A stretch of DNA of 56,776 nt from Candidatus Methylomirabilales bacterium (lineage in GTDB: Bacteria > Methylomirabilota > Methylomirabilia > Methylomirabilales > CSP1-5), in contig JBHIAH010000011.1 of the NCBI GenBank assembly GCA_046758505.1, forward strand, positions 1 through 56,776, given 5' to 3'. Positions 1-56,776 of the stretch are shown one piece after another. The translations under genes and the position numbers were made by a program. The notes under the pieces are model-generated. The model ran no database searches and had not been told where the DNA came from. It saw only the letters and a program-made list of their open reading frames with translations. Position 1 is the first letter of the stretch, and every line of letters starts with the position of its first letter.

Positions 1-2
1 AG

Positions 3-686
3 GTGGCGCTCTGGGGGATGGTGATTGATCTGGACCGCTGCACGGGCTGCCAGGCGTGTGTGATGGCCTGTAAGGCCGAGAATAACGTTCCGGCTGTGGG
101 GAGCACGGAGGCCAAGGCGGGGCGGACCATCAGTTGGATGCATGTCCTCACCGAGGAGGACGAGGGACACCCTGGGGGGAACATCCGGTTTCTGCCCCGG
201 CCGTGCCTTCACTGTGACGATCCCCCGTGCACGAAGGTGTGCCCCGTCTATGCCACGTTCCGCAACCCCGAGGGGATTGTAGGCCAGATTTACGCGCGGT
301 GCATCGGCTGTCGCTTCTGCATGGCAGCCTGCCCGTACAACGCCAAGTATTTCAACTGGCACCGCTACCAGCGAGAGGGCCCCGGGCAAAATCCGGATGT
401 CTCGGTCCGCCCGAAAGGCGTCGTGGAGAAGTGCACCTTCTGCCACCACCGGCTCCAGAGGGCCCGGGAGCGGGCCCTGGCCGAGCATCGGGAGCTGGCC
501 CCGGGGGAATATGTTCCGGCCTGCGCGGAGGCGTGCCCGACCAAGGCCATCATCTTTGGCGACTTGTCGGATCCGGGCAGCGAGGTGGCCAGGCTCGCCC
601 ACAGCCCCCGGGCGTTCAGGCTCCAGGAGGAGCTGGGGACAAAGCCCAAGGTGATCTACCTCAGCGAGGGAGAAAAGCGTGGCTGA
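3..686 (+). CDS. 4Fe-4S dicluster protein (NrfC/DmsB/QrcC/ActB-C-terminal-like electron transfer subunit)
   Basis: WGMVIDLDRCTGCQACVMAC, CLHCDDPPCTKVCP, CIGCRFCMAACPY and KCTFC...PACAEACP motifs; overlaps the downstream NrfD-type gene. Confidence 0.93.
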   Translation: MALWGMVIDLDRCTGCQACVMACKAENNVPAVGSTEAKAGRTISWMHVLTEEDEGHPGGNIRFLPRPCLHCDDPPCTKVCPVYATFRNPEGIVGQIYARCIGCRFCMAACPYNAKYFNWHRYQREGPGQNPDVSVRPKGVVEKCTFCHHRLQRARERALAEHRELAPGEYVPACAEACPTKAIIFGDLSDPGSEVARLAHSPRAFRLQEELGTKPKVIYLSEGEKRG

Positions 687-2043
687 TCACTCCGACCACC
701 CCGACGCGACGTTGCTCGCCCCCCTCGAGCGAACCGACCCCTGGTTCCGCTGGACCGTCGGGGTGCTCCTGCTCTTCATCCTCTGGGGGGCCGTGGCATA
801 CGGCATTCAGCTGTACCAGGGCCTGGGCGTGACGGGAATGCATCAGCCGGTCTCCTGGGGCTTCTACGTCACGAACTTCGTCTTCTTCATCGGGATCAGC
901 CACGCGGGGACCCTGATCTCGGCCATCCTGCGACTCTGCAAGGCCGAGTGGCGCCGCCCCGTCACCCGGATGGCCGAGACGATCACCGTGATGGTCCTCT
1001 TCATCGGCGCCGGGCAGATCCTGGTGGACCTCGGGCGCCCTGACCGGGTATGGAACGTAATCCGGTCCGGTCGCTACCAGTCGCCGCTCCTCTGGGATGC
1101 GACCAGCATCAGCGCCTACCTGACCGCCTGCCTGGTCTACCTCTACATCCCCATGATCCCCGACATTGCCATCCTCCGGGACCGACTGGGGAAACGAAAA
1201 CTCTTCTATACCGTGCTGGCCCTCGGGTGGCGGGGGACCGCACGCCAGCAGAAGGTCTTGAATCGCGCGATTGCCATCATGGCGGTTCTGGTGATTCCCG
1301 TCGCGGTCTCGGTTCACACGGTGATCTCCTTCGTGTTCTCGATGACGCTCCAGCCCATGTGGCATTCAACCATATTTGGCCCGTACTTCGTGGTGGGGGC
1401 CATCTTCTCGGGCATCGCGGCCCTGATCGTAGCCATGGTGGCCTTTCGGAAAGCTTATAGGCTTCAGGACTATCTCAAGCCGATCCACTTCCGCTACCTG
1501 GGGCAACTCCTCCTGGTGATGTCGCTCCTCTGGTTCTATTTTACCTTTGCCGAGTATCTCACCGGGTACTACGGGGCAGAACCGGAGGAGATGAAGGTCT
1601 TCTGGGCCAAGTTCATCGGACCGTTCTGGCCGTTCTTCTGGGGGATGGTTCTCGCGAACTTCATCATTCCGGTTCTGTGTCTCGTGAGGCTAGCCCGCCA
1701 CACCGTCGCAAAGGTCTTTACGGCGTCGCTCTCGGTGATTGTGGGGATGTGGCTCGAGCGGTACATCATTGTCATCCCGACCTTGTCCGTCCCCAGGCTC
1801 CCGTTCCCGGGAGGACACTACTGGCCCACCTGGGTCGAGGGGGCAGAGACCCTGGCGAGCTTCGCCCTCTTTGCGCTCTTTTTCCTCCTCTTTACCAAGT
1901 TCTTTCCGATCATCTCCATCTGGGAGATCCACGAGGGACGGAAGGTGGGCGTCACGGAGGTGGGGGAGCGACTGATGACCTACCTTCCGGGTTCGACGCT
2001 GCCCGAAACTGAAGATAGAGAGAGAGCGGGGGTGACGACATGA
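679..2043 (+). CDS. NrfD/PsrC family polytopic membrane subunit (ActC/QrcD-like)
   Basis: WGFYVTNFVFFIGISHAGTLISAIL, DLGRPDR, SPLLWD, VSVHTVISF and WLERY motifs; many hydrophobic helices. Confidence 0.92.
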   Translation: MADHSDHPDATLLAPLERTDPWFRWTVGVLLLFILWGAVAYGIQLYQGLGVTGMHQPVSWGFYVTNFVFFIGISHAGTLISAILRLCKAEWRRPVTRMAETITVMVLFIGAGQILVDLGRPDRVWNVIRSGRYQSPLLWDATSISAYLTACLVYLYIPMIPDIAILRDRLGKRKLFYTVLALGWRGTARQQKVLNRAIAIMAVLVIPVAVSVHTVISFVFSMTLQPMWHSTIFGPYFVVGAIFSGIAALIVAMVAFRKAYRLQDYLKPIHFRYLGQLLLVMSLLWFYFTFAEYLTGYYGAEPEEMKVFWAKFIGPFWPFFWGMVLANFIIPVLCLVRLARHTVAKVFTASLSVIVGMWLERYIIVIPTLSVPRLPFPGGHYWPTWVEGAETLASFALFALFFLLFTKFFPIISIWEIHEGRKVGVTEVGERLMTYLPGSTLPETEDRERAGVTT

Positions 2044-2291
2044 AGGCATCGCACGAGCCACCCGATCGAACCGTCAAAATCCTGCAGTGGGCGATCGTGG
2101 GGGCGGCTGCCCTCTTCGTCTTGGGCATCATCACCTGGATCGGGCACCTGATCCGCACCGCATGGTGGCTCCACGACACCCCCTCGGCCTCCATCGGAAT
2201 CTCCCTGGTGGCGATTCCGCTCTTTCTCACCCTCATGGGTGTCATTCTCTATGTGGCCTGGGGGCTTCTGGGGGATCGGAGCGAAAGATGA
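2040..2291 (+). CDS. small two-helix membrane protein in the respiratory operon
   Basis: ATGA overlaps with both neighbours; two hydrophobic segments. Confidence 0.7.
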   Translation: MKASHEPPDRTVKILQWAIVGAAALFVLGIITWIGHLIRTAWWLHDTPSASIGISLVAIPLFLTLMGVILYVAWGLLGDRSER

Positions 2292-3520
2292 AATTGCGAT
2301 TTGTGATTGCTGCGCTGGTGCTGACGTGGGGGGTAGGAGGGGGAACTCCCCCCGCGTTTGCGGGCCATGAGGCGTTTCCGTCCCTCCTTCCCGGGAATCC
2401 ACTCGAAGGGAGTCGGCTCTTCCTCGAAAAGGGCTGCATCCGCTGTCACGCGGTCTACGGGGTGGGAGGGACGACTGGCCCCGACCTGGGCCGGAGGATC
2501 CTGACCCGCCCCCTCCTCGAGATTGCGGGCGTCATGTGGAACCACCTCCCGGGGATGGAGCGTGCATTTCGGAAGGAGCGGGTCCTTCACCCCGCCTTCG
2601 AGGTCCGGGAAATGGCGAGCATTCTGGCGTTTCTCTACTACCTCGGCTCGCTGGATCCCCCCGGAGACGCGGCGGTCGGGGCCCGTCTCTTCCGCGAGAA
2701 AGGATGCCAGATCTGCCACTCCCTAGGAGGGCACGGGGGAGCGGTGGGCCCCGCGCTGGATAAGTACAGCCGATACGCCTCGCCCATTTATCTCACGGCG
2801 GCCCTCTGGAAGCGGGGCAAGGCCATGGCCAAGACAATGCGAGCAAAGGGTGTGCCCCGTCCCACGTTCCACGGCAACGATATCCCGAACCTGCTGGCCT
2901 ACATCCGGAGCGTCGGTGGCGGGACGGAACGGGTGTATGCGCGACCGGGGAGTCCCAAACGCGGGGAGGCGCTGTTCACCAAGAAAAGCTGCGTGAGGTG
3001 CCATGCGATCCGCGGCCACGGGGGGAAGGTGGGGCCTGACCTCGGGCTCGCGCTGAAAGGGAGCCTCATGCGGATCGTGGGTGCCATGTGGAACCACGGC
3101 CCCAAGATGTGGACCACGATGGAGGAACGGGGGATCACGATCCCTTCCCTCAGCCCGGAGGAGCTGTCGGACCTCATCAGCTACCTCTACTTTGCCCAGT
3201 TCATCGACGTGCCCGGCGATGCCAAACGCGGGGAGGCGGTCTACCGGGAAAAGGGGTGTGGAATCTGCCATGGATTCACCGGCACCGGCAAGCGCGTTGC
3301 CCCGCCCCTCACCCAAGTCGTGAAGAAACGGCGGACGCCCCTGGAGATCATCACCAAGATGTGGAACCATGCCGGAAAGATGGAGGCGAAGATGATGGAA
3401 GCCAGCGTGGCCTGGCCGTTTTTCCGGCGAGGCGAGATGGAGGATCTCATCGCGTATTTGACCTCGGTTTCGAGAGATGGCAGGCAGCCCCCCGCGCCGG
3501 CGGCCCAGCGCGCCAGGTGA
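2288..3520 (+). CDS. periplasmic tetraheme c-type cytochrome with internal repeats
   Basis: Signal peptide MKLRFVIAALVLTWG; four CxxCH motifs (CIRCH, CQICH, CVRCH, CGICH), each in a repeated G..LF..KGC..CH...GP.L...MWNH-like module; start placed at ATG 2288. Confidence 0.9.
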   Translation: MKLRFVIAALVLTWGVGGGTPPAFAGHEAFPSLLPGNPLEGSRLFLEKGCIRCHAVYGVGGTTGPDLGRRILTRPLLEIAGVMWNHLPGMERAFRKERVLHPAFEVREMASILAFLYYLGSLDPPGDAAVGARLFREKGCQICHSLGGHGGAVGPALDKYSRYASPIYLTAALWKRGKAMAKTMRAKGVPRPTFHGNDIPNLLAYIRSVGGGTERVYARPGSPKRGEALFTKKSCVRCHAIRGHGGKVGPDLGLALKGSLMRIVGAMWNHGPKMWTTMEERGITIPSLSPEELSDLISYLYFAQFIDVPGDAKRGEAVYREKGCGICHGFTGTGKRVAPPLTQVVKKRRTPLEIITKMWNHAGKMEAKMMEASVAWPFFRRGEMEDLIAYLTSVSRDGRQPPAPAAQRAR

Positions 3521-3677
3521 AACCCCACGGAGAAGGAGCTCGGCGCGTCCGGGAGGTGTAGACGCCCCTCGAATTAACGGCAAGGTGGACAAGATCTGAA
3601 ACAGGGACCGAGTTAAGAAATGGCAGTCTCGCAGTGGAGAAGCCCCCTGAGTTACGCAGCAACAAAGGGAATCAGGT

Positions 3678-3793
3678 GGGACAACATGTTGTCCCGTGTG
3701 GCACAGATGCCCCAGGAGATATCTCGCCGGAAAGAATAGGTGCAGACCTGCTCGCCGTCATGTAACAGGCTGCTCCGGGACACATCTGCCCCA
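3678..3793. promoter_or_regulatory. putative upstream activator sites for a sigma54 enhancer-binding protein
   Basis: Perfect palindrome GGGACAACATGTTGTCCC (3678-3695) and related GTGGCACAGATGCCCCA (3698-3714) and GGGACACATCTGCCCCA (3777-3793), 110-220 bp upstream of a sigma54 motif. Confidence 0.5.
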
Positions 3794-3850
3794 TCTGCCC
3801 CTTTCCCCTCTTACTGCCCTGTCGGCTTCGATTTTCGTGATCCTCTTCAC

Positions 3851-3863
3851 AATCAATGCCTTA
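3851..3863 (+). promoter_or_regulatory. IHF-binding site
   Basis: AATCAATGCCTTA matches WATCAANNNNTTR and lies between the activator sites and the sigma54 promoter. Confidence 0.55.
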
Positions 3864-3900
3864 CGTGGCACGTATCCTGCCCAACACCCCGACCTGTTGC

Positions 3901-3916
3901 TGGCACTTCCTTTGCT
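3901..3916 (+). promoter_or_regulatory. sigma54 (-24/-12) promoter
   Basis: TGGCAC-TTCCT-TTGCT; a weaker copy TGGCAC-GTATC-CTGC lies at 3866-3880. Confidence 0.75.
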
Positions 3917-3980
3917 CTCACTCCTCTTAAATCCTCCGGCGCATCCCTGAAGCACCGGGCGGGTGAGAGGAAGTTTGAGG

Positions 3981-4238
3981 ATGGCAGCTCCGATCCGCAA
4001 AGCAGGACCCGAACGGATGTGCCCCTTCCTTTGGCAGCAGGCTGATCTGAAAGAACAGGTGATTCCGGGGACCTGCCGGGATCCCGTCTCGGGGCTGAGC
4101 CAGGTCCCGACCTTTTGGGAGTACTGGAACCGGTGCCGGAGTCCAAGGCACATTCGCTGCCGCCGTCATAGACGCTACCGCTGGCATGGGGAGACAGGGC
4201 AACCAACAGCGCAGTCATCGCTCAGGAGGTCCGCGTGA
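3981..4238 (+). CDS. small Cys/His/Trp-rich protein (85 aa), first gene of the radical SAM operon
   Basis: ATG 3981 after a purine-rich stretch; CPFL...C...C....H..C pattern; TGA overlaps the GTG start of the radical SAM gene. Confidence 0.6.
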   Translation: MAAPIRKAGPERMCPFLWQQADLKEQVIPGTCRDPVSGLSQVPTFWEYWNRCRSPRHIRCRRHRRYRWHGETGQPTAQSSLRRSA

Positions 4239-5380
4239 TTCAGGGGGGGCTGATCGAGACCATCACCTATCCCCGGACCGTGTACCGGGATGCCCCGCGC
4301 AACGTCTACTGGGAGATGACCATCGCCTGTGATCTCGCCTGTAAGCACTGCCGGGCCGAGGCCATTCCCCACCGCGATCCCCTGGAGCTCACGACGGAGG
4401 AGGGGGAAGCCCTGATGCGGGACGTCAAGGCGATGGGGAGCATGATGATCCTCACGGGGGGGGACCCCATGAAGCGGCCCGATCTCTTTGACCTCATCGC
4501 TTACGCCCGCGAGATCCGACTGCCCCTCGGCATCACGCCGAGCACGACTCCCACGCTGACCCGGGATGCCATCGGGCGATTCCGGAAGCTGGGGATCGCC
4601 GCGGTGGGGGTCAGCCTGGATGGTCCCACCCAGGTGGTGCACGACACGTTTCGGGGCGTCCTCGGAACCTTTGAACACTCCATGAAAGCCTTGCAGTGGG
4701 CGCGTGAGTCGCACCTCCCGGTGCAGGTGAACACCACCGTCACCCGGGAAACCCTCCCCCATCTGCCCGCCCTGTACCGCCTGTTGCGGGAAAAGGCCTC
4801 TCCTCCCGTGCGCCGATGGAGTCTCTTCCTTCTCGTCCCTGTGGGTCGGGGAGCCACGCTGGGAATCCCCTCGGCGGAGGACGTGGAGGAACTCTTTGCC
4901 TGGGTCTACGCCATCTCCAGGGATGCCCCCTTCCATGTGAGCACGGTGGAGGCGCCTCATTATCGGCGATACTGGATTCAGCGCAAGCTCGACGAGGGAA
5001 TGTCCCTCGAGGACATCCAGCGACTGGGAAGGCGAATGGGCTTTGGTGTCCGGGACGGGAACGGCGTGATCTTCGTGTCCCACCACGGGGACGTGTACCC
5101 CGCGGGCTTTCTCCCCTATCCCCTCCTGGGGAACGTGCGGGAGAACGCGCTGTCCGACATTTACCGGAACTCGCCCTGGCTGAGCGAACTGCGGAATATG
5201 GACCAGCTCAAAGGAAAATGCGGATGGTGTGAGTTTCGGTGGATCTGCGGGGGCTCCCGGGCGCGGGCCTATGCCGCCACGGGCGATTACCTGGGAGAGG
5301 AGCCCTTCTGCGTTTACCAACCCGGGCGGGGAGAAATCCCCGAGCGACCAACGGTGACCCCAACGGCCCTCACACCATAG
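4235..5380 (+). CDS. radical SAM/SPASM domain protein (NirJ/AhbD-related, TIGR04053-like)
   Basis: CDLACKHC CxxxCxxC motif, TGGDP, C-terminal KGKCGWCEFRWICGGSRARAYA SPASM motif. Confidence 0.9.
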   Translation: MIQGGLIETITYPRTVYRDAPRNVYWEMTIACDLACKHCRAEAIPHRDPLELTTEEGEALMRDVKAMGSMMILTGGDPMKRPDLFDLIAYAREIRLPLGITPSTTPTLTRDAIGRFRKLGIAAVGVSLDGPTQVVHDTFRGVLGTFEHSMKALQWARESHLPVQVNTTVTRETLPHLPALYRLLREKASPPVRRWSLFLLVPVGRGATLGIPSAEDVEELFAWVYAISRDAPFHVSTVEAPHYRRYWIQRKLDEGMSLEDIQRLGRRMGFGVRDGNGVIFVSHHGDVYPAGFLPYPLLGNVRENALSDIYRNSPWLSELRNMDQLKGKCGWCEFRWICGGSRARAYAATGDYLGEEPFCVYQPGRGEIPERPTVTPTALTP

Positions 5381-5401
5381 GGCCAACCGGGGTCCGAGGA
5401 G

Positions 5402-6100
5402 GTGACGGTGCACATCAACGGGTGTTCCGAGTGTGGAGCAAGACAGACCTGTCTCCTGGTCAGCCAGCTCTCTCCCGAGGAGGTCGAGGCCACAAAGGGG
5501 ATCCGCCACACCCGCGTCTACCAGCCCCGACAGATCCTGTACCACGAGGGGATGCCCGCCCTCGGCATCCACATCCTCTGCTCAGGCCGCGTGAAACTCT
5601 CGCGGGGGGACAACAACGGGCGGCAGCAGATCCTGCGGATTGTGGGTCCGGGAGAGATCTGCGGCGAAGAAGCCCTCCTGGAGGGGGCGCCGTATACCAA
5701 TACCGCTGAGGCGCTCGACACCTGCCAGAGTTCCTTCGTGAGGCGCGAGGCCTTTCTCGAGCTTCTCCAGAATCGAGATCGAGTCCTGCTCCCTCTCCTC
5801 CGCCACATCTGCAAGGTGTTGATCGAGACCCAGGTCCGCTTCACGCACGTGGCCCTGAGTGACGCGCGGACGCGGATGGCGGCCCAGCTCTTGGAGCTCG
5901 CCGAGCACTACGGAAAGCCAGACGCGAAGGGAATCACCCTTCAGCTGAGCTTGCGGCGGGGGGAACTGGCCGCGCTGGTCGGCCTCAGCCCGGAGACGGG
6001 GATGCGTCTCTTGAGTCAGTTTCAGCGGGAAGGGCTCCTCGAGGTGCAGGGGCGGCGCCTCACCCTCAAGTCCCCGGAGGGTCTCCGCGCCTTGCTCTGA
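5402..6100 (+). CDS. Crp/Fnr family transcriptional regulator with N-terminal Cys cluster
   Basis: CSECGARQTC N-terminus, cNMP-fold beta barrel (SGRVKL, GEICGE), C-terminal HTH (ELAALVGLSPETGMRLL). Confidence 0.9.
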   Translation: MTVHINGCSECGARQTCLLVSQLSPEEVEATKGIRHTRVYQPRQILYHEGMPALGIHILCSGRVKLSRGDNNGRQQILRIVGPGEICGEEALLEGAPYTNTAEALDTCQSSFVRREAFLELLQNRDRVLLPLLRHICKVLIETQVRFTHVALSDARTRMAAQLLELAEHYGKPDAKGITLQLSLRRGELAALVGLSPETGMRLLSQFQREGLLEVQGRRLTLKSPEGLRALL

Positions 6101-6175
6101 GGCATCGAGGCGGGACGACAGCGAGTTTCGACACGATGGGCCAACCGGCCGGTCCGGATCCGTGATCGACCCCGC

Positions 6176-7147
6176 TCACCCCGCCTTGACCGCCTTCAGC
6201 CGAATCCCGTACTGCTCCTCCAGGTTGAAGGAGTTCCCATGGACGGTCCCCTCCCCGTTGGCGATGGTCAGTTTGCGGGTCCGAACGTCCTCAACCCAAC
6301 GGGGATGGGCTGCTTCGGCCCGGCGGTTGGCGATGATCCGGAGACGAGCGACCTCTGCGGCATCGCGATCCCCGGTTCGATCGATCCCCGTGAAGTCTTC
6401 CATGATCTGTGCCTTCACCAGCTCGCTGATACTGCCGTTCTGAACCTTGATATCAAACATCAACGCCACGGCCCGCTCGGACTGAACTCGGTACGTCTTG
6501 CACAGGGCAAGTGCTGCGCGGTAGAGCCGGCCGGCAAATTTTACCTGGATCCCTTGACACTCATCCCGACGCCCCAGGGTCTTAAACAGCCCCCGCCACG
6601 GCTCATGGAGCACAGACCGCCTGGGGTCCTGGATGGACCGGGCCCAGGCGAGCTGCTCCTCCCGCTGGGCCGCAAGCATAGCCCGCAGAACCGGGTAGTG
6701 CTGGTGAAAAATTCCTTTGAGGATCTGGGGATGCGTCCGGTCCATGTCCTGAAGCAGTCGCTGGAGGGTCCCCTGCCCCAAGTTCCACTGTAGCGCCCCA
6801 AAACTGATGCCCTGTCCGTCGAAGTCTCCGGAGAGGCCGGCAAAGCACTCCGGGATGGGGGCACCTGTCTCAAAGGCCCCGGTCAGGGCCAGACAGCGAT
6901 AGGTGAGGGGCCTCCGGACGATCGCAGGTTCCGCGATCTTGCCCCCGCGAAAGAGGGCGGCCCAGGTCTTTGCGCCTACCGTGCCGTCCACCTCCAACCC
7001 CTGGACCCGTTGGAAGGCCCTGACGCCCGCCTCCGTTCCGCCACCGAAGTCTCCATCAATCGGGCCGGCGTAATACCCGAGCTCCCTCAGCCGCGCCTGG
7101 ATCCGGGACACCTCCTGGCCCTTCGCCCCTCGTCGATACAGCGCCAT
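6176..7147 (-). CDS. peptidoglycan-binding domain protein with putative lysozyme/chitosanase-like catalytic domain
   Basis: N-terminal PG_binding_1 pattern (IQARLRELGY...IDGDFG..TEAGVRAFQ...GLEVDGTVG.KTW); C-terminal FE...FDGQGISFGALQW; GAGGAGG RBS. Confidence 0.8.
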   Translation of the reverse strand: MALYRRGAKGQEVSRIQARLRELGYYAGPIDGDFGGGTEAGVRAFQRVQGLEVDGTVGAKTWAALFRGGKIAEPAIVRRPLTYRCLALTGAFETGAPIPECFAGLSGDFDGQGISFGALQWNLGQGTLQRLLQDMDRTHPQILKGIFHQHYPVLRAMLAAQREEQLAWARSIQDPRRSVLHEPWRGLFKTLGRRDECQGIQVKFAGRLYRAALALCKTYRVQSERAVALMFDIKVQNGSISELVKAQIMEDFTGIDRTGDRDAAEVARLRIIANRRAEAAHPRWVEDVRTRKLTIANGEGTVHGNSFNLEEQYGIRLKAVKAG

Positions 7148-7166
7148 GATCCCTCCTCAAAATAAG

Positions 7167-7476
7167 AAAAAGGGGACAGGGTCACTCTTGTCCAAGATAG
7201 CTTTTCGGCCAAAGCGGTCTTGGACAGCATTTACCGCGTCTGTTTGGCACGTGCCGGGCCCTTATAGGCTCAGAAAAGCTCGGACAGCCTTGATGCTACA
7301 CCCTGCGAGGCTCCGCTGTCTCATCTGGCAGTCGCGGTGGCGTCCTGGACAGTATCTGGCCAGCCGAGGAACCTCAAATTTGAGCGGCCGGCGGGCCACT
7401 TATACTTCCATGAGTTAGACCAGAAAGGGCGCTGGCTGAAACTTGTCTTGGACAGCAGTGGGTCAGGCCCCTTTTT
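7167..7476. repeat. 310-bp element with imperfect 31-bp terminal inverted repeats (MITE/REP-like)
   Basis: Left AAAAAGGGGACAGGGTCACTCTTGTCCAAGA vs reverse complement of right end AAAAAGGGGCCTGACCCACTGCTGTCCAAGA (24/31); internal GGACAG motif repeated. Confidence 0.5.
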
Positions 7477-7483
7477 TCCTTTT

Positions 7484-8932
7484 TTAGGATTCGCGCTTGC
7501 CGGAGATCCCGAGCTGTTTCATCCGCTTCCGCAGGGTGTTCCGGTTGATCCCCAACAGCTCGGCCGCCTTGAGCTGATTTCCCCCTACTCGATCCAACAC
7601 GGCCTGCAGGAGCGGGCGCTCTGCCAGGGAGAGGATGTGCTCGTAGAGTCCCCCATCCTTGTCCCCGCCCACGCGCCGGAGCTCTCCTCGGACTTCACGC
7701 CCCAGTCCTCCCGGGGTGCTGACCGCCCCTTCGGCTCCGGGGGTGCGGGCAGCTGCCTGCAGGGCCTCGGGAAAATGCTCCGGAAGGATGAGGCGCGTAC
7801 GGGCCAGGAGGCAGGCCCGCTTGATCACGTTCTCGAGCTCCCGGACGTTGCCGGGCCACTGATGACGGAGCAGGCAGTTCAGGGCTTCCGGCGAGACCTC
7901 TTTGCGATCGTCTCCGGCATAGAGGCGCAAGAAATGCTCCACCAGGAGCGGGATATCTTCCTGGCGCTCCCTGAGGGGGGGGAGCGTAATGGTCACCACA
8001 TTCAACCGGTAGAAGAGATCCTCCCGAAAGATCCCTTGCGCCATCAGGGCCTGAAGATTCCGATTGGTGGCAGCCAGGATCCGGACATCCACGGCGATGG
8101 GGATCTCACCCCCCAGCCGCTCGAAACGCCGCTCTTCGAAGACTCGAAGAATCTTCGTCTGCAGCGCCGGATCCATCTCCCCGATCTCGTCCAGAAAGAT
8201 GGTCCCCCCGTCGGCCAGCTCGAATTTCCCGCGGCGGGTGGCGACGGCACCGGTAAAGGCCCCCTTCTCATGGCCGAAGAGTTCGCTCTCGAGCAGGTCC
8301 CTGGGAATGGCAGCACAGTTGACGGTGACAAAGGGTCCGGGGTGCCGCGGGCTGTTCTTGTGAATCGCCCGGGCGATGAGCTCCTTGCCGGTTCCGCTTT
8401 CTCCCTCGATGAGGACGGTGGCAGCGCTGTCCGCCACCTGGCCCACCAACTTGAACACCACCTGCATGCCCTGGCTCGTCCCCACGATTTCATCCAGCTC
8501 TTGGCGATCCTTCAGCCGTGCCTTCAGCCGGTTCAGTTCCTCCGTGAGGGTCTTGACCTCCAAGGCCCTGCGGACGAGCAGGGTGAGCTCCTCAAAATCA
8601 AAGGGCTTGGTGATATAGTCGTACGCCCCCCGCTTCATGGCCTCCACCGCCGCCTGGAGGCTGCCGAAGGCGGTCATGATGATCACCATGGTCCCGGGAT
8701 GGCGCTGCCGGAGGAGGGAGAGAGCCTGGAGCCCATCCACGGTGGGCATCTTGATGTCCATGAGAACCAGATCGGCACCGACCCGGTTCGCCGTCTCCAC
8801 CGCCGCCTGGCCATCCGCCACCGTGGTGACCGCATACCCCGATCGCTCGAGGGCTTTCCTCAGCGTCCAGCGGACACTCTCCTCATCGTCGGCCACCACA
8901 ATTTTCGCTTTTCCAGGCTCTGGCACCATCAT
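7484..8932 (-). CDS. ntrC: sigma54-dependent response regulator, NtrC
   Basis: REC (VADDE, MDIKMP, KPFD), AAA+ with GESGTGKE and GHEKGAFTGA, Fis HTH GNQLKAAELLGINRNTLRKRM; paired with the kinase. Confidence 0.9.
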   Translation of the reverse strand: MMVPEPGKAKIVVADDEESVRWTLRKALERSGYAVTTVADGQAAVETANRVGADLVLMDIKMPTVDGLQALSLLRQRHPGTMVIIMTAFGSLQAAVEAMKRGAYDYITKPFDFEELTLLVRRALEVKTLTEELNRLKARLKDRQELDEIVGTSQGMQVVFKLVGQVADSAATVLIEGESGTGKELIARAIHKNSPRHPGPFVTVNCAAIPRDLLESELFGHEKGAFTGAVATRRGKFELADGGTIFLDEIGEMDPALQTKILRVFEERRFERLGGEIPIAVDVRILAATNRNLQALMAQGIFREDLFYRLNVVTITLPPLRERQEDIPLLVEHFLRLYAGDDRKEVSPEALNCLLRHQWPGNVRELENVIKRACLLARTRLILPEHFPEALQAAARTPGAEGAVSTPGGLGREVRGELRRVGGDKDGGLYEHILSLAERPLLQAVLDRVGGNQLKAAELLGINRNTLRKRMKQLGISGKRES

Positions 8933-8939
8933 TCCTCAA

Positions 8940-9034
8940 CCGCTAGAACGCTAGGAAGCTGGGATGCTCTAAGGCTTGTCATAATCTTAGTCCTACGGCT
9001 TTTTAGCGTTCTGGCGTTCTCGCCTGCCAGCGTT
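8940..9034. repeat. short-unit inverted repeat array between ntrB and ntrC
   Basis: CGCTAGAA/CGCTAGGA at left, TAGCGTTC/TGGCGTTC at right. Confidence 0.45.
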
Positions 9035-10189
9035 TTACTGGTGCGCCACCGGGAGGAGGACGGTCACCGCACATCCCTCCTCCTCCGCATCGCCGATCTC
9101 GATGTGTCCCCGGTGGTCCCCCACGATCCGATGACAGATGGCCAATCCGAGGCCGGTCCCCGTGCGCTTGGTGGTAAAAAAAGGATCGAACAGGTGCTCC
9201 CGGGCCTCGGGGGAGAGTCCGGGGCCCTGATCGATCACCCGTACCACCGCCACCGAGAGCCCGAGACACCGCGGCGAGCGACGTTCATACGCGGTCTCCA
9301 GGGTGAGCTCTCCGCCTCCTTCCATCGCCTCGGCCCCGTTCCGAATCAGATTGAGGAAGACCTGACGGGTCTGATCGGGATCGGCAATCACCAGGGGAAC
9401 CTGCGGATCGTAGATCCGCCGAACCGCAACGCCCCGGCGCACCAGCACCGGCTCCTCCAGGGCCAGGATTTCCTCCAGGATTTGGTTGACGTTACACTCC
9501 ACTAAACGAGGAGGGCTGGGCTGGGCGAAGGCGAGCATCCCCTCGACGAGCGAATTCAGGCGGTCCACCTCTCGGATAATGACGTCCGTGTATTCCTTCA
9601 GGGCAGGGGGGAAATTGGACTCCGCCTGGAGAAGCTGCGCCGCTCCCCGGACCCCCATCAGCGGGTTGCGGATCTCATGGGCGATGCCGGCCACCAACGT
9701 TCCCACCGCCGTGAGGCGCTCCGCCCGGCGGACCTGCTCCTCGAGTTCTCGAATCCGGGTGAGGTCCCGGAGGAGGAGGACGCCCCCCCGGGCCTCTCCG
9801 CTGTGGTCCGCCAAGAGCGAGGCGACCGCGCTGACCGAGATTGTTCCCCGGGGATTCAGCACGCTCGCCTCATGTTCGGCATGGGCCCGCCCGGTTTCGA
9901 AGGCGCGATCCACCAGGGCGATGAGGGGAGAGACGTCCCCCAAGAGGCTTGCCAGGGGCCTGCCGTGCGCGGTGGCGGCCGAGATCCCCAGCAGCTCTTC
10001 GGCGGCCGGATTGAGGAAAGTCACCTTGAGCTCGCGGTCGACCACCACCAACCCATCCTGCAGGCTCCCCACAAGATCCTCGTAATAGGCCTGCATATTG
10101 GTAAGGGCCTGTTGGAGCTTTTCGATCTCCCGTCGCTCTCGCACCTGTCTCGCCGCTCCTTTCATCCTCTCCGAGACGCCGCATCGCAA
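9035..10189 (-). CDS. ntrB: PAS-domain sensor histidine kinase, NtrB
   Basis: PAS (NPAAEELLG), H-box GIAHEIRNPL.G.RGAAQLL, N box, DQGPG, FDPFFTTK, GTGLGL; start could be about 24 nt downstream. Confidence 0.88.
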   Translation of the reverse strand: MRCGVSERMKGAARQVRERREIEKLQQALTNMQAYYEDLVGSLQDGLVVVDRELKVTFLNPAAEELLGISAATAHGRPLASLLGDVSPLIALVDRAFETGRAHAEHEASVLNPRGTISVSAVASLLADHSGEARGGVLLLRDLTRIRELEEQVRRAERLTAVGTLVAGIAHEIRNPLMGVRGAAQLLQAESNFPPALKEYTDVIIREVDRLNSLVEGMLAFAQPSPPRLVECNVNQILEEILALEEPVLVRRGVAVRRIYDPQVPLVIADPDQTRQVFLNLIRNGAEAMEGGGELTLETAYERRSPRCLGLSVAVVRVIDQGPGLSPEAREHLFDPFFTTKRTGTGLGLAICHRIVGDHRGHIEIGDAEEEGCAVTVLLPVAHQ

Positions 10190-10424
10190 TCATAACCCAA
10201 TCTGTGACGATCACACAAGCGAGCAGCCTTCTGCCGGGTCTTGCGCCCCCTGGAATGATTGTAAATGCTCAGCATGGCTCACCGGCCGAGCCCTGGCTCA
10301 TACCTTGACAGTTGTTTGGGCCCATGGTACAAACACAGGACTGAGACCCACCGTCAGGGTGAGGGGCGTCCTGCTGGCGACAGGGCGCGGCGAAGAGGCC
10401 TGCATCCTCGCAAGACGAGGTGAT

Positions 10425-11759
10425 ATGCCCGCCGCTTCTCCTTCCTTCAAGTCGAAAGAAGCTCTTCGGGCCCTCTTCCGTCCGCAGAGCGTGGCCGTCA
10501 TCGGCGCCTCGACCGCGCCAGAGAAACTCGGCTATCAGATCTTCAAGAACATCCTTGATGCGGGCTTTCCCGGCCCGGTGTATCCCCTCAATCCCAAGGC
10601 GACCGAGATCCTCGGCCACCCGTGCTTCCCGTCCATCGACGCCATCCCCGGTCAGGTCGATCTCGCCGTCATCATTATCCCCGCGCCGCTCGTGGCCGAC
10701 ACGATTCGGCAGTGTGGCAAGCGCGGGATCAAGGGGGCCATCGTCATCAGCGGCGGCTTCAGCGAGACCGGACCGGAGGGCGAGGTCCTGCAAGGCCAAC
10801 TTGTCGAGGCAGCCCAGGAGGTCGAGGTGGCCGTCATCGGACCAAACTGCCAGGGCGTCAACAACCCGCACCACCCCCTCTGTGCGTCGTGGCCCCTCCT
10901 CACCCGGCGCGGGGGAGTGGCCATCATCTCGCAGAGCGGAACCGTCGGTGCCGCCCTGATGGACTGGGCCTCGCAGGAAGAGCTCGGGGTCTCGACTTTC
11001 GTGAGCCTCGGCAACCGGGCAGACGTGGACGAGGCTGATCTGATTCACTTCTTTGCCCAGGACCCCAAAACCACAACCATCACCATCTACATGGAGGGGG
11101 TCAAGGTCGCTCCCAAGTTCCTCGAAGCCGTCCGACACTGTCACAAGCCCCTGGTGATCTTGAAGGCGGGGTGGACCCCCAAGGGGCGCAAGGCGGCTGA
11201 ATCCCACACCCGGTCCCTCGCCGGCCGCGACGAGGTGTACGAGGGCATCTTCCGCCAGTTCGGTATCCACCGGGCGAGAGACCTCGAGCAGCTCTACGAC
11301 TTCAGCAAGGCGCTCTCGTATCTCTCCCGCCCGAAGGGACGCCGACTCCTCATCGTGACCAGTTCGGGCGGCTCCGGCATCCTGGCCACCGACATGGCGG
11401 AGACGACCGGGCTGGATGTCGCCCCCCTTCCCGACGCGATGGGCCGAACGCTCCGCAAAGTCCTGCCCAAGCACTGCATCGTGGCGAATCCCCTGGACCT
11501 GACGGGCGATGCCACCGCTGAGATGTACCGGCAGGTGGTGGAGGCGGCGGCGGCTCATTTCGATGTGATCGCCCTGATCTTTGGCGATCCGATTCCTGGC
11601 GCCTCGGCGGTGGTCGGCACGGACCCGCTCCAGCTCGTGATTTATCTGGGCGGGGCAGACGTGGAACGCCAAGAGCGACTCCTTTTCCACCGAAAGGGCA
11701 TCCCTGTCTTTCCGACCCCCGAACGCGGCATTCGGGCGCTGGGTGAACTCCTGCGATAG
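10425..11759 (+). CDS. ADP-forming acetate/acyl-CoA ligase, alpha subunit
   Basis: LFRPQSVAVIGAS, IGPNCQG, SQSG, phospho-His AESHT, NPLDLTGDA; GAGG RBS before ATG 10425. Confidence 0.9.
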   Translation: MPAASPSFKSKEALRALFRPQSVAVIGASTAPEKLGYQIFKNILDAGFPGPVYPLNPKATEILGHPCFPSIDAIPGQVDLAVIIIPAPLVADTIRQCGKRGIKGAIVISGGFSETGPEGEVLQGQLVEAAQEVEVAVIGPNCQGVNNPHHPLCASWPLLTRRGGVAIISQSGTVGAALMDWASQEELGVSTFVSLGNRADVDEADLIHFFAQDPKTTTITIYMEGVKVAPKFLEAVRHCHKPLVILKAGWTPKGRKAAESHTRSLAGRDEVYEGIFRQFGIHRARDLEQLYDFSKALSYLSRPKGRRLLIVTSSGGSGILATDMAETTGLDVAPLPDAMGRTLRKVLPKHCIVANPLDLTGDATAEMYRQVVEAAAAHFDVIALIFGDPIPGASAVVGTDPLQLVIYLGGADVERQERLLFHRKGIPVFPTPERGIRALGELLR

Positions 11760-11768
11760 GGAGTCATC

Positions 11769-12464
11769 ATGACGATCGCGATCGGCAAGGCGATTCAGGA
11801 AGGTCGGAATCTCCTCGAACCGGAAGCGTACGAGCTGCTCGCGTATTACGACGTCTCGGTCCCCCCCCACCGGTATGTCACCTCGGCCGAGGAGGCCGAG
11901 GCGGCGGCGGCCGACATCGGCTACCCGGTGGTGGCCAAGATTGTCTCTCCGGATATCGTGCACAAGACCGAGGCGGGGGGCGTTCTCCTCAACCTCAACG
12001 ACGGAGCACAAATTCGGGAGGCCTACCAAGAGATCACCACCCGTGCCCGCCAGGGCAGCGCGGCCGTTCACGGTGTCCTGATCAGCCGGATGGCCCCCCC
12101 GGGTACCGAGGTGATCGTCGGCCTCACCCAGGATTCCCAGTTCGGACCGGTGGTGATGTTCGGCCTGGGAGGAGCCTTCGTCGAGGTCTACCAGGACGTC
12201 AGCTTCCGCCTCGTCCCCCTCACCAAACGGGATGCGGCGGCGATGATCCAGGAGGTCAAGGCCTTGCCGATCCTGCAGGGGGTCCGGGGGGGGAGACCTC
12301 GAGACCTCAGGGCCCTCACCGATTTGCTCCTGAAGGTCTCACAAATCGCAGAAGAGAACCTGGAAATCGCCGAGATGGATCTGAATCCGGTCCTCGTCTA
12401 CGAAAAGGGGCTCAGCGTGGTGGACGCCCGGGTTCTTCTCCATCACAAAGCTCCCGCCGCCTAG
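11769..12464 (+). CDS. ADP-forming acetate/acyl-CoA ligase, beta (ATP-grasp) subunit
   Basis: GYPVVAKIVSPDIVHKTEAGGV, FGPVVMFGLGG, EMDLNP, VDARV. Confidence 0.92.
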   Translation: MTIAIGKAIQEGRNLLEPEAYELLAYYDVSVPPHRYVTSAEEAEAAAADIGYPVVAKIVSPDIVHKTEAGGVLLNLNDGAQIREAYQEITTRARQGSAAVHGVLISRMAPPGTEVIVGLTQDSQFGPVVMFGLGGAFVEVYQDVSFRLVPLTKRDAAAMIQEVKALPILQGVRGGRPRDLRALTDLLLKVSQIAEENLEIAEMDLNPVLVYEKGLSVVDARVLLHHKAPAA

Positions 12465-12491
12465 CCTGCGCACTCTGCCGGAGGGAACGAG

Positions 12492-12704
12492 CTGCCTCGA
12501 GAGCTTCCGAAGGCGTCCGATGCTCCGCGCTGTGCCTGGTGTGGCCTTCCGATCCGCTTCAACGTCCTTTCCGTGGAGGACGACAAGGCGGCCGCGAAAG
12601 TCTACCACGAGGACTGCTACCGCTACGGCCTCATGCTCGAACCTGAACAAATCGGCTGGACGCCTCTCGCGCGTCGCTCCCGAACTTCCCCCTCAGAGCA
12701 ATGA
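12492..12704 (+). CDS. small zinc-finger protein (CxxC-x21-HxxC), CTG start, not in the ORF track
   Basis: GGAGG at 12480-12484, 7 nt before CTG; translates ...RCAWCGLPIRFNVLSVEDDKAAAKVYHEDCYRYGL... Confidence 0.55.
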   Translation: MPRELPKASDAPRCAWCGLPIRFNVLSVEDDKAAAKVYHEDCYRYGLMLEPEQIGWTPLARRSRTSPSEQ

Positions 12705-12877
12705 CCACTGTCGAGACTCCTACCCCCTCCCTTCGCTACCCGGGTGAGTGATCGCGGCCGCCAGATCTCGTTCAGCCTCCACCGTCGTTACCAGGGGGGA
12801 AGGCTCGACCCTGGAATCCGCATCGCGCGAACCCCACCAGAAAGAGACAACGCGCACCGGAGCCGCACGGCGGGCTT

Positions 12878-13483
12878 TCAGGGTTCCACCCCTGCATTCT
12901 CGAGTTCCTTTTGCAATTGCTGTATCCCCCCGCCCGCGTATATCACGACTGTGACCCCCAATTCTTTCGCATGCGACGCATGCTTCTCGTTGTCATCCAC
13001 GTACACGATTTCACCAGCCTTAACTCCCGATTTGCGTACCATCACCTTCGCAAAGTCTTTGTCCATCTTGCTCAGGCCGTGCATAAATGAATAGACCTCG
13101 ACATCGAACAGCCGTCGAAACCTGTACTTTTCCTCGAGAAAGTCCACTCGGCTCTTGATGTTGCCCGAAAAGGCAACGATTGTGTATTTGCCTTGCAGCC
13201 TCGCGATCAGCCGAAAGATGTCTTCGTCTTTCACGTATGCGTCATACCATTCCCTTTGTATGAGGTGAACGTCGTAATGGTCGGGGAGTTGTTGCTTCGC
13301 CCAGGCCCAAAACTCGGCATCAGCAATCCGTCCCTTTCTCAATGCGATACTCTTTGGCGACATGAACAACCCGAGAATCCGATCCTTCTGATAGCCGCGC
13401 TCCCTGGATAACTTCTCCGCCGCGACGGAATTCCCTTCGGCGAAAAGGACCCCGCCCAGATCAAACGCGATCGCCTTGATCAT
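12878..13483 (-). CDS. HAD-superfamily hydrolase (YihX-like)
   Basis: MIKAIAFDLGGVL motif I; YVDDNEKH motif IV. Confidence 0.85.
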   Translation of the reverse strand: MIKAIAFDLGGVLFAEGNSVAAEKLSRERGYQKDRILGLFMSPKSIALRKGRIADAEFWAWAKQQLPDHYDVHLIQREWYDAYVKDEDIFRLIARLQGKYTIVAFSGNIKSRVDFLEEKYRFRRLFDVEVYSFMHGLSKMDKDFAKVMVRKSGVKAGEIVYVDDNEKHASHAKELGVTVVIYAGGGIQQLQKELENAGVEP

Positions 13484-13784
13484 GTATCTGCTGCCTCCGT
13501 TGGATACAATTGAACCGCTCGTGCGCCGACGGTCTCCCGGAATGCCGTCTCCGGCACAAGATCACCACCAGAGTTCTCTCTCGGGATCTTTGCCGCCATG
13601 GATGCTTTTCTTTCTTGTCTGGGTCTGACGTTTTGCATAGTATCTGTCGTGGTCTGCCCACGTGAATCCTTGCGGCACGGCAGGTATCGTACCTCTCAAT
13701 GAGAAGCCGTGCAAGGGCGAAGCAGGTGCAGGCCCGACTCACCCACGGTGAATCCTGATCGCGACAGGGAGATAAAGCTTTCGC

Positions 13785-14468
13785 ATGGCCACGTGTAAAC
13801 GCAGCATCACGAACTATCTGAGAGGCCTCTTCGGCGCCCCCCAACGCCAGATTCAGATAGAGCTAGACGAATACCTCGAGAAGCTGAATCTCATCGCCGT
13901 GGATATGCGGGAGGCGCTGCGGGCCTATCTCAGTCAGGACAGGGAGGAGTTTCTCCGCCTTTTCGGGCGGATCAACGAGTTGGAGAACCGCCTGGACACG
14001 CTCCGCCGCGACATCGAGGAGCAGATTTACGGGCAGCGGTTGCTGCCAGATACCCGCGACGACATCCTGGGATTGCTTGAAAATCTGGATAAGATCCCAA
14101 ACCGCATGCAATCGACCACACGAGAGATTACGTTGCAGAAAATGCGGATCCCGGAGCACCTGCACGCCGGCCTGACCGAACTGGCGGGCCTGGGCGTGCA
14201 GATTGTACAGGTGCTGATCCGGGTGATCCACGCGTTCCTCCACCAGCCGCACGATGTCAGACAAGTGGTGCGGGAGCTGTCGCGGCACGAACATGAGGGG
14301 GATGCGATCGAACAGGACGTGTTGAAGCTTATCTTCGATGATGCGGGCCTGGGGTTAGCCGAAAAGATGCAGCTCTACCGCTTCGTCGAGCGTGTGGGCT
14401 CGATCTGCGACTTGGCCGAAGACCTGGGAGACCACATCATGATCTCGGCCATCAAGCGCCTGTTGTAA
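13785..14468 (+). CDS. DUF47 / PhoU-like phosphate transport regulator
   Basis: Repeated ExxxD helices (ENRLDTLRR, EHEGDAIE), LLPDTRDD; adjacent to a PiT transporter. Confidence 0.85.
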   Translation: MATCKRSITNYLRGLFGAPQRQIQIELDEYLEKLNLIAVDMREALRAYLSQDREEFLRLFGRINELENRLDTLRRDIEEQIYGQRLLPDTRDDILGLLENLDKIPNRMQSTTREITLQKMRIPEHLHAGLTELAGLGVQIVQVLIRVIHAFLHQPHDVRQVVRELSRHEHEGDAIEQDVLKLIFDDAGLGLAEKMQLYRFVERVGSICDLAEDLGDHIMISAIKRLL

Positions 14469-14470
14469 CA

Positions 14471-15481
14471 ATGTGGCTCGGACTCTCCAGCGGCCTACTG
14501 ATGGGCTGGAGCCTGGGCGCCAACGACGGGGCCAATGTCTTTGGCACGGCGGTCGCCGCGCACATGGTCCGCTTCGCCACCGCGGCCGGGCTATGCGCCA
14601 CCTTCATCGTCCTCGGTGGCCTGGTGAACGGGCCGGCTGCGATGGAGACGCTCGGCAGGTTCGGGCAGATCAACACGCTCGCCGGCGCGTTTGCGACCGC
14701 CCTGGCGGCGGCGGTCGCCGTTGCCGGCATGGTGCGGATCGGTATGCCGGTTTCCACCTCGCAGGCCATTGTCGGCGCGTTAATCGGCTACCGTCTGTTT
14801 CAGCACGGCAGCCTCGATGCGGCGAGCGGGCGCCTCCTCTGGACGATCATCGTCACCTGGGCGGCCTGCCCCGTCCTTTCTGCGGCCGCCGCATTCCTCA
14901 TCTACAAAGGGACGGCATGGGGGTTTCGTCGATTGCCCATGCCGCTTTTCGCGCTGGATCGGTGGTTGCGATTCGGGCTGCTCGCGGTGGGCTCCTACGG
15001 GGCCTGGGCCCTCGGCGGCAACAACATGGCAAACGTCGTCGGCGTCTACACGCGCCTCGACCTTTTCGAGCCCGTGCGGCTCGGGTCGTGGTTGCTCTCG
15101 GAGGCCAGGATACTGGCCCTTCTCGGCGGCGCGGCCATGGCGCTCGGCGTTGCCACCTATTCCTACCGCGTCATGCTGACGGTCGGCCGGGACCTGGTAA
15201 AACTCGATGCCATCACCGCATTGATCGCGGTCCTCGCCGAGGCGCTGGTCGTCGATTTTTTCGCCCACGCATGGACGGTAGGCCCATTCGCCCTCCCGGC
15301 CATCCCGGTTTCTGCCACCCAGGCGCTCGTCGGCGCGGTCGTGGGGATCGGTCTCGCCCGCGGTATCCAGAACATCAAGGGACGTGTCCTCTTGAATATC
15401 GTCGCATGTTGGGTAATCACACCGGTCATTGCCGCTTTCCTCGCGTATATCCTCCTGCCCGTAGTTCTGCAGTTCACGTGA
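14471..15481 (+). CDS. PiT family inorganic phosphate transporter
   Basis: GANDGANVFGT, PVSTSQAIVG, GNNMANVVG, PVSATQA signatures. Confidence 0.92.
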   Translation: MWLGLSSGLLMGWSLGANDGANVFGTAVAAHMVRFATAAGLCATFIVLGGLVNGPAAMETLGRFGQINTLAGAFATALAAAVAVAGMVRIGMPVSTSQAIVGALIGYRLFQHGSLDAASGRLLWTIIVTWAACPVLSAAAAFLIYKGTAWGFRRLPMPLFALDRWLRFGLLAVGSYGAWALGGNNMANVVGVYTRLDLFEPVRLGSWLLSEARILALLGGAAMALGVATYSYRVMLTVGRDLVKLDAITALIAVLAEALVVDFFAHAWTVGPFALPAIPVSATQALVGAVVGIGLARGIQNIKGRVLLNIVACWVITPVIAAFLAYILLPVVLQFT

Positions 15482-15605
15482 TCCGCGTGACCGAGAAACA
15501 GGGGGCAATGCGCACCCGCATCTTCTGGCAGCACGATTCCGCCGCGAAAGCGACTTGACGACATCAAGGGGGGAAGGTATTACCCTCAACCAAGCGGGGC
15601 TAATC

Positions 15606-15842
15606 GTGAGCGAGAATTTTGATTTGCTCCGTGAAATACACATCCAGATAAGAACAAACAGAAAGCGATATGTCCACGCGATGCCCGGTGCAGACGGACA
15701 TCTTTGCGGGGGGCGCATCGTATGGATTCCCCCCGTATTGGAAAAGGATACGGGAAAGTTCTATGATCTTGTCTGCTTCGAGTGTGAACAGCCTATCACT
15801 CATCCCCTCCAAGTTGAGGAGGAGCGAGAGGAAGGGAGGTGA
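15606..15842 (+). CDS. hypothetical small protein, possible zinc ribbon
   Basis: H..CGG...CFEC; promoter-like TTGACG...TATTAC upstream suggests GTG 15606 rather than TTG 15555. Confidence 0.4.
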   Translation: MSENFDLLREIHIQIRTNRKRYVHAMPGADGHLCGGRIVWIPPVLEKDTGKFYDLVCFECEQPITHPLQVEEEREEGR

Positions 15843-15900
15843 CGGCGGTCCAGATGTGAAGTCGGATATCCTCAACCTGTAACCGTGAAAGGAGCGACAA

Positions 15901-16356
15901 ATGTCTCACGATCTCGCCCAAAGGATTCGGTCGAGCGGTTTGGTTTCACAAGGGCAAGTATTGTATCGAGGACTGAGGGCGGTCCTTCGAATGGCTATAG
16001 ATGAGGGCCACACAACAGAGGAAATTTTCGCTGCCTTCGAACCTCAGCACGGCCACGAGCCTGACTGGACACCCATCGTGGCTCTCGTACTTGAGGACCT
16101 GACCATCGAGGCCCTACCCATAACTGGTTGCCCCGCCCACCGTTCACTAATCCCGCCTCATGCCCTGCCCCGCGATGGGGCAGCGGCGGAGGTAAAAAGG
16201 TTGATCCGGTTACAGAACAGTAAAGTCGGGCGAACCCGCCTCATGGCTTGGCTGGACGCTCCGCAACGTAATCGCCCCTCCAAGTGTACACGACCTGCAT
16301 GGTTTGCTCTTGCTCTCCTAAACGTTCCTGCCATTCCTCCACGATGCTCGGTCTAA
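15901..16356 (+). CDS. hypothetical protein (C-terminal part may be spurious read-through)
   Basis: AAAGGAG RBS before ATG; 3' part overlaps a convergent ORF by more than 100 nt. Confidence 0.4.
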   Translation: MSHDLAQRIRSSGLVSQGQVLYRGLRAVLRMAIDEGHTTEEIFAAFEPQHGHEPDWTPIVALVLEDLTIEALPITGCPAHRSLIPPHALPRDGAAAEVKRLIRLQNSKVGRTRLMAWLDAPQRNRPSKCTRPAWFALALLNVPAIPPRCSV

Positions 16357-16555
16357 CCTCCCGAGCCCCCGCAATGGCGGCTTCCATCGTGATACCAGAC
16401 GACACAAGGTCTTGCTTTGTTACTGTGAAATAGAGCCCGATCTTAGGGGTGTCATCCGGAGAATAGATTGATGCTTCAGCCACCACGAATGTGTCAACCA
16501 TATCGGGACATTTGCGTATCGCGTCTGGCTCATAGTCCCTGTAGTAGGTCTTCAT
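16241..16555 (-). CDS. hypothetical protein
   Basis: 104-aa ORF with GGGGTG RBS and globular composition. Confidence 0.5.
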   Translation of the reverse strand: MKTYYRDYEPDAIRKCPDMVDTFVVAEASIYSPDDTPKIGLYFTVTKQDLVSSGITMEAAIAGAREVRPSIVEEWQERLGEQEQTMQVVYTWRGDYVAERPAKP

Positions 16556-16650
16556 TCTACATCACCCCCTGCTGCTGCCCCGTCCTCGTCGAGTGGCGGT
16601 TCTCCCGCTCCACCCGGTTTAGCTGTCGTGCCAGGGTTTCCCTCGTTGGC

Positions 16651-17061
16651 TCATTCATCGCTGGCTCCCGTCTCGGGCCCACTTGGACGTCTCTTCGCTT
16701 CAAACTCTTCTTTCTCGTTGTGAACGATCTTCCAAGTGCCGTCAGGCTGCTGCTCCTCGACATGGTGAGTCTTTAGCGTGCTATGAGGGTCAGACCTATC
16801 AACGATCAGTGTTTCGCGTGCGAGGATACCGTGCCATGACCGCTTGATGCGATTTACTATGGTTATCAACCATCCCGGAAAACCAGGCCGACGCTGCCGG
16901 AGGCGCATTCCCGGGAGACCCTCCGCGCGAGCCCCAAAAAGCAGGTGGACGGTATGAGCTGTGCCACCGCATTTCGGACAGCACCATCCTTGGGAGTCGG
17001 ACTCCGAGACATAACCACAAGTTTGGCAACTTATTTTCTCCTTCGCCACCGCCGTCCCCAC
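16651..17061 (-). CDS. hypothetical protein with N-terminal zinc ribbon
   Basis: CQTCG...CCPKCGG; purine-rich sequence upstream. Confidence 0.55.
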   Translation of the reverse strand: MGTAVAKEKISCQTCGYVSESDSQGWCCPKCGGTAHTVHLLFGARAEGLPGMRLRQRRPGFPGWLITIVNRIKRSWHGILARETLIVDRSDPHSTLKTHHVEEQQPDGTWKIVHNEKEEFEAKRRPSGPETGASDE

Positions 17062-17241
17062 TATCTGTATCTCTACCTTCCCCGCCTCCCCTCCAACTCC
17101 CGTCTTACCGGCCTAATCTCCTGCAGGACCTCTTCATTGGTCACCAGCCCCTTCTACACGAGCACGCGCCTAACTGGCCTTCCTCCTCGCTTCTCTACAC
17201 AACGGGAAAGACCAACAGAATCCCGCTCATTGCGTTAACTG

Positions 17242-18144
17242 TTATCGAGCCTCACCTATCATTTGTCGATATTGTTCACACCGCTCCGGAAAAGCCCTCT
17301 CCAGGCGATCCCTCAAATACTCGTAAGCTCGCATGAAGGCCCGGACACGCCCAGGCCAAATCGGATCTGTTACCTCGGGAAACGCATCCCCGAGGGCGCG
17401 AAACACTCGTACTTGGGTTGCGAGAAAAAAGAAAACCTCGACAAAGTAGCTGAACGGATCGTCCTCCCGCACGTCTTGGTATCTCAGCAAGACCTCATTG
17501 GGCTGGCGGTCCAATACCAGGCCCAGGATGGCCGATTCAAAACGCACATGCATAGAGGCTGCCGAACCTCGTTCGTATGCCCCGGTTAAATCTAATTGCT
17601 CGAGCACCTCACGGATCCTCGGCTGAACTTCCCTGTGGAATCGAATGCCTTCAATGTCGGTCGTCAGTCCGAACCAACGGTTAGCAAAAGGTGGATCGTC
17701 ACGCATGAGAAAGAGGAGCGCCAACGACTCCGCCTCCTGCCGACAATACCCCGTGGCTGAAACAATGCGCATACGCAGCAGATCGGTAGCACCGAACATA
17801 AACTGGCGCTGCAAGAGCAAGAAAAGGATACCCCGTGCCCTACGCGCTAAGCCGCTCTGAATTGCGAGGCGCCCCTGATTGAGTACCGGATCTTGAGCCT
17901 CGGAATCAATCCGTACGAGTAACGTATCTTGGTCGATTTTCAACTCTCTAGCACACGCGGCAAGAGTTGCCATGTCAGCTGAATCGTCCAGTGCACCTTC
18001 CATACAGCGGCGGAAGGCGGTGAACATCCCAGCGGCCGTATCCAGGGCCCTTGAAAACTCGGGGTCTAAGCCAGTTAGTAGTATCCGACGGGAATTTTGG
18101 ATATTATCAGCGTCGACCTGTATGAGTTCGTCAAGTTCGGGCAT
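17242..18144 (-). CDS. hypothetical alpha-helical protein (possibly DUF5677/HEPN-like)
   Basis: 300-aa ORF with GGAGA RBS; R..E (CRQEAE) and Y...S...MH (AYERGSAASMH) pattern; visibly lower GC. Confidence 0.6.
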   Translation of the reverse strand: MPELDELIQVDADNIQNSRRILLTGLDPEFSRALDTAAGMFTAFRRCMEGALDDSADMATLAACARELKIDQDTLLVRIDSEAQDPVLNQGRLAIQSGLARRARGILFLLLQRQFMFGATDLLRMRIVSATGYCRQEAESLALLFLMRDDPPFANRWFGLTTDIEGIRFHREVQPRIREVLEQLDLTGAYERGSAASMHVRFESAILGLVLDRQPNEVLLRYQDVREDDPFSYFVEVFFFLATQVRVFRALGDAFPEVTDPIWPGRVRAFMRAYEYLRDRLERAFPERCEQYRQMIGEAR

Positions 18145-18395
18145 TACGTCTTCTCCCTGCCCAATGGGTTCTGTGGATGTTTTCCGCGAAGTAGCCCCGG
18201 AACCCTCAACTCCACAGCCCCCGTCCAGTCTCCCTCGCCTCCCGCTGGAGTCTCAAAAAGAGTTCCTGATACTTCACATTAGGCGGCACCGTCATGGCCT
18301 GGCCCCAAGTGTTTCACGCAAGTCCCACAACCGCTCTATCGTCATCTAGCCCGTCACTCTTGCACCTCTCCTAGACTGGAAGACGGTCCGAGCTA

Positions 18396-19013
18396 CTAAC
18401 TGGATACGGGCCAAAGTTTGTCCTTGTCGAGGCGCTTGTCGATCACCTGGGGAGATACATCAAAGCGATCCGCCAGCCAATCAGCGATATACGGACGTGC
18501 CACCTCACCAACTTTCTGGATCGAGAGACCCACGTTCCGCGCTGCCCTGATCGCCCTTCCATACGCATCGCGAAGAGGTTCAGCAGGCACCAGGATCAGA
18601 CCGGCAAAGGCGTACGCCTGCCATTCCAGCCAGCGTCTATCCTCCTCGTCCATCTCAAGCTGGACCCGCTTCCAGTCTTCGACCCGGCGGAATCGGTGTG
18701 CCTGGTAGATACGCCGGTGCAGGACCGCGTGGGCCAGCTCATGGGCCAGGGTGAACCGGTAGCGCCTTGGGCGATGCCCGTAGACGAATTCATCTACCGT
18801 GATAGCTTTCAGGTTACTGGAGATGAATCCGTCTACCTCAAACGCGTCGTGAAGTCCCGGGACGGGAATGATGTCGATCCGGTAGCGGAACTCGACGATC
18901 TCCTCGATGGGAACCGGAACATCCCCTGATGGATGATGAGTCCGGAGAAAGTCATTGGCCCTGCGGCGCAGGTCCTCGTACGAGAGGATGGGGGGGCGTA
19001 GGCTGCTAGGCAC
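18396..19013 (-). CDS. ImmA/IrrE family metallopeptidase
   Basis: PVPIEEI, RYRFTLAHELAH (HExxH), EWQAYAFAGLILVP, FDVS. Confidence 0.9.
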   Translation of the reverse strand: MPSSLRPPILSYEDLRRRANDFLRTHHPSGDVPVPIEEIVEFRYRIDIIPVPGLHDAFEVDGFISSNLKAITVDEFVYGHRPRRYRFTLAHELAHAVLHRRIYQAHRFRRVEDWKRVQLEMDEEDRRWLEWQAYAFAGLILVPAEPLRDAYGRAIRAARNVGLSIQKVGEVARPYIADWLADRFDVSPQVIDKRLDKDKLWPVSS

Positions 19014-19015
19014 GC

Positions 19016-19387
19016 CTACGCCCGCCGAATCATCTCGACCAACTCGTCCAGCTTCTCCTTAGACACCTTCTGGCCCCGAAGCGTCCGGAAAAGGAGAGGG
19101 AGACGTGCAACAACATCCCGCTTGCGTAAAACCTCTGGCGGTAGCTTCCCCCGCGATGCCCTTGCAAGGTCGAAGAACTGGTACCAGGCGTCGCTTCCCC
19201 GCCGGATCTTGAGAGCTTTCGCGTATTCAGTGAGCTTGGCCTCTGACTCCGGGGGAGGAAGGATCCCCCGTTCCAGCTTGCTGATATTTCCCGGATCGTA
19301 CCGGTGGATCTCGCAAAACTGGCGCAGGGTCATTTTGCGATCTATCCTCAGTTTCTTGAAGAACGCCCCAAACGCGTTTCTCCGCAT
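19016..19387 (-). CDS. XRE-family helix-turn-helix regulator
   Basis: FGAFFKKLR...TLRQFC...GNISKLERG..PPP; directly upstream of the ImmA gene. Confidence 0.85.
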   Translation of the reverse strand: MRRNAFGAFFKKLRIDRKMTLRQFCEIHRYDPGNISKLERGILPPPESEAKLTEYAKALKIRRGSDAWYQFFDLARASRGKLPPEVLRKRDVVARLPLLFRTLRGQKVSKEKLDELVEMIRRA

Positions 19388-19662
19388 CGGTCTACACCCC
19401 CTTCCGTTGTACTTAGTATACAACAGGCCTTGCCAGTTGGCAAGAAGAGGACACTTCGAGGGGGGGGACCGACAGCAACTCGATCCCGGGGCTGTTCGGG
19501 ATGATTCGACCGCCCGCGTCGGCTGAAGGGCAGATTGCCAAATAAAGTAGCGGCTGGCAGCCCTTGGCCTGACTTATTGTACTCCAATTGTGTGGCGCGG
19601 CTTAAGGGCCTTTTATAGGGTGGGGGGCTTATTAGGGCTAAGTAGGCGTGAACAAAAGAAGA

Positions 19663-20106
19663 GGCCGGAGTGGGCCTATAAGCCGGGTTCTGTGTTCGCC
19701 CGAAGGCGAACGGTGGTCATTCCTCTGGGTCCCGCATTGCTGCGGGACTCTAGCGGCCTACCCGTTCCGCCTGCCTTGCGGGCACGAGAGCGGGCCACTC
19801 TCCTCCCCGCTCACGCTCGATGAACGCCAGCGAGGAAGCGGAACCTATTTGGCCTTGCTCCGGGTGGGGTTTGCCAAGCCAGCCCGTCACCGGACTGCTG
19901 GTGCGCTCTTACCGCACCTTTTCACCCTTACCCCGCGGACAGCCCTTTTGAAGAAAGAGAGCAAAGGCTGCCGGCGGGGCGGTATATTTTCTGTGGCACT
20001 TTCCCTGGGGTTACCCCCGGTGGGCGTTACCCACCACCCTGCCCTGCGGAGCCCGGACTTTCCTCCCCGATCGAGGATCGGAGCGACCACCCGGCCCACT
20101 CCGGCC
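19663..20106 (-). ncRNA. rnpB: RNase P RNA, type A
   Basis: Minus strand has GAGGAAAGTCCGGGCTCC, AGTGCCACAGAAA, AGGGTGAAAAGGTGCGGTAAGAGCGCACC, GGCAAACCCC..GGAGCAAG and ACAGAACCCGGCTTATAG; ends pair as P1 (GGCCGGAGTGGGCC / GGCCCACTCCGGCC). Confidence 0.97.
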
Positions 20107-20149
20107 GTACATAGTATAGCCCGTTCATGCCCGCAGGACAAGGCAAGAA

Positions 20150-20338
20150 TCACCCACAAAAGGTACCGAGCGAGGCCGCAGGGCAACTGGCCCCCTTGCC
20201 GACCGGGTCCTGTGAGAAGCTCTCGGCCGGATTGGCCGGCTGGGGATGCGTCGCCTGGTCCAGGCGGTTCAAGAGGTCATAGACAAAACTGTGGGTGCCG
20301 TCCAGATCCGTCAGGCTCGTCCGATTACCTACGGCATT
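20150..20338 (-). pseudogene. RHS/YD-repeat gene fragment
   Basis: Minus-strand frame reads NAVGNRTSLTDLDGTHSFVYDLLNRLDQATHPQPANPAESFSQDPVGK; no start codon seen. Confidence 0.75.
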
Positions 20339-20352
20339 GGATGAATAATGTA

Positions 20353-20425
20353 CTTATCCCCTTTTCTCTTATCCCCTTTTCTTCGTTTTGGGGTCACGTT
20401 TTGGGGTCAAATCTTTTGTTGACAA
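20353..20425. repeat. tandem micro-duplications next to the RHS relic
   Basis: CTTATCCCCTTTTCT twice and GTTTTGGGGTCA twice, followed by AATCTTTTGTTGACA. Confidence 0.6.
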
Positions 20426-20623
20426 ATTCTACCAGGCCTCCGCCTCTGCGATCGGAATCGCCAAATCGGGCGAGATCAACCGGCGAGTGCTCCCCTTTGT
20501 ACCTAGGCAAAAGAGGAATGTCAACGCGAAATGCTTCCGGCGAGAGCCCGCAGCCGGCTAGAGCCTAGACTTGGATGCGGATCTTCGCTAAGGTAGCCGG
20601 GAGCCCGAAACGGGAGGACCTAG

Positions 20624-20896
20624 ATGAAGTGGGTCGGCGTAACGGTCATCATATTGTTTTTCCTGCTGCTCGGCGTCCGCCTGTTGCGTCGCCTCAGGTT
20701 CGGGGAAGCCACGATCCATATCGCCCACATGAACTCCGAGGCAGCGGCTACGGAGGTCGCCACGGCCTTACGGGGGCTCCAGGGCGTCGTGGAGGTCCGG
20801 ATGGACCTGGAAAAACACGTCGCCCGGATTACGTACAGGAAAGGACGGGTTGGGGTCGAGGACATGCTTCGCGCCCTGCACGGCGCGGGCTTCTGA
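20624..20896 (+). CDS. membrane-anchored heavy-metal-associated (HMA)-fold protein lacking CxxC
   Basis: GGAGG RBS; N-terminal TM; HMA pattern (AL..L.GV..V.MDL....A.ITY....V....M...L..AGF) with MNSEAA in place of MxCxxC. Confidence 0.7.
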   Translation: MKWVGVTVIILFFLLLGVRLLRRLRFGEATIHIAHMNSEAAATEVATALRGLQGVVEVRMDLEKHVARITYRKGRVGVEDMLRALHGAGF

Positions 20897-21082
20897 CCGG
20901 CATCGGAACGTTCTTCAGGCATAGACGCAGGGAGCAATTACGGCCACCGCTCCCGCGAGCGAGATCCGCGCAACATATCACAGGGCGAGGGGTGCCATCC
21001 TGGAAAGCCGGTTCGGGGCAGGTTGCATGAGCCCGCGATTCCTGCTAACGTACCACTACCTTGCGCAGAGGGGAGCTTGGAC

Positions 21083-21292
21083 ATGAAGGTCATCATCCGC
21101 CGCCCCCGGCGCGACGTCGAAATGTCCGGGAGCCGCCGCGTTCGGGATCTACTCCGGGAACTTCAGATCAACCCCGAGACGGTCCTCGTCGTCCGGGGAA
21201 CGGAGTTGCTCACCCCCGATGAACTCGTCAAGGATGAAGAGACCGTCGAGGTGGTGCCGGCTATCTCCGGAGGGTCAAACGATGAAGTGTAG
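21083..21292 (+). CDS. ttuB: ThiS/MoaD-like ubiquitin-fold sulfur carrier (TtuB-like)
   Basis: VEVVPAISGG near the C-terminus followed by SNDEV; overlaps ttuA. Confidence 0.8.
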   Translation: MKVIIRRPRRDVEMSGSRRVRDLLRELQINPETVLVVRGTELLTPDELVKDEETVEVVPAISGGSNDEV

Positions 21293-22205
21293 AACCTGTC
21301 CAGCCAAGGCGGTGATCGAAGTCAGGCGCCATAATGCCGCGTTCTGCAAGGGATGCTTCATCGCGCACGTTGAGCGTCAGGTCCAGAAAACCATCGAGAC
21401 CGAGAAAATGCTTTCCCGGGACGATCGGGTCCTGGTGGCGATCTCGGGGGGGAAGGACAGCCTCACCCTGTGGGAAGTCCTGCACCGCCTGGGCTACTCC
21501 ACCACCGGTTTTCACCTCGCCCTCGGGATCGGGGATTATTCGCCACTCGCCCGGGAGAAGGTGGAGGCCTACGCCAAGGGACAGGGGCTCCCCCTGATCG
21601 TCAGTGACGTCAAGGAGGAGTACGACTTCACCATCCCGGAACTGGCCCTCTACACTCCCCGCGTGCCGTGCTCGGCCTGCGGTCTGAGCAAGCGCTACCT
21701 GATGAACCGGAGCGCCCTCGAGGGAGGCTTCACGGTCCTGGCCACCGGCCACAATCTGGACGACGCCGCCGCCACCCTCCTGGGAAACCTGCTTCACTGG
21801 CAGACCGAGCAGCTCGGCCGAATGCGACCGGCCATGGAGGCCACCCACCCGAAGCTGGTCAAGACGGTGAAGCCGCTGATCCGCCTCACCGAACGGGAAA
21901 CCTTGGCATATACCATGCTGCGGGGGATCGACTACCACGAGGATGAGTGCCCCAACGCGGTGGGGGCAACCTCACTCGTGTACAAGGACCTGCTGAACCA
22001 GCTCGAGCACACCTCGCCCGGGGCAAAGCAGAGCTTCTACTATGGCTTTCTGAAGAAGGGCCGCGCAGCCTTCCTCGCCACGCAACCTGATGGCGTCCAT
22101 CTCACGGAGTGCGCAGTCTGCGGCCAGGCGACGACGACCGAGGCCTGCGCCTTTTGCCGGATGATGGAGCAGGCCCGCCGTAAGGCGGCGTCACGGAATC
22201 TCTGA
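21282..22205 (+). CDS. ttuA: tRNA 2-thiolation enzyme TtuA (TtcA/Ncs6 family)
   Basis: N-terminal CxxC...C..C zinc finger, PP-loop SGGKDS, PCSACG, TGHNLDD, CPN, C-terminal CxxC...CxxC. Confidence 0.9.
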   Translation: MKCRTCPAKAVIEVRRHNAAFCKGCFIAHVERQVQKTIETEKMLSRDDRVLVAISGGKDSLTLWEVLHRLGYSTTGFHLALGIGDYSPLAREKVEAYAKGQGLPLIVSDVKEEYDFTIPELALYTPRVPCSACGLSKRYLMNRSALEGGFTVLATGHNLDDAAATLLGNLLHWQTEQLGRMRPAMEATHPKLVKTVKPLIRLTERETLAYTMLRGIDYHEDECPNAVGATSLVYKDLLNQLEHTSPGAKQSFYYGFLKKGRAAFLATQPDGVHLTECAVCGQATTTEACAFCRMMEQARRKAASRNL

Positions 22206-22307
22206 ACGCTTCCTGCCGAGCACCTCCCGCGACTGCCGGGGGTACTCAGCGCCCGCTGTGCCTCTTCGTGTTCGCGTCGAATCCTTCCTACGCGAGCGAC
22301 CAGGCCT

Positions 22308-23894
22308 TCATGGTACATCGCTCTGCGCGAGCGACGTGAGCCGCCGAAGACATTCTGCTACCTCATCAGGATTTCTTAAGGCGTAACGGGCAATCGTGCG
22401 TCGAGAGTCCTCTCCGACCACAACACCGATACCAATGTCTTTCAGCGCCCTGAACGCATCTTCATCCGTCAGGTCGTCCCCTACATAGAGGGGCAGCACA
22501 GCAGTTGTGTCAAGACCGAGGGCCTGCAGGAGCCACAGGACCGCCTTTCCCTTATCCCAGTCAATCCTGGGTTGCAGTTCATAGACCTTCTTGCCGTCCA
22601 TCCTGCGGAGTTCCGGTTCCTGTGACAGGACAGCCTTGACGGCCTCCTGCACCGCTTTCATGTCGGCGGCCGCAACGAGACGGTGATGCACGGCGACGGA
22701 GTACTTCTTGCGTTCGATAATTGTCCCCTTCACTCGGTTCAACGCCTGCCGGAGGGTCTTTTCGGCTCGGTCTATTGCGGGGATATACCGGGCGGCTGGC
22801 TCATGTCGTTCCTGCCAGCCACGAGGGCCAGCAATATCAAACCCGTGACTGCCGGCGTAATAGAGCGCGTCTAACTGTACCAGTTGTTCAACGTCGCCGC
22901 GGTCGCGGCCGCTCACAATTGCTACCGTGCACCGATCCGCCAATGCCTTCACCGTATCTCGCATTTCCTGAGACATCGTGGCAAGCTCGGGGCGGTCGAC
23001 AATAGGCGTCAGCGTCCCATCATAATCGAGGAACAGGGCGAGGTGCCTCCCCCGTGCACCTCGGATGATCTCTTGGATCGAGTCCAGCGCAGACGGAAGC
23101 TCCTGGATGGGCCTGGTAAAGACATCTTCCCCTTGACCGATCGCGAGTTCCCCGATATCCGGAACGACGATGTCCGCCCCATGTTTCTGGAGGGCCGCGG
23201 CCTGGCCGGCCCTGTCGACGCCCACCACCAAGCCGAAGTGGCCAGCCCGGCCCGCTTGCACGCCGGCAAGCGCATCCTCAAAGACCACTGCACGCGCGGG
23301 AGGGACGCCGAGCAGCGTCGCTGCCTTCAGAAACATATCGGGCGCGGGCTTGCCCTGAAGATGCTGTCGAGCAATATCGAGACCATCAACCTTCGCGTCA
23401 AACAGGGCGGAGAGACCAGCCGCATCGAGCACGGGCCCACAGTTCTTGCTGGAGGAGACGATTGCCGTCTTGAGTCCTCGCGATCGCAAGGCATGGATGA
23501 ACGTAATCGTTGACGGATACGTTGCGACACCCTGTTCCCGCAGGGCCCGGTGGAATAACGAGTCCTTGCGGTTTCCCAGCCCACAAATTGTCTCCCGATC
23601 CGGCCCATCGGCCGAATCACCATACGGGAGGGTGATCCCGCGGGATTGAAGAAAGCTCCGCACCCCGTCGTAGCGCGGCTTGCCGTCCACGTAGCGGCGG
23701 TAGTCGGTGTCAACGTCGAACGGTTGAAACGGCTTCCCCTCGTCCGCCGCGCGGTGCTCTAAATACTCATCGAAAAGTTTCTTCCACGCGGCCGCATGGA
23801 CCCGCGCAGTTTTGGTCACCACGCCGTCGAGGTCGAAGATCGCAGCATCGAGTGTGTCCAGATTTATGATCAGCTTCGGGGATCCAGCGTCCAT
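22308..23894 (-). CDS. otsB: beta-phosphoglucomutase-like HAD + trehalose-6-phosphate phosphatase fusion
   Basis: FDLDGVVT...GKPAPD...FEDA N-domain; FLDYDGTL, SGR, AGSHG, DKGKA, GDDLTDED C-domain. Confidence 0.88.
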   Translation of the reverse strand: MDAGSPKLIINLDTLDAAIFDLDGVVTKTARVHAAAWKKLFDEYLEHRAADEGKPFQPFDVDTDYRRYVDGKPRYDGVRSFLQSRGITLPYGDSADGPDRETICGLGNRKDSLFHRALREQGVATYPSTITFIHALRSRGLKTAIVSSSKNCGPVLDAAGLSALFDAKVDGLDIARQHLQGKPAPDMFLKAATLLGVPPARAVVFEDALAGVQAGRAGHFGLVVGVDRAGQAAALQKHGADIVVPDIGELAIGQGEDVFTRPIQELPSALDSIQEIIRGARGRHLALFLDYDGTLTPIVDRPELATMSQEMRDTVKALADRCTVAIVSGRDRGDVEQLVQLDALYYAGSHGFDIAGPRGWQERHEPAARYIPAIDRAEKTLRQALNRVKGTIIERKKYSVAVHHRLVAAADMKAVQEAVKAVLSQEPELRRMDGKKVYELQPRIDWDKGKAVLWLLQALGLDTTAVLPLYVGDDLTDEDAFRALKDIGIGVVVGEDSRRTIARYALRNPDEVAECLRRLTSLAQSDVP

Positions 23895-24157
23895 GGCACC
23901 GGGACACCTTTCAGCGACCAATAATAATATTGTCTGAGGTACCCATGCAAGCGATACCTTCCATTACATCATAGGGTTCGTCAAGAGGCGGGTCCCCCCT
24001 TGCCCCCACAGCAAGTGAAGGGGGATCAGGTCTCCTCCGGAGTCGTACCCCTGTTTATTCCGTGCTGGACACCACGCGTTGGGATCAAGGGTTGCAAGGC
24101 TTCACCGCCCCCCACTCAAAGCAATACGTCGCAAAGGCGGGACCGTGGGCCGGAGAC

Positions 24158-25540
<1,383 letters not shown>

Positions 25541-25911
25541 ATCTCCCCTCCTGTTGGGTGGTTGCAGCACAAAAACATGCCCGAGAGAGACTTGACACAT
25601 TTGAAGCATATCATACCTCTTACGAGTCATGTAGAGCATACGAGGGACCACAGGTGGACGCCAGGCAGGCGGGGACATAACTGTAAGAAGGCAGGGATGT
25701 ATGCAGATCGAGATGCGACAGGCCAAAGACCGACGATCCGGTGCTGACGGCCCCCAAGAATTGCTGCGATAAGCTGGCGCGACGGCCAGACCCCCTGAGG
25801 TCTGGCGATAAGGGTAGAGTTTCTTTGACACCGACGCCCATTCGGGGCATCATTACCGGGCAAGACGGTGTCCGGGCTCAGAAAAACCGGGTGGGTAAAG
25901 GAGGAAACGGA

Positions 25912-27195
25912 ATGCTACCGAAGGTCGCCATCGGTCGACACTGTTGTGCGCAGTCCACCAACCTGGAGAACTACCAGCCCCTCGTGGGGAACGGATTGAT
26001 CGAAGAGGTGAAGGAACTGGCCGCCGCGCTCTCGGGAGTCCGTCTCTGCCACATCAACAGTACCGTGGCTGGCGGAGGCGTGGCTGAACTGTTGGGACGC
26101 CACATCCCGATCCTGCAGGCCCTCGGCATTTCGGCCGACTGGCGCTTGATCCACGGCGACCCCCGTTTCTTTCAGGTGACCAAGGGCTTCCATAATGCAT
26201 TGCAGGGGGGAGCGTTTCCACTCTCCCAGGACGTTCGGGAAACGTACCTGGAGCACAATCGGGAAAGTGCCAGGCTCCTCGAAGTGGACTATGATGTCTA
26301 CATCGTCCACGACCCCCAGCCCGCCGCGATCCGACATTTTGCACGAGGTCGGAAAGCCATATGGATCTGGCGGTGTCACATCGACAGCTCAGAACCCGAA
26401 CCGGAGGTCTGGGCCTTCCTGCGCGAGTTCGTCCAAGAGTACGACGCGGTGGTTTTCACCATGCCGGAGTTCTGCCCACCCGACCTGACGGTTGGCCGGG
26501 TGGCCTTTATCCCCCCGGCCATTGACCCCCTGAGCACGAAGAACATGGCCCTGCCCGAGGAGATCTGTCGCCGTGCGCTAGCCGATTCCGGCCTCGACCT
26601 GCACCGCCCCATTCTGCTCCAGGTCTCCCGGTTCGACCCCTGGAAGGACCCCCTGGGGGTGATCCACGTCTATCGTCTGGTCAAGGAGGCCAGGCCGGAG
26701 GTCCAGTTGGCCCTGGTCGGATCGATGGCCGGCGATGACCCGGAGGGGTGGGCACTGCTCGAGATCGTGAACGAAGAAGCGGCCAAGGATCCGGACCTAT
26801 ACGTTTTCACGAACCTGACCGGCGTGGGGAACATGGAGGTTAATGCCTTCCAGCGGGGGGTCGACCTGGTGATCCAGAAATCCCTCAAGGAGGGCTTTGG
26901 CCTGGTGGTCTCGGAGGCGTTCTGGAAGGGGAAGCCGGTCGTGGCCGGCAAGGCGGGGGGGATTCCGATGCAGTTTCCCCCCGAGTTCCGCAGTTACCTG
27001 GTCGAAAGCGTGGAGGAATGTGCCGAGAAGGTGCTGAAGCTGGTCGACCATCCCGGCGTCCGGGCGGAGTTTGGCCGCGCCGGACGGGAGCGGGTCCGGC
27101 AAGAGTTCCTCCTCCCCCGGCTCATCCGAGACGAGCTCGCCCTGGTCCGAAGCCTCCTGGCGGACGGTGCCGCGGCCCAGCGAGATACGGTGTGA
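25912..27195 (+). CDS. treT: glycosyltransferring trehalose synthase TreT (GT4)
   Basis: NSTVAGGGVAE, HNALQG, HDPQP, WRCHID, SRFDPWKDP, EGFGLVVSEA; AAAGGAGG RBS. Confidence 0.88.
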   Translation: MLPKVAIGRHCCAQSTNLENYQPLVGNGLIEEVKELAAALSGVRLCHINSTVAGGGVAELLGRHIPILQALGISADWRLIHGDPRFFQVTKGFHNALQGGAFPLSQDVRETYLEHNRESARLLEVDYDVYIVHDPQPAAIRHFARGRKAIWIWRCHIDSSEPEPEVWAFLREFVQEYDAVVFTMPEFCPPDLTVGRVAFIPPAIDPLSTKNMALPEEICRRALADSGLDLHRPILLQVSRFDPWKDPLGVIHVYRLVKEARPEVQLALVGSMAGDDPEGWALLEIVNEEAAKDPDLYVFTNLTGVGNMEVNAFQRGVDLVIQKSLKEGFGLVVSEAFWKGKPVVAGKAGGIPMQFPPEFRSYLVESVEECAEKVLKLVDHPGVRAEFGRAGRERVRQEFLLPRLIRDELALVRSLLADGAAAQRDTV

Positions 27196-27208
27196 AAGGA
27201 AACACAGC

Positions 27209-28180
27209 ATGGAACGGATTGCGGTCCTGACGAGCGGGGGGGATGCCCCCGGCATGAACGCGGCGATCCGCGCGGTGGTCCGCACCGGCCTCGATCGCGG
27301 CTGGGAGGTTTGTGGCGTTCGCCATGGTTACGCCGGCCTGCTCGCCGGCGAGATGGCGTCGCTCAGCGTCCGTGACGTGGGGGGCATCCTCCAGTACGGG
27401 GGAACGGTCCTGGGTAGTGCCCGAAGCCCCGAGTTCGAGACGGCCACCGGCCGCGAGGCGGCCCTCGCCCACCTCCGGGAACGGAACATCGATGCCCTCG
27501 TCGTCATCGGAGGGGGCGGGTCCCAGACCGGCGCCCACGCCCTCGCGCAGATGGGGGTCCGGGTCGTCGGCGTCGCCTCCACCATTGACAACGACCTCTG
27601 CGGCACTGATGTTACCATCGGGGTCGATACCGCCCTGAACATCGCCCTGGAGGCAATCGACCGGCTCAAGACCACGGCCTCCTCGCATCAGCGGGCGTTC
27701 CTCGTCGAGGTGATGGGCCGGGACTGCGGCTACCTGGCGTTGATGGCCGGCCTGGCCGGGGGTGCCGAGGCAGTCGTCCTCCCCGAGGTCGAGACGAATC
27801 CTGAGGCCGTGGCTGCCCAACTCCGCGCAGCCTACGAGCGGGGGAAGCGCCACGCCCTGGTCGTCGTAGCCGAGGGGGCCACGCATAACGCCGCGGCAAT
27901 GGCGGCCCACTTCCGCAAACATCAAGAGAGGTTCGCGTTCGAGCTCCGGGTGACCACGCTGGGGCACGTGCAGCGGGGGGGGGCCCCGGGGGCTTTCGAC
28001 CGAATCCTGGCCACCCGCCTGGGGGCCGGGGCGACGGAGGCGCTCGCCCGCGGGGAACACGGCGTGCTGGTCGGTTTCCGCTGGGGGGAGGTAACCACCA
28101 CGCCTCTCTCCGAAGTCGTAGGAAAGAGAAAAGCTCTCGATCTCCGCATGCTGGACCTGTTACGCATCCTGGCCAAGTGA
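27209..28180 (+). CDS. pfkA: 6-phosphofructokinase
   Basis: IAVLTSGGDAPGMNAAIR, TIDND, EVMGR, LGHVQRGG. Confidence 0.93.
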   Translation: MERIAVLTSGGDAPGMNAAIRAVVRTGLDRGWEVCGVRHGYAGLLAGEMASLSVRDVGGILQYGGTVLGSARSPEFETATGREAALAHLRERNIDALVVIGGGGSQTGAHALAQMGVRVVGVASTIDNDLCGTDVTIGVDTALNIALEAIDRLKTTASSHQRAFLVEVMGRDCGYLALMAGLAGGAEAVVLPEVETNPEAVAAQLRAAYERGKRHALVVVAEGATHNAAAMAAHFRKHQERFAFELRVTTLGHVQRGGAPGAFDRILATRLGAGATEALARGEHGVLVGFRWGEVTTTPLSEVVGKRKALDLRMLDLLRILAK

Positions 28181-28394
28181 GGAACCTCCGGGTCTGGGCC
28201 TCTCGAATGAGGGTCTGATGACGGGGGACGTCTCCTTGGACAATGCGAACCGGCTATATCTGACTCCGCGAGCGGTTTGCACCCGGGGCGTAATGGAAGA
28301 AAAACTTTCACCCTGCCCCACGCAGCATCCGGGCGACCACGTGTGTCATCACGGGGATACCCATCAGCAGGGAAGCCTGCAAGGAGAAGGGAAG

Positions 28395-29749
28395 ATGATG
28401 GCACGAAAACTCATACCCATCGGCATGGCAAGCCTGATGTTCCTCGGTCCCGCCCTGGCTCGAGCCGGTTCCGAACGCCTGTCCCTCAAGCGGGCCATCG
28501 AGGTCGCCCTTGACAAGAGTCCGCTCCTTCAGGCAGCTCGACACGAGGTCGAAGCGGTCGAAGCGGGTGTGGGCCAGGCCCGAGCCGGTTTCCTTCCTAA
28601 GCTTGATATAAGTGAATCCTTTACCCGCGCCGACAACCCGGTTTTCGCCTTCAGTTCCAAGTTGGACGAGGGCCGCTTCACCCAGGCCGACTTCGAGGTT
28701 GATCGTCTGAACCGCCCAGGTCCAGAGAACAATTTTCGAACGAACCTCTCCCTCGCCCAGCCGATCTACACGGCGGGGAGGGCCTCCATTGGCTTGCAAC
28801 GGGCCCGGTTGAGCCGGGACGCCAGCGCCCGGGGCTTCATCCGCGAGCGGCAGAGGGTGCTCTTCCAGGTGGCGAAGGCCTATTACGGTGTCCTGTTGGC
28901 CCAGGAAAATCTGGAGGTGATCCAAAGCGCACTCAGAGCGGCCCAGGCCAATGTCGAGCTGGCCAGGCTCGTTTCGAGACCGGGCTTGTGGTCGAATCTG
29001 ACCTCCTGTCCGCGAAGGTCCGCTTGGCGAGTCTCCGCCAACAGGAAATCGCCGCAGCAAATCAGGTAACGTTGGCCAAGGCCGCCTTGAACGATGCCAT
29101 GGGACTTCCTCTGGAGGAGGAATGGATCATTGCCGATCGGCTGGGCCAGCGGCCCGCTCGCCACCAGGAACCAGAGGCCCTGCCAGCCCTGGCTCTGGAA
29201 AGGCGCCCCGACTACGAGAGACTCAGCCTTGAGGAGCGAGCGGCACAGCGGGGGATCGCATTGGCCCGCGCCGAATTTCTCCCCACATTGAGCGCCACGG
29301 CCCGCTACGAACTGAACCAGCTGAACTTCACCTCCGATGGGCAGGATAGCTGGTTTGTTGGCGTCGTCTTCGAGTGGAACCTGTTCAACGGACTGAGCGA
29401 CCGGGCGAAGGTCGCAGAGGCTGGGGCCCGACTCGCACAGACCCGCGCCCTCCGGGCCAGGAGGGCCAGCGCGATCAAGCTGGAAGTGAAGGATGCTTTC
29501 TTGAAGCACAAGACAGCCAAAGAACGCATCGGCGTGGCACAAGGGGCTGTGGTCCAGGCGGAGGAGTCCCTCAGGATCGTGAAGGATCGCTACGGTGCAG
29601 GCCTCAGCACCATCGTTAATCTGTTGGCGAGCGAGGCAGCCCTCACCCAGGCAAGGGGGAATCTCGCGCTGGCCCTTTACGACTACAACGTGGGCCTGGC
29701 CAACCTGGAGCTGGCTCTGGGGACCATCAGTAAGGATTCATTCCAATAA
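28395..29749 (+). pseudogene. TolC-family outer-membrane efflux protein, frameshifted near 28964
   Basis: Signal peptide and LSLKRAIEVAL..SP in one frame, second OEP repeat in another; inserting one base at GGCC^AGGCT restores ELAxARFETGLVVESDLL. Confidence 0.85.
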
Positions 29750-29930
29750 GCAGTCAGCAGCCAGGTGTCAGCTGTCAGCAACGACCGATGCCCGATGACC
29801 GATAAGATCGACAATCGGCTGTCAGCGATCCGCTCTCAGCGGGAAGGCTGGCAGACTCGAATGCTTCTAGCCTCTGACGACTCGAACTCTTTCGCGTTCT
29901 ACCATTTGAGCTTGCCAGCATTCTACTAGC
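29750..29930. repeat. heptamer tandem-repeat array (CAGTCAG/CTGTCAG, GACCGAT types)
   Basis: CAGTCAG CAGCCAG GTGTCAG CTGTCAG ... GACCGAT GCCCGAT GACCGAT between tolC and the adaptor gene. Confidence 0.6.
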
Positions 29931-29961
29931 CACGACGGGATGGGATGATGGGAGTGGTCGA

Positions 29962-31155
29962 ATGAGGAAGCAAAGTCTTGTCTTCTGCATGGCTATGCTT
30001 CTCCTCGGCGGGTGCTCCAACCACGAGGAGACCTCGACGGTTCAGGGTGACCGGGCTGTCGTCAGGGGCGTCACAATCGCAACCATCGGGGTGCAGCCGA
30101 TTGCCGAGGTGATCGAGGCGGTTGGGACGGTGCGGTCTACCATGCGGAGTGTCCTGTCCTCAAAGATCGTGGCTTCAGTTGTCGCTGTCTCCGTGGAGGA
30201 AGGAGATCGAGTGAAAGTCGGCCAGGTACTTGTCGCGCTTGACGACAGAGATGTCGCCGCACAGCTTCACAGGGCTGACGCCGCGCTTCGCGAGGCTTGG
30301 GATGCCCTAGAAGAAAGCGAGCAGAGGATTCAAGCAGCCGAGAAGGCCGTTGAAGCAGCGAAAGCCCAGCAGGAACTGGCCCTCGCTACGTTCAACCGGT
30401 ACAAGGCCCTTCTGGAGCGACGCTCGGTGGCTCCTCAGGAGTACGACGAAGTCGCCGCGAGATATAAAGCCACCGCAGCCGAGGTGGAACGAGCGCAGGC
30501 CGTCAAGGCCTCCCTTCTGGCAAAGAAGCGGCAGGTGTTCGCGAGGATCGAGCAGGCGGAGGCGGAGGTGGCCAATGCCAAGGTCTTTGTCGGCTACGCC
30601 AAGATCAGAGCACCCGTTGATGGCATCATCGTGGCCAAAGCTGTCGAGGTGGGAAACCTCGCCGCGCCCGGTGTTTCCCTGCTCACCGTCGAAGAAGAAC
30701 GGTACCGGCTGGAGGCCGCCGTCGGAGAGTCCGCAATCCGACGGATCGCGGTCGGACAGAAGGCGACCGTGGCGATCGATGCGTTGGGGAAGGAGCTCTC
30801 CGGATCGGTCGTCGAGATCGTCCCGACAGCGGATCCGCTCAGTCGGACCTTCACCGTCAAGATCGACCTCTCCTCCGCGCAAGGTCTCCGGTCGGGGCTG
30901 TACGGAAAGGCCCGATTTATCGTCGGCCAACACAAGGCAATGGTGGTCCCGCGGGAAGCCATCGTAAAGCGGGGACAGCTTCAGGGAGTCTTCGTCCTTG
31001 ATCAGGGAAACATCGCTCACCTCAGGCTGGTAAAGACAGGCAAGGCTTACGGGGACCGGATCGAAATTCTTTCAGGCCTCAGCGAAGGGGAGCGGGTTGT
31101 GGTCGAGGGGATCGGGAAGGTCTCGGATGGGAGTCGCGTGGAGCGGGGGGGATGA
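29962..31155 (+). CDS. RND efflux periplasmic adaptor (membrane fusion protein), lipoprotein
   Basis: LLGGC lipobox, lipoyl half-motifs [13 protein letters not shown] and IRAPVDGI, long coiled coil. Confidence 0.92.
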
Positions 31156-34100
31156 AGAGCAATCACCACTTCATGGAAGCAATCGTCCGCGCTTTCATCG
31201 ATTCGAAGCTCACGCCCCTGATCATCCTGGCCACCCTCTTGCTCGGAATCCTTGCCATCGTGGCAACGCCTCGGGAGGAGGAGCCCCAGATCATCGCCCC
31301 CATGATGGATGTCTTCGTCGATATGCCCGGAACCTCGATCAAAGAGGTGGAGGAACGGGTTACCATCCCCATGGAAAAGAAACTCACTGAGATCCCCGGC
31401 GTCCGATACGTCTACTCCACCTCGATGCCCGGCCTCAGCATGGCCATTGTTCGCTTTTACGTGGGCCAGGACGAGGAGGACTCCATCGTCAAGCTCTACA
31501 ACAAGCTCTACTCCAACTTCGACCTGATCCCTGCGGGGGCTTCCCAGCCACTCATAAAGCCGCGCTCCATCGATGATGTGCCGATCCTCGCCTTGACCTT
31601 CTGGAGCGACCGCTACGACCACTATCAGCTTCGGCGGATCGTGGCCCAGCTCGATGATCAGATCAAGGACATCCGGGACGTCTCGGAAACGACGCTCATC
31701 GGTGGGCAGCGCCGCCAGCTCAAAATCACCTTGGACCCGACCCGGATGGCCGCCTCTCACGTTGATCCCGTCGGCTTGATCGCCTCCGTCGAGCGGGCGA
31801 ACCGGGAGCTTCCGGCCGGGAGCTTTTCCAGGGGGAACACCGAGTACCTGGTGAAGGTCGGAGAGTTCCTGGAAACCCCTGACGAGGTCGGGCGCTTGGT
31901 TGTGGGATCCTGGAGTGACAGGCCGGTCTACCTCAGGGACGTGGCCACGATCGAGGACGGCCCCGCGGAAGCGAAGGACTACGTCCTTTTCGCCCCCGGC
32001 CCCGCTGCTTCGAGGAAGAGCATTGAGGCGCCGAAGCATCCCTATCCGGCCGTCACCATCTCTGTGGCCAAACGCAAGGGGACCAACGCCGTCGTGGTGG
32101 CCGAGCGGGTCCTCGAGAAGGTCAATGAACTGAAAGGAACGCTCATCCCTGCTGACGCACACATGACGGTGACCAGAAACTACGGCGAGACGGCTCAGGA
32201 AAAATCGAACGAGCTGCTGGAGCATCTCTTGATCGCCATTGTTTCGGTGACAATCCTCATTGCCTTCTTTTTGGGCCTGCGGGCCGCAGTCGTGGTTCTC
32301 ATCGCCGTTCCCAGTACCTTGGCCCTGACCCTCTTCATCTATTATCTTTACGGCTACACGTTAAACCGGGTAACCCTCTTCGCCTTGATCTTCTCCATTG
32401 GAATACTGGTGGACGACCCCATCGTCGACGTCGAGAACATCGTCCGGCACTACCACCTACCGGAGAACCGGGGTCGGTCAATCCTGGAGATCACCGTCGA
32501 GGCGGTCAACGAGGTACGCAGCCCGTTGATCCTGGCCACCCTTGCCGTCGTCTTCGCCATCCTTCCCATGGCCCTCGTGAGGGGACTGATGGGTCCCTAC
32601 ATGCGCCCTATTCCCGTCGGAGCCTCAACGGCAATGCTCTTCTCCATGGCGGTGGCCTTCGTGGTAACCCCCTGGGCCGCGTACCGGTTGCTCCGAGGGA
32701 GAGCCGAGCCGCATCATCAAAGTAGGGACCGCGTGGCCCGGTGGCTCCTTCGGATCTGTCCCTGGTGCGGGCGACAGGCTGACGGGGAGGGGGAAGAGGG
32801 TTGGACGACGCGCACGTACCGCCGCATCATGACCCCGTTGATCCTGAACGGTGGGAAACGGATGCTTTTCTTGGGCGGCGTCGGCCTCCTCCTGGTGGGA
32901 GCTGTGTTCCTGCTCCCCACAAAGGCCGTCAGGGTCAAGATGCTCCCCTTCGACAACAAATCGGAGTTCCAAGTGATCATCGACATGCCGGAGGGGACAA
33001 CGCTGGAGGAGACGGCCCGGGTCACGAGGGAGATCGGCGACTATCTGGGCACGGTCCCCGAGGTGACCGACTACGAGTTCTATGTGGGCACCGCCTCCCC
33101 GTACAACTTCAATGGTCTCGTCCGCCATTACTTCCTCCGCAAGGGTCCCAACGTCGCCGATATCCAAGTGAACTTGCTGTCGAAGGGGGAAAGGCGGGCC
33201 CAGAGCCACGATATTGCCAAGCGGGTGAGACCAAAGGTCCAGAAGATCGCCGGGACGTACGGCGCCCGCGTGAAAATCGCCGAGGTCCCGCCTGGACCGC
33301 CGGTCCTCCAGACCTTGGTTGCAGAGGTCTACGGGCCCTCACAGGATCGCCAGATCGAGCTCGCCAGGCAGATCCGACGCCTCTTCGAATCGACGCCTGG
33401 CGTGGTCGACGTCGACTGGTACGTGGAAGCGCCCCAGTCAAAGTATCGCTTCATCGTCGATCGCGAGAAGGCCGCGCTCAACGGGATCCCGACAGAGCGA
33501 ATCGCCCAGACGGTGAAAATCGCCTTGGGCGGAACCGCCGCGGGGCTCCTCCATCTCCCCAGAGAGAAAGAGGACGTCCCGCTCTTCGTGCAGCTCCCCA
33601 GGGCGAAACGCTCAAGCGTGGAGGACCTCAAAACCCTCAAGGTGGTCTCGCCTCGCGGGGACCTCGTACCGCTTTCCGAGCTGGTCCAGGTGCAGGCCAC
33701 ATCCGAGTCTCCTTTCATCTATCGGAAGAATTTGAAGCGCGTGGTCTACGTCACCGGCGACGTGGCTGGGGAGGAGGAGAGTCCCGTTTACGCGATCCTC
33801 AAACTCGACCGAGCGATTGAAGGACTTGGCACCCCGGAGGGTGATCGCGTCCCGGTCTATACGACCAGGCAGCCGTTCTTGACGGAGCAGCTCAGCATGA
33901 AGTGGGATGGTGAGTGGCAGATTACCTACGAGGTCTTCCGGGACCTGGGGTTGGCCTTCGCGGCAGTAATGGTCTTGATCTATGTGCTGGTGGTCGGTTG
34001 GTTCCACTCCTTCAGGACCCCTCTGGTCATCCTCGCCCCCATCCCGTTAAGTCTGGTCGGCATCCTGCCGGCCCACTGGCTGATGGGGGCTTTCTTCACG

Positions 34101-34448
34101 GCGACCTCGATGATTGGCTTCATCGCGGGGGCGGGAATCGTCGTCCGCAACTCTATCATTCTGGTGGATTTCGTGGAGCTGCGACGGCGACAGGGGATGC
34201 CCTTGGCGGAGGCGGTGGTCGATGCCGGAGCGGTGCGCTTCCGCCCGATGCTTCTTACCTCCTCAGCCGTCGTGGTGGGGTCAGCTGTCATCCTTCTCGA
34301 CCCCATCTTCCAGGGCCTCGCTATCTCGTTGATGGCGGGTGAGGTGGCCTCGACCTTGCTGACCCGGATGACGGTCCCTATCCTCTACTACTTGGGCGAG
34401 CGGGTCCGCGAGAAAAAGCTCGCTGCTGCCCGGGAAATCGTGCAGTAA
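31152..34448 (+). CDS. RND efflux permease (AcrB/CusA superfamily)
   Basis: 1098 aa; [42 protein letters not shown]. Confidence 0.95.
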
Positions 34449-34515
34449 TGCCTCAGACACCCCTCCCCCGGCGGACCCCCCTCCCTTGCCCCGGGAAGGC
34501 TGAAACCATCTGAAA

Positions 34516-35211
34516 ATGGAGAAGACCATGCGACCTTCGAGCTTCAACTTTTTGCCCCTCGCCCTCCCCTTCATCGTCGCCTTCGTCTTCCTCGCCGGTC
34601 TCGTGATCGCCCTGATCGAGATAGGCATCCTCCAGTACGCTTACGAGAAGATCGGTATCCACCCCCGGTACGTGTTCACACTGCTCCTCCTCTCCCTCGT
34701 GGGGAGCTACATCAACATCCCGGTTGCCGACCTCCCTGCCGAGCGGGTACTCTCAAACCAGGTCATCTCTTTCTTCGGGATGCAGTACGTAATCCCCCTG
34801 GTCCAGGAGTGGCCGCGGACGGTCATCGCCGTCAACCTTGGAGGGGCGGTGATCCCCACCGTCCTCTCGCTCTACCTCGTCGGGAAGAACGGGCTGTACG
34901 GCCGCAGCCTCCTCGCGGTGGCCATCGTGGCCGCTGTCGTCCACTGGATGGCCTATCCCGTCAAGGGAGTCGGGATCGCCGTGCCGACCTTTATCCCCCC
35001 CGTGGTGGCGGCCGGGGTCGCCCTGGCGCTGACCCGTTCCTCCGCCCCGGCACTGGCCTACGTCGCCGGGAGCCTCGGAACGTTGATCGGAGCAGATCTT
35101 TTGAACCTCGGCAAGCTCCAGGGCCTCGGCGCCCCCATCGCCTCCATCGGGGGCGCCGGCACCTTTGACGGGATCTTCCTGACGGGGATCCTGGCCGTCC
35201 TGCTGGCGTAA
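34516..35211 (+). CDS. DUF1614 family membrane protein
   Basis: GSYINIP, IAVNLGGAVIP, AYVAGSLGTLIGADLLN, SIGGAGTFDGIFLTG. Confidence 0.85.
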   Translation: MEKTMRPSSFNFLPLALPFIVAFVFLAGLVIALIEIGILQYAYEKIGIHPRYVFTLLLLSLVGSYINIPVADLPAERVLSNQVISFFGMQYVIPLVQEWPRTVIAVNLGGAVIPTVLSLYLVGKNGLYGRSLLAVAIVAAVVHWMAYPVKGVGIAVPTFIPPVVAAGVALALTRSSAPALAYVAGSLGTLIGADLLNLGKLQGLGAPIASIGGAGTFDGIFLTGILAVLLA

Positions 35212-35565
35212 GGACCGTGAGGATGCGGGGGGAGGTGATTCGAGCCGCTCAGGCGGGCTGCTCTTGATCTCATCGCGGAGCACCGGAGCGCAACTCCGCC
35301 GGGGCAGATACCCAGCAGCCCCGGAAGGAGAAGAGAACCCGCCGGCAGGGGGCCGGCCGCCGCTCAGTACGTCGCCCACACGCGTGGCGCCGGCTCGGGC
35401 CGTATCTTGCCTCACCCTCGGAACGAACGCCGGGCGAAGCCGGGGCAGACGGGTGGCGCGTTTGAAATGACGGCACCTCGGGAACCCCTCAGGGCGCCGC
35501 CAGCATCCCCCAGCGCCCTTCCCGACCATCTCCGACTGTGATACAGTGGCGCCCGGAGGAGCGAC

Positions 35566-36354
35566 ATGATGCGGAGTGGACCCTTTGAGGCAGGTGAGAA
35601 GGTCCTCTTGATCGACCCGAAGGGACGCAAGTACCTGCGCACACTTCGGAGTCACGATAAGTTCTCGACTCATCTGGGGACCATCCCCCACAGCGAAATC
35701 ATCGGCCGCGAGGAGGGGGCTGTTGTGCGCGCGTCCGGAGGCGCCGCCTTTGTCGCCTTTCGCCCGACCTTTGCCGAGTATGTCCTCAAGATGAAGCGGG
35801 GGGCCCAGGTCCTCTACCCCAAAGACATTGCCACGGTCCTGATCTGGGGAGATATCTCTCCCGGCGCCACCGTGATTGAGGGGGGCGGGGGCTCGGGGGC
35901 CCTGACCATCGCCTTGCTTCAGGCGGTCGGCGAGAAGGGACAGGTCGTCACGTATGAGGTTCGAGAAGATTTCCTGCGGCAGGCCAGGACCAACGTCGAG
36001 GCGTTCCTGGGAAAGGTCCCCCATTGGGAATCGAAGCTGAAGGATATCTACGACGGGATCGAGGAGGCGTCGGTGGATCGCGTCGTGCTAGACCTGCCGG
36101 AAGGCTGGCGGGCGGTCACGCACGCGGCCCAGGCACTCAAGCCCGGGGGGCTTCTCCTCGCCTTCTTCCCGACGGTCCCGCAGCTCCAAGCCATGGCCGC
36201 CGCCATCGACGATGAGCCCCGCCTCGTGCTTCAGGAGGTCTTCGAGACGGTCCACCGCCCCTGGCGGGTCCAGGGGCTGAGCGTCCGCCCCGCACTCCGG
36301 ATGGTCGCCCACACCGGCTTCTTCATGGTGGCCCGCCGCCTGAGCGCGCGGTGA
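35566..36354 (+). CDS. trmI: tRNA (adenine-58-N1)-methyltransferase
   Basis: MKRGAQVLYPKD, EGGGGSGAL, YEVREDF, LDLPEGW, VRP...MVAHTGF. Confidence 0.9.
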   Translation: MMRSGPFEAGEKVLLIDPKGRKYLRTLRSHDKFSTHLGTIPHSEIIGREEGAVVRASGGAAFVAFRPTFAEYVLKMKRGAQVLYPKDIATVLIWGDISPGATVIEGGGGSGALTIALLQAVGEKGQVVTYEVREDFLRQARTNVEAFLGKVPHWESKLKDIYDGIEEASVDRVVLDLPEGWRAVTHAAQALKPGGLLLAFFPTVPQLQAMAAAIDDEPRLVLQEVFETVHRPWRVQGLSVRPALRMVAHTGFFMVARRLSAR

Positions 36355-36383
36355 CCGCCCCATCCGTCTGCTCGCCCTCTCCG

Positions 36384-36447
36384 CTCTCAGCTCTCTTTGT
36401 CCAGGATCTCCACATGGCACGGCGCGGCCTGCTGGAAGGCCTCGGCG
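36384..36447. repeat. 64-bp direct repeat, copy 1 (duplicate of the 3' end of the MBL-fold gene)
   Basis: CTCTCAGCTCTCTTTGTCCAGG...GAAGGCCTCGGCG is identical to 37274-37337. Confidence 0.95.
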
Positions 36448-36453
36448 CGAGTC

Positions 36454-36879
36454 TCATTCAGTCGTGGACACGCTTCGGACGCGCGGCTCCCGGCCGCCCA
36501 GAGCGGCCAGGAGTCGCCGATCCGCGGTCCAAAAATCACAGTCCAGGATCTCTGCCAGGGCGAGATACACCACGTCGTACGTCGTCGGCCGCTGATACTT
36601 CTGTGCCAGGACCCAGGCCAGATCCCACAGCCCTTCTTCATGTTGAATCTGGATGCCAAGACCATGCACCACGGCCCATGCGGCCCTATCCTCTCCTGGG
36701 CCCAGGACGCCGCGAGCCACCTTCTGTCGGAGAACCGAATGGACTTCAAAGGGGAACAACCACGGGGCACAAATGGTTTCTCGTTGATCTACCCATTGAT
36801 CCCATAACTCGCGGACATGGGGTCGGTCAGGCTCAGGGAGGACCAGTTTCAGTACCAGGGAGGCATCGAGGCAAATCAT
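36454..36879 (-). CDS. vapC: VapC-family PIN-domain toxin
   Basis: ICLDAS, E, YD..YLALA and FWTADRRL PIN motifs. Confidence 0.9.
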   Translation of the reverse strand: MICLDASLVLKLVLPEPDRPHVRELWDQWVDQRETICAPWLFPFEVHSVLRQKVARGVLGPGEDRAAWAVVHGLGIQIQHEEGLWDLAWVLAQKYQRPTTYDVVYLALAEILDCDFWTADRRLLAALGGREPRVRSVSTTE

Positions 36880-37172
36880 TCGGTCAGGTCTCGTATCCGC
36901 TCTTCGCGAATCTGCCCAAGGACATCGGCCGCCGACTCCTCAGGCTGGGTGCGGCGCTTCTCGATCAGTCCAGCAAGCTCATCGGCCAGACCCAGCGCGC
37001 GGATCCTTGACGCTTTCGAAGCTTCCTCGAGCTCTTCCAGGTCCTTCACACTAATCAAGACCGCCTTAGGCTTACCACGAGACAAGATCAGCACCCGTTC
37101 CCCCGTGTATGCGACCTCATTCAGGAGGACGGACAACCCCGCTTTCGCCTCAGCTACCGACACCTTCTTCAC
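36876..37172 (-). CDS. Phd/YefM family antitoxin
   Basis: VSVAEAKAGLS.LL..V...GERVLI..RGKPKAVL; ATGA overlap with the toxin; GTG start with AAGGGG RBS. Confidence 0.9.
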   Translation of the reverse strand: MKKVSVAEAKAGLSVLLNEVAYTGERVLILSRGKPKAVLISVKDLEELEEASKASRIRALGLADELAGLIEKRRTQPEESAADVLGQIREERIRDLTE

Positions 37173-37215
37173 GAAGAGCCCCCTTGTAATAGACATTTAG
37201 ACTATCTTGGTACAC

Positions 37216-37244
37216 ATTATGGTCAAATAGTCCCGCAAAGTCAA
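37216..37244 (-). promoter_or_regulatory. sigma70 promoter of the TA operon
   Basis: TTGACT-17 nt-CATAAT on the minus strand. Confidence 0.65.
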
Positions 37245-37273
37245 TAGCTACACTGTTATCGCTCGACCCTCGA

Positions 37274-37337
37274 CTCTCAGCTCTCTTTGTCCAGGATCTC
37301 CACATGGCACGGCGCGGCCTGCTGGAAGGCCTCGGCG
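37274..37337. repeat. 64-bp direct repeat, copy 2
   Basis: Identical to 36384-36447; includes the stop codon of the MBL gene. Confidence 0.95.
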
Positions 37338-37933
37338 TCCCCCCGCGACCCGACGATGGCCCCAAAGTGCATCGGGATGGCGATCATGGGCTGAATCACC
37401 TTGGCCGCCTCCACCGCTTCCTGGGCGGTCATAACGTAGGTCCCGCTCACGGGCAGCAGGGCTAGATCCACCCCTTTCGCCGTGGCCATCTCCGGGATCG
37501 GGTCAGAGTCCCCCACATGGTAGATCCGCTTCCCCCCGATGGTCACGACATACCCCACCCCCGTCCCCTTGGGATGAAAGGGATTGCCAGGGGAGCGGAA
37601 CTTGTTGACATTATACGCGGGGACCGCCTCGACCTCGATGTCGCCCGCCCGCGTCTTCTGTCCGGCCTGCACACTCCGCACTTCTTTCACGGGGAGCCCC
37701 TTCAGCTTTTCCTGGCACGGCGGTGGGGCCACGACGATACTTTCCGGGCCGATGACTTTCTTCAGATCCGTCTCGCTCAAGTGATCAAAATGGTCGTGCG
37801 TGATCAGGACCAGGTCCGCCTTGGGCGGCGAACCGGACAGCTGGTAGGGATCAATATAAATCACGGTCCCCTTGGTGATTCGAAAGCTATCGTGCCCTAA
37901 CCAGCTAATTTCGATCCCCTCATAATTCAACAT
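37277..37933 (-). CDS. MBL-fold metallo-hydrolase (UPF0173-like)
   Basis: WLGHDSF, THDHFDH, YHVGD, IPMHFG. Confidence 0.9.
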   Translation of the reverse strand: MLNYEGIEISWLGHDSFRITKGTVIYIDPYQLSGSPPKADLVLITHDHFDHLSETDLKKVIGPESIVVAPPPCQEKLKGLPVKEVRSVQAGQKTRAGDIEVEAVPAYNVNKFRSPGNPFHPKGTGVGYVVTIGGKRIYHVGDSDPIPEMATAKGVDLALLPVSGTYVMTAQEAVEAAKVIQPMIAIPMHFGAIVGSRGDAEAFQQAAPCHVEILDKES

Positions 37934-37949
37934 CCTCGGTCCTCCTCTC

Positions 37950-37985
37950 TGGACTCTCAACTCTCAACTCTCAACCCTCAGCCCT
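37950..37985. repeat. heptamer tandem repeat (CTCTCAA)n
   Basis: ACTCTCA ACTCTCA ACTCTCA ACCCTCA between glnE and the MBL gene. Confidence 0.7.
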
Positions 37986-40900
37986 TAGCTCTCTGCCCGC
38001 CCGAACACCTTCTCGTAAATCGCGTGGACCCTAGAGGTGTGGGCCGTGAAATCTTGCAGAAAGCGATCGCCGGGCGGGACATCCCCCTCCCGGGCATATC
38101 CCAAACGCCGCGCCAGCTTCTCTAGCTTAGCGGGGACCCTCGGGACGGTATTGACCGAGAGATCGGCCACGATCCGGAGCCGGTTTTCAACCATGCGCAG
38201 AAACTGGTATGACTCGCGCAAGACCTGATACTCCCGGGCCGCCAGCACCTGCTCCTGGTGGAGGGCATCCAAGGCCCGCACGGTGTTCGGCTCTCGGAGG
38301 GCCGGTCGATCCTTGCCGTGCAGGAGCTGCAGATACTGCGCGATGAACTCCACCTCGACGATGCCGCCCGAGCCGAGCTTCAGGTGCAGATCCGCCCCTC
38401 GCTTCACCCGCTCGTCCTCCATCCGGTGGCGCATGGCATCGATCCGCTGTGCCAAATCGTCGGGAAGGGGCGTCTCATAGACAAAGGTTTGTACCAGGCC
38501 GGAGACCCGGCGCCCCACCTCCTCGTCTCCCGCCACCACCCTGGCCTTAATGTACGCCTGTCGTTCCCAGACCTCGGCCCACCGCTCGAAATGGTCCTGG
38601 AACGCCGCAACCGGTTGCGCGAGAGGTCCCTTGCTCCCCCCGGGCCGGAGCCGGCTGTCCACCCGGTACGCCGAACCCTCTCGGGTAATCACGGTCAGAT
38701 TCTTGGTGATGCGATCCGCCAGCTTGCTGAAGAACTCTACGGGGGTCACCGGCTGCGCGGCCCCCCCGCCGACCTGGGCCTCTGTAACAAAGGCCACGTC
38801 CAGGTCGGAGCTGTAATTCATCTCAGCCCCCCCCAGCTTTCCCAACCCGAGAACGGTAAACCCTTTTTCCTCCGCCACACTGTACCGCGGCCCCAGCTCT
38901 TCCCACGCCAGCTCAAGGGCCCCCGTCAAACACACCTCCGCCAACCGCGTGAGCTCCGCCTGCGTGTCGGTGAGATCCGTCTCGCCCAGGACGTCCCGGG
39001 TCCCGATGCGGAGTTCCTCGATTTTCTTGAACCGGCGCAAGACATCCAATTTTCCGCTCCCCGCCGGCGACGCCCGCAAGACCTCCCGAAGCTCCCGGAG
39101 CATCCCTTCACGGGATTTGCGGTCACTCAGTCCGGCCGGGTCCAGAAGGATTTCGATAAGCTCTGGATGCTGGGTCAACGTACGGGCCAGGAAGTCACTC
39201 ACGCCGAAGAGCCGGAAGAGGAGGCCTAACGCCTCGGGCTTCTCTGCCAGGATGGAAAGAAACACCCCCTGGGCTCCCACCGCTGCCACCTGCCGTTCGA
39301 AATGGTTGAGGGCCATATCGGGATCCGGAGCCTCCCGGAGGGCCTTCATGAGATGGGGCGCCACGTGGGCCAGCGCCCACCGTCCCGCCTTGCTGTAATG
39401 GGCAAATGGGGGGCCGTCCCGCAGGAGCTGGAAATTCCGATAGGCCCGTTCGACATCCTCAAAGCCGATCTCCTCCAGGCGCTTGCGAATTTCACGCGCC
39501 GGTGCAGCCCCCTCGAAGAAGAGGACGATCTCATCCTGTTCGGCTGCCGCCGCCGCCTCGCCTTCGCTGAAAAAGGCATCGTAGACCCGTCGAACCGCGT
39601 GGGTGTGCGTTCGATAGTCGCTCAGAAAGTCCTCTACCGGGTCGGTGGAGATCCGGCTCTGATACCCCGACCGCCGGGCCAGGTGCAAGAGCTGGCGCCG
39701 GGCCTCGGGCAGGGTGTGGGTCTGGAGGTTGTGGAGAATCTGAAGCCGGTGTTCGACCGTTCGGAGAAAGATATACGCCCGCACCAGGGCCGCGCAATCC
39801 TCATCGGCGAGATAGTGTCGCTCCGCCAGCCGGTACAGCGCCTTGAGGGTGTTGGCCTCCCGGATCCAGGGGTCTCGCCCTCCGTGGAGGAGTTGAAAGG
39901 CCTGCACGATGAATTCGATCTCCCGGATACCGCCGAAGCCCCGCTTCACATCCCGGTAGAGCTTCCGGTCCTGCCGGAGGCTCTGTTCAATCCGCTCCTT
40001 CATGGCTCGGACTTCCTGGACTGCTGTCTGGTCCATGTACTTCCGATAGATGAAGGGGCGAATCATCTGGAGAAACCTCCGGCCGAGGGCCTCGTCTCCC
40101 GCCACAGGACGGGCCTTGATCAGCGCCTGCCGCTCCCAGGTCTGCCCCCACGATTCGTAATAGATCTCGTAGCTGCGCAGGGAGAGACACAGATCCCCCT
40201 GGCGCCCGCCGGGCCGGAGCCGAGTGTCCACGCGAAAGACGGAGCCGTCACCCGTGACGCTCCCGATGGCTTTCACGATCATCTCGGCCAGCTTGGCGAA
40301 GTACTGATGGTTGGAGGTCCGCGCCTCCCGAAGTGTCGTCGGGCCCGGCACTCCCGTCGCCTCTCCCTCGGCCTCGTACACGAAAAGGATGTCGATGTCC
40401 GAGCTGTAGTTGAGCTCCTCCCCCCCGAGCTTCCCCATCCCGACGATGGAGAAGCCGCACTCCCGCGCTTCCCCGGCGGGCCCCAGAACCTGGGGCGTCC
40501 CGAACCGTCGCTTGAGTTCGGCATGCGAGATCTCGTACGCCTTCTGAAGCGTCACCTCTGCCAGCCAGGACAGTTCCTGGGTGATCCCGGGGAGATCTTG
40601 GTTTCCCAGCAGGTCCTGGAGGCCGATCCGGAGGATCTCCCGCACCTTGAACCGGCGGAGGGCCTCCCACTTTCGCTCCACGCTCGCCAGCCGATCGGTC
40701 GTCACCGCGAGCTCGCGGGCGAGATCGGCCCTCTGCATGGGCAACCGGAGCACCCCCGGCTCGAGGAGCCACTCGAACAGCTGGGGGTATCGGATCAGCA
40801 CGTCGGAGAGGTACTGGGAATTCCCAAAGACGGTCAACAGCAGGTCGAGACTTTTGCGACGCTCCCGGAGGAGGGCGAGGAGAAAACCCCGGTCGATCAC

Positions 40901-41134
40901 AACCCTGGAGAAGCGCTCGAGGTTGTTCAGCGCCATGTCGGGGTCTGGGATATTCGCCAGGGTCTCCAGGAGGGGAGGAAGGAACTGGACGACTTCCCGG
41001 CGGTGCAGGGGAGGTTGGCCCAGGGCCTCGAGGTTTTTCGCAGCCCTGGTCAGATCGGTACAGCCGATCTGGCTCAGGCGTTCAGGAAGGTCGGGAAAAT
41101 CAGCGAGGAGGGAGTTCGGAGGCGAGGCGGCCAT
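37985..41134 (-). CDS. glnE: bifunctional glutamine synthetase adenylyltransferase/deadenylase
   Basis: Two nucleotidyltransferase domains (MGKLGGEELNYSSDID; LGKLGGAEMNYSSDLD), each with RVD.RLRP and WERQA. Confidence 0.95.
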   Translation of the reverse strand: MAASPPNSLLADFPDLPERLSQIGCTDLTRAAKNLEALGQPPLHRREVVQFLPPLLETLANIPDPDMALNNLERFSRVVIDRGFLLALLRERRKSLDLLLTVFGNSQYLSDVLIRYPQLFEWLLEPGVLRLPMQRADLARELAVTTDRLASVERKWEALRRFKVREILRIGLQDLLGNQDLPGITQELSWLAEVTLQKAYEISHAELKRRFGTPQVLGPAGEARECGFSIVGMGKLGGEELNYSSDIDILFVYEAEGEATGVPGPTTLREARTSNHQYFAKLAEMIVKAIGSVTGDGSVFRVDTRLRPGGRQGDLCLSLRSYEIYYESWGQTWERQALIKARPVAGDEALGRRFLQMIRPFIYRKYMDQTAVQEVRAMKERIEQSLRQDRKLYRDVKRGFGGIREIEFIVQAFQLLHGGRDPWIREANTLKALYRLAERHYLADEDCAALVRAYIFLRTVEHRLQILHNLQTHTLPEARRQLLHLARRSGYQSRISTDPVEDFLSDYRTHTHAVRRVYDAFFSEGEAAAAAEQDEIVLFFEGAAPAREIRKRLEEIGFEDVERAYRNFQLLRDGPPFAHYSKAGRWALAHVAPHLMKALREAPDPDMALNHFERQVAAVGAQGVFLSILAEKPEALGLLFRLFGVSDFLARTLTQHPELIEILLDPAGLSDRKSREGMLRELREVLRASPAGSGKLDVLRRFKKIEELRIGTRDVLGETDLTDTQAELTRLAEVCLTGALELAWEELGPRYSVAEEKGFTVLGLGKLGGAEMNYSSDLDVAFVTEAQVGGGAAQPVTPVEFFSKLADRITKNLTVITREGSAYRVDSRLRPGGSKGPLAQPVAAFQDHFERWAEVWERQAYIKARVVAGDEEVGRRVSGLVQTFVYETPLPDDLAQRIDAMRHRMEDERVKRGADLHLKLGSGGIVEVEFIAQYLQLLHGKDRPALREPNTVRALDALHQEQVLAAREYQVLRESYQFLRMVENRLRIVADLSVNTVPRVPAKLEKLARRLGYAREGDVPPGDRFLQDFTAHTSRVHAIYEKVFGRAES

Positions 41135-41138
41135 GCCC

Positions 41139-41504
<366 letters not shown>

Positions 41505-41550
41505 CTATGCGTAACACACTTGAGGCCCAATGTAAAGGAATCGGTTGGAT

Positions 41551-41565
41551 TGGCACGATCCTTGC
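41551..41565 (+). promoter_or_regulatory. sigma54 promoter
   Basis: TGGCAC-GATCC-TTGC, 35 nt before the PilZ gene start. Confidence 0.7.
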
Positions 41566-41600
41566 CCTATACGGGGGGCAAATCATGCCGGAGGGACCGC

Positions 41601-42308
41601 ATGGATCCCCATTCGACTATCGGCGGGTACCCGTGTTTTGAGGCCTACCTGCCAGTCCAGTGCATGACCCCGACCCCCGGGCAGACCCGTCCGCGAGAGC
41701 TTGTCGGCAAAACCCGGTCCATCAGTGCCGGCGGACTCGAAATCCTGCTGCCCGAAAGCCTCCCCCTCAGGACGCCGCTCATCGTCCGGGTCGGCGACGG
41801 AGCGGCGCTGTGCGCTTACGTCGTCTCGGTCCACCAGAGTACGCCGACCATCGTGGGGACGATAGTGCCGCATCGTGTGGCCTTCGAGCAACCGGTTGAT
41901 CAAGCCGTCGTCGTGCAATGGATGTACCGCTCCGGACGGCAGTCCCACGCCCGGGCGCCCGTCCGCTTTGCCGTCGAATATGTCCAGGCTGGAACGGCGG
42001 GTCATGGGACGTGCCTCAATTTAAGCCGCGGAGGGATGTTCATCGCGACTCCTTCCCCCGCCCCGCCGGGATCGCAGGTCTCGCTCACCTTCAACCTGCC
42101 GACCCTCTCCCACACTTTTTCGGTCCTCGCCAACGTGGTGTGGATGCGTCAAGAGGAGAGAGAACCAAATGGTACGACGGGAATGGGGGTGCGGTTCCTC
42201 GATCCGAAGCCATCCGAGGGTGCCCTGATCGGGAGTATCGTCAACCGCCTTTGCGGCGCAGCATTCCCCCCGCCAGGCTCTCCCCCAATCCGCCCCCCTC
42301 CAAGGTAG
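41601..42308 (+). CDS. PilZ-domain protein (degenerate tandem PilZ)
   Basis: GGAGG RBS; SISAGGLEI and RQSHAR...NLSRGGMFI...VVW...GMGVRF patterns. Confidence 0.8.
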   Translation: MDPHSTIGGYPCFEAYLPVQCMTPTPGQTRPRELVGKTRSISAGGLEILLPESLPLRTPLIVRVGDGAALCAYVVSVHQSTPTIVGTIVPHRVAFEQPVDQAVVVQWMYRSGRQSHARAPVRFAVEYVQAGTAGHGTCLNLSRGGMFIATPSPAPPGSQVSLTFNLPTLSHTFSVLANVVWMRQEEREPNGTTGMGVRFLDPKPSEGALIGSIVNRLCGAAFPPPGSPPIRPPPR

Positions 42309-42509
42309 CGCACCTCGTTTCCTCCTGGCCCCTCTCCAAGACCTGCTGAACTCCGTTCCCTTCGTCATCTCCTCCGCCGACCCCAACCAGGACAAAATGT
42401 CATATCGAAGACCACAATGAGTCAAAATGTCCAACTCCGGCACCGCAAGAACCAAAGGACCCCCCCATTGGCAAGCCTGAGGAAAACCGGTATAGTGACA
42501 CCAGCACTC

Positions 42510-42668
42510 GCGGCTCGTGGCTGGTGAACGATGGTTGGTGATTGGTGAATGGTGAAAACGACCAGCCACTAGTCACTGACCACCAGTCACCTTCTTGTTG
42601 TCGGTCATCGGTCAGACGGTTCATAGTTCATGGTTCGTGGTTCGTGGAAATTCGAAATTACAAATCCT
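42510..42668. repeat. composite heptamer-repeat array
   Basis: TGGTGAA/TTGGTGA units with inverted AGTCAC/CCAG units, then TCGGTCA x2, GGTTCAT/GGTTCGT units, GAAATTC-type x3. Confidence 0.7.
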
Positions 42669-42712
42669 TAGCGTTTCCTGTCATCGGAGTCGTTTGACGA
42701 GAGATGCCTAGC

Positions 42713-43429
42713 ATGTCGCTCCAAGGAAAGGTTGCTGTGGTCACCGGAAGCACGCGGGGAATCGGCCGCGCCATTGCCGAGGCCTTGGTCGATGAGGGGC
42801 TCTCGGTCGTGATCTCCTCCCGCCGCCAGCGGGACGTAGATCGCACGGTCAGGGCGTGCCGCCAGCGGGCCAAGGGGAAGGTGGCAGGGATCGCCTGCGA
42901 TGTTCGGGAGTACCGGCAGGTAAAGCGGCTGATGGCTTTCGTCGTGCGAGAGTTCGGCGGTCTCGACGTCCTGGTGAATAACGCCGGGATTTCCCGCACG
43001 GCCTTGGTCGCTGATCTCACGCCCGAGGCGTGGCAAGAGATCATCGAAACCAACCTGACCGGGGTTTTTTACTGTTGTCGCGAGGCGATTCCCAAAATGC
43101 AGACGCGGGGGGGCGGCGACATCATCAATATCGGCTCCCTGGCCGGAGCGAACGCCCACCCGAGGATGGCCGCGTACAATGCCTCGAAGTTCGGCCTCCT
43201 CGGCTTCAGCGAAGCGCTGTTCCAGGAGGTCCGCTACGATGGGATTCGGGTGAGCCACATCATGCCCGGAAGTGTGGACACGGGGTTCTCCGCCGGGCGA
43301 GGGGAGAGATCGGGGTGGGCTATCCTCCCCGAGCATATCGCCGACATGGTGATCAGCCTTCTGAAATCCCCGCCGCGAACGATGATCACGCGGATCGAGA
43401 TGCGACCGGCAAAGCCCCGGCGGGGCTGA
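42713..43429 (+). CDS. SDR family oxidoreductase
   Basis: TGSTRGIG, NNAG, YNASK, PGSVDT; alternative start at 42704. Confidence 0.93.
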   Translation: MSLQGKVAVVTGSTRGIGRAIAEALVDEGLSVVISSRRQRDVDRTVRACRQRAKGKVAGIACDVREYRQVKRLMAFVVREFGGLDVLVNNAGISRTALVADLTPEAWQEIIETNLTGVFYCCREAIPKMQTRGGGDIINIGSLAGANAHPRMAAYNASKFGLLGFSEALFQEVRYDGIRVSHIMPGSVDTGFSAGRGERSGWAILPEHIADMVISLLKSPPRTMITRIEMRPAKPRRG

Positions 43430-43479
43430 GCCGGATGAACGCGGCGAAGCACCCGAAGAGACGAGGCCTCGACCACGGC

Positions 43480-44121
43480 ATGATTTTTCTGGAACAGGTG
43501 CCTTCCGACCTCGTGGTCGCCTGTTGGCTCCGGGCGGAGCTTTTCTCTCCGCGGTTTCGCCCCGGGGTCGTCAACGCCCTGCGGCACCTCCACCTTCCCC
43601 GGCGTGCGATCGAGAGGCCCAACCTGAACAGCCGCCGGGAGAATCGCTTGCGTCGCGAAGCCCTCCACCTTCACCGCGAAGACACCTGGGGAATCCTTCC
43701 CCCCCAGACGCAGTGGTGGCGGGCCGCGATCACCGCTCGTGAATTTCGACAGCTCCGGGTCATCAACTATCCGACCTGGACCCTTCTCGCCGGTGACACG
43801 GGGCGCCTGTCAGTGGCGGCGGCCGCCGTTGCCCGGGAAACGGTCCCCCCCCAGGCGAAGGGCCGGTGGGCTCACGAGGCCCAGGCGGTCATCATCCACG
43901 TGCTCGAGATGCGTGAACAGGGACAGCGCGCCGAGCTCCAGTCCGGACTCATCCTGCTGGGGGATCCCAGAGGGAAGACCTGGACGATCCTCGAAGGGAA
44001 TAAAAGGGCCACCGCCCTGTACATCCGGTGCCTGCTCACCAAGACCGAGCCCTTTCCCTCATCGATCCACGTTCTCGTCGGCCTCACCTCCGACCCATGC
44101 CCGTGCCTCCGGACCGCCTGA
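43480..44121 (+). CDS. hypothetical protein with a ParB/Srx-like (I/L)EGNKR motif
   Basis: WLRAEL.SPRF N-terminus; WTILEGNKRATAL; alternative start at 43435. Confidence 0.6.
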   Translation: MIFLEQVPSDLVVACWLRAELFSPRFRPGVVNALRHLHLPRRAIERPNLNSRRENRLRREALHLHREDTWGILPPQTQWWRAAITAREFRQLRVINYPTWTLLAGDTGRLSVAAAAVARETVPPQAKGRWAHEAQAVIIHVLEMREQGQRAELQSGLILLGDPRGKTWTILEGNKRATALYIRCLLTKTEPFPSSIHVLVGLTSDPCPCLRTA

Positions 44122-44164
44122 TTTCCCTCATGCACGTCCAGCCCGTCGCCACCGGCGCCGGGCG

Positions 44165-44330
44165 AACCGACGACCGGTGCGCAATTTACAATTTCGAACT
44201 TCGGATTGCGAATTTCGCATCTCCACGAACCGAGAATCGTGCATCGCCAATCCACCGGCAACGGGCCACCAACCACCAACAATGGACTGTGACCGAGCTG
44301 ACTGTTGATCGCCCATTGCCGACAGCCCTC
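44165..44330. repeat. composite heptamer-repeat array, mirror of 42510-42668
   Basis: CAATTTC/GAATTTC-type x5, TCCACGAACC, CACCAAC x2, TGACCGA/CTGACTG. Confidence 0.65.
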
Positions 44331-45002
44331 CTAACCGTGGCGAAGGTGGAGCGCCAGGTGGGTAATGTGCCGGTACACCTCTCGAGCCCCGTGCGCCTTC
44401 AATGCAGTCTCGGGAAACAGATGGGCGATACCGACCGCGTAACAGCCGAACTCCGCGGCCGTGGTGACATCTTCGGGCCTGCTGGCGAGAACAAAACTCT
44501 GTGCGGCAAAGGCCTCGAGCGGCACCCCGACCGCGTCCGCACAGAGCGCGATCTGCGCGCCCCACCCCAGGGCCCGCTCACTTCCAATGACCTGCTCGAA
44601 CAGACCGTGAAGCTCCGCCTCATCTAGTTTCCGCGCGGCGACACCCGACTCTGTCTCGCACAGCGCAAACAGGCGTGCCCCGCGAGCAACGAGGGTCTCC
44701 CCGAGCTCCCGTGCCCCTTCCGAGACCACCGGCCGTGTGGCCGCCACACCCATCCGAAACGCGGTGGCCACCTCGGCCGCCCCCTCCGGGGAGTGCCCGT
44801 GCTGGGCAAGGAGGCGTGCGAACTTGGCCTCCAAGGGGAGTGTCTCATGGGCCTGGTAAAAGCGGAGGGCGTCCTTCGCTGCGATCTGATATCGTTGTTG
44901 CAGGAACCGGCCAAATTCCCGCCGGTACAAGATCCCCGGGTTGAAGATGACCCCTTCCAAGTCCACCAGCCCGAACCGAAAATCGAGGATCCGCGTCCCC
45001 AT
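44331..45002 (-). CDS. HAD-superfamily hydrolase-like protein (degenerate motifs)
   Basis: VDLEGVIF motif I-like; motif IV appears altered (LASRPEDV). Confidence 0.65.
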   Translation of the reverse strand: MGTRILDFRFGLVDLEGVIFNPGILYRREFGRFLQQRYQIAAKDALRFYQAHETLPLEAKFARLLAQHGHSPEGAAEVATAFRMGVAATRPVVSEGARELGETLVARGARLFALCETESGVAARKLDEAELHGLFEQVIGSERALGWGAQIALCADAVGVPLEAFAAQSFVLASRPEDVTTAAEFGCYAVGIAHLFPETALKAHGAREVYRHITHLALHLRHG

Positions 45003-45328
45003 ACGCCCTGAAGTAACCGCGGCATCAGGTAAGGTCAACCGCGGTTCCACGGACGACCGGCACCCCCGTCCCCGCCGAAAGAGGGAATCACCTGACGTGG
45101 TGTCACTCTGCCGCCCAAAGTAGAAAATCTCCCCACGATCCAGTCCGCATCGTGATATGTTCTCACCAATGCCCGAAAGGCTTCTTTTTCAAATATTGTC
45201 CGCCTCCAGCTCGCGTAGCGAAAATTGTCCGCGATTGCTGAGCCATCCTTGGATCCCCGGATGTGCTCACAGGTAACAGCTCACACGGTCCGCCTGAGGC
45301 ATCCGTAAGCCGGGGCCGGGGTGCACAC

Positions 45329-45355
45329 AAAAAGGCCCCGCGGGATTGCGGGGCC
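45329..45355 (-). terminator. intrinsic terminator after glnA
   Basis: GGCCCCGC stem followed by T5 on the minus strand. Confidence 0.8.
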
Positions 45356-45376
45356 CTCCGGGGAAACGACAACGCC

Positions 45377-46789
45377 CTACAGATCGAAGTAGAGGACAAA
45401 TTCGTACGGGTGGGGGCGGAGTCGGACCGGATCCACTTCTTTCGTCCGCTTGTACCAGAGCCAGGTCTCGATGACATCCTCGGTAAAGACATCCCCCATC
45501 AGGAGAAACTCGTGATCCCGCTCGAGGGCGTCGAGCGCATCACCCAAGGAGCCCGGGACCGCCGGGACCTCTGCCAGCTCCTCCGGCGGCAACTCGTAGA
45601 TGTCCTTGTCGAGAGGAGATCCGGGATCGATCTTATTCAGGATCCCGTCCAGTCCCGCCATGAGCATCGCGGCGAAGGCGAAGTAGCCGTTACAGGTGTT
45701 ATCGGGGAAGCGGACTTCGATCCGCTTTGCCTTGGGGCTTGGGCTATACATCGGGATCCGCACGCCCGCCGACCGATTCCGGCTGGAGTATGCCAGGTTC
45801 ACGGGCGCCTCGTAGCCCGGCACCAGCCGCTTGTAAGAGTTGGTCGTGGGAGCGACGAACGCACACAGGGCCGCTGCATGGTGAAGAATTCCCCCGATAT
45901 AGTAGAGCGCCACGTCGGACAGCCCGGCGTATCCGTGGCCGGCGAAGAGAGGCTGACCTCCCTTCCAGAGGCTCTGGTGGGTGTGCATGCCTGAGCCATT
46001 GTCACCAAAGAGTGGCTTGGGCATGAACGTCACGGTCTTGCCCTGCTTCCGCGCCACGTTCCTGATCACGTACTTGTACATCATGAGATGGTCGGCCATC
46101 TGGGTGAGGGGGGCAAAGCGCATATCGATCTCCGCCTGCCCGCCCGTGGCGACTTCGTGGTGTTGCGCCTCCACCTTGATCCCCATCTGCTCCAAGATGA
46201 GCACCATCTCGGTCCGAAGGTCCATGAAGTGGTCGGTGGGGGGGACAGGAAAGTACCCCTCCTTGTACCGGGACTTGTAGCCAAGGTTCGGGCCCTCCGC
46301 CCGTCCGGTGTTCCACTGCCCCTCGATGGAGTCGACAAAGTGGTAACCACACTGCGACTGAAAGTCGAACCGGACGTCGTCAAAGATGAAGAACTCGGGT
46401 TCCGGTCCGAAGTAGGCCGTGTCGGCGATGCCAGTGGCCCTCAGGTACGCCTCGGCCTTCTGGGCGACGCTACGGGGATCCCGGGTATACTGCTCCCGGG
46501 TGATCGGGTCCAGGATGTTGCACACCAGGCTGAGGGTGGGGACCGCGGTGAAGGGGTCCATGACGGCCGTCACGGGATCCGGGAGGACGACCATGTCGCT
46601 CGCGTGGATCGCTTGCCAGCCCCGGATGCTCGATCCATCAAAGCCGACCCCCTCCTCAAAGGTGGCCTCGTCCAGGCTGCCGATAGGGATGGTAAAGTGT
46701 TGCCACATCCCCGGAAAATCCATGAACTTCAGATCCACCATCCTGGCCCCATGGTCCCGACCAAATTTAACTACCTCTTTCGGCGTCAT
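45377..46789 (-). CDS. glnA: glutamine synthetase type I
   Basis: [41 protein letters not shown], adenylylation-site DIYEL. Confidence 0.97.
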
Positions 46790-46809
46790 CCCTTCCCCCC
46801 CCCAGTGGT

Positions 46810-46939
46810 TAACCGATGACCGACCACCGACGACCGTTAGTCTGGTTCACGGTTTAGGGTTCATGGTTCAGGGCCACAGCAACCTTGAGGTCTTGGTCTC
46901 CCAACCCTCAACTCTCAACCATGAACTCTGAACCATCAA

Positions 46940-46940
<1 letters not shown>
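46810..46940. repeat. heptamer inverted-repeat array between glnB and glnA
   Basis: GGTTCAC GGTTTAG GGTTCAT GGTTCAG ... ACCCTCA ACTCTCA ACCATGA ACTCTGA ACCATCA. Confidence 0.7.
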
Positions 46941-47383
<443 letters not shown>

Positions 47384-47472
47384 TCACCAAACCCTGCGCC
47401 TGTCAATCAGCGGAAACTGCATGAGAATACGGACCCAAGGGCTTGTCCCTTCTCCCCCTCACCCCCCTTTCA

Positions 47473-47519
47473 TGCCCACGAATTAGGCAGCTCCACAGAT
47501 CCTGCCCGCTTCATCAGCA
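47473..47519. promoter_or_regulatory. two putative NtrC-binding sites
   Basis: TGCCC-N7-AGGCA (47473-47489) and TGCCC-N7-CAGCA (47503-47519), resembling TGCAC-N7-GTGCA, 30 bp apart and about 100-140 bp upstream of the sigma54 site. Confidence 0.55.
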
Positions 47520-47531
47520 GGATTCCAGTAT

Positions 47532-47678
47532 AGCAGTCAGCCGTCAGCGGTCCGCTATCAGCACAGGGAAAGGCTACCGACAACTGCCTTTTCACTCATC
47601 CCATAAAGCTGACTGCTGACAGCTGATTGCCGACTGCCCTTTGCTAACAGCTGCTTTCGATCCTCGGTCATCGGTCAA
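47532..47678. repeat. heptamer inverted-repeat array downstream of galT
   Basis: CAGTCAG CCGTCAG CGGTCCG CTATCAG ... GCTGACT GCTGACA GCTGATT GCCGACT. Confidence 0.75.
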
Positions 47679-48685
47679 CGGTCAGTAGTTAGCGCGGCAT
47701 TCTGAAGGTATCGTGCCGCTTCTTCCGGGGGAGTCGGGTTAATGTAGAAGCCGGTCCCCCACTCGAAGCCGGCCACCCGAATCAGCCTCGGGGTAATCTC
47801 GAGGTGCCAGTGGTAATGGAGGTGATCATCCTCCTGAAATGGGGAACTGTGAATCACGAAGTTATAGGGGGGAGTGGACAGGACGCGGTCCATCCGCTGC
47901 AAGGTCTCTTGGAGGATGCGAGCGAGGCTCACGTACGCCTCCCTGGGGGCATCCTCAAAGGAGGCATCGTGATTCCGGGGGACGATCCAGGTCTCGAAGG
48001 GGAATCGCGAAGCGAACGGCGCCATGGCTACGAAGTGATCGTCTGCCGAGACCACGCGCCTCGTTTGCGCGAGTTCCTGTCGAACCATGTCGCAGTACAC
48101 ACACCGTTCCTTGTAGTCGTAGTACGCCTTCGCTCCGTCCACCTCTTCCCGCACCCGTTTGGGGATGATCGGCGTCGCAATGAGCTGGGAATGCGGGTGC
48201 TCGAGGGAGGCCCCCGCAGCCTCCCCCTGGTTCTTGAAGATCAAGACATACTGCAATCGCGGATCCTTCTTGAGGTCGAGGATTCGGTCTCGATAGGCCC
48301 ATAGGACATCCTTGACCTGATGCACTGGCATGGTGGCCAGCGTCTGGTCGTGGTGGGGGGTCTCGACGATCACCTCGTGGGCACCGACACCGTTCATCTT
48401 GTCATAGATCCCCTCCCCCTGCCGGTTGAGATTCCCCTCGATCATGAGGGCGGGGAACTTGTTGGCGATGACCCGGACGTGCCATCCCGGGGTGTTGGGC
48501 GGTCCCCCATCGTTGCGATAGGCCATGATCTCTGGCGGGGTCTTCTCTTCGTGCCCCGGGCAAAAGGGACAGAACCCCGATTCCTGAGGAAGAAGCTCCG
48601 AAACGAAGTCGGATGGCCGCCTCGCGCGCTCTGTCGAGATGATCACCCACCGACTGGTGACCGGATCTTTCCGGAGCTCTGGCAT
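47675..48685 (-). CDS. galT: galactose-1-phosphate uridylyltransferase-like (GalT/HIT)
   Basis: MPELRKDP, CPFCPG, GASLEHPHSQ, HWHLEI, AGFEWGTG. Confidence 0.92.
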   Translation of the reverse strand: MPELRKDPVTSRWVIISTERARRPSDFVSELLPQESGFCPFCPGHEEKTPPEIMAYRNDGGPPNTPGWHVRVIANKFPALMIEGNLNRQGEGIYDKMNGVGAHEVIVETPHHDQTLATMPVHQVKDVLWAYRDRILDLKKDPRLQYVLIFKNQGEAAGASLEHPHSQLIATPIIPKRVREEVDGAKAYYDYKERCVYCDMVRQELAQTRRVVSADDHFVAMAPFASRFPFETWIVPRNHDASFEDAPREAYVSLARILQETLQRMDRVLSTPPYNFVIHSSPFQEDDHLHYHWHLEITPRLIRVAGFEWGTGFYINPTPPEEAARYLQNAALTTDR

Positions 48686-48708
48686 CGAGGACCTCGCCTC
48701 CCCCCTGA

Positions 48709-49650
48709 CTACACCGCGCCGAGCAGCGTCACCACCGCCTGCTGGACTGCCAGATCAGCCCCATCCACCGTGAGGGTCGCCCCACGGGTCACGCCGTCCC
48801 GCGCCCCCGCCCCGACGACCGCTTCAAGCATCGCCCCTTCATCCTTCGCGGTGTGCAGGAGCCGACGACCGACCAGCGCTTGGAGGCAGGTGACCACCCC
48901 GTAAGCTCCCCAGTTGGAGATGGAACTCACCACGAGCACGTCTGCCCGAACATCACAGCCGAGACTCCCCCGGCACGGACACCGACACTGCCCGGTGCGA
49001 AGCCGGGGTCTCGCACGCGGATCGAGGAGGAGCCCAAAACCCACCTCGTTGCCCCGGTCGCCGACCGCCACGGCGAGGACACCCCGGCCCCTGGCAGCGT
49101 CAAATAGCCCCCGGACGCCGGCATGGCTTGCCGAGACATCCCGGCCCCACATGTCGTGAACGACCCCCTTCGGATTGGGACCCAGCTTCTCCACGCTGAT
49201 GAGGGCCGTCGGTTTCAGTTCCTCGAACAAGCGATATCCTGTCCCCTCCTCGCCTTGGGGCAGGGGGAGGAGGGAGGTATCCGCTCCTATCACCCCGAGC
49301 ACCGCCCGAAGTGGCACCAGATTCCTCTCTTCCGAGATCACAACGGGTCGAGCCCCGAGGCCCAGACGCAGGGCCTGCGCCAGCACCGCAACTCCTAGGG
49401 GACCATCGGTCTCGCCAGCGGGGAACTCAGGTGGCCCCCCCGCCCCGGTGAGGAGCAGGATGACATCCCCCGACCCCACCACCTCCGCGACGCGAGAGGC
49501 TGCCAGCAGGGTGAGCGGAGCCTTCTGGAGGCGTCGCGCCGCCCGATACAACCGGCGGACATCCCCCCCGCGGCTCCCCCGCGCCAGGAGACAGATTTGG
49601 TCCGCCGCCTCACCGAGCTTCCCAGCGCCTGCCGAGCCACGCCCCGTCAC
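48709..49650 (-). CDS. DUF4392 / D-glutamate cyclase C-terminal-like domain protein
   Basis: ETDGPLG, ISVEKLG, GDRGNEVG, SISNWGAYG, DGVT..TVDG. Confidence 0.8.
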   Translation of the reverse strand: MTGRGSAGAGKLGEAADQICLLARGSRGGDVRRLYRAARRLQKAPLTLLAASRVAEVVGSGDVILLLTGAGGPPEFPAGETDGPLGVAVLAQALRLGLGARPVVISEERNLVPLRAVLGVIGADTSLLPLPQGEEGTGYRLFEELKPTALISVEKLGPNPKGVVHDMWGRDVSASHAGVRGLFDAARGRGVLAVAVGDRGNEVGFGLLLDPRARPRLRTGQCRCPCRGSLGCDVRADVLVVSSISNWGAYGVVTCLQALVGRRLLHTAKDEGAMLEAVVGAGARDGVTRGATLTVDGADLAVQQAVVTLLGAV

Positions 49651-50165
49651 CGCACGGTCACCCGCGCCCGGAGGCGATTGCTCACCCGCCCCTTGCGATC
49701 CACCACAAAGACCTCGTAGACACGGACCCCGCCGATCTCTTCCTCGGTCCTCTCGGGCTCCACGATGCCTCCTTCGTACCTCCGCGTCTCGGAGGTGAGG
49801 GGCGCAAAGCGGCGTTTGAAGCTGACAGTGATCCTCTCCTCGGCCGTCCCCTCCGTTTGCCCGAGGTAACGCCCGTGGCTGACCACGGTCGGCCGAAGGC
49901 CGGTGGCGAGGCGAAAGTCTGCGACTTCTCTTTTCAGTCCAAGATAGACGTTCATAATATCCCCGTCCAGATCACGAAAATCGAAGCGTAAGGTTACCTC
50001 CCCCCCCTTTTCCACCACCCGTGGCTCGATCCGGAAGTTGCTAATTCGAGGGACCCCCGGGCCAGGCGTAGAGGGCTCAAACTCGCTCGCAGCGCAACCG
50101 CTGCACAGTACCGCCGCTGCGATCGAGCCCACGATGAACAGTTTCCCTTCGCTGAGCCTCTTCAT
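49647..50165 (-). CDS. putative lipoprotein (beta-rich)
   Basis: GAGGAG RBS; signal ending LCSG-C; F.F.D.DGD motif; GTGA overlap with the next gene. Confidence 0.7.
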   Translation of the reverse strand: MKRLSEGKLFIVGSIAAAVLCSGCAASEFEPSTPGPGVPRISNFRIEPRVVEKGGEVTLRFDFRDLDGDIMNVYLGLKREVADFRLATGLRPTVVSHGRYLGQTEGTAEERITVSFKRRFAPLTSETRRYEGGIVEPERTEEEIGGVRVYEVFVVDRKGRVSNRLRARVTVR

Positions 50166-50178
50166 GCTCCGCGTCTCC

Positions 50179-51765
50179 TCATCGATTGCCCTCCGTCGTC
50201 CTCCCGTACCCACCCCCCCCGGGGGTGCGAATACTGATGACGTCGCCGGCACGGGCCTGGATATGAAACTTGGAACCCAGGGGTCTCTCCCCGTTCGGAG
50301 TGACGAGGATACTCTCTCCCGCCTGACCCGCCTCTCCGCCTCGGAGCCCGTAAGGCCGAAACCGCCTGCGGTCCGACAGCAGACCGACCGCAGCGTCCGT
50401 GAGCAACCCAATATCACGTCGGATCCCGTCCCCCCCTCGATATCTGCCCTTGCCGCCCGAGCCACGGCGGATCTCGTAACGGAGAACCCGGAGCGGATAG
50501 GCGTGCTCCAAGGCCTCGATGGGCGTGTTCCGCGTATTCGTCATATGGGTCTGCACCGCATCCATGCCGTCTCGGGTCGGCCGGGCTCCCATCCCCCCGG
50601 CGATGGTTTCGTAGTAGGCAAAATTTCGACCGCGCTCAGGATCAGGGCCCCCGATGATCAGATTGCTCATGGTCCCGGCACTCGCCGCGGGGATGCGATC
50701 GGGCAACGCCTTGGCCAACGCCCGCAGCAGCACATCCACGATCCGCTGAGACGTCTCCACGTTCCCACCGGCGACGGCCGCGGGGGGCACGGCGTTGACT
50801 ACCGTGCCCGCCGGGGCAATGACGGTCAGAGGCACCATGCAGCCCGCATTGGAAGGGATATCAAAGTCGACCAGACAGCGGAAGACGTAGAAGACCGCCG
50901 ACAGCGTCACCGCATACACGGCGTTGACGCTGCCGGCGACTTGCGGGGACGTCCCGGTGAAATCGATGACGGCCTGATCCCCCGTGACGGTCACGGCCAC
51001 GGCGATCCGAATGGGCTCGGCGCCGATCCCATCATCGTCCAGGTAATCCTCACATGTGTACCGACCATCCGGGATCCGCCGGATGGCTTCTCGCGTCATC
51101 CGCTCGGCATACGCCTTGAGTGCATCCATATACTGGCGCGCCTCTTCCGCCCCGGCGCGGGCGACGACCTCCAGGAGCCGCCTCCGCCCGGTTTCGTTCG
51201 CCGCCAGCTGAGCCTCCAGATCCCCCTCCCGCTCCTCGGGGGTCCGGACGTTCGCCAGCAGAAGATCGAACACGTCCCGGTTCAGGTTCCCCCCGTCCAC
51301 CAGGGTCACCGGCGGGATCCGAATCCCCTCCTGAAAGATCTCCGTGGTCACGGCCATCGAGCCGGGGGCCATCCCCCCCACATCGGCATGATGAGCCCGG
51401 TTCGCCACAAAGAAGAGCGGCGCGGGACTCTCGTCTGCGAAGACAGGGGAAACGAGGGTCAGGTCGGGGAGATGGGTCCCTCCCCGGTACGGATCGTTCA
51501 GGACCACGGTATCTCCCCGCCTGACGCGCCTCCCCTCCATGGCACCCTTGACCGCCAAGGGCATAGAGCCCAGATGGACGGGGATATGGGCCGCCTGGGC
51601 GACCATGGCGCACCCCCCGTCAAAGACGGCGCACGAGTAGTCCCGGCGCTCCTTGATATTGGGAGAGTGGCCGGTCCGACAGAGGGCAACCCCCATCTCT
51701 TCGGCCACCGAGGCGAAAAGATTTTTAAAGACTTCCAGCTTGATGGGATCGTATCGCGGCTTCAC
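50179..51765 (-). CDS. hydantoinase B / 5-oxoprolinase subunit B
   Basis: SPNIKERRDYSCA, HIPVHLG, NDPYRGGTHLPD, HHADVGG, YYETIAGG, TPGGGGYG; GTG start overlaps the subunit A stop. Confidence 0.92.
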   Translation of the reverse strand: MKPRYDPIKLEVFKNLFASVAEEMGVALCRTGHSPNIKERRDYSCAVFDGGCAMVAQAAHIPVHLGSMPLAVKGAMEGRRVRRGDTVVLNDPYRGGTHLPDLTLVSPVFADESPAPLFFVANRAHHADVGGMAPGSMAVTTEIFQEGIRIPPVTLVDGGNLNRDVFDLLLANVRTPEEREGDLEAQLAANETGRRRLLEVVARAGAEEARQYMDALKAYAERMTREAIRRIPDGRYTCEDYLDDDGIGAEPIRIAVAVTVTGDQAVIDFTGTSPQVAGSVNAVYAVTLSAVFYVFRCLVDFDIPSNAGCMVPLTVIAPAGTVVNAVPPAAVAGGNVETSQRIVDVLLRALAKALPDRIPAASAGTMSNLIIGGPDPERGRNFAYYETIAGGMGARPTRDGMDAVQTHMTNTRNTPIEALEHAYPLRVLRYEIRRGSGGKGRYRGGDGIRRDIGLLTDAAVGLLSDRRRFRPYGLRGGEAGQAGESILVTPNGERPLGSKFHIQARAGDVISIRTPGGGGYGRTTEGNR

Positions 51766-53756
51766 CGGGACCCTCTCACGGAGCGCGCCTCGCTTTGCAG
51801 GAGGAGGTTGCCCCGCCCGTCCACCGTTGCTGCCCAGCCCGCCGGAATAAGCGTGGTGGCGCTCATCTCCACCACCAGGGCCGGTCCGCCGATTCGGTTC
51901 GCCGCCCGCAAGGCCTCCCGCGTGAAGACCGGGGCCGAGATCCATCCGCCCTCGAGATAGATTTTCCTCTCCCCGACGCAGGCCGCTGTGGGATCCGCCG
52001 TCCCCTCCTCCACCCTCGTGAGCGCCGGCTTCTCCGTCCCCCCCCTCACCCGAAGCCGCACCGTCACGATCTCAGTCTCCCGGACCGGATTGGCAAACCC
52101 GTAACTCCGCCGGTGCAGCTCGTGAAACTGAGAGAGGAAGTCCCTGCCAAAGGGGACCCGAAGCTCGTAAGACTGCCCGAGGTAGCGCATATCCAGGGAG
52201 GCCTCCGTCGTGATCGATTCCTCGGCCACCCCCTCGTCCTTCATCTCGCGCAGCCCGTGGTCCTTCAGGAGACCCACCACGGCCTCGAGCTCATCGAAGG
52301 AGGCAGAGGACGTCCCCCGCAAGAGCGTCTTGGCGTAATCCTTGACGACATCAGCCACGAGCATTCCGTAGGCCGATAGCAGCCCCGCGTGGGGCGGAAC
52401 CAGCACCCCGGGGATTGCGAGCGACTGGGCCAGGGCGCAGGCATGCAGCCCCCCCGCCCCGCCAAATGAGACCAGGCAAAACTCCCGGGGATCACGCCCC
52501 CGCTCCACCGAAATGACCCGGATCGCCTTTTCCATGGCCGCGTTGGCCACCGTGATGACCCCTTCCGCCACCCGCAGGCGGTCCAGGCTCACCCGCCGGG
52601 CGAACGCCTCGATCGCCGCCTCGGTGCGCGCGACGTCGAGCCGCATCATTCCGCCGAGGAAGCGGTCCGGGTCCAGTCGCCCCAGTGTCAGGTGCGCATC
52701 CGTGACGGTGATCCCCTCTCCTCGCCCGTAACAGACCGGTCCGGGATCGGCCCCGGCACTCTGGGGACCCACGCGCAGGGCACCCCCTTCATCAATCCAG
52801 ACCAAGGAGCCACCGCCCGCGCCGACGGTATGGATGTCGAGGAGGGGAATCCGAAGCGGCAGGCCAGCCACCGCAGCCTCTGTGGTGATACCGAGATTGC
52901 CGTCAACGAGGGAGACATCCGTGGAGGTCCCCCCCATGTCAAACGTGATCACCTTGTCAAATCCGGCCTCCCGCGCAATGGCGGTGGCCCCCACCACCCC
53001 CCCCGCGGGCCCCGAGAGGATCGTCCGGATCGCCTCCTGGCGGGCCGTGGTTGCAGAGATACTCCCGCCGTTGGACTGCATGATTCTGAGACGTGCCGTG
53101 CCGATCGCGGCCTCCAGCCGGCCGAGATAGCGATCCATCACGGGTGAGACGTAGGCGTTCACCACGGTGGCCATGCACCGCTCGTACTCGCGATATTCCG
53201 GGTGGACCCGGTGCGAGGCGCAGACCGGAATGCCGAGCTCCATGGCCCGACGCAGGATTCGGGCCTCGTGACTCGGGTTGGCGTAGGAAAAGAGGAGACA
53301 GACGGCGATCGACTCCACCCCCTGAGCGGCCAGGTGGCCCAGGATAGGGCTGAGGTCCTCCTCCTCGAGCGGCTCGAGGATGTTTCCTCGACAGTCCACC
53401 CGCTCCCGGACACCCACGCGTAGGGTACGGGGCACGAGGACAGGGGGCCGGCCGACCATGAAATCGTAAAGCTGGGGCCGATCCTGGCGGCCGATCTCCA
53501 ACACGTCTTCGAATCCGGCGGTCGTGATCAGCGCAACCGCCGCCCCCTTCCGCTCGAGCAACGCATTGGTCGCGACCGTGGAGCCATGGACGACCTGGCA
53601 ACTCTCCCCACCCGACGCCTCGTCCGCAAGTCCGTCTAGCACGCCCCGGGCCGGGTCGGGAGGCGTCGAAAGGATCTTTCGGGTCCGGAGCTTTCCCTCG
53701 GTCACAAACACCAGGTCGGTGAAGGTGCCCCCCACGTCCACGCCGACCTTCCTCAT
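51762..53756 (-). CDS. hydantoinase A / 5-oxoprolinase subunit A (ATP-binding)
   Basis: GVDVGGTFTD, HGSTVATNALLE, SGPAGG, DMGGTSTD, GAGGGS, SAGADPGPVCY. Confidence 0.93.
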   Translation of the reverse strand: MRKVGVDVGGTFTDLVFVTEGKLRTRKILSTPPDPARGVLDGLADEASGGESCQVVHGSTVATNALLERKGAAVALITTAGFEDVLEIGRQDRPQLYDFMVGRPPVLVPRTLRVGVRERVDCRGNILEPLEEEDLSPILGHLAAQGVESIAVCLLFSYANPSHEARILRRAMELGIPVCASHRVHPEYREYERCMATVVNAYVSPVMDRYLGRLEAAIGTARLRIMQSNGGSISATTARQEAIRTILSGPAGGVVGATAIAREAGFDKVITFDMGGTSTDVSLVDGNLGITTEAAVAGLPLRIPLLDIHTVGAGGGSLVWIDEGGALRVGPQSAGADPGPVCYGRGEGITVTDAHLTLGRLDPDRFLGGMMRLDVARTEAAIEAFARRVSLDRLRVAEGVITVANAAMEKAIRVISVERGRDPREFCLVSFGGAGGLHACALAQSLAIPGVLVPPHAGLLSAYGMLVADVVKDYAKTLLRGTSSASFDELEAVVGLLKDHGLREMKDEGVAEESITTEASLDMRYLGQSYELRVPFGRDFLSQFHELHRRSYGFANPVRETEIVTVRLRVRGGTEKPALTRVEEGTADPTAACVGERKIYLEGGWISAPVFTREALRAANRIGGPALVVEMSATTLIPAGWAATVDGRGNLLLQSEARSVRGSR

Positions 53757-53960
53757 GTCTTCACCTCACGATTCGTGTAGGGGGGAAACCGCCGCAGGCC
53801 GCTCAAACTCCCTGCTCTGACCGAAAAGTATACCGTAGCAACGCGTATGCGGTCTAGAGCTAGCTTACGCAGGATCACCGCGAAGGCGGGCCTCAGGAAA
53901 GAAGCCGAACCGGGGGCGGCGCCAGAACACCGATCCCCTCCGATGGGGGTCCCGGGCGAC

Positions 53961-54812
53961 TCACAGAAGAGCGTGGGCTAAGTCTTCCTCGCGAAGATCG
54001 GTGAGAAACATGTGGCCGGGGGCATGGGTGATCATGAGGTCCGGCTTCGCGTGCATGGCGACCGCCTGCGGGGTGACGCCGCAGGCCCAGAAGACCGGAA
54101 TCTCACCCGAACGGATCGAGACCGCGTCCCCGAAGTGGGGTCGGTCTAGATCGGCAATGCCGATTGCCTCAGGCGCCCCCACATGCACGGGGGTCCCGTG
54201 AGCGAACGGGAACCGGGCGGTCACCTCTACCGCGCGGGGTATGAGGCGTGCCGGGATCGGGCGCATGGAGACCACCAGGGGTCCGGTGAACGCCCCGGCC
54301 GGCCGACAGGGCCGACTCGTGATGTACATCGAGACGTTCTTTCCCTCTTCAACATGCCGCACCGGGATGTCTGCCCGCTGGAGGGCGACATCGAAGGTGA
54401 AGCTGCAGCCCAAGAGAAAGCCCACCAGGTCTTCCCGCCAAACCGCTTTGAGATCGGTCACCTCCTGCGCCAACTCGCCGGTTCTATACACCCGGTATCG
54501 CGGAAGGTCGGTCCGAAGGTCGGCGCCTGGGGCAGCAGTCCGGGGCTCCGCGTCACCCGGATCCGTCACCTCCAGGAGTGGACACGGCTTGGGATTGCGG
54601 TGACAGAAGAGAAGGAAGTCGTAGGCCAGGGATTGTGGCAGGATCACCAGATTGGCCTGAACGTAGCCGTCCGCGCATCCGGCCGTGGGACCTCGCCATG
54701 CGCCGGTGCGGATCTTTTCCCGAACCTTTTGTGGATGGACATCCGAGTCCCGGCCTGTGGCGGCCGCCCGGGGCTCTCCTGCGGGCCGGGGCCCGGGTCG
54801 TGGCAATGTCAC
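53961..54812 (-). CDS. DUF1445 / YcsI-like putative hydro-lyase (D-glutamate cyclase N-terminal-like)
   Basis: QANLVILP, RNPKPCP, DLRTDLPRY, GCSFTF, VSMRP, FWACGVTPQ, THAPGHM. Confidence 0.9.
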   Translation of the reverse strand: MTLPRPGPRPAGEPRAAATGRDSDVHPQKVREKIRTGAWRGPTAGCADGYVQANLVILPQSLAYDFLLFCHRNPKPCPLLEVTDPGDAEPRTAAPGADLRTDLPRYRVYRTGELAQEVTDLKAVWREDLVGFLLGCSFTFDVALQRADIPVRHVEEGKNVSMYITSRPCRPAGAFTGPLVVSMRPIPARLIPRAVEVTARFPFAHGTPVHVGAPEAIGIADLDRPHFGDAVSIRSGEIPVFWACGVTPQAVAMHAKPDLMITHAPGHMFLTDLREEDLAHALL

Positions 54813-55234
54813 CTCACCCCTCGCCTCTTCTTGTTGATCACGATGGTGGTTCTGTACTGCCGGGTCTGGCCCCGCTCATCGGGGATCGTGAAGCCGCCGG
54901 GGAAGTGATTCACGCGAACCTCGAGGTCGGGCACGACTGCCCCCTTCCTGCCCCGGAGTACGAACCGGTGTGTCTCCGTCCCATCAGGCCTTTTGATGCG
55001 TTCGGGCTTCCTCCCGGTCTTCGCCCGATAAAACTGGACCACCGAAATGCTGAGATCATTCGAGCCAAAGAGATAGCGGGCCGCCGGCCCCTCGGTAAAA
55101 CTCCCGAGGAACGTAGCCTTGGGATATATGGGGACCCCGAGATCCGTTTGCGAAGGCCGCTTTCCGGCGTGAGCCGACACCCCCAGTAGCAGAAGCAGCA
55201 CGGCACTGGTGATATATCGCTGGGCGGACTTCAT
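54809..55234 (-). CDS. hypothetical secreted protein
   Basis: AGGAGG RBS; signal peptide ending SAHA; LGVPIYPKA...VVQFY pattern. Confidence 0.7.
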   Translation of the reverse strand: MKSAQRYITSAVLLLLLGVSAHAGKRPSQTDLGVPIYPKATFLGSFTEGPAARYLFGSNDLSISVVQFYRAKTGRKPERIKRPDGTETHRFVLRGRKGAVVPDLEVRVNHFPGGFTIPDERGQTRQYRTTIVINKKRRGVR

Positions 55235-55319
55235 CCCCTTCTCCTCCTTTCCCCGGTTGGAGGCCCGCCGAGAGGCCTGCGGCAACCGGGGGAGCACCCG
55301 GCGCCACCGAACCCAATCA

Positions 55320-55348
55320 AGCATAGGTCCAGGGTCGCTGCTTCGCAA
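55320..55348 (-). promoter_or_regulatory. putative sigma70 promoter
   Basis: TTGCGA-17 nt-TATGCT on the minus strand. Confidence 0.5.
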
Positions 55349-55534
55349 TTCTTTTTTCGAGGAGGGAAGTACACCGAACGGAGGATGAAGCGAAGGGACC
55401 GAGAAACAGGAGGCCCCGGTGAAGGCCTCAGCCGCTGGCGGCCGTTCACCCCTTCCCTTTCGGGCGGAGATGTGAAGATTTGAGGAGGCAGGCGTGACGA
55501 AGGGCCCCCTGGGCCCGCGAGCGCGGCAGGAGAA

Positions 55535-55804
55535 CTACCGGGGTCGCCGCACGCTTTCAGCCTCTGTCCGGCCCTGCACCGGCTGCACCGCCGCTGCCTC
55601 CCACCAGGCCGAGATGCGCCGCGGCCGGGTCATGACCGGCTGCCGCGTGTACACATCGAAGAGATTCTGGGCGCACTCGGGGCAGTAGGCGATGCCCTCA
55701 GGGGCATAGCCGCAAGCGGGGCAGCAGACCGCCCCACAGTGGAGACACCCCCATTCCTCCATCACCGACCGTAACGCTTGTCCACACCCACACATCCGAG
55801 CCAT
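55535..55804 (-). CDS. small 9-Cys zinc-finger-like protein (89 aa)
   Basis: TAAGGAGG RBS; CGC...CLHC...CCPAC...CPEC. Confidence 0.8.
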   Translation of the reverse strand: MARMCGCGQALRSVMEEWGCLHCGAVCCPACGYAPEGIAYCPECAQNLFDVYTRQPVMTRPRRISAWWEAAAVQPVQGRTEAESVRRPR

Positions 55805-55859
55805 CGAACCCTCCTTACTGGAAAGAGCCAGAGAACTAATCGATCGAGCCGACACGACC

Positions 55860-55892
55860 AAAAAAATGGGCCGCAGGGTTCCCCGCGGCCCA
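55860..55892 (-). terminator. intrinsic terminator T2 of the attenuator
   Basis: TGGGCCGCGGG-GAA-CCCTGCGGCCCA region forms a hairpin followed by T7. Confidence 0.85.
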
Positions 55893-55895
55893 AAT

Positions 55896-55933
55896 AAAAA
55901 AAGCCACGGGGCAGCTCATGTCTGCCCCGTGGC
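55896..55933 (-). terminator. intrinsic terminator T1 of the attenuator
   Basis: 12-bp stem GCCACGGGGCAG/CTGCCCCGTGGC, 7-nt loop, T7. Confidence 0.9.
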
Positions 55934-55961
55934 GAAATCCGACAGCCCGCAGTCTGTAGTA

Positions 55962-56039
55962 CTACGGGCCGTCCGCCCTAGGGCAGACGCCACGTACGGC
56001 TACTACTACTGCGGACATATGCACGAATCGAGTCACCAT
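55962..56039 (-). CDS. valine-rich attenuator leader peptide MVTRFVHMSAVVVAVRGVCPRADGP
   Basis: AAGGAG RBS; 7 of 25 codons are Val, including GTA GTA GTA GCC GTA; lies between the promoter and the terminators. Confidence 0.8.
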   Translation of the reverse strand: MVTRFVHMSAVVVAVRGVCPRADGP

Positions 56040-56059
56040 CAGCTCCTTCTGTGCCACCC

Positions 56060-56088
56060 CTTATACGATGCCTCTCCCTTCCTGTCAA
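56060..56088 (-). promoter_or_regulatory. near-consensus sigma70 promoter
   Basis: TTGACA-17 nt-TATAAG on the minus strand. Confidence 0.85.
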
Positions 56089-56249
56089 GCACTTTTTCAC
56101 CCGACCCCCCCCGGTGCCCATCATCCTCGAGATGAACCCTATTCGGAAGACACCCCGGTCGGCCGGGATAACAAAGATCGCAAGAACGGCGAGCGCACCT
56201 CCTCTCGGGACTGGAATCACGTCTGCTCTTGGCTCAGCTTTTGAGGAGA

Positions 56250-56776
56250 TCAGCGTGAGGGTCCAGAACAGGCCTTTTGGGAATAGTCGGCGGCGGCCCT
56301 GACGAACGCCTCAAATAACTTCAAGTGGCGTCGGTCCTGATCCGCCAGCCGCTCGGGGTGCCAGTGCACCCCAAGAACGAATGGACTACCAGAGACTTCA
56401 AATGCCTCGATCATGCCGTCGGAAGCAACCGCGCTCACCCGACAGGACTGATCGAGCGCCTTGACCAACTGATGATGCCGGCAGTTCACCGGCAATGATT
56501 CTTCTCCGACGATCCGATGCAGGATACTCCCTGGTGTGAGGCTTACCGAGGGCATCGTGTCACCCTCTTCCCACGTCCCCGCATGGATGTCGGCGGCGTC
56601 CTGGCAATAGGAGAGGTCCTGATACAGGCTCCCCCCCAACGCCACCGCCATGAGCTGCATGCCGCGGCAGACCCCCAAAACCGGCATCCCCCGCTCGAGG
56701 GCTCCCCGCAACATCTCGATCTCGAACAGATCCCGCTTTTCGTCAATGGCTCCGCACTTCTCAAGAACGATCTCTC
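56250..56776 (-). CDS. peptidase C26 / gamma-glutamyl hydrolase (PuuD-like), 5' end outside the window
   Basis: PVLGVCRGMQL nucleophile elbow, VNCRHHQ, GVHWHPE. Confidence 0.88.
   Translation of the reverse strand, partial: EIVLEKCGAIDEKRDLFEIEMLRGALERGMPVLGVCRGMQLMAVALGGSLYQDLSYCQDAADIHAGTWEEGDTMPSVSLTPGSILHRIVGEESLPVNCRHHQLVKALDQSCRVSAVASDGMIEAFEVSGSPFVLGVHWHPERLADQDRRHLKLFEAFVRAAADYSQKACSGPSR

Follow-up and report, generated by a model that had tools for sequence, protein, structure and literature searches.

The window, the whole stretch of 56,776 nucleotides that was analysed, carries on its minus strand a promoter-like site, a short leader open reading frame (ORF), two hairpins each followed by seven uridines, and a small gene. 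The promoter-like site, the leader ORF, both hairpins with their U7 runs and three complementarities can be read directly from the sequence. The features are as follows:

56060-56088 (-): predicted sigma-70-type promoter, TTGACA-17-TATAAG, from sequence
56043-56048 (-): predicted Shine-Dalgarno (SD) sequence AAGGAG of the leader ORF; GGAG occurs there in most family members
55962-56039 (-): leader ORF, (M)VTRFVHMSAVVVAVRGVCPRADGP*; likely start GTG at 56036, i.e. 56036-55962
55995-56009 (-): control codons GUA GUA GUA GCC GUA (Val11-13, Val15)
55974-55988 (-): antiterminator strand, coding for V-C-P-R; 13 predicted pairs with 55934-55920
55941-55973 (-): 13-pair hairpin inside the antiterminator, carrying the leader stop codon (folding; arms retained in the family)
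55933-55903 (-): first predicted terminator, T1 (terminator scan, folding); 12-pair stem, 7-nt loop, core GCCACGG / CCGUGGC, U7 at 55902-55896
55892-55867 (-): second predicted terminator, T2 (terminator scan, folding); 11-pair stem including a closing U-A pair, 4-nt loop, U7 at 55866-55860
55911-55901 with 55891-55881 (-): cross helix of T1 right arm and T2 left arm, a predicted alternative structure (folding)
55535-55804 (-): first downstream gene, 89-aa protein with nine invariant Cys; SD AAGGAGG at 55816-55810

A promoter scan under a strict rule requiring T at the last -10 position gave no match, and it is because of this rule that TTGACA-17-TATAAG was missed. TTGACA was located 95-130 nt ahead of the V-C-P codons in 19 of 21 Val leaders. 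The frame of the leader ORF, its Val run, the C-P pair and the stop were retained in relatives, and GTA accounted for 54 of the 67 Val codons across the 21 Val leaders, against 6.9% in the long ORFs of the genome. A short ORF with an SD sequence and clustered control codons, as found here, is the mark of a leader-peptide attenuator; the antiterminator and leader peptide that the earlier note had assumed were both located by sequence and folding.

Stem energies of -26.4 kcal/mol for T1 and -21.8 kcal/mol for T2 were calculated by folding. The stems are 10 bases apart and the U-runs approximately 36 nt apart, placing two intrinsic terminators, predicted from sequence, between the leader ORF and the first gene. 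The cross helix comprised 11 pairs, three of them G-U, at -20.0 kcal/mol, and is followed by AACCC rather than a U-run. The earlier note had described a 12-bp stem with U7 followed by a GC stem with U7, and this 11-bp pairing between their arms ahead of AACCC; both descriptions proved exact, on the minus strand. Five terminator-like sites were present in 55300-56300, compared with 0.8 ± 0.9 in shuffled sequences, and the fold of the 211-nt leader had a z score of -6.8. Only two of 300 pair-shuffled T2 stems paired with the T1 right arm as well as the real T2, and among the 46 terminator-like hairpins of the genome a value of -12 or better was reached only by T1 itself and one relative of the same element. 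At the gathering score of Rfam the window yielded no match other than RNase P (class A gene, 19663-20102 (-)), and none of relevance was found at E<=1 in 18 loci. After the U-run of T2, a third partial arm at 55859-55853 (-) matches the T2 right arm imperfectly; its counterpart in locus L019 could form eight perfect pairs. Pairing of this kind would stabilise the open state.

The 89-aa product of the first downstream gene is a predicted double-zinc finger. No Pfam or NCBIfam family exceeded its cut-off for this protein, whose family had matches in 136 of 251 genomes of the phylum. A structural model gave pLDDT values of 76-89 over residues 1-50; the best structural match, a weak one, was a RIM zinc finger (Z 5.9, rmsd 1.7, 47 aligned), followed by FYVE domains, and a Foldseek search with the model returned no match at E<=0.001. 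Further downstream lie a hypothetical gene, a gene with a D-glutamate-cyclase domain and hydantoinase/oxoprolinase A and B, which may or may not belong to the same transcript, given a terminator-like hairpin at 55429-55410. The first gene is thus a predicted zinc finger and not one that makes or charges the sensed amino acid. The ilvB gene lies elsewhere in the genome, and its upstream region differs from the Val leader: it holds a promoter-like site, a short ORF headed by an SD sequence, and hairpins of a different kind (G000:C4:57810-58090 (-)). The idea that an ilv operon once stood between T1 and T2 was rejected, as no relative has a gene there and ilvB is located elsewhere behind a different upstream region.

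A second copy of the zinc-finger gene occurs in the genome at G000:C40:4598-4747 (+), and no such leader was seen upstream of it. Among more distant relatives, 36 loci with the zinc-finger gene (L184-L219) gave no match to the hairpin pattern; the pattern misses some leaders, since L184 visibly carries a Val leader with a weak tail. In L186-L198, also more distant relatives, the zinc-finger gene comes after a Fis-type activator gene. Zinc-finger homologues in L188, L190 and L191 continue, in frame, the end of a larger protein that resembles a 2-oxoacid:ferredoxin oxidoreductase beta subunit; a link to branched-chain keto acids is possible.

The switch was followed by constrained folding of growing transcripts with defined ribosome positions and not by full-length equilibrium folding; equilibrium folding with the T1 right arm fully emerged gave T1 at nearly every ribosome position and did not display the switch. 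With RNA ending at the end of the T1 left arm, the antiterminator formed with the A site at codons up to 14-15 and was lost at codons 17-18. Beyond that point T1 is predicted to form. Antiterminator and T1 were mutually exclusive in constrained folding and were switched by the position of the ribosome, as in an attenuator. At the same transcript end, the equilibrium fold without translation also favoured the antiterminator.

With the antiterminator held, the cross helix dominated until the RNA was out to 55870, at which point only the final 2-3 bases of the T2 right arm had yet to emerge, and T2 won at 55868. The earlier note's proposal that the freed T1 right arm disables T2 was supported in folding of growing transcripts, in that the cross helix came first, but not at full length, where T2 was approximately 5 kcal/mol more stable. 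With nothing held, the fold flipped to T1 plus T2 at 55870, even with the ribosome stalled, and T1 overtook the antiterminator at equilibrium by 55906. For these reasons both gates have to be kinetic. Kinetic gating is usual for attenuators.

Our preferred reading, at a probability of roughly 0.7, is that the locus is a valine-sensing leader-peptide attenuator with two chained predicted terminators, both of which would be opened by one stall. If a ribosome stalled at the GUA codons, the upstream strand would be free to capture the T1 left arm, and the freed T1 right arm would in turn capture the T2 left arm before the T2 right arm is made. Polymerase leaking past an intact T1 would meet a free T2, which would presumably act as a fail-safe. 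If the ribosome moved on while polymerase crossed the interval of ~36 nt between the U-runs, T1 could re-form and T2 be released, so that the stall would be sampled twice. Transcription of ~36 nt takes 1-2 s at typical speeds. A shortage of charged tRNA-Val would likely switch on the small zinc-finger gene.

T2 might instead be an independent, partly efficient terminator that imposes a fixed factor on output, its core being shared because of some other constraint, for instance a protein or polymerase factor that reads the stem. The greater stability of T2 over the cross helix at full length fits this explanation. Set against it, the cross helix can form before the T2 right arm exists and leaves no toehold, and its conversion to T2 faces a barrier of approximately 12-14 kcal/mol (calculated without coaxial stacking). 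We consider an independent T2 quite improbable; further evidence on both sides is given where it arises below.

The Val leader was matched in all 14 other genomes of the family. Of the 15 family Val leaders, seven have a complete T2, three (L003, L005, L015) keep just its left arm, and five, which are near-identical, have lost it. Among the seven complete cases the U-run was displaced in five and directly followed the stem only in L001 and L012. The very low leak and high induction ratio put forward in the earlier note are predicted effects, and eight of the 15 leaders have an incomplete T2 or none. Loose matches to a left arm alone arose by chance in 31% of shuffled spacers, and for this reason only the three named cases are cited as such.

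At the level of the order, 66 genomes were searched with a pattern combining the antiterminator strand and the T1 left arm, which produced many chance matches. Forty regions were chosen by eye for a leader-like appearance and not for T2, and 58 leaders were kept by a script requiring T1, at least four U after T1 and an in-frame stop. A second terminator was then called without reference to any motif, wherever a hairpin had six or more pairs, an energy of -10 kcal/mol or better and no fewer than 5 U in 9 nt; it was present in 23 leaders and absent from 35. The 23 are kin and represent about 6-7 independent groups. In every one of them the T2 left arm matched the T1 right arm: the left core GCCRCGG was exact in 20 and had one change in three, and 159 of 161 core cells could pair with the T1 right arm. 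At 21 loci, no more than 23 of 300 shuffled stems had an energy as favourable as the one observed; the figures for the other two loci were 42 and 99. The loop, inner stem and spacer of T2 varied freely, but its left core did not. The GGCAGAC portion with which the antiterminator pairs is missing from T2.

Folding of these 23 leaders gave the antiterminator in all of them, with 13-16 pairs. When 18 more bases were covered it was fully lost in 13, the others keeping 6-7 pairs. The cross helix was kept in 23 of 23 leaders with the T2 right arm three bases short, and at full length T2 beat it in 14. A relay is thus favoured by conservation and by the folding of the two-terminator leaders, as well as by a variant with no U-run after its first hairpin (see below), but the block on T2 is predicted to be kinetic only.

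The covariation check proposed in the earlier note gave no signal for the cross helix. The alignment comprised 33 rows, made up of 20 of the 23 two-terminator leaders and 13 loci found by pattern. The T2 stem covaried across relatives (0 of 500 shuffles). For the cross helix 96.3% of cells were paired, a value reached by 258 of 500 shuffles, and its seven core pairs had no two-sided change; a covariation signal is missing because the core hardly varies. One pair of T2 switches between A-U and G-C (13 versus 7) while its partner base in T1 stays U, which pairs with either, a pattern that is telling without amounting to proof. No variant with a different core was found in the two collection scans, both of which enforced the core. 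The T1 core is also invariant in leaders that have no T2, so another cause for its conservation is possible, and an independently acting T2 gains some support from this. A DNA-binding site as the reason for the repeated core was rejected, since loop lengths range from 4 to ~20 nt.

These data also bear on the explanation that T2 is a relic of terminator duplication, weak or inactive here, whose matches are due to descent from T1, with T1 alone attenuating. The identity of the left cores of T1 and T2, the lack of covariation in the cross helix and the decay or loss of T2 in eight of 15 family Val leaders would all be expected of a relic, as would tandem hairpin copies in metagenomes (L110, L120; at least three copies of the hairpin, each with its U-run, behind the ends of genes and without an evident leader). 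Covariation of the T2 stem, however, indicates that it has been selected as a hairpin, and the T2 core is kept across families and in records from other phyla, although its loop and spacer show no relation to those of the local T1. On balance a relic appears unlikely, and the most direct argument against it comes from the family designated f9.

For this Rokubacteria-type family, the search used a pattern that joined the antiterminator strand to the left arm of the first hairpin; it hit 74 of 251 genomes, some of them by chance. Thirty loci chosen automatically, 20 chosen by eye and five from hairpin patterns yielded 43 distinct leaders passing the filter, 42 of them readable. A Leu-rich leader ending LPGLPGAS precedes a PPDK-like gene in many genera (L236-L239, L243-L289); the gene was assigned by Pfam on one locus, and about 20 of the 43 share its N-terminus. 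In all 42 leaders the first hairpin had 0-2 U in the next 8 nt and the second had 5-9 U in 10 nt, so that the first is unlikely, judging from its sequence, to terminate by itself. The left core of the second hairpin was nevertheless exact in 42 of 42, with spacers of 12-25 nt that are only 32% alike. The antiterminator strand preferred the first hairpin (-23.5 versus -15.3 kcal/mol), the margin exceeding 3 kcal/mol in 40 of the 42 leaders. Since the first hairpin has no U-run, pairing of its right arm with the left arm of the second appears to be the sole route from leader to terminator, and the leader would have no effect if the second hairpin acted independently. Nothing else argues as strongly as this exact match behind a hairpin with no U-run against T2 being simply left over from a duplication.

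The 58 leaders share one chassis with Val, aromatic (W/F/Y) or Gly-rich peptides, and their targets encode a zinc finger, a sigma-54 activator, a DAHP-synthase-like protein, an acyl-CoA dehydrogenase, malate synthase and a class-V aminotransferase. Aromatic codons precede the DAHP-synthase-like genes, which were assigned by N-terminal identity to the TIGR01361 gene of the genome. A target matched to the sensed amino acid, missing for the Val leader, was therefore found in sister leaders, in this aromatic group and in the Asn-rich leaders before asnA and aspS-like genes described below. A sister Val leader with T1 only (G000:C9:27330-27680 (+)) is followed by genes for an acyl-CoA dehydrogenase and for other proteins of CoA metabolism, and the same arrangement of T1-only Val leader and acyl-CoA dehydrogenase gene was observed in five relatives (L049, L063-L066). 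Val leaders with T1 and T2 stand before a sigma-54 activator with a Rossmann-like N-terminus in L019 and L233-L235, with no zinc-finger gene between; in L074 a Val leader with T1 and only the left arm of T2 is separated from the sigma-54 activator by a zinc-finger gene. Locus L232 has a hairpin with no obvious leader.

Three DAHP synthase genes, the first of them in the genome of the window (hairpin at G000:C44:18492-18515; L225, L226), are preceded by a lone T2-like hairpin and U-run, the leader ORF and T1 being missing. Such lone hairpins are in keeping with a T2 that terminates on its own account, but the genome has a second DAHP synthase, which softens the case as counter-evidence. The close relatives L067-L073 and L227 keep the full aromatic leader.

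Two Gly-rich leaders before class-V aminotransferase genes (L082, L084) have an SD sequence and start codon at the place of the T2 left arm, with which the T1 right arm could pair at -19.0 and -23.5 kcal/mol. In some DAHP leaders an extended T2 stem reaches the SD. Both arrangements, like the three family members that keep only the T2 left arm, suit the explanation that this arm acts as a lock holding the T1 right arm in the open state, or that the hairpins act after transcription, by controlling how ribosomes reach the next gene or how stable its RNA is. At the present locus, by contrast, T2 has its full U7 and sits ~45 nt before the SD of the downstream gene, and loose matches to an arm alone are frequent by chance, as noted above. 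A lock or post-transcriptional role is accordingly very improbable as an account of T2 in the window.

Scans of genome and metagenome collections with patterns that enforced the core gave 12 genome loci and 63 metagenome loci, including many chance coding matches, repeats and duplicates, and 14 leader-like loci were taken further. Each of the 14 has an upstream strand complementary to the T1 left arm (-15 to -28 kcal/mol). Their targets include aspS-like and asnA genes after Asn-rich leaders, the others being ABC ATPases, a GTPase and an aminotransferase; one record of 30% GC is titled Deltaproteobacteria and one Chloroflexota. As the core was enforced by the search pattern, these loci are evidence of spread and not of covariation. 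Asn-rich leaders with the same double terminator precede aspS-like or asnA genes in metagenome contigs L111, L117, L159, L121 and L123. In L099, a record titled Anaerolineales, two spaced hairpins of the core and a third left arm lie before a kinase-like ORF.

A wider proposal can be put forward only tentatively, and its parts are rather unlikely all to hold together. One uncatalogued chassis (core GCCACGG / CCGUGGC) may recur in Methylomirabilota, Chloroflexota and Deltaproteobacteria, its sensing peptide (Val, aromatic, Asn, Leu or Gly) being interchangeable. The duplicated terminator may provide kinetic proofreading by sampling the stall twice, and the series from T1 only, through T1 plus T2 and a U-less hairpin plus T2, to T2 only may depict a his-type relay arising by terminator duplication. 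PPDK, malate synthase, the sigma-54 activator and the zinc finger may all be under amino-acid control.

The earlier note knew of no such relay among classical attenuators. The his attenuator of E. coli and Salmonella does have one, with hairpins AB, CD and EF alternating with BC and DE; as outlined in the available part of that account, uridines follow EF only (PMC10989985). The Val leader resembles his in having a control-codon leader peptide and a chain of alternative helices that carries the state of the ribosome to the final terminator (PMC10989985); here the chain is predicted by folding and is conserved. It differs from his in that the intermediate hairpin, T1, also has U7, and in its Val codons, the lack of an Rfam leader match and a non-biosynthetic target. 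The f9 variant follows the logic of his exactly, only the last hairpin having a U-run. A leader-peptide attenuator with two coupled U-tailed terminators was not found in searches of the open-access literature; subscription papers or supplements could hold some.

The trp, ilv and leu attenuators are described with 1:2, 2:3 and 3:4 helices and one terminator (PMC4615214, PMC6123439). As in those systems, the Val leader has an SD sequence, a short ORF with a run of a single amino acid, an antiterminator strand at the 3' end of the ORF and a GC-rich terminator with a U-run (PMC4615214, PMC6123439). Short motifs used in several pairings are reported to stay conserved over long distances in attenuators (PMC1262725), and the multi-pairing core observed here is conserved likewise. 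Unlike trp, ilv and leu, the present leader has two terminators and an antiterminator that encloses a 13-pair hairpin, and the targets of the chassis include a zinc finger, a sigma-54 activator, PPDK and malate synthase. Single terminators are likewise described in the available text of PMC5794164, PMC6123439, PMC1262725, PMC4615214, PMC5314783 and PMC11857589.

The Bc1 c-di-GMP riboswitch of the Bacillus cereus group is described as having a pair of intrinsic terminators, separated by 28 bp, one after the other in a single leader; there T2 stays folded when T1 opens and can mask the response, the two being uncoupled (PMC11218506). This precedent favours an independent T2. Unlike Bc1, the Val leader would be read by a ribosome and not by a ligand aptamer, and its T2 left arm matches the T1 right arm; no c-di-GMP aptamer was detected upstream in Rfam scans of the window and 18 loci. 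Whether T2 forms regardless of T1, as in Bc1, depends on the stage considered, the cross helix being predicted during synthesis and T2 at equilibrium. The rimP leader of some Gammaproteobacteria has two predicted tandem terminators, the first with a potential antiterminator; unlike the Val leader, it has stems with inverse motifs, and the available part of that report describes no leader peptide and proposes no relay (PMC2965389). Anti-TRAP (rtpA) of Bacillus subtilis is a small zinc-binding protein induced by uncharged tRNA through T-box control (PMC10327191). Its likeness to the zinc-finger target is one of analogy only, as searches gave no sequence or fold match.

The Val leader thus likely works as a classical attenuator combined with a his-type relay in which the middle hairpin is itself a predicted terminator. 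The hairpin relay is already known from his; what appears to be new, against the open-access literature searched, is the predicted coupling of two U-tailed terminators behind a leader peptide. A counter-point is that the target has no known link to valine. If the reading is correct, a leader can hold two real stop signals and still be inducible, the second being the slave of the first. Such a leader would be a compact natural device for keeping leak low or for screening out short-lived ribosome pauses, and could be taken over into synthetic switches. The reading would also define an attenuator family that is absent from Rfam, occurs in uncultured phyla and has targets beyond amino-acid synthesis, and valine-shortage induction would be the first functional hint for a zinc-finger family with matches in more than half of the phylum genomes searched.
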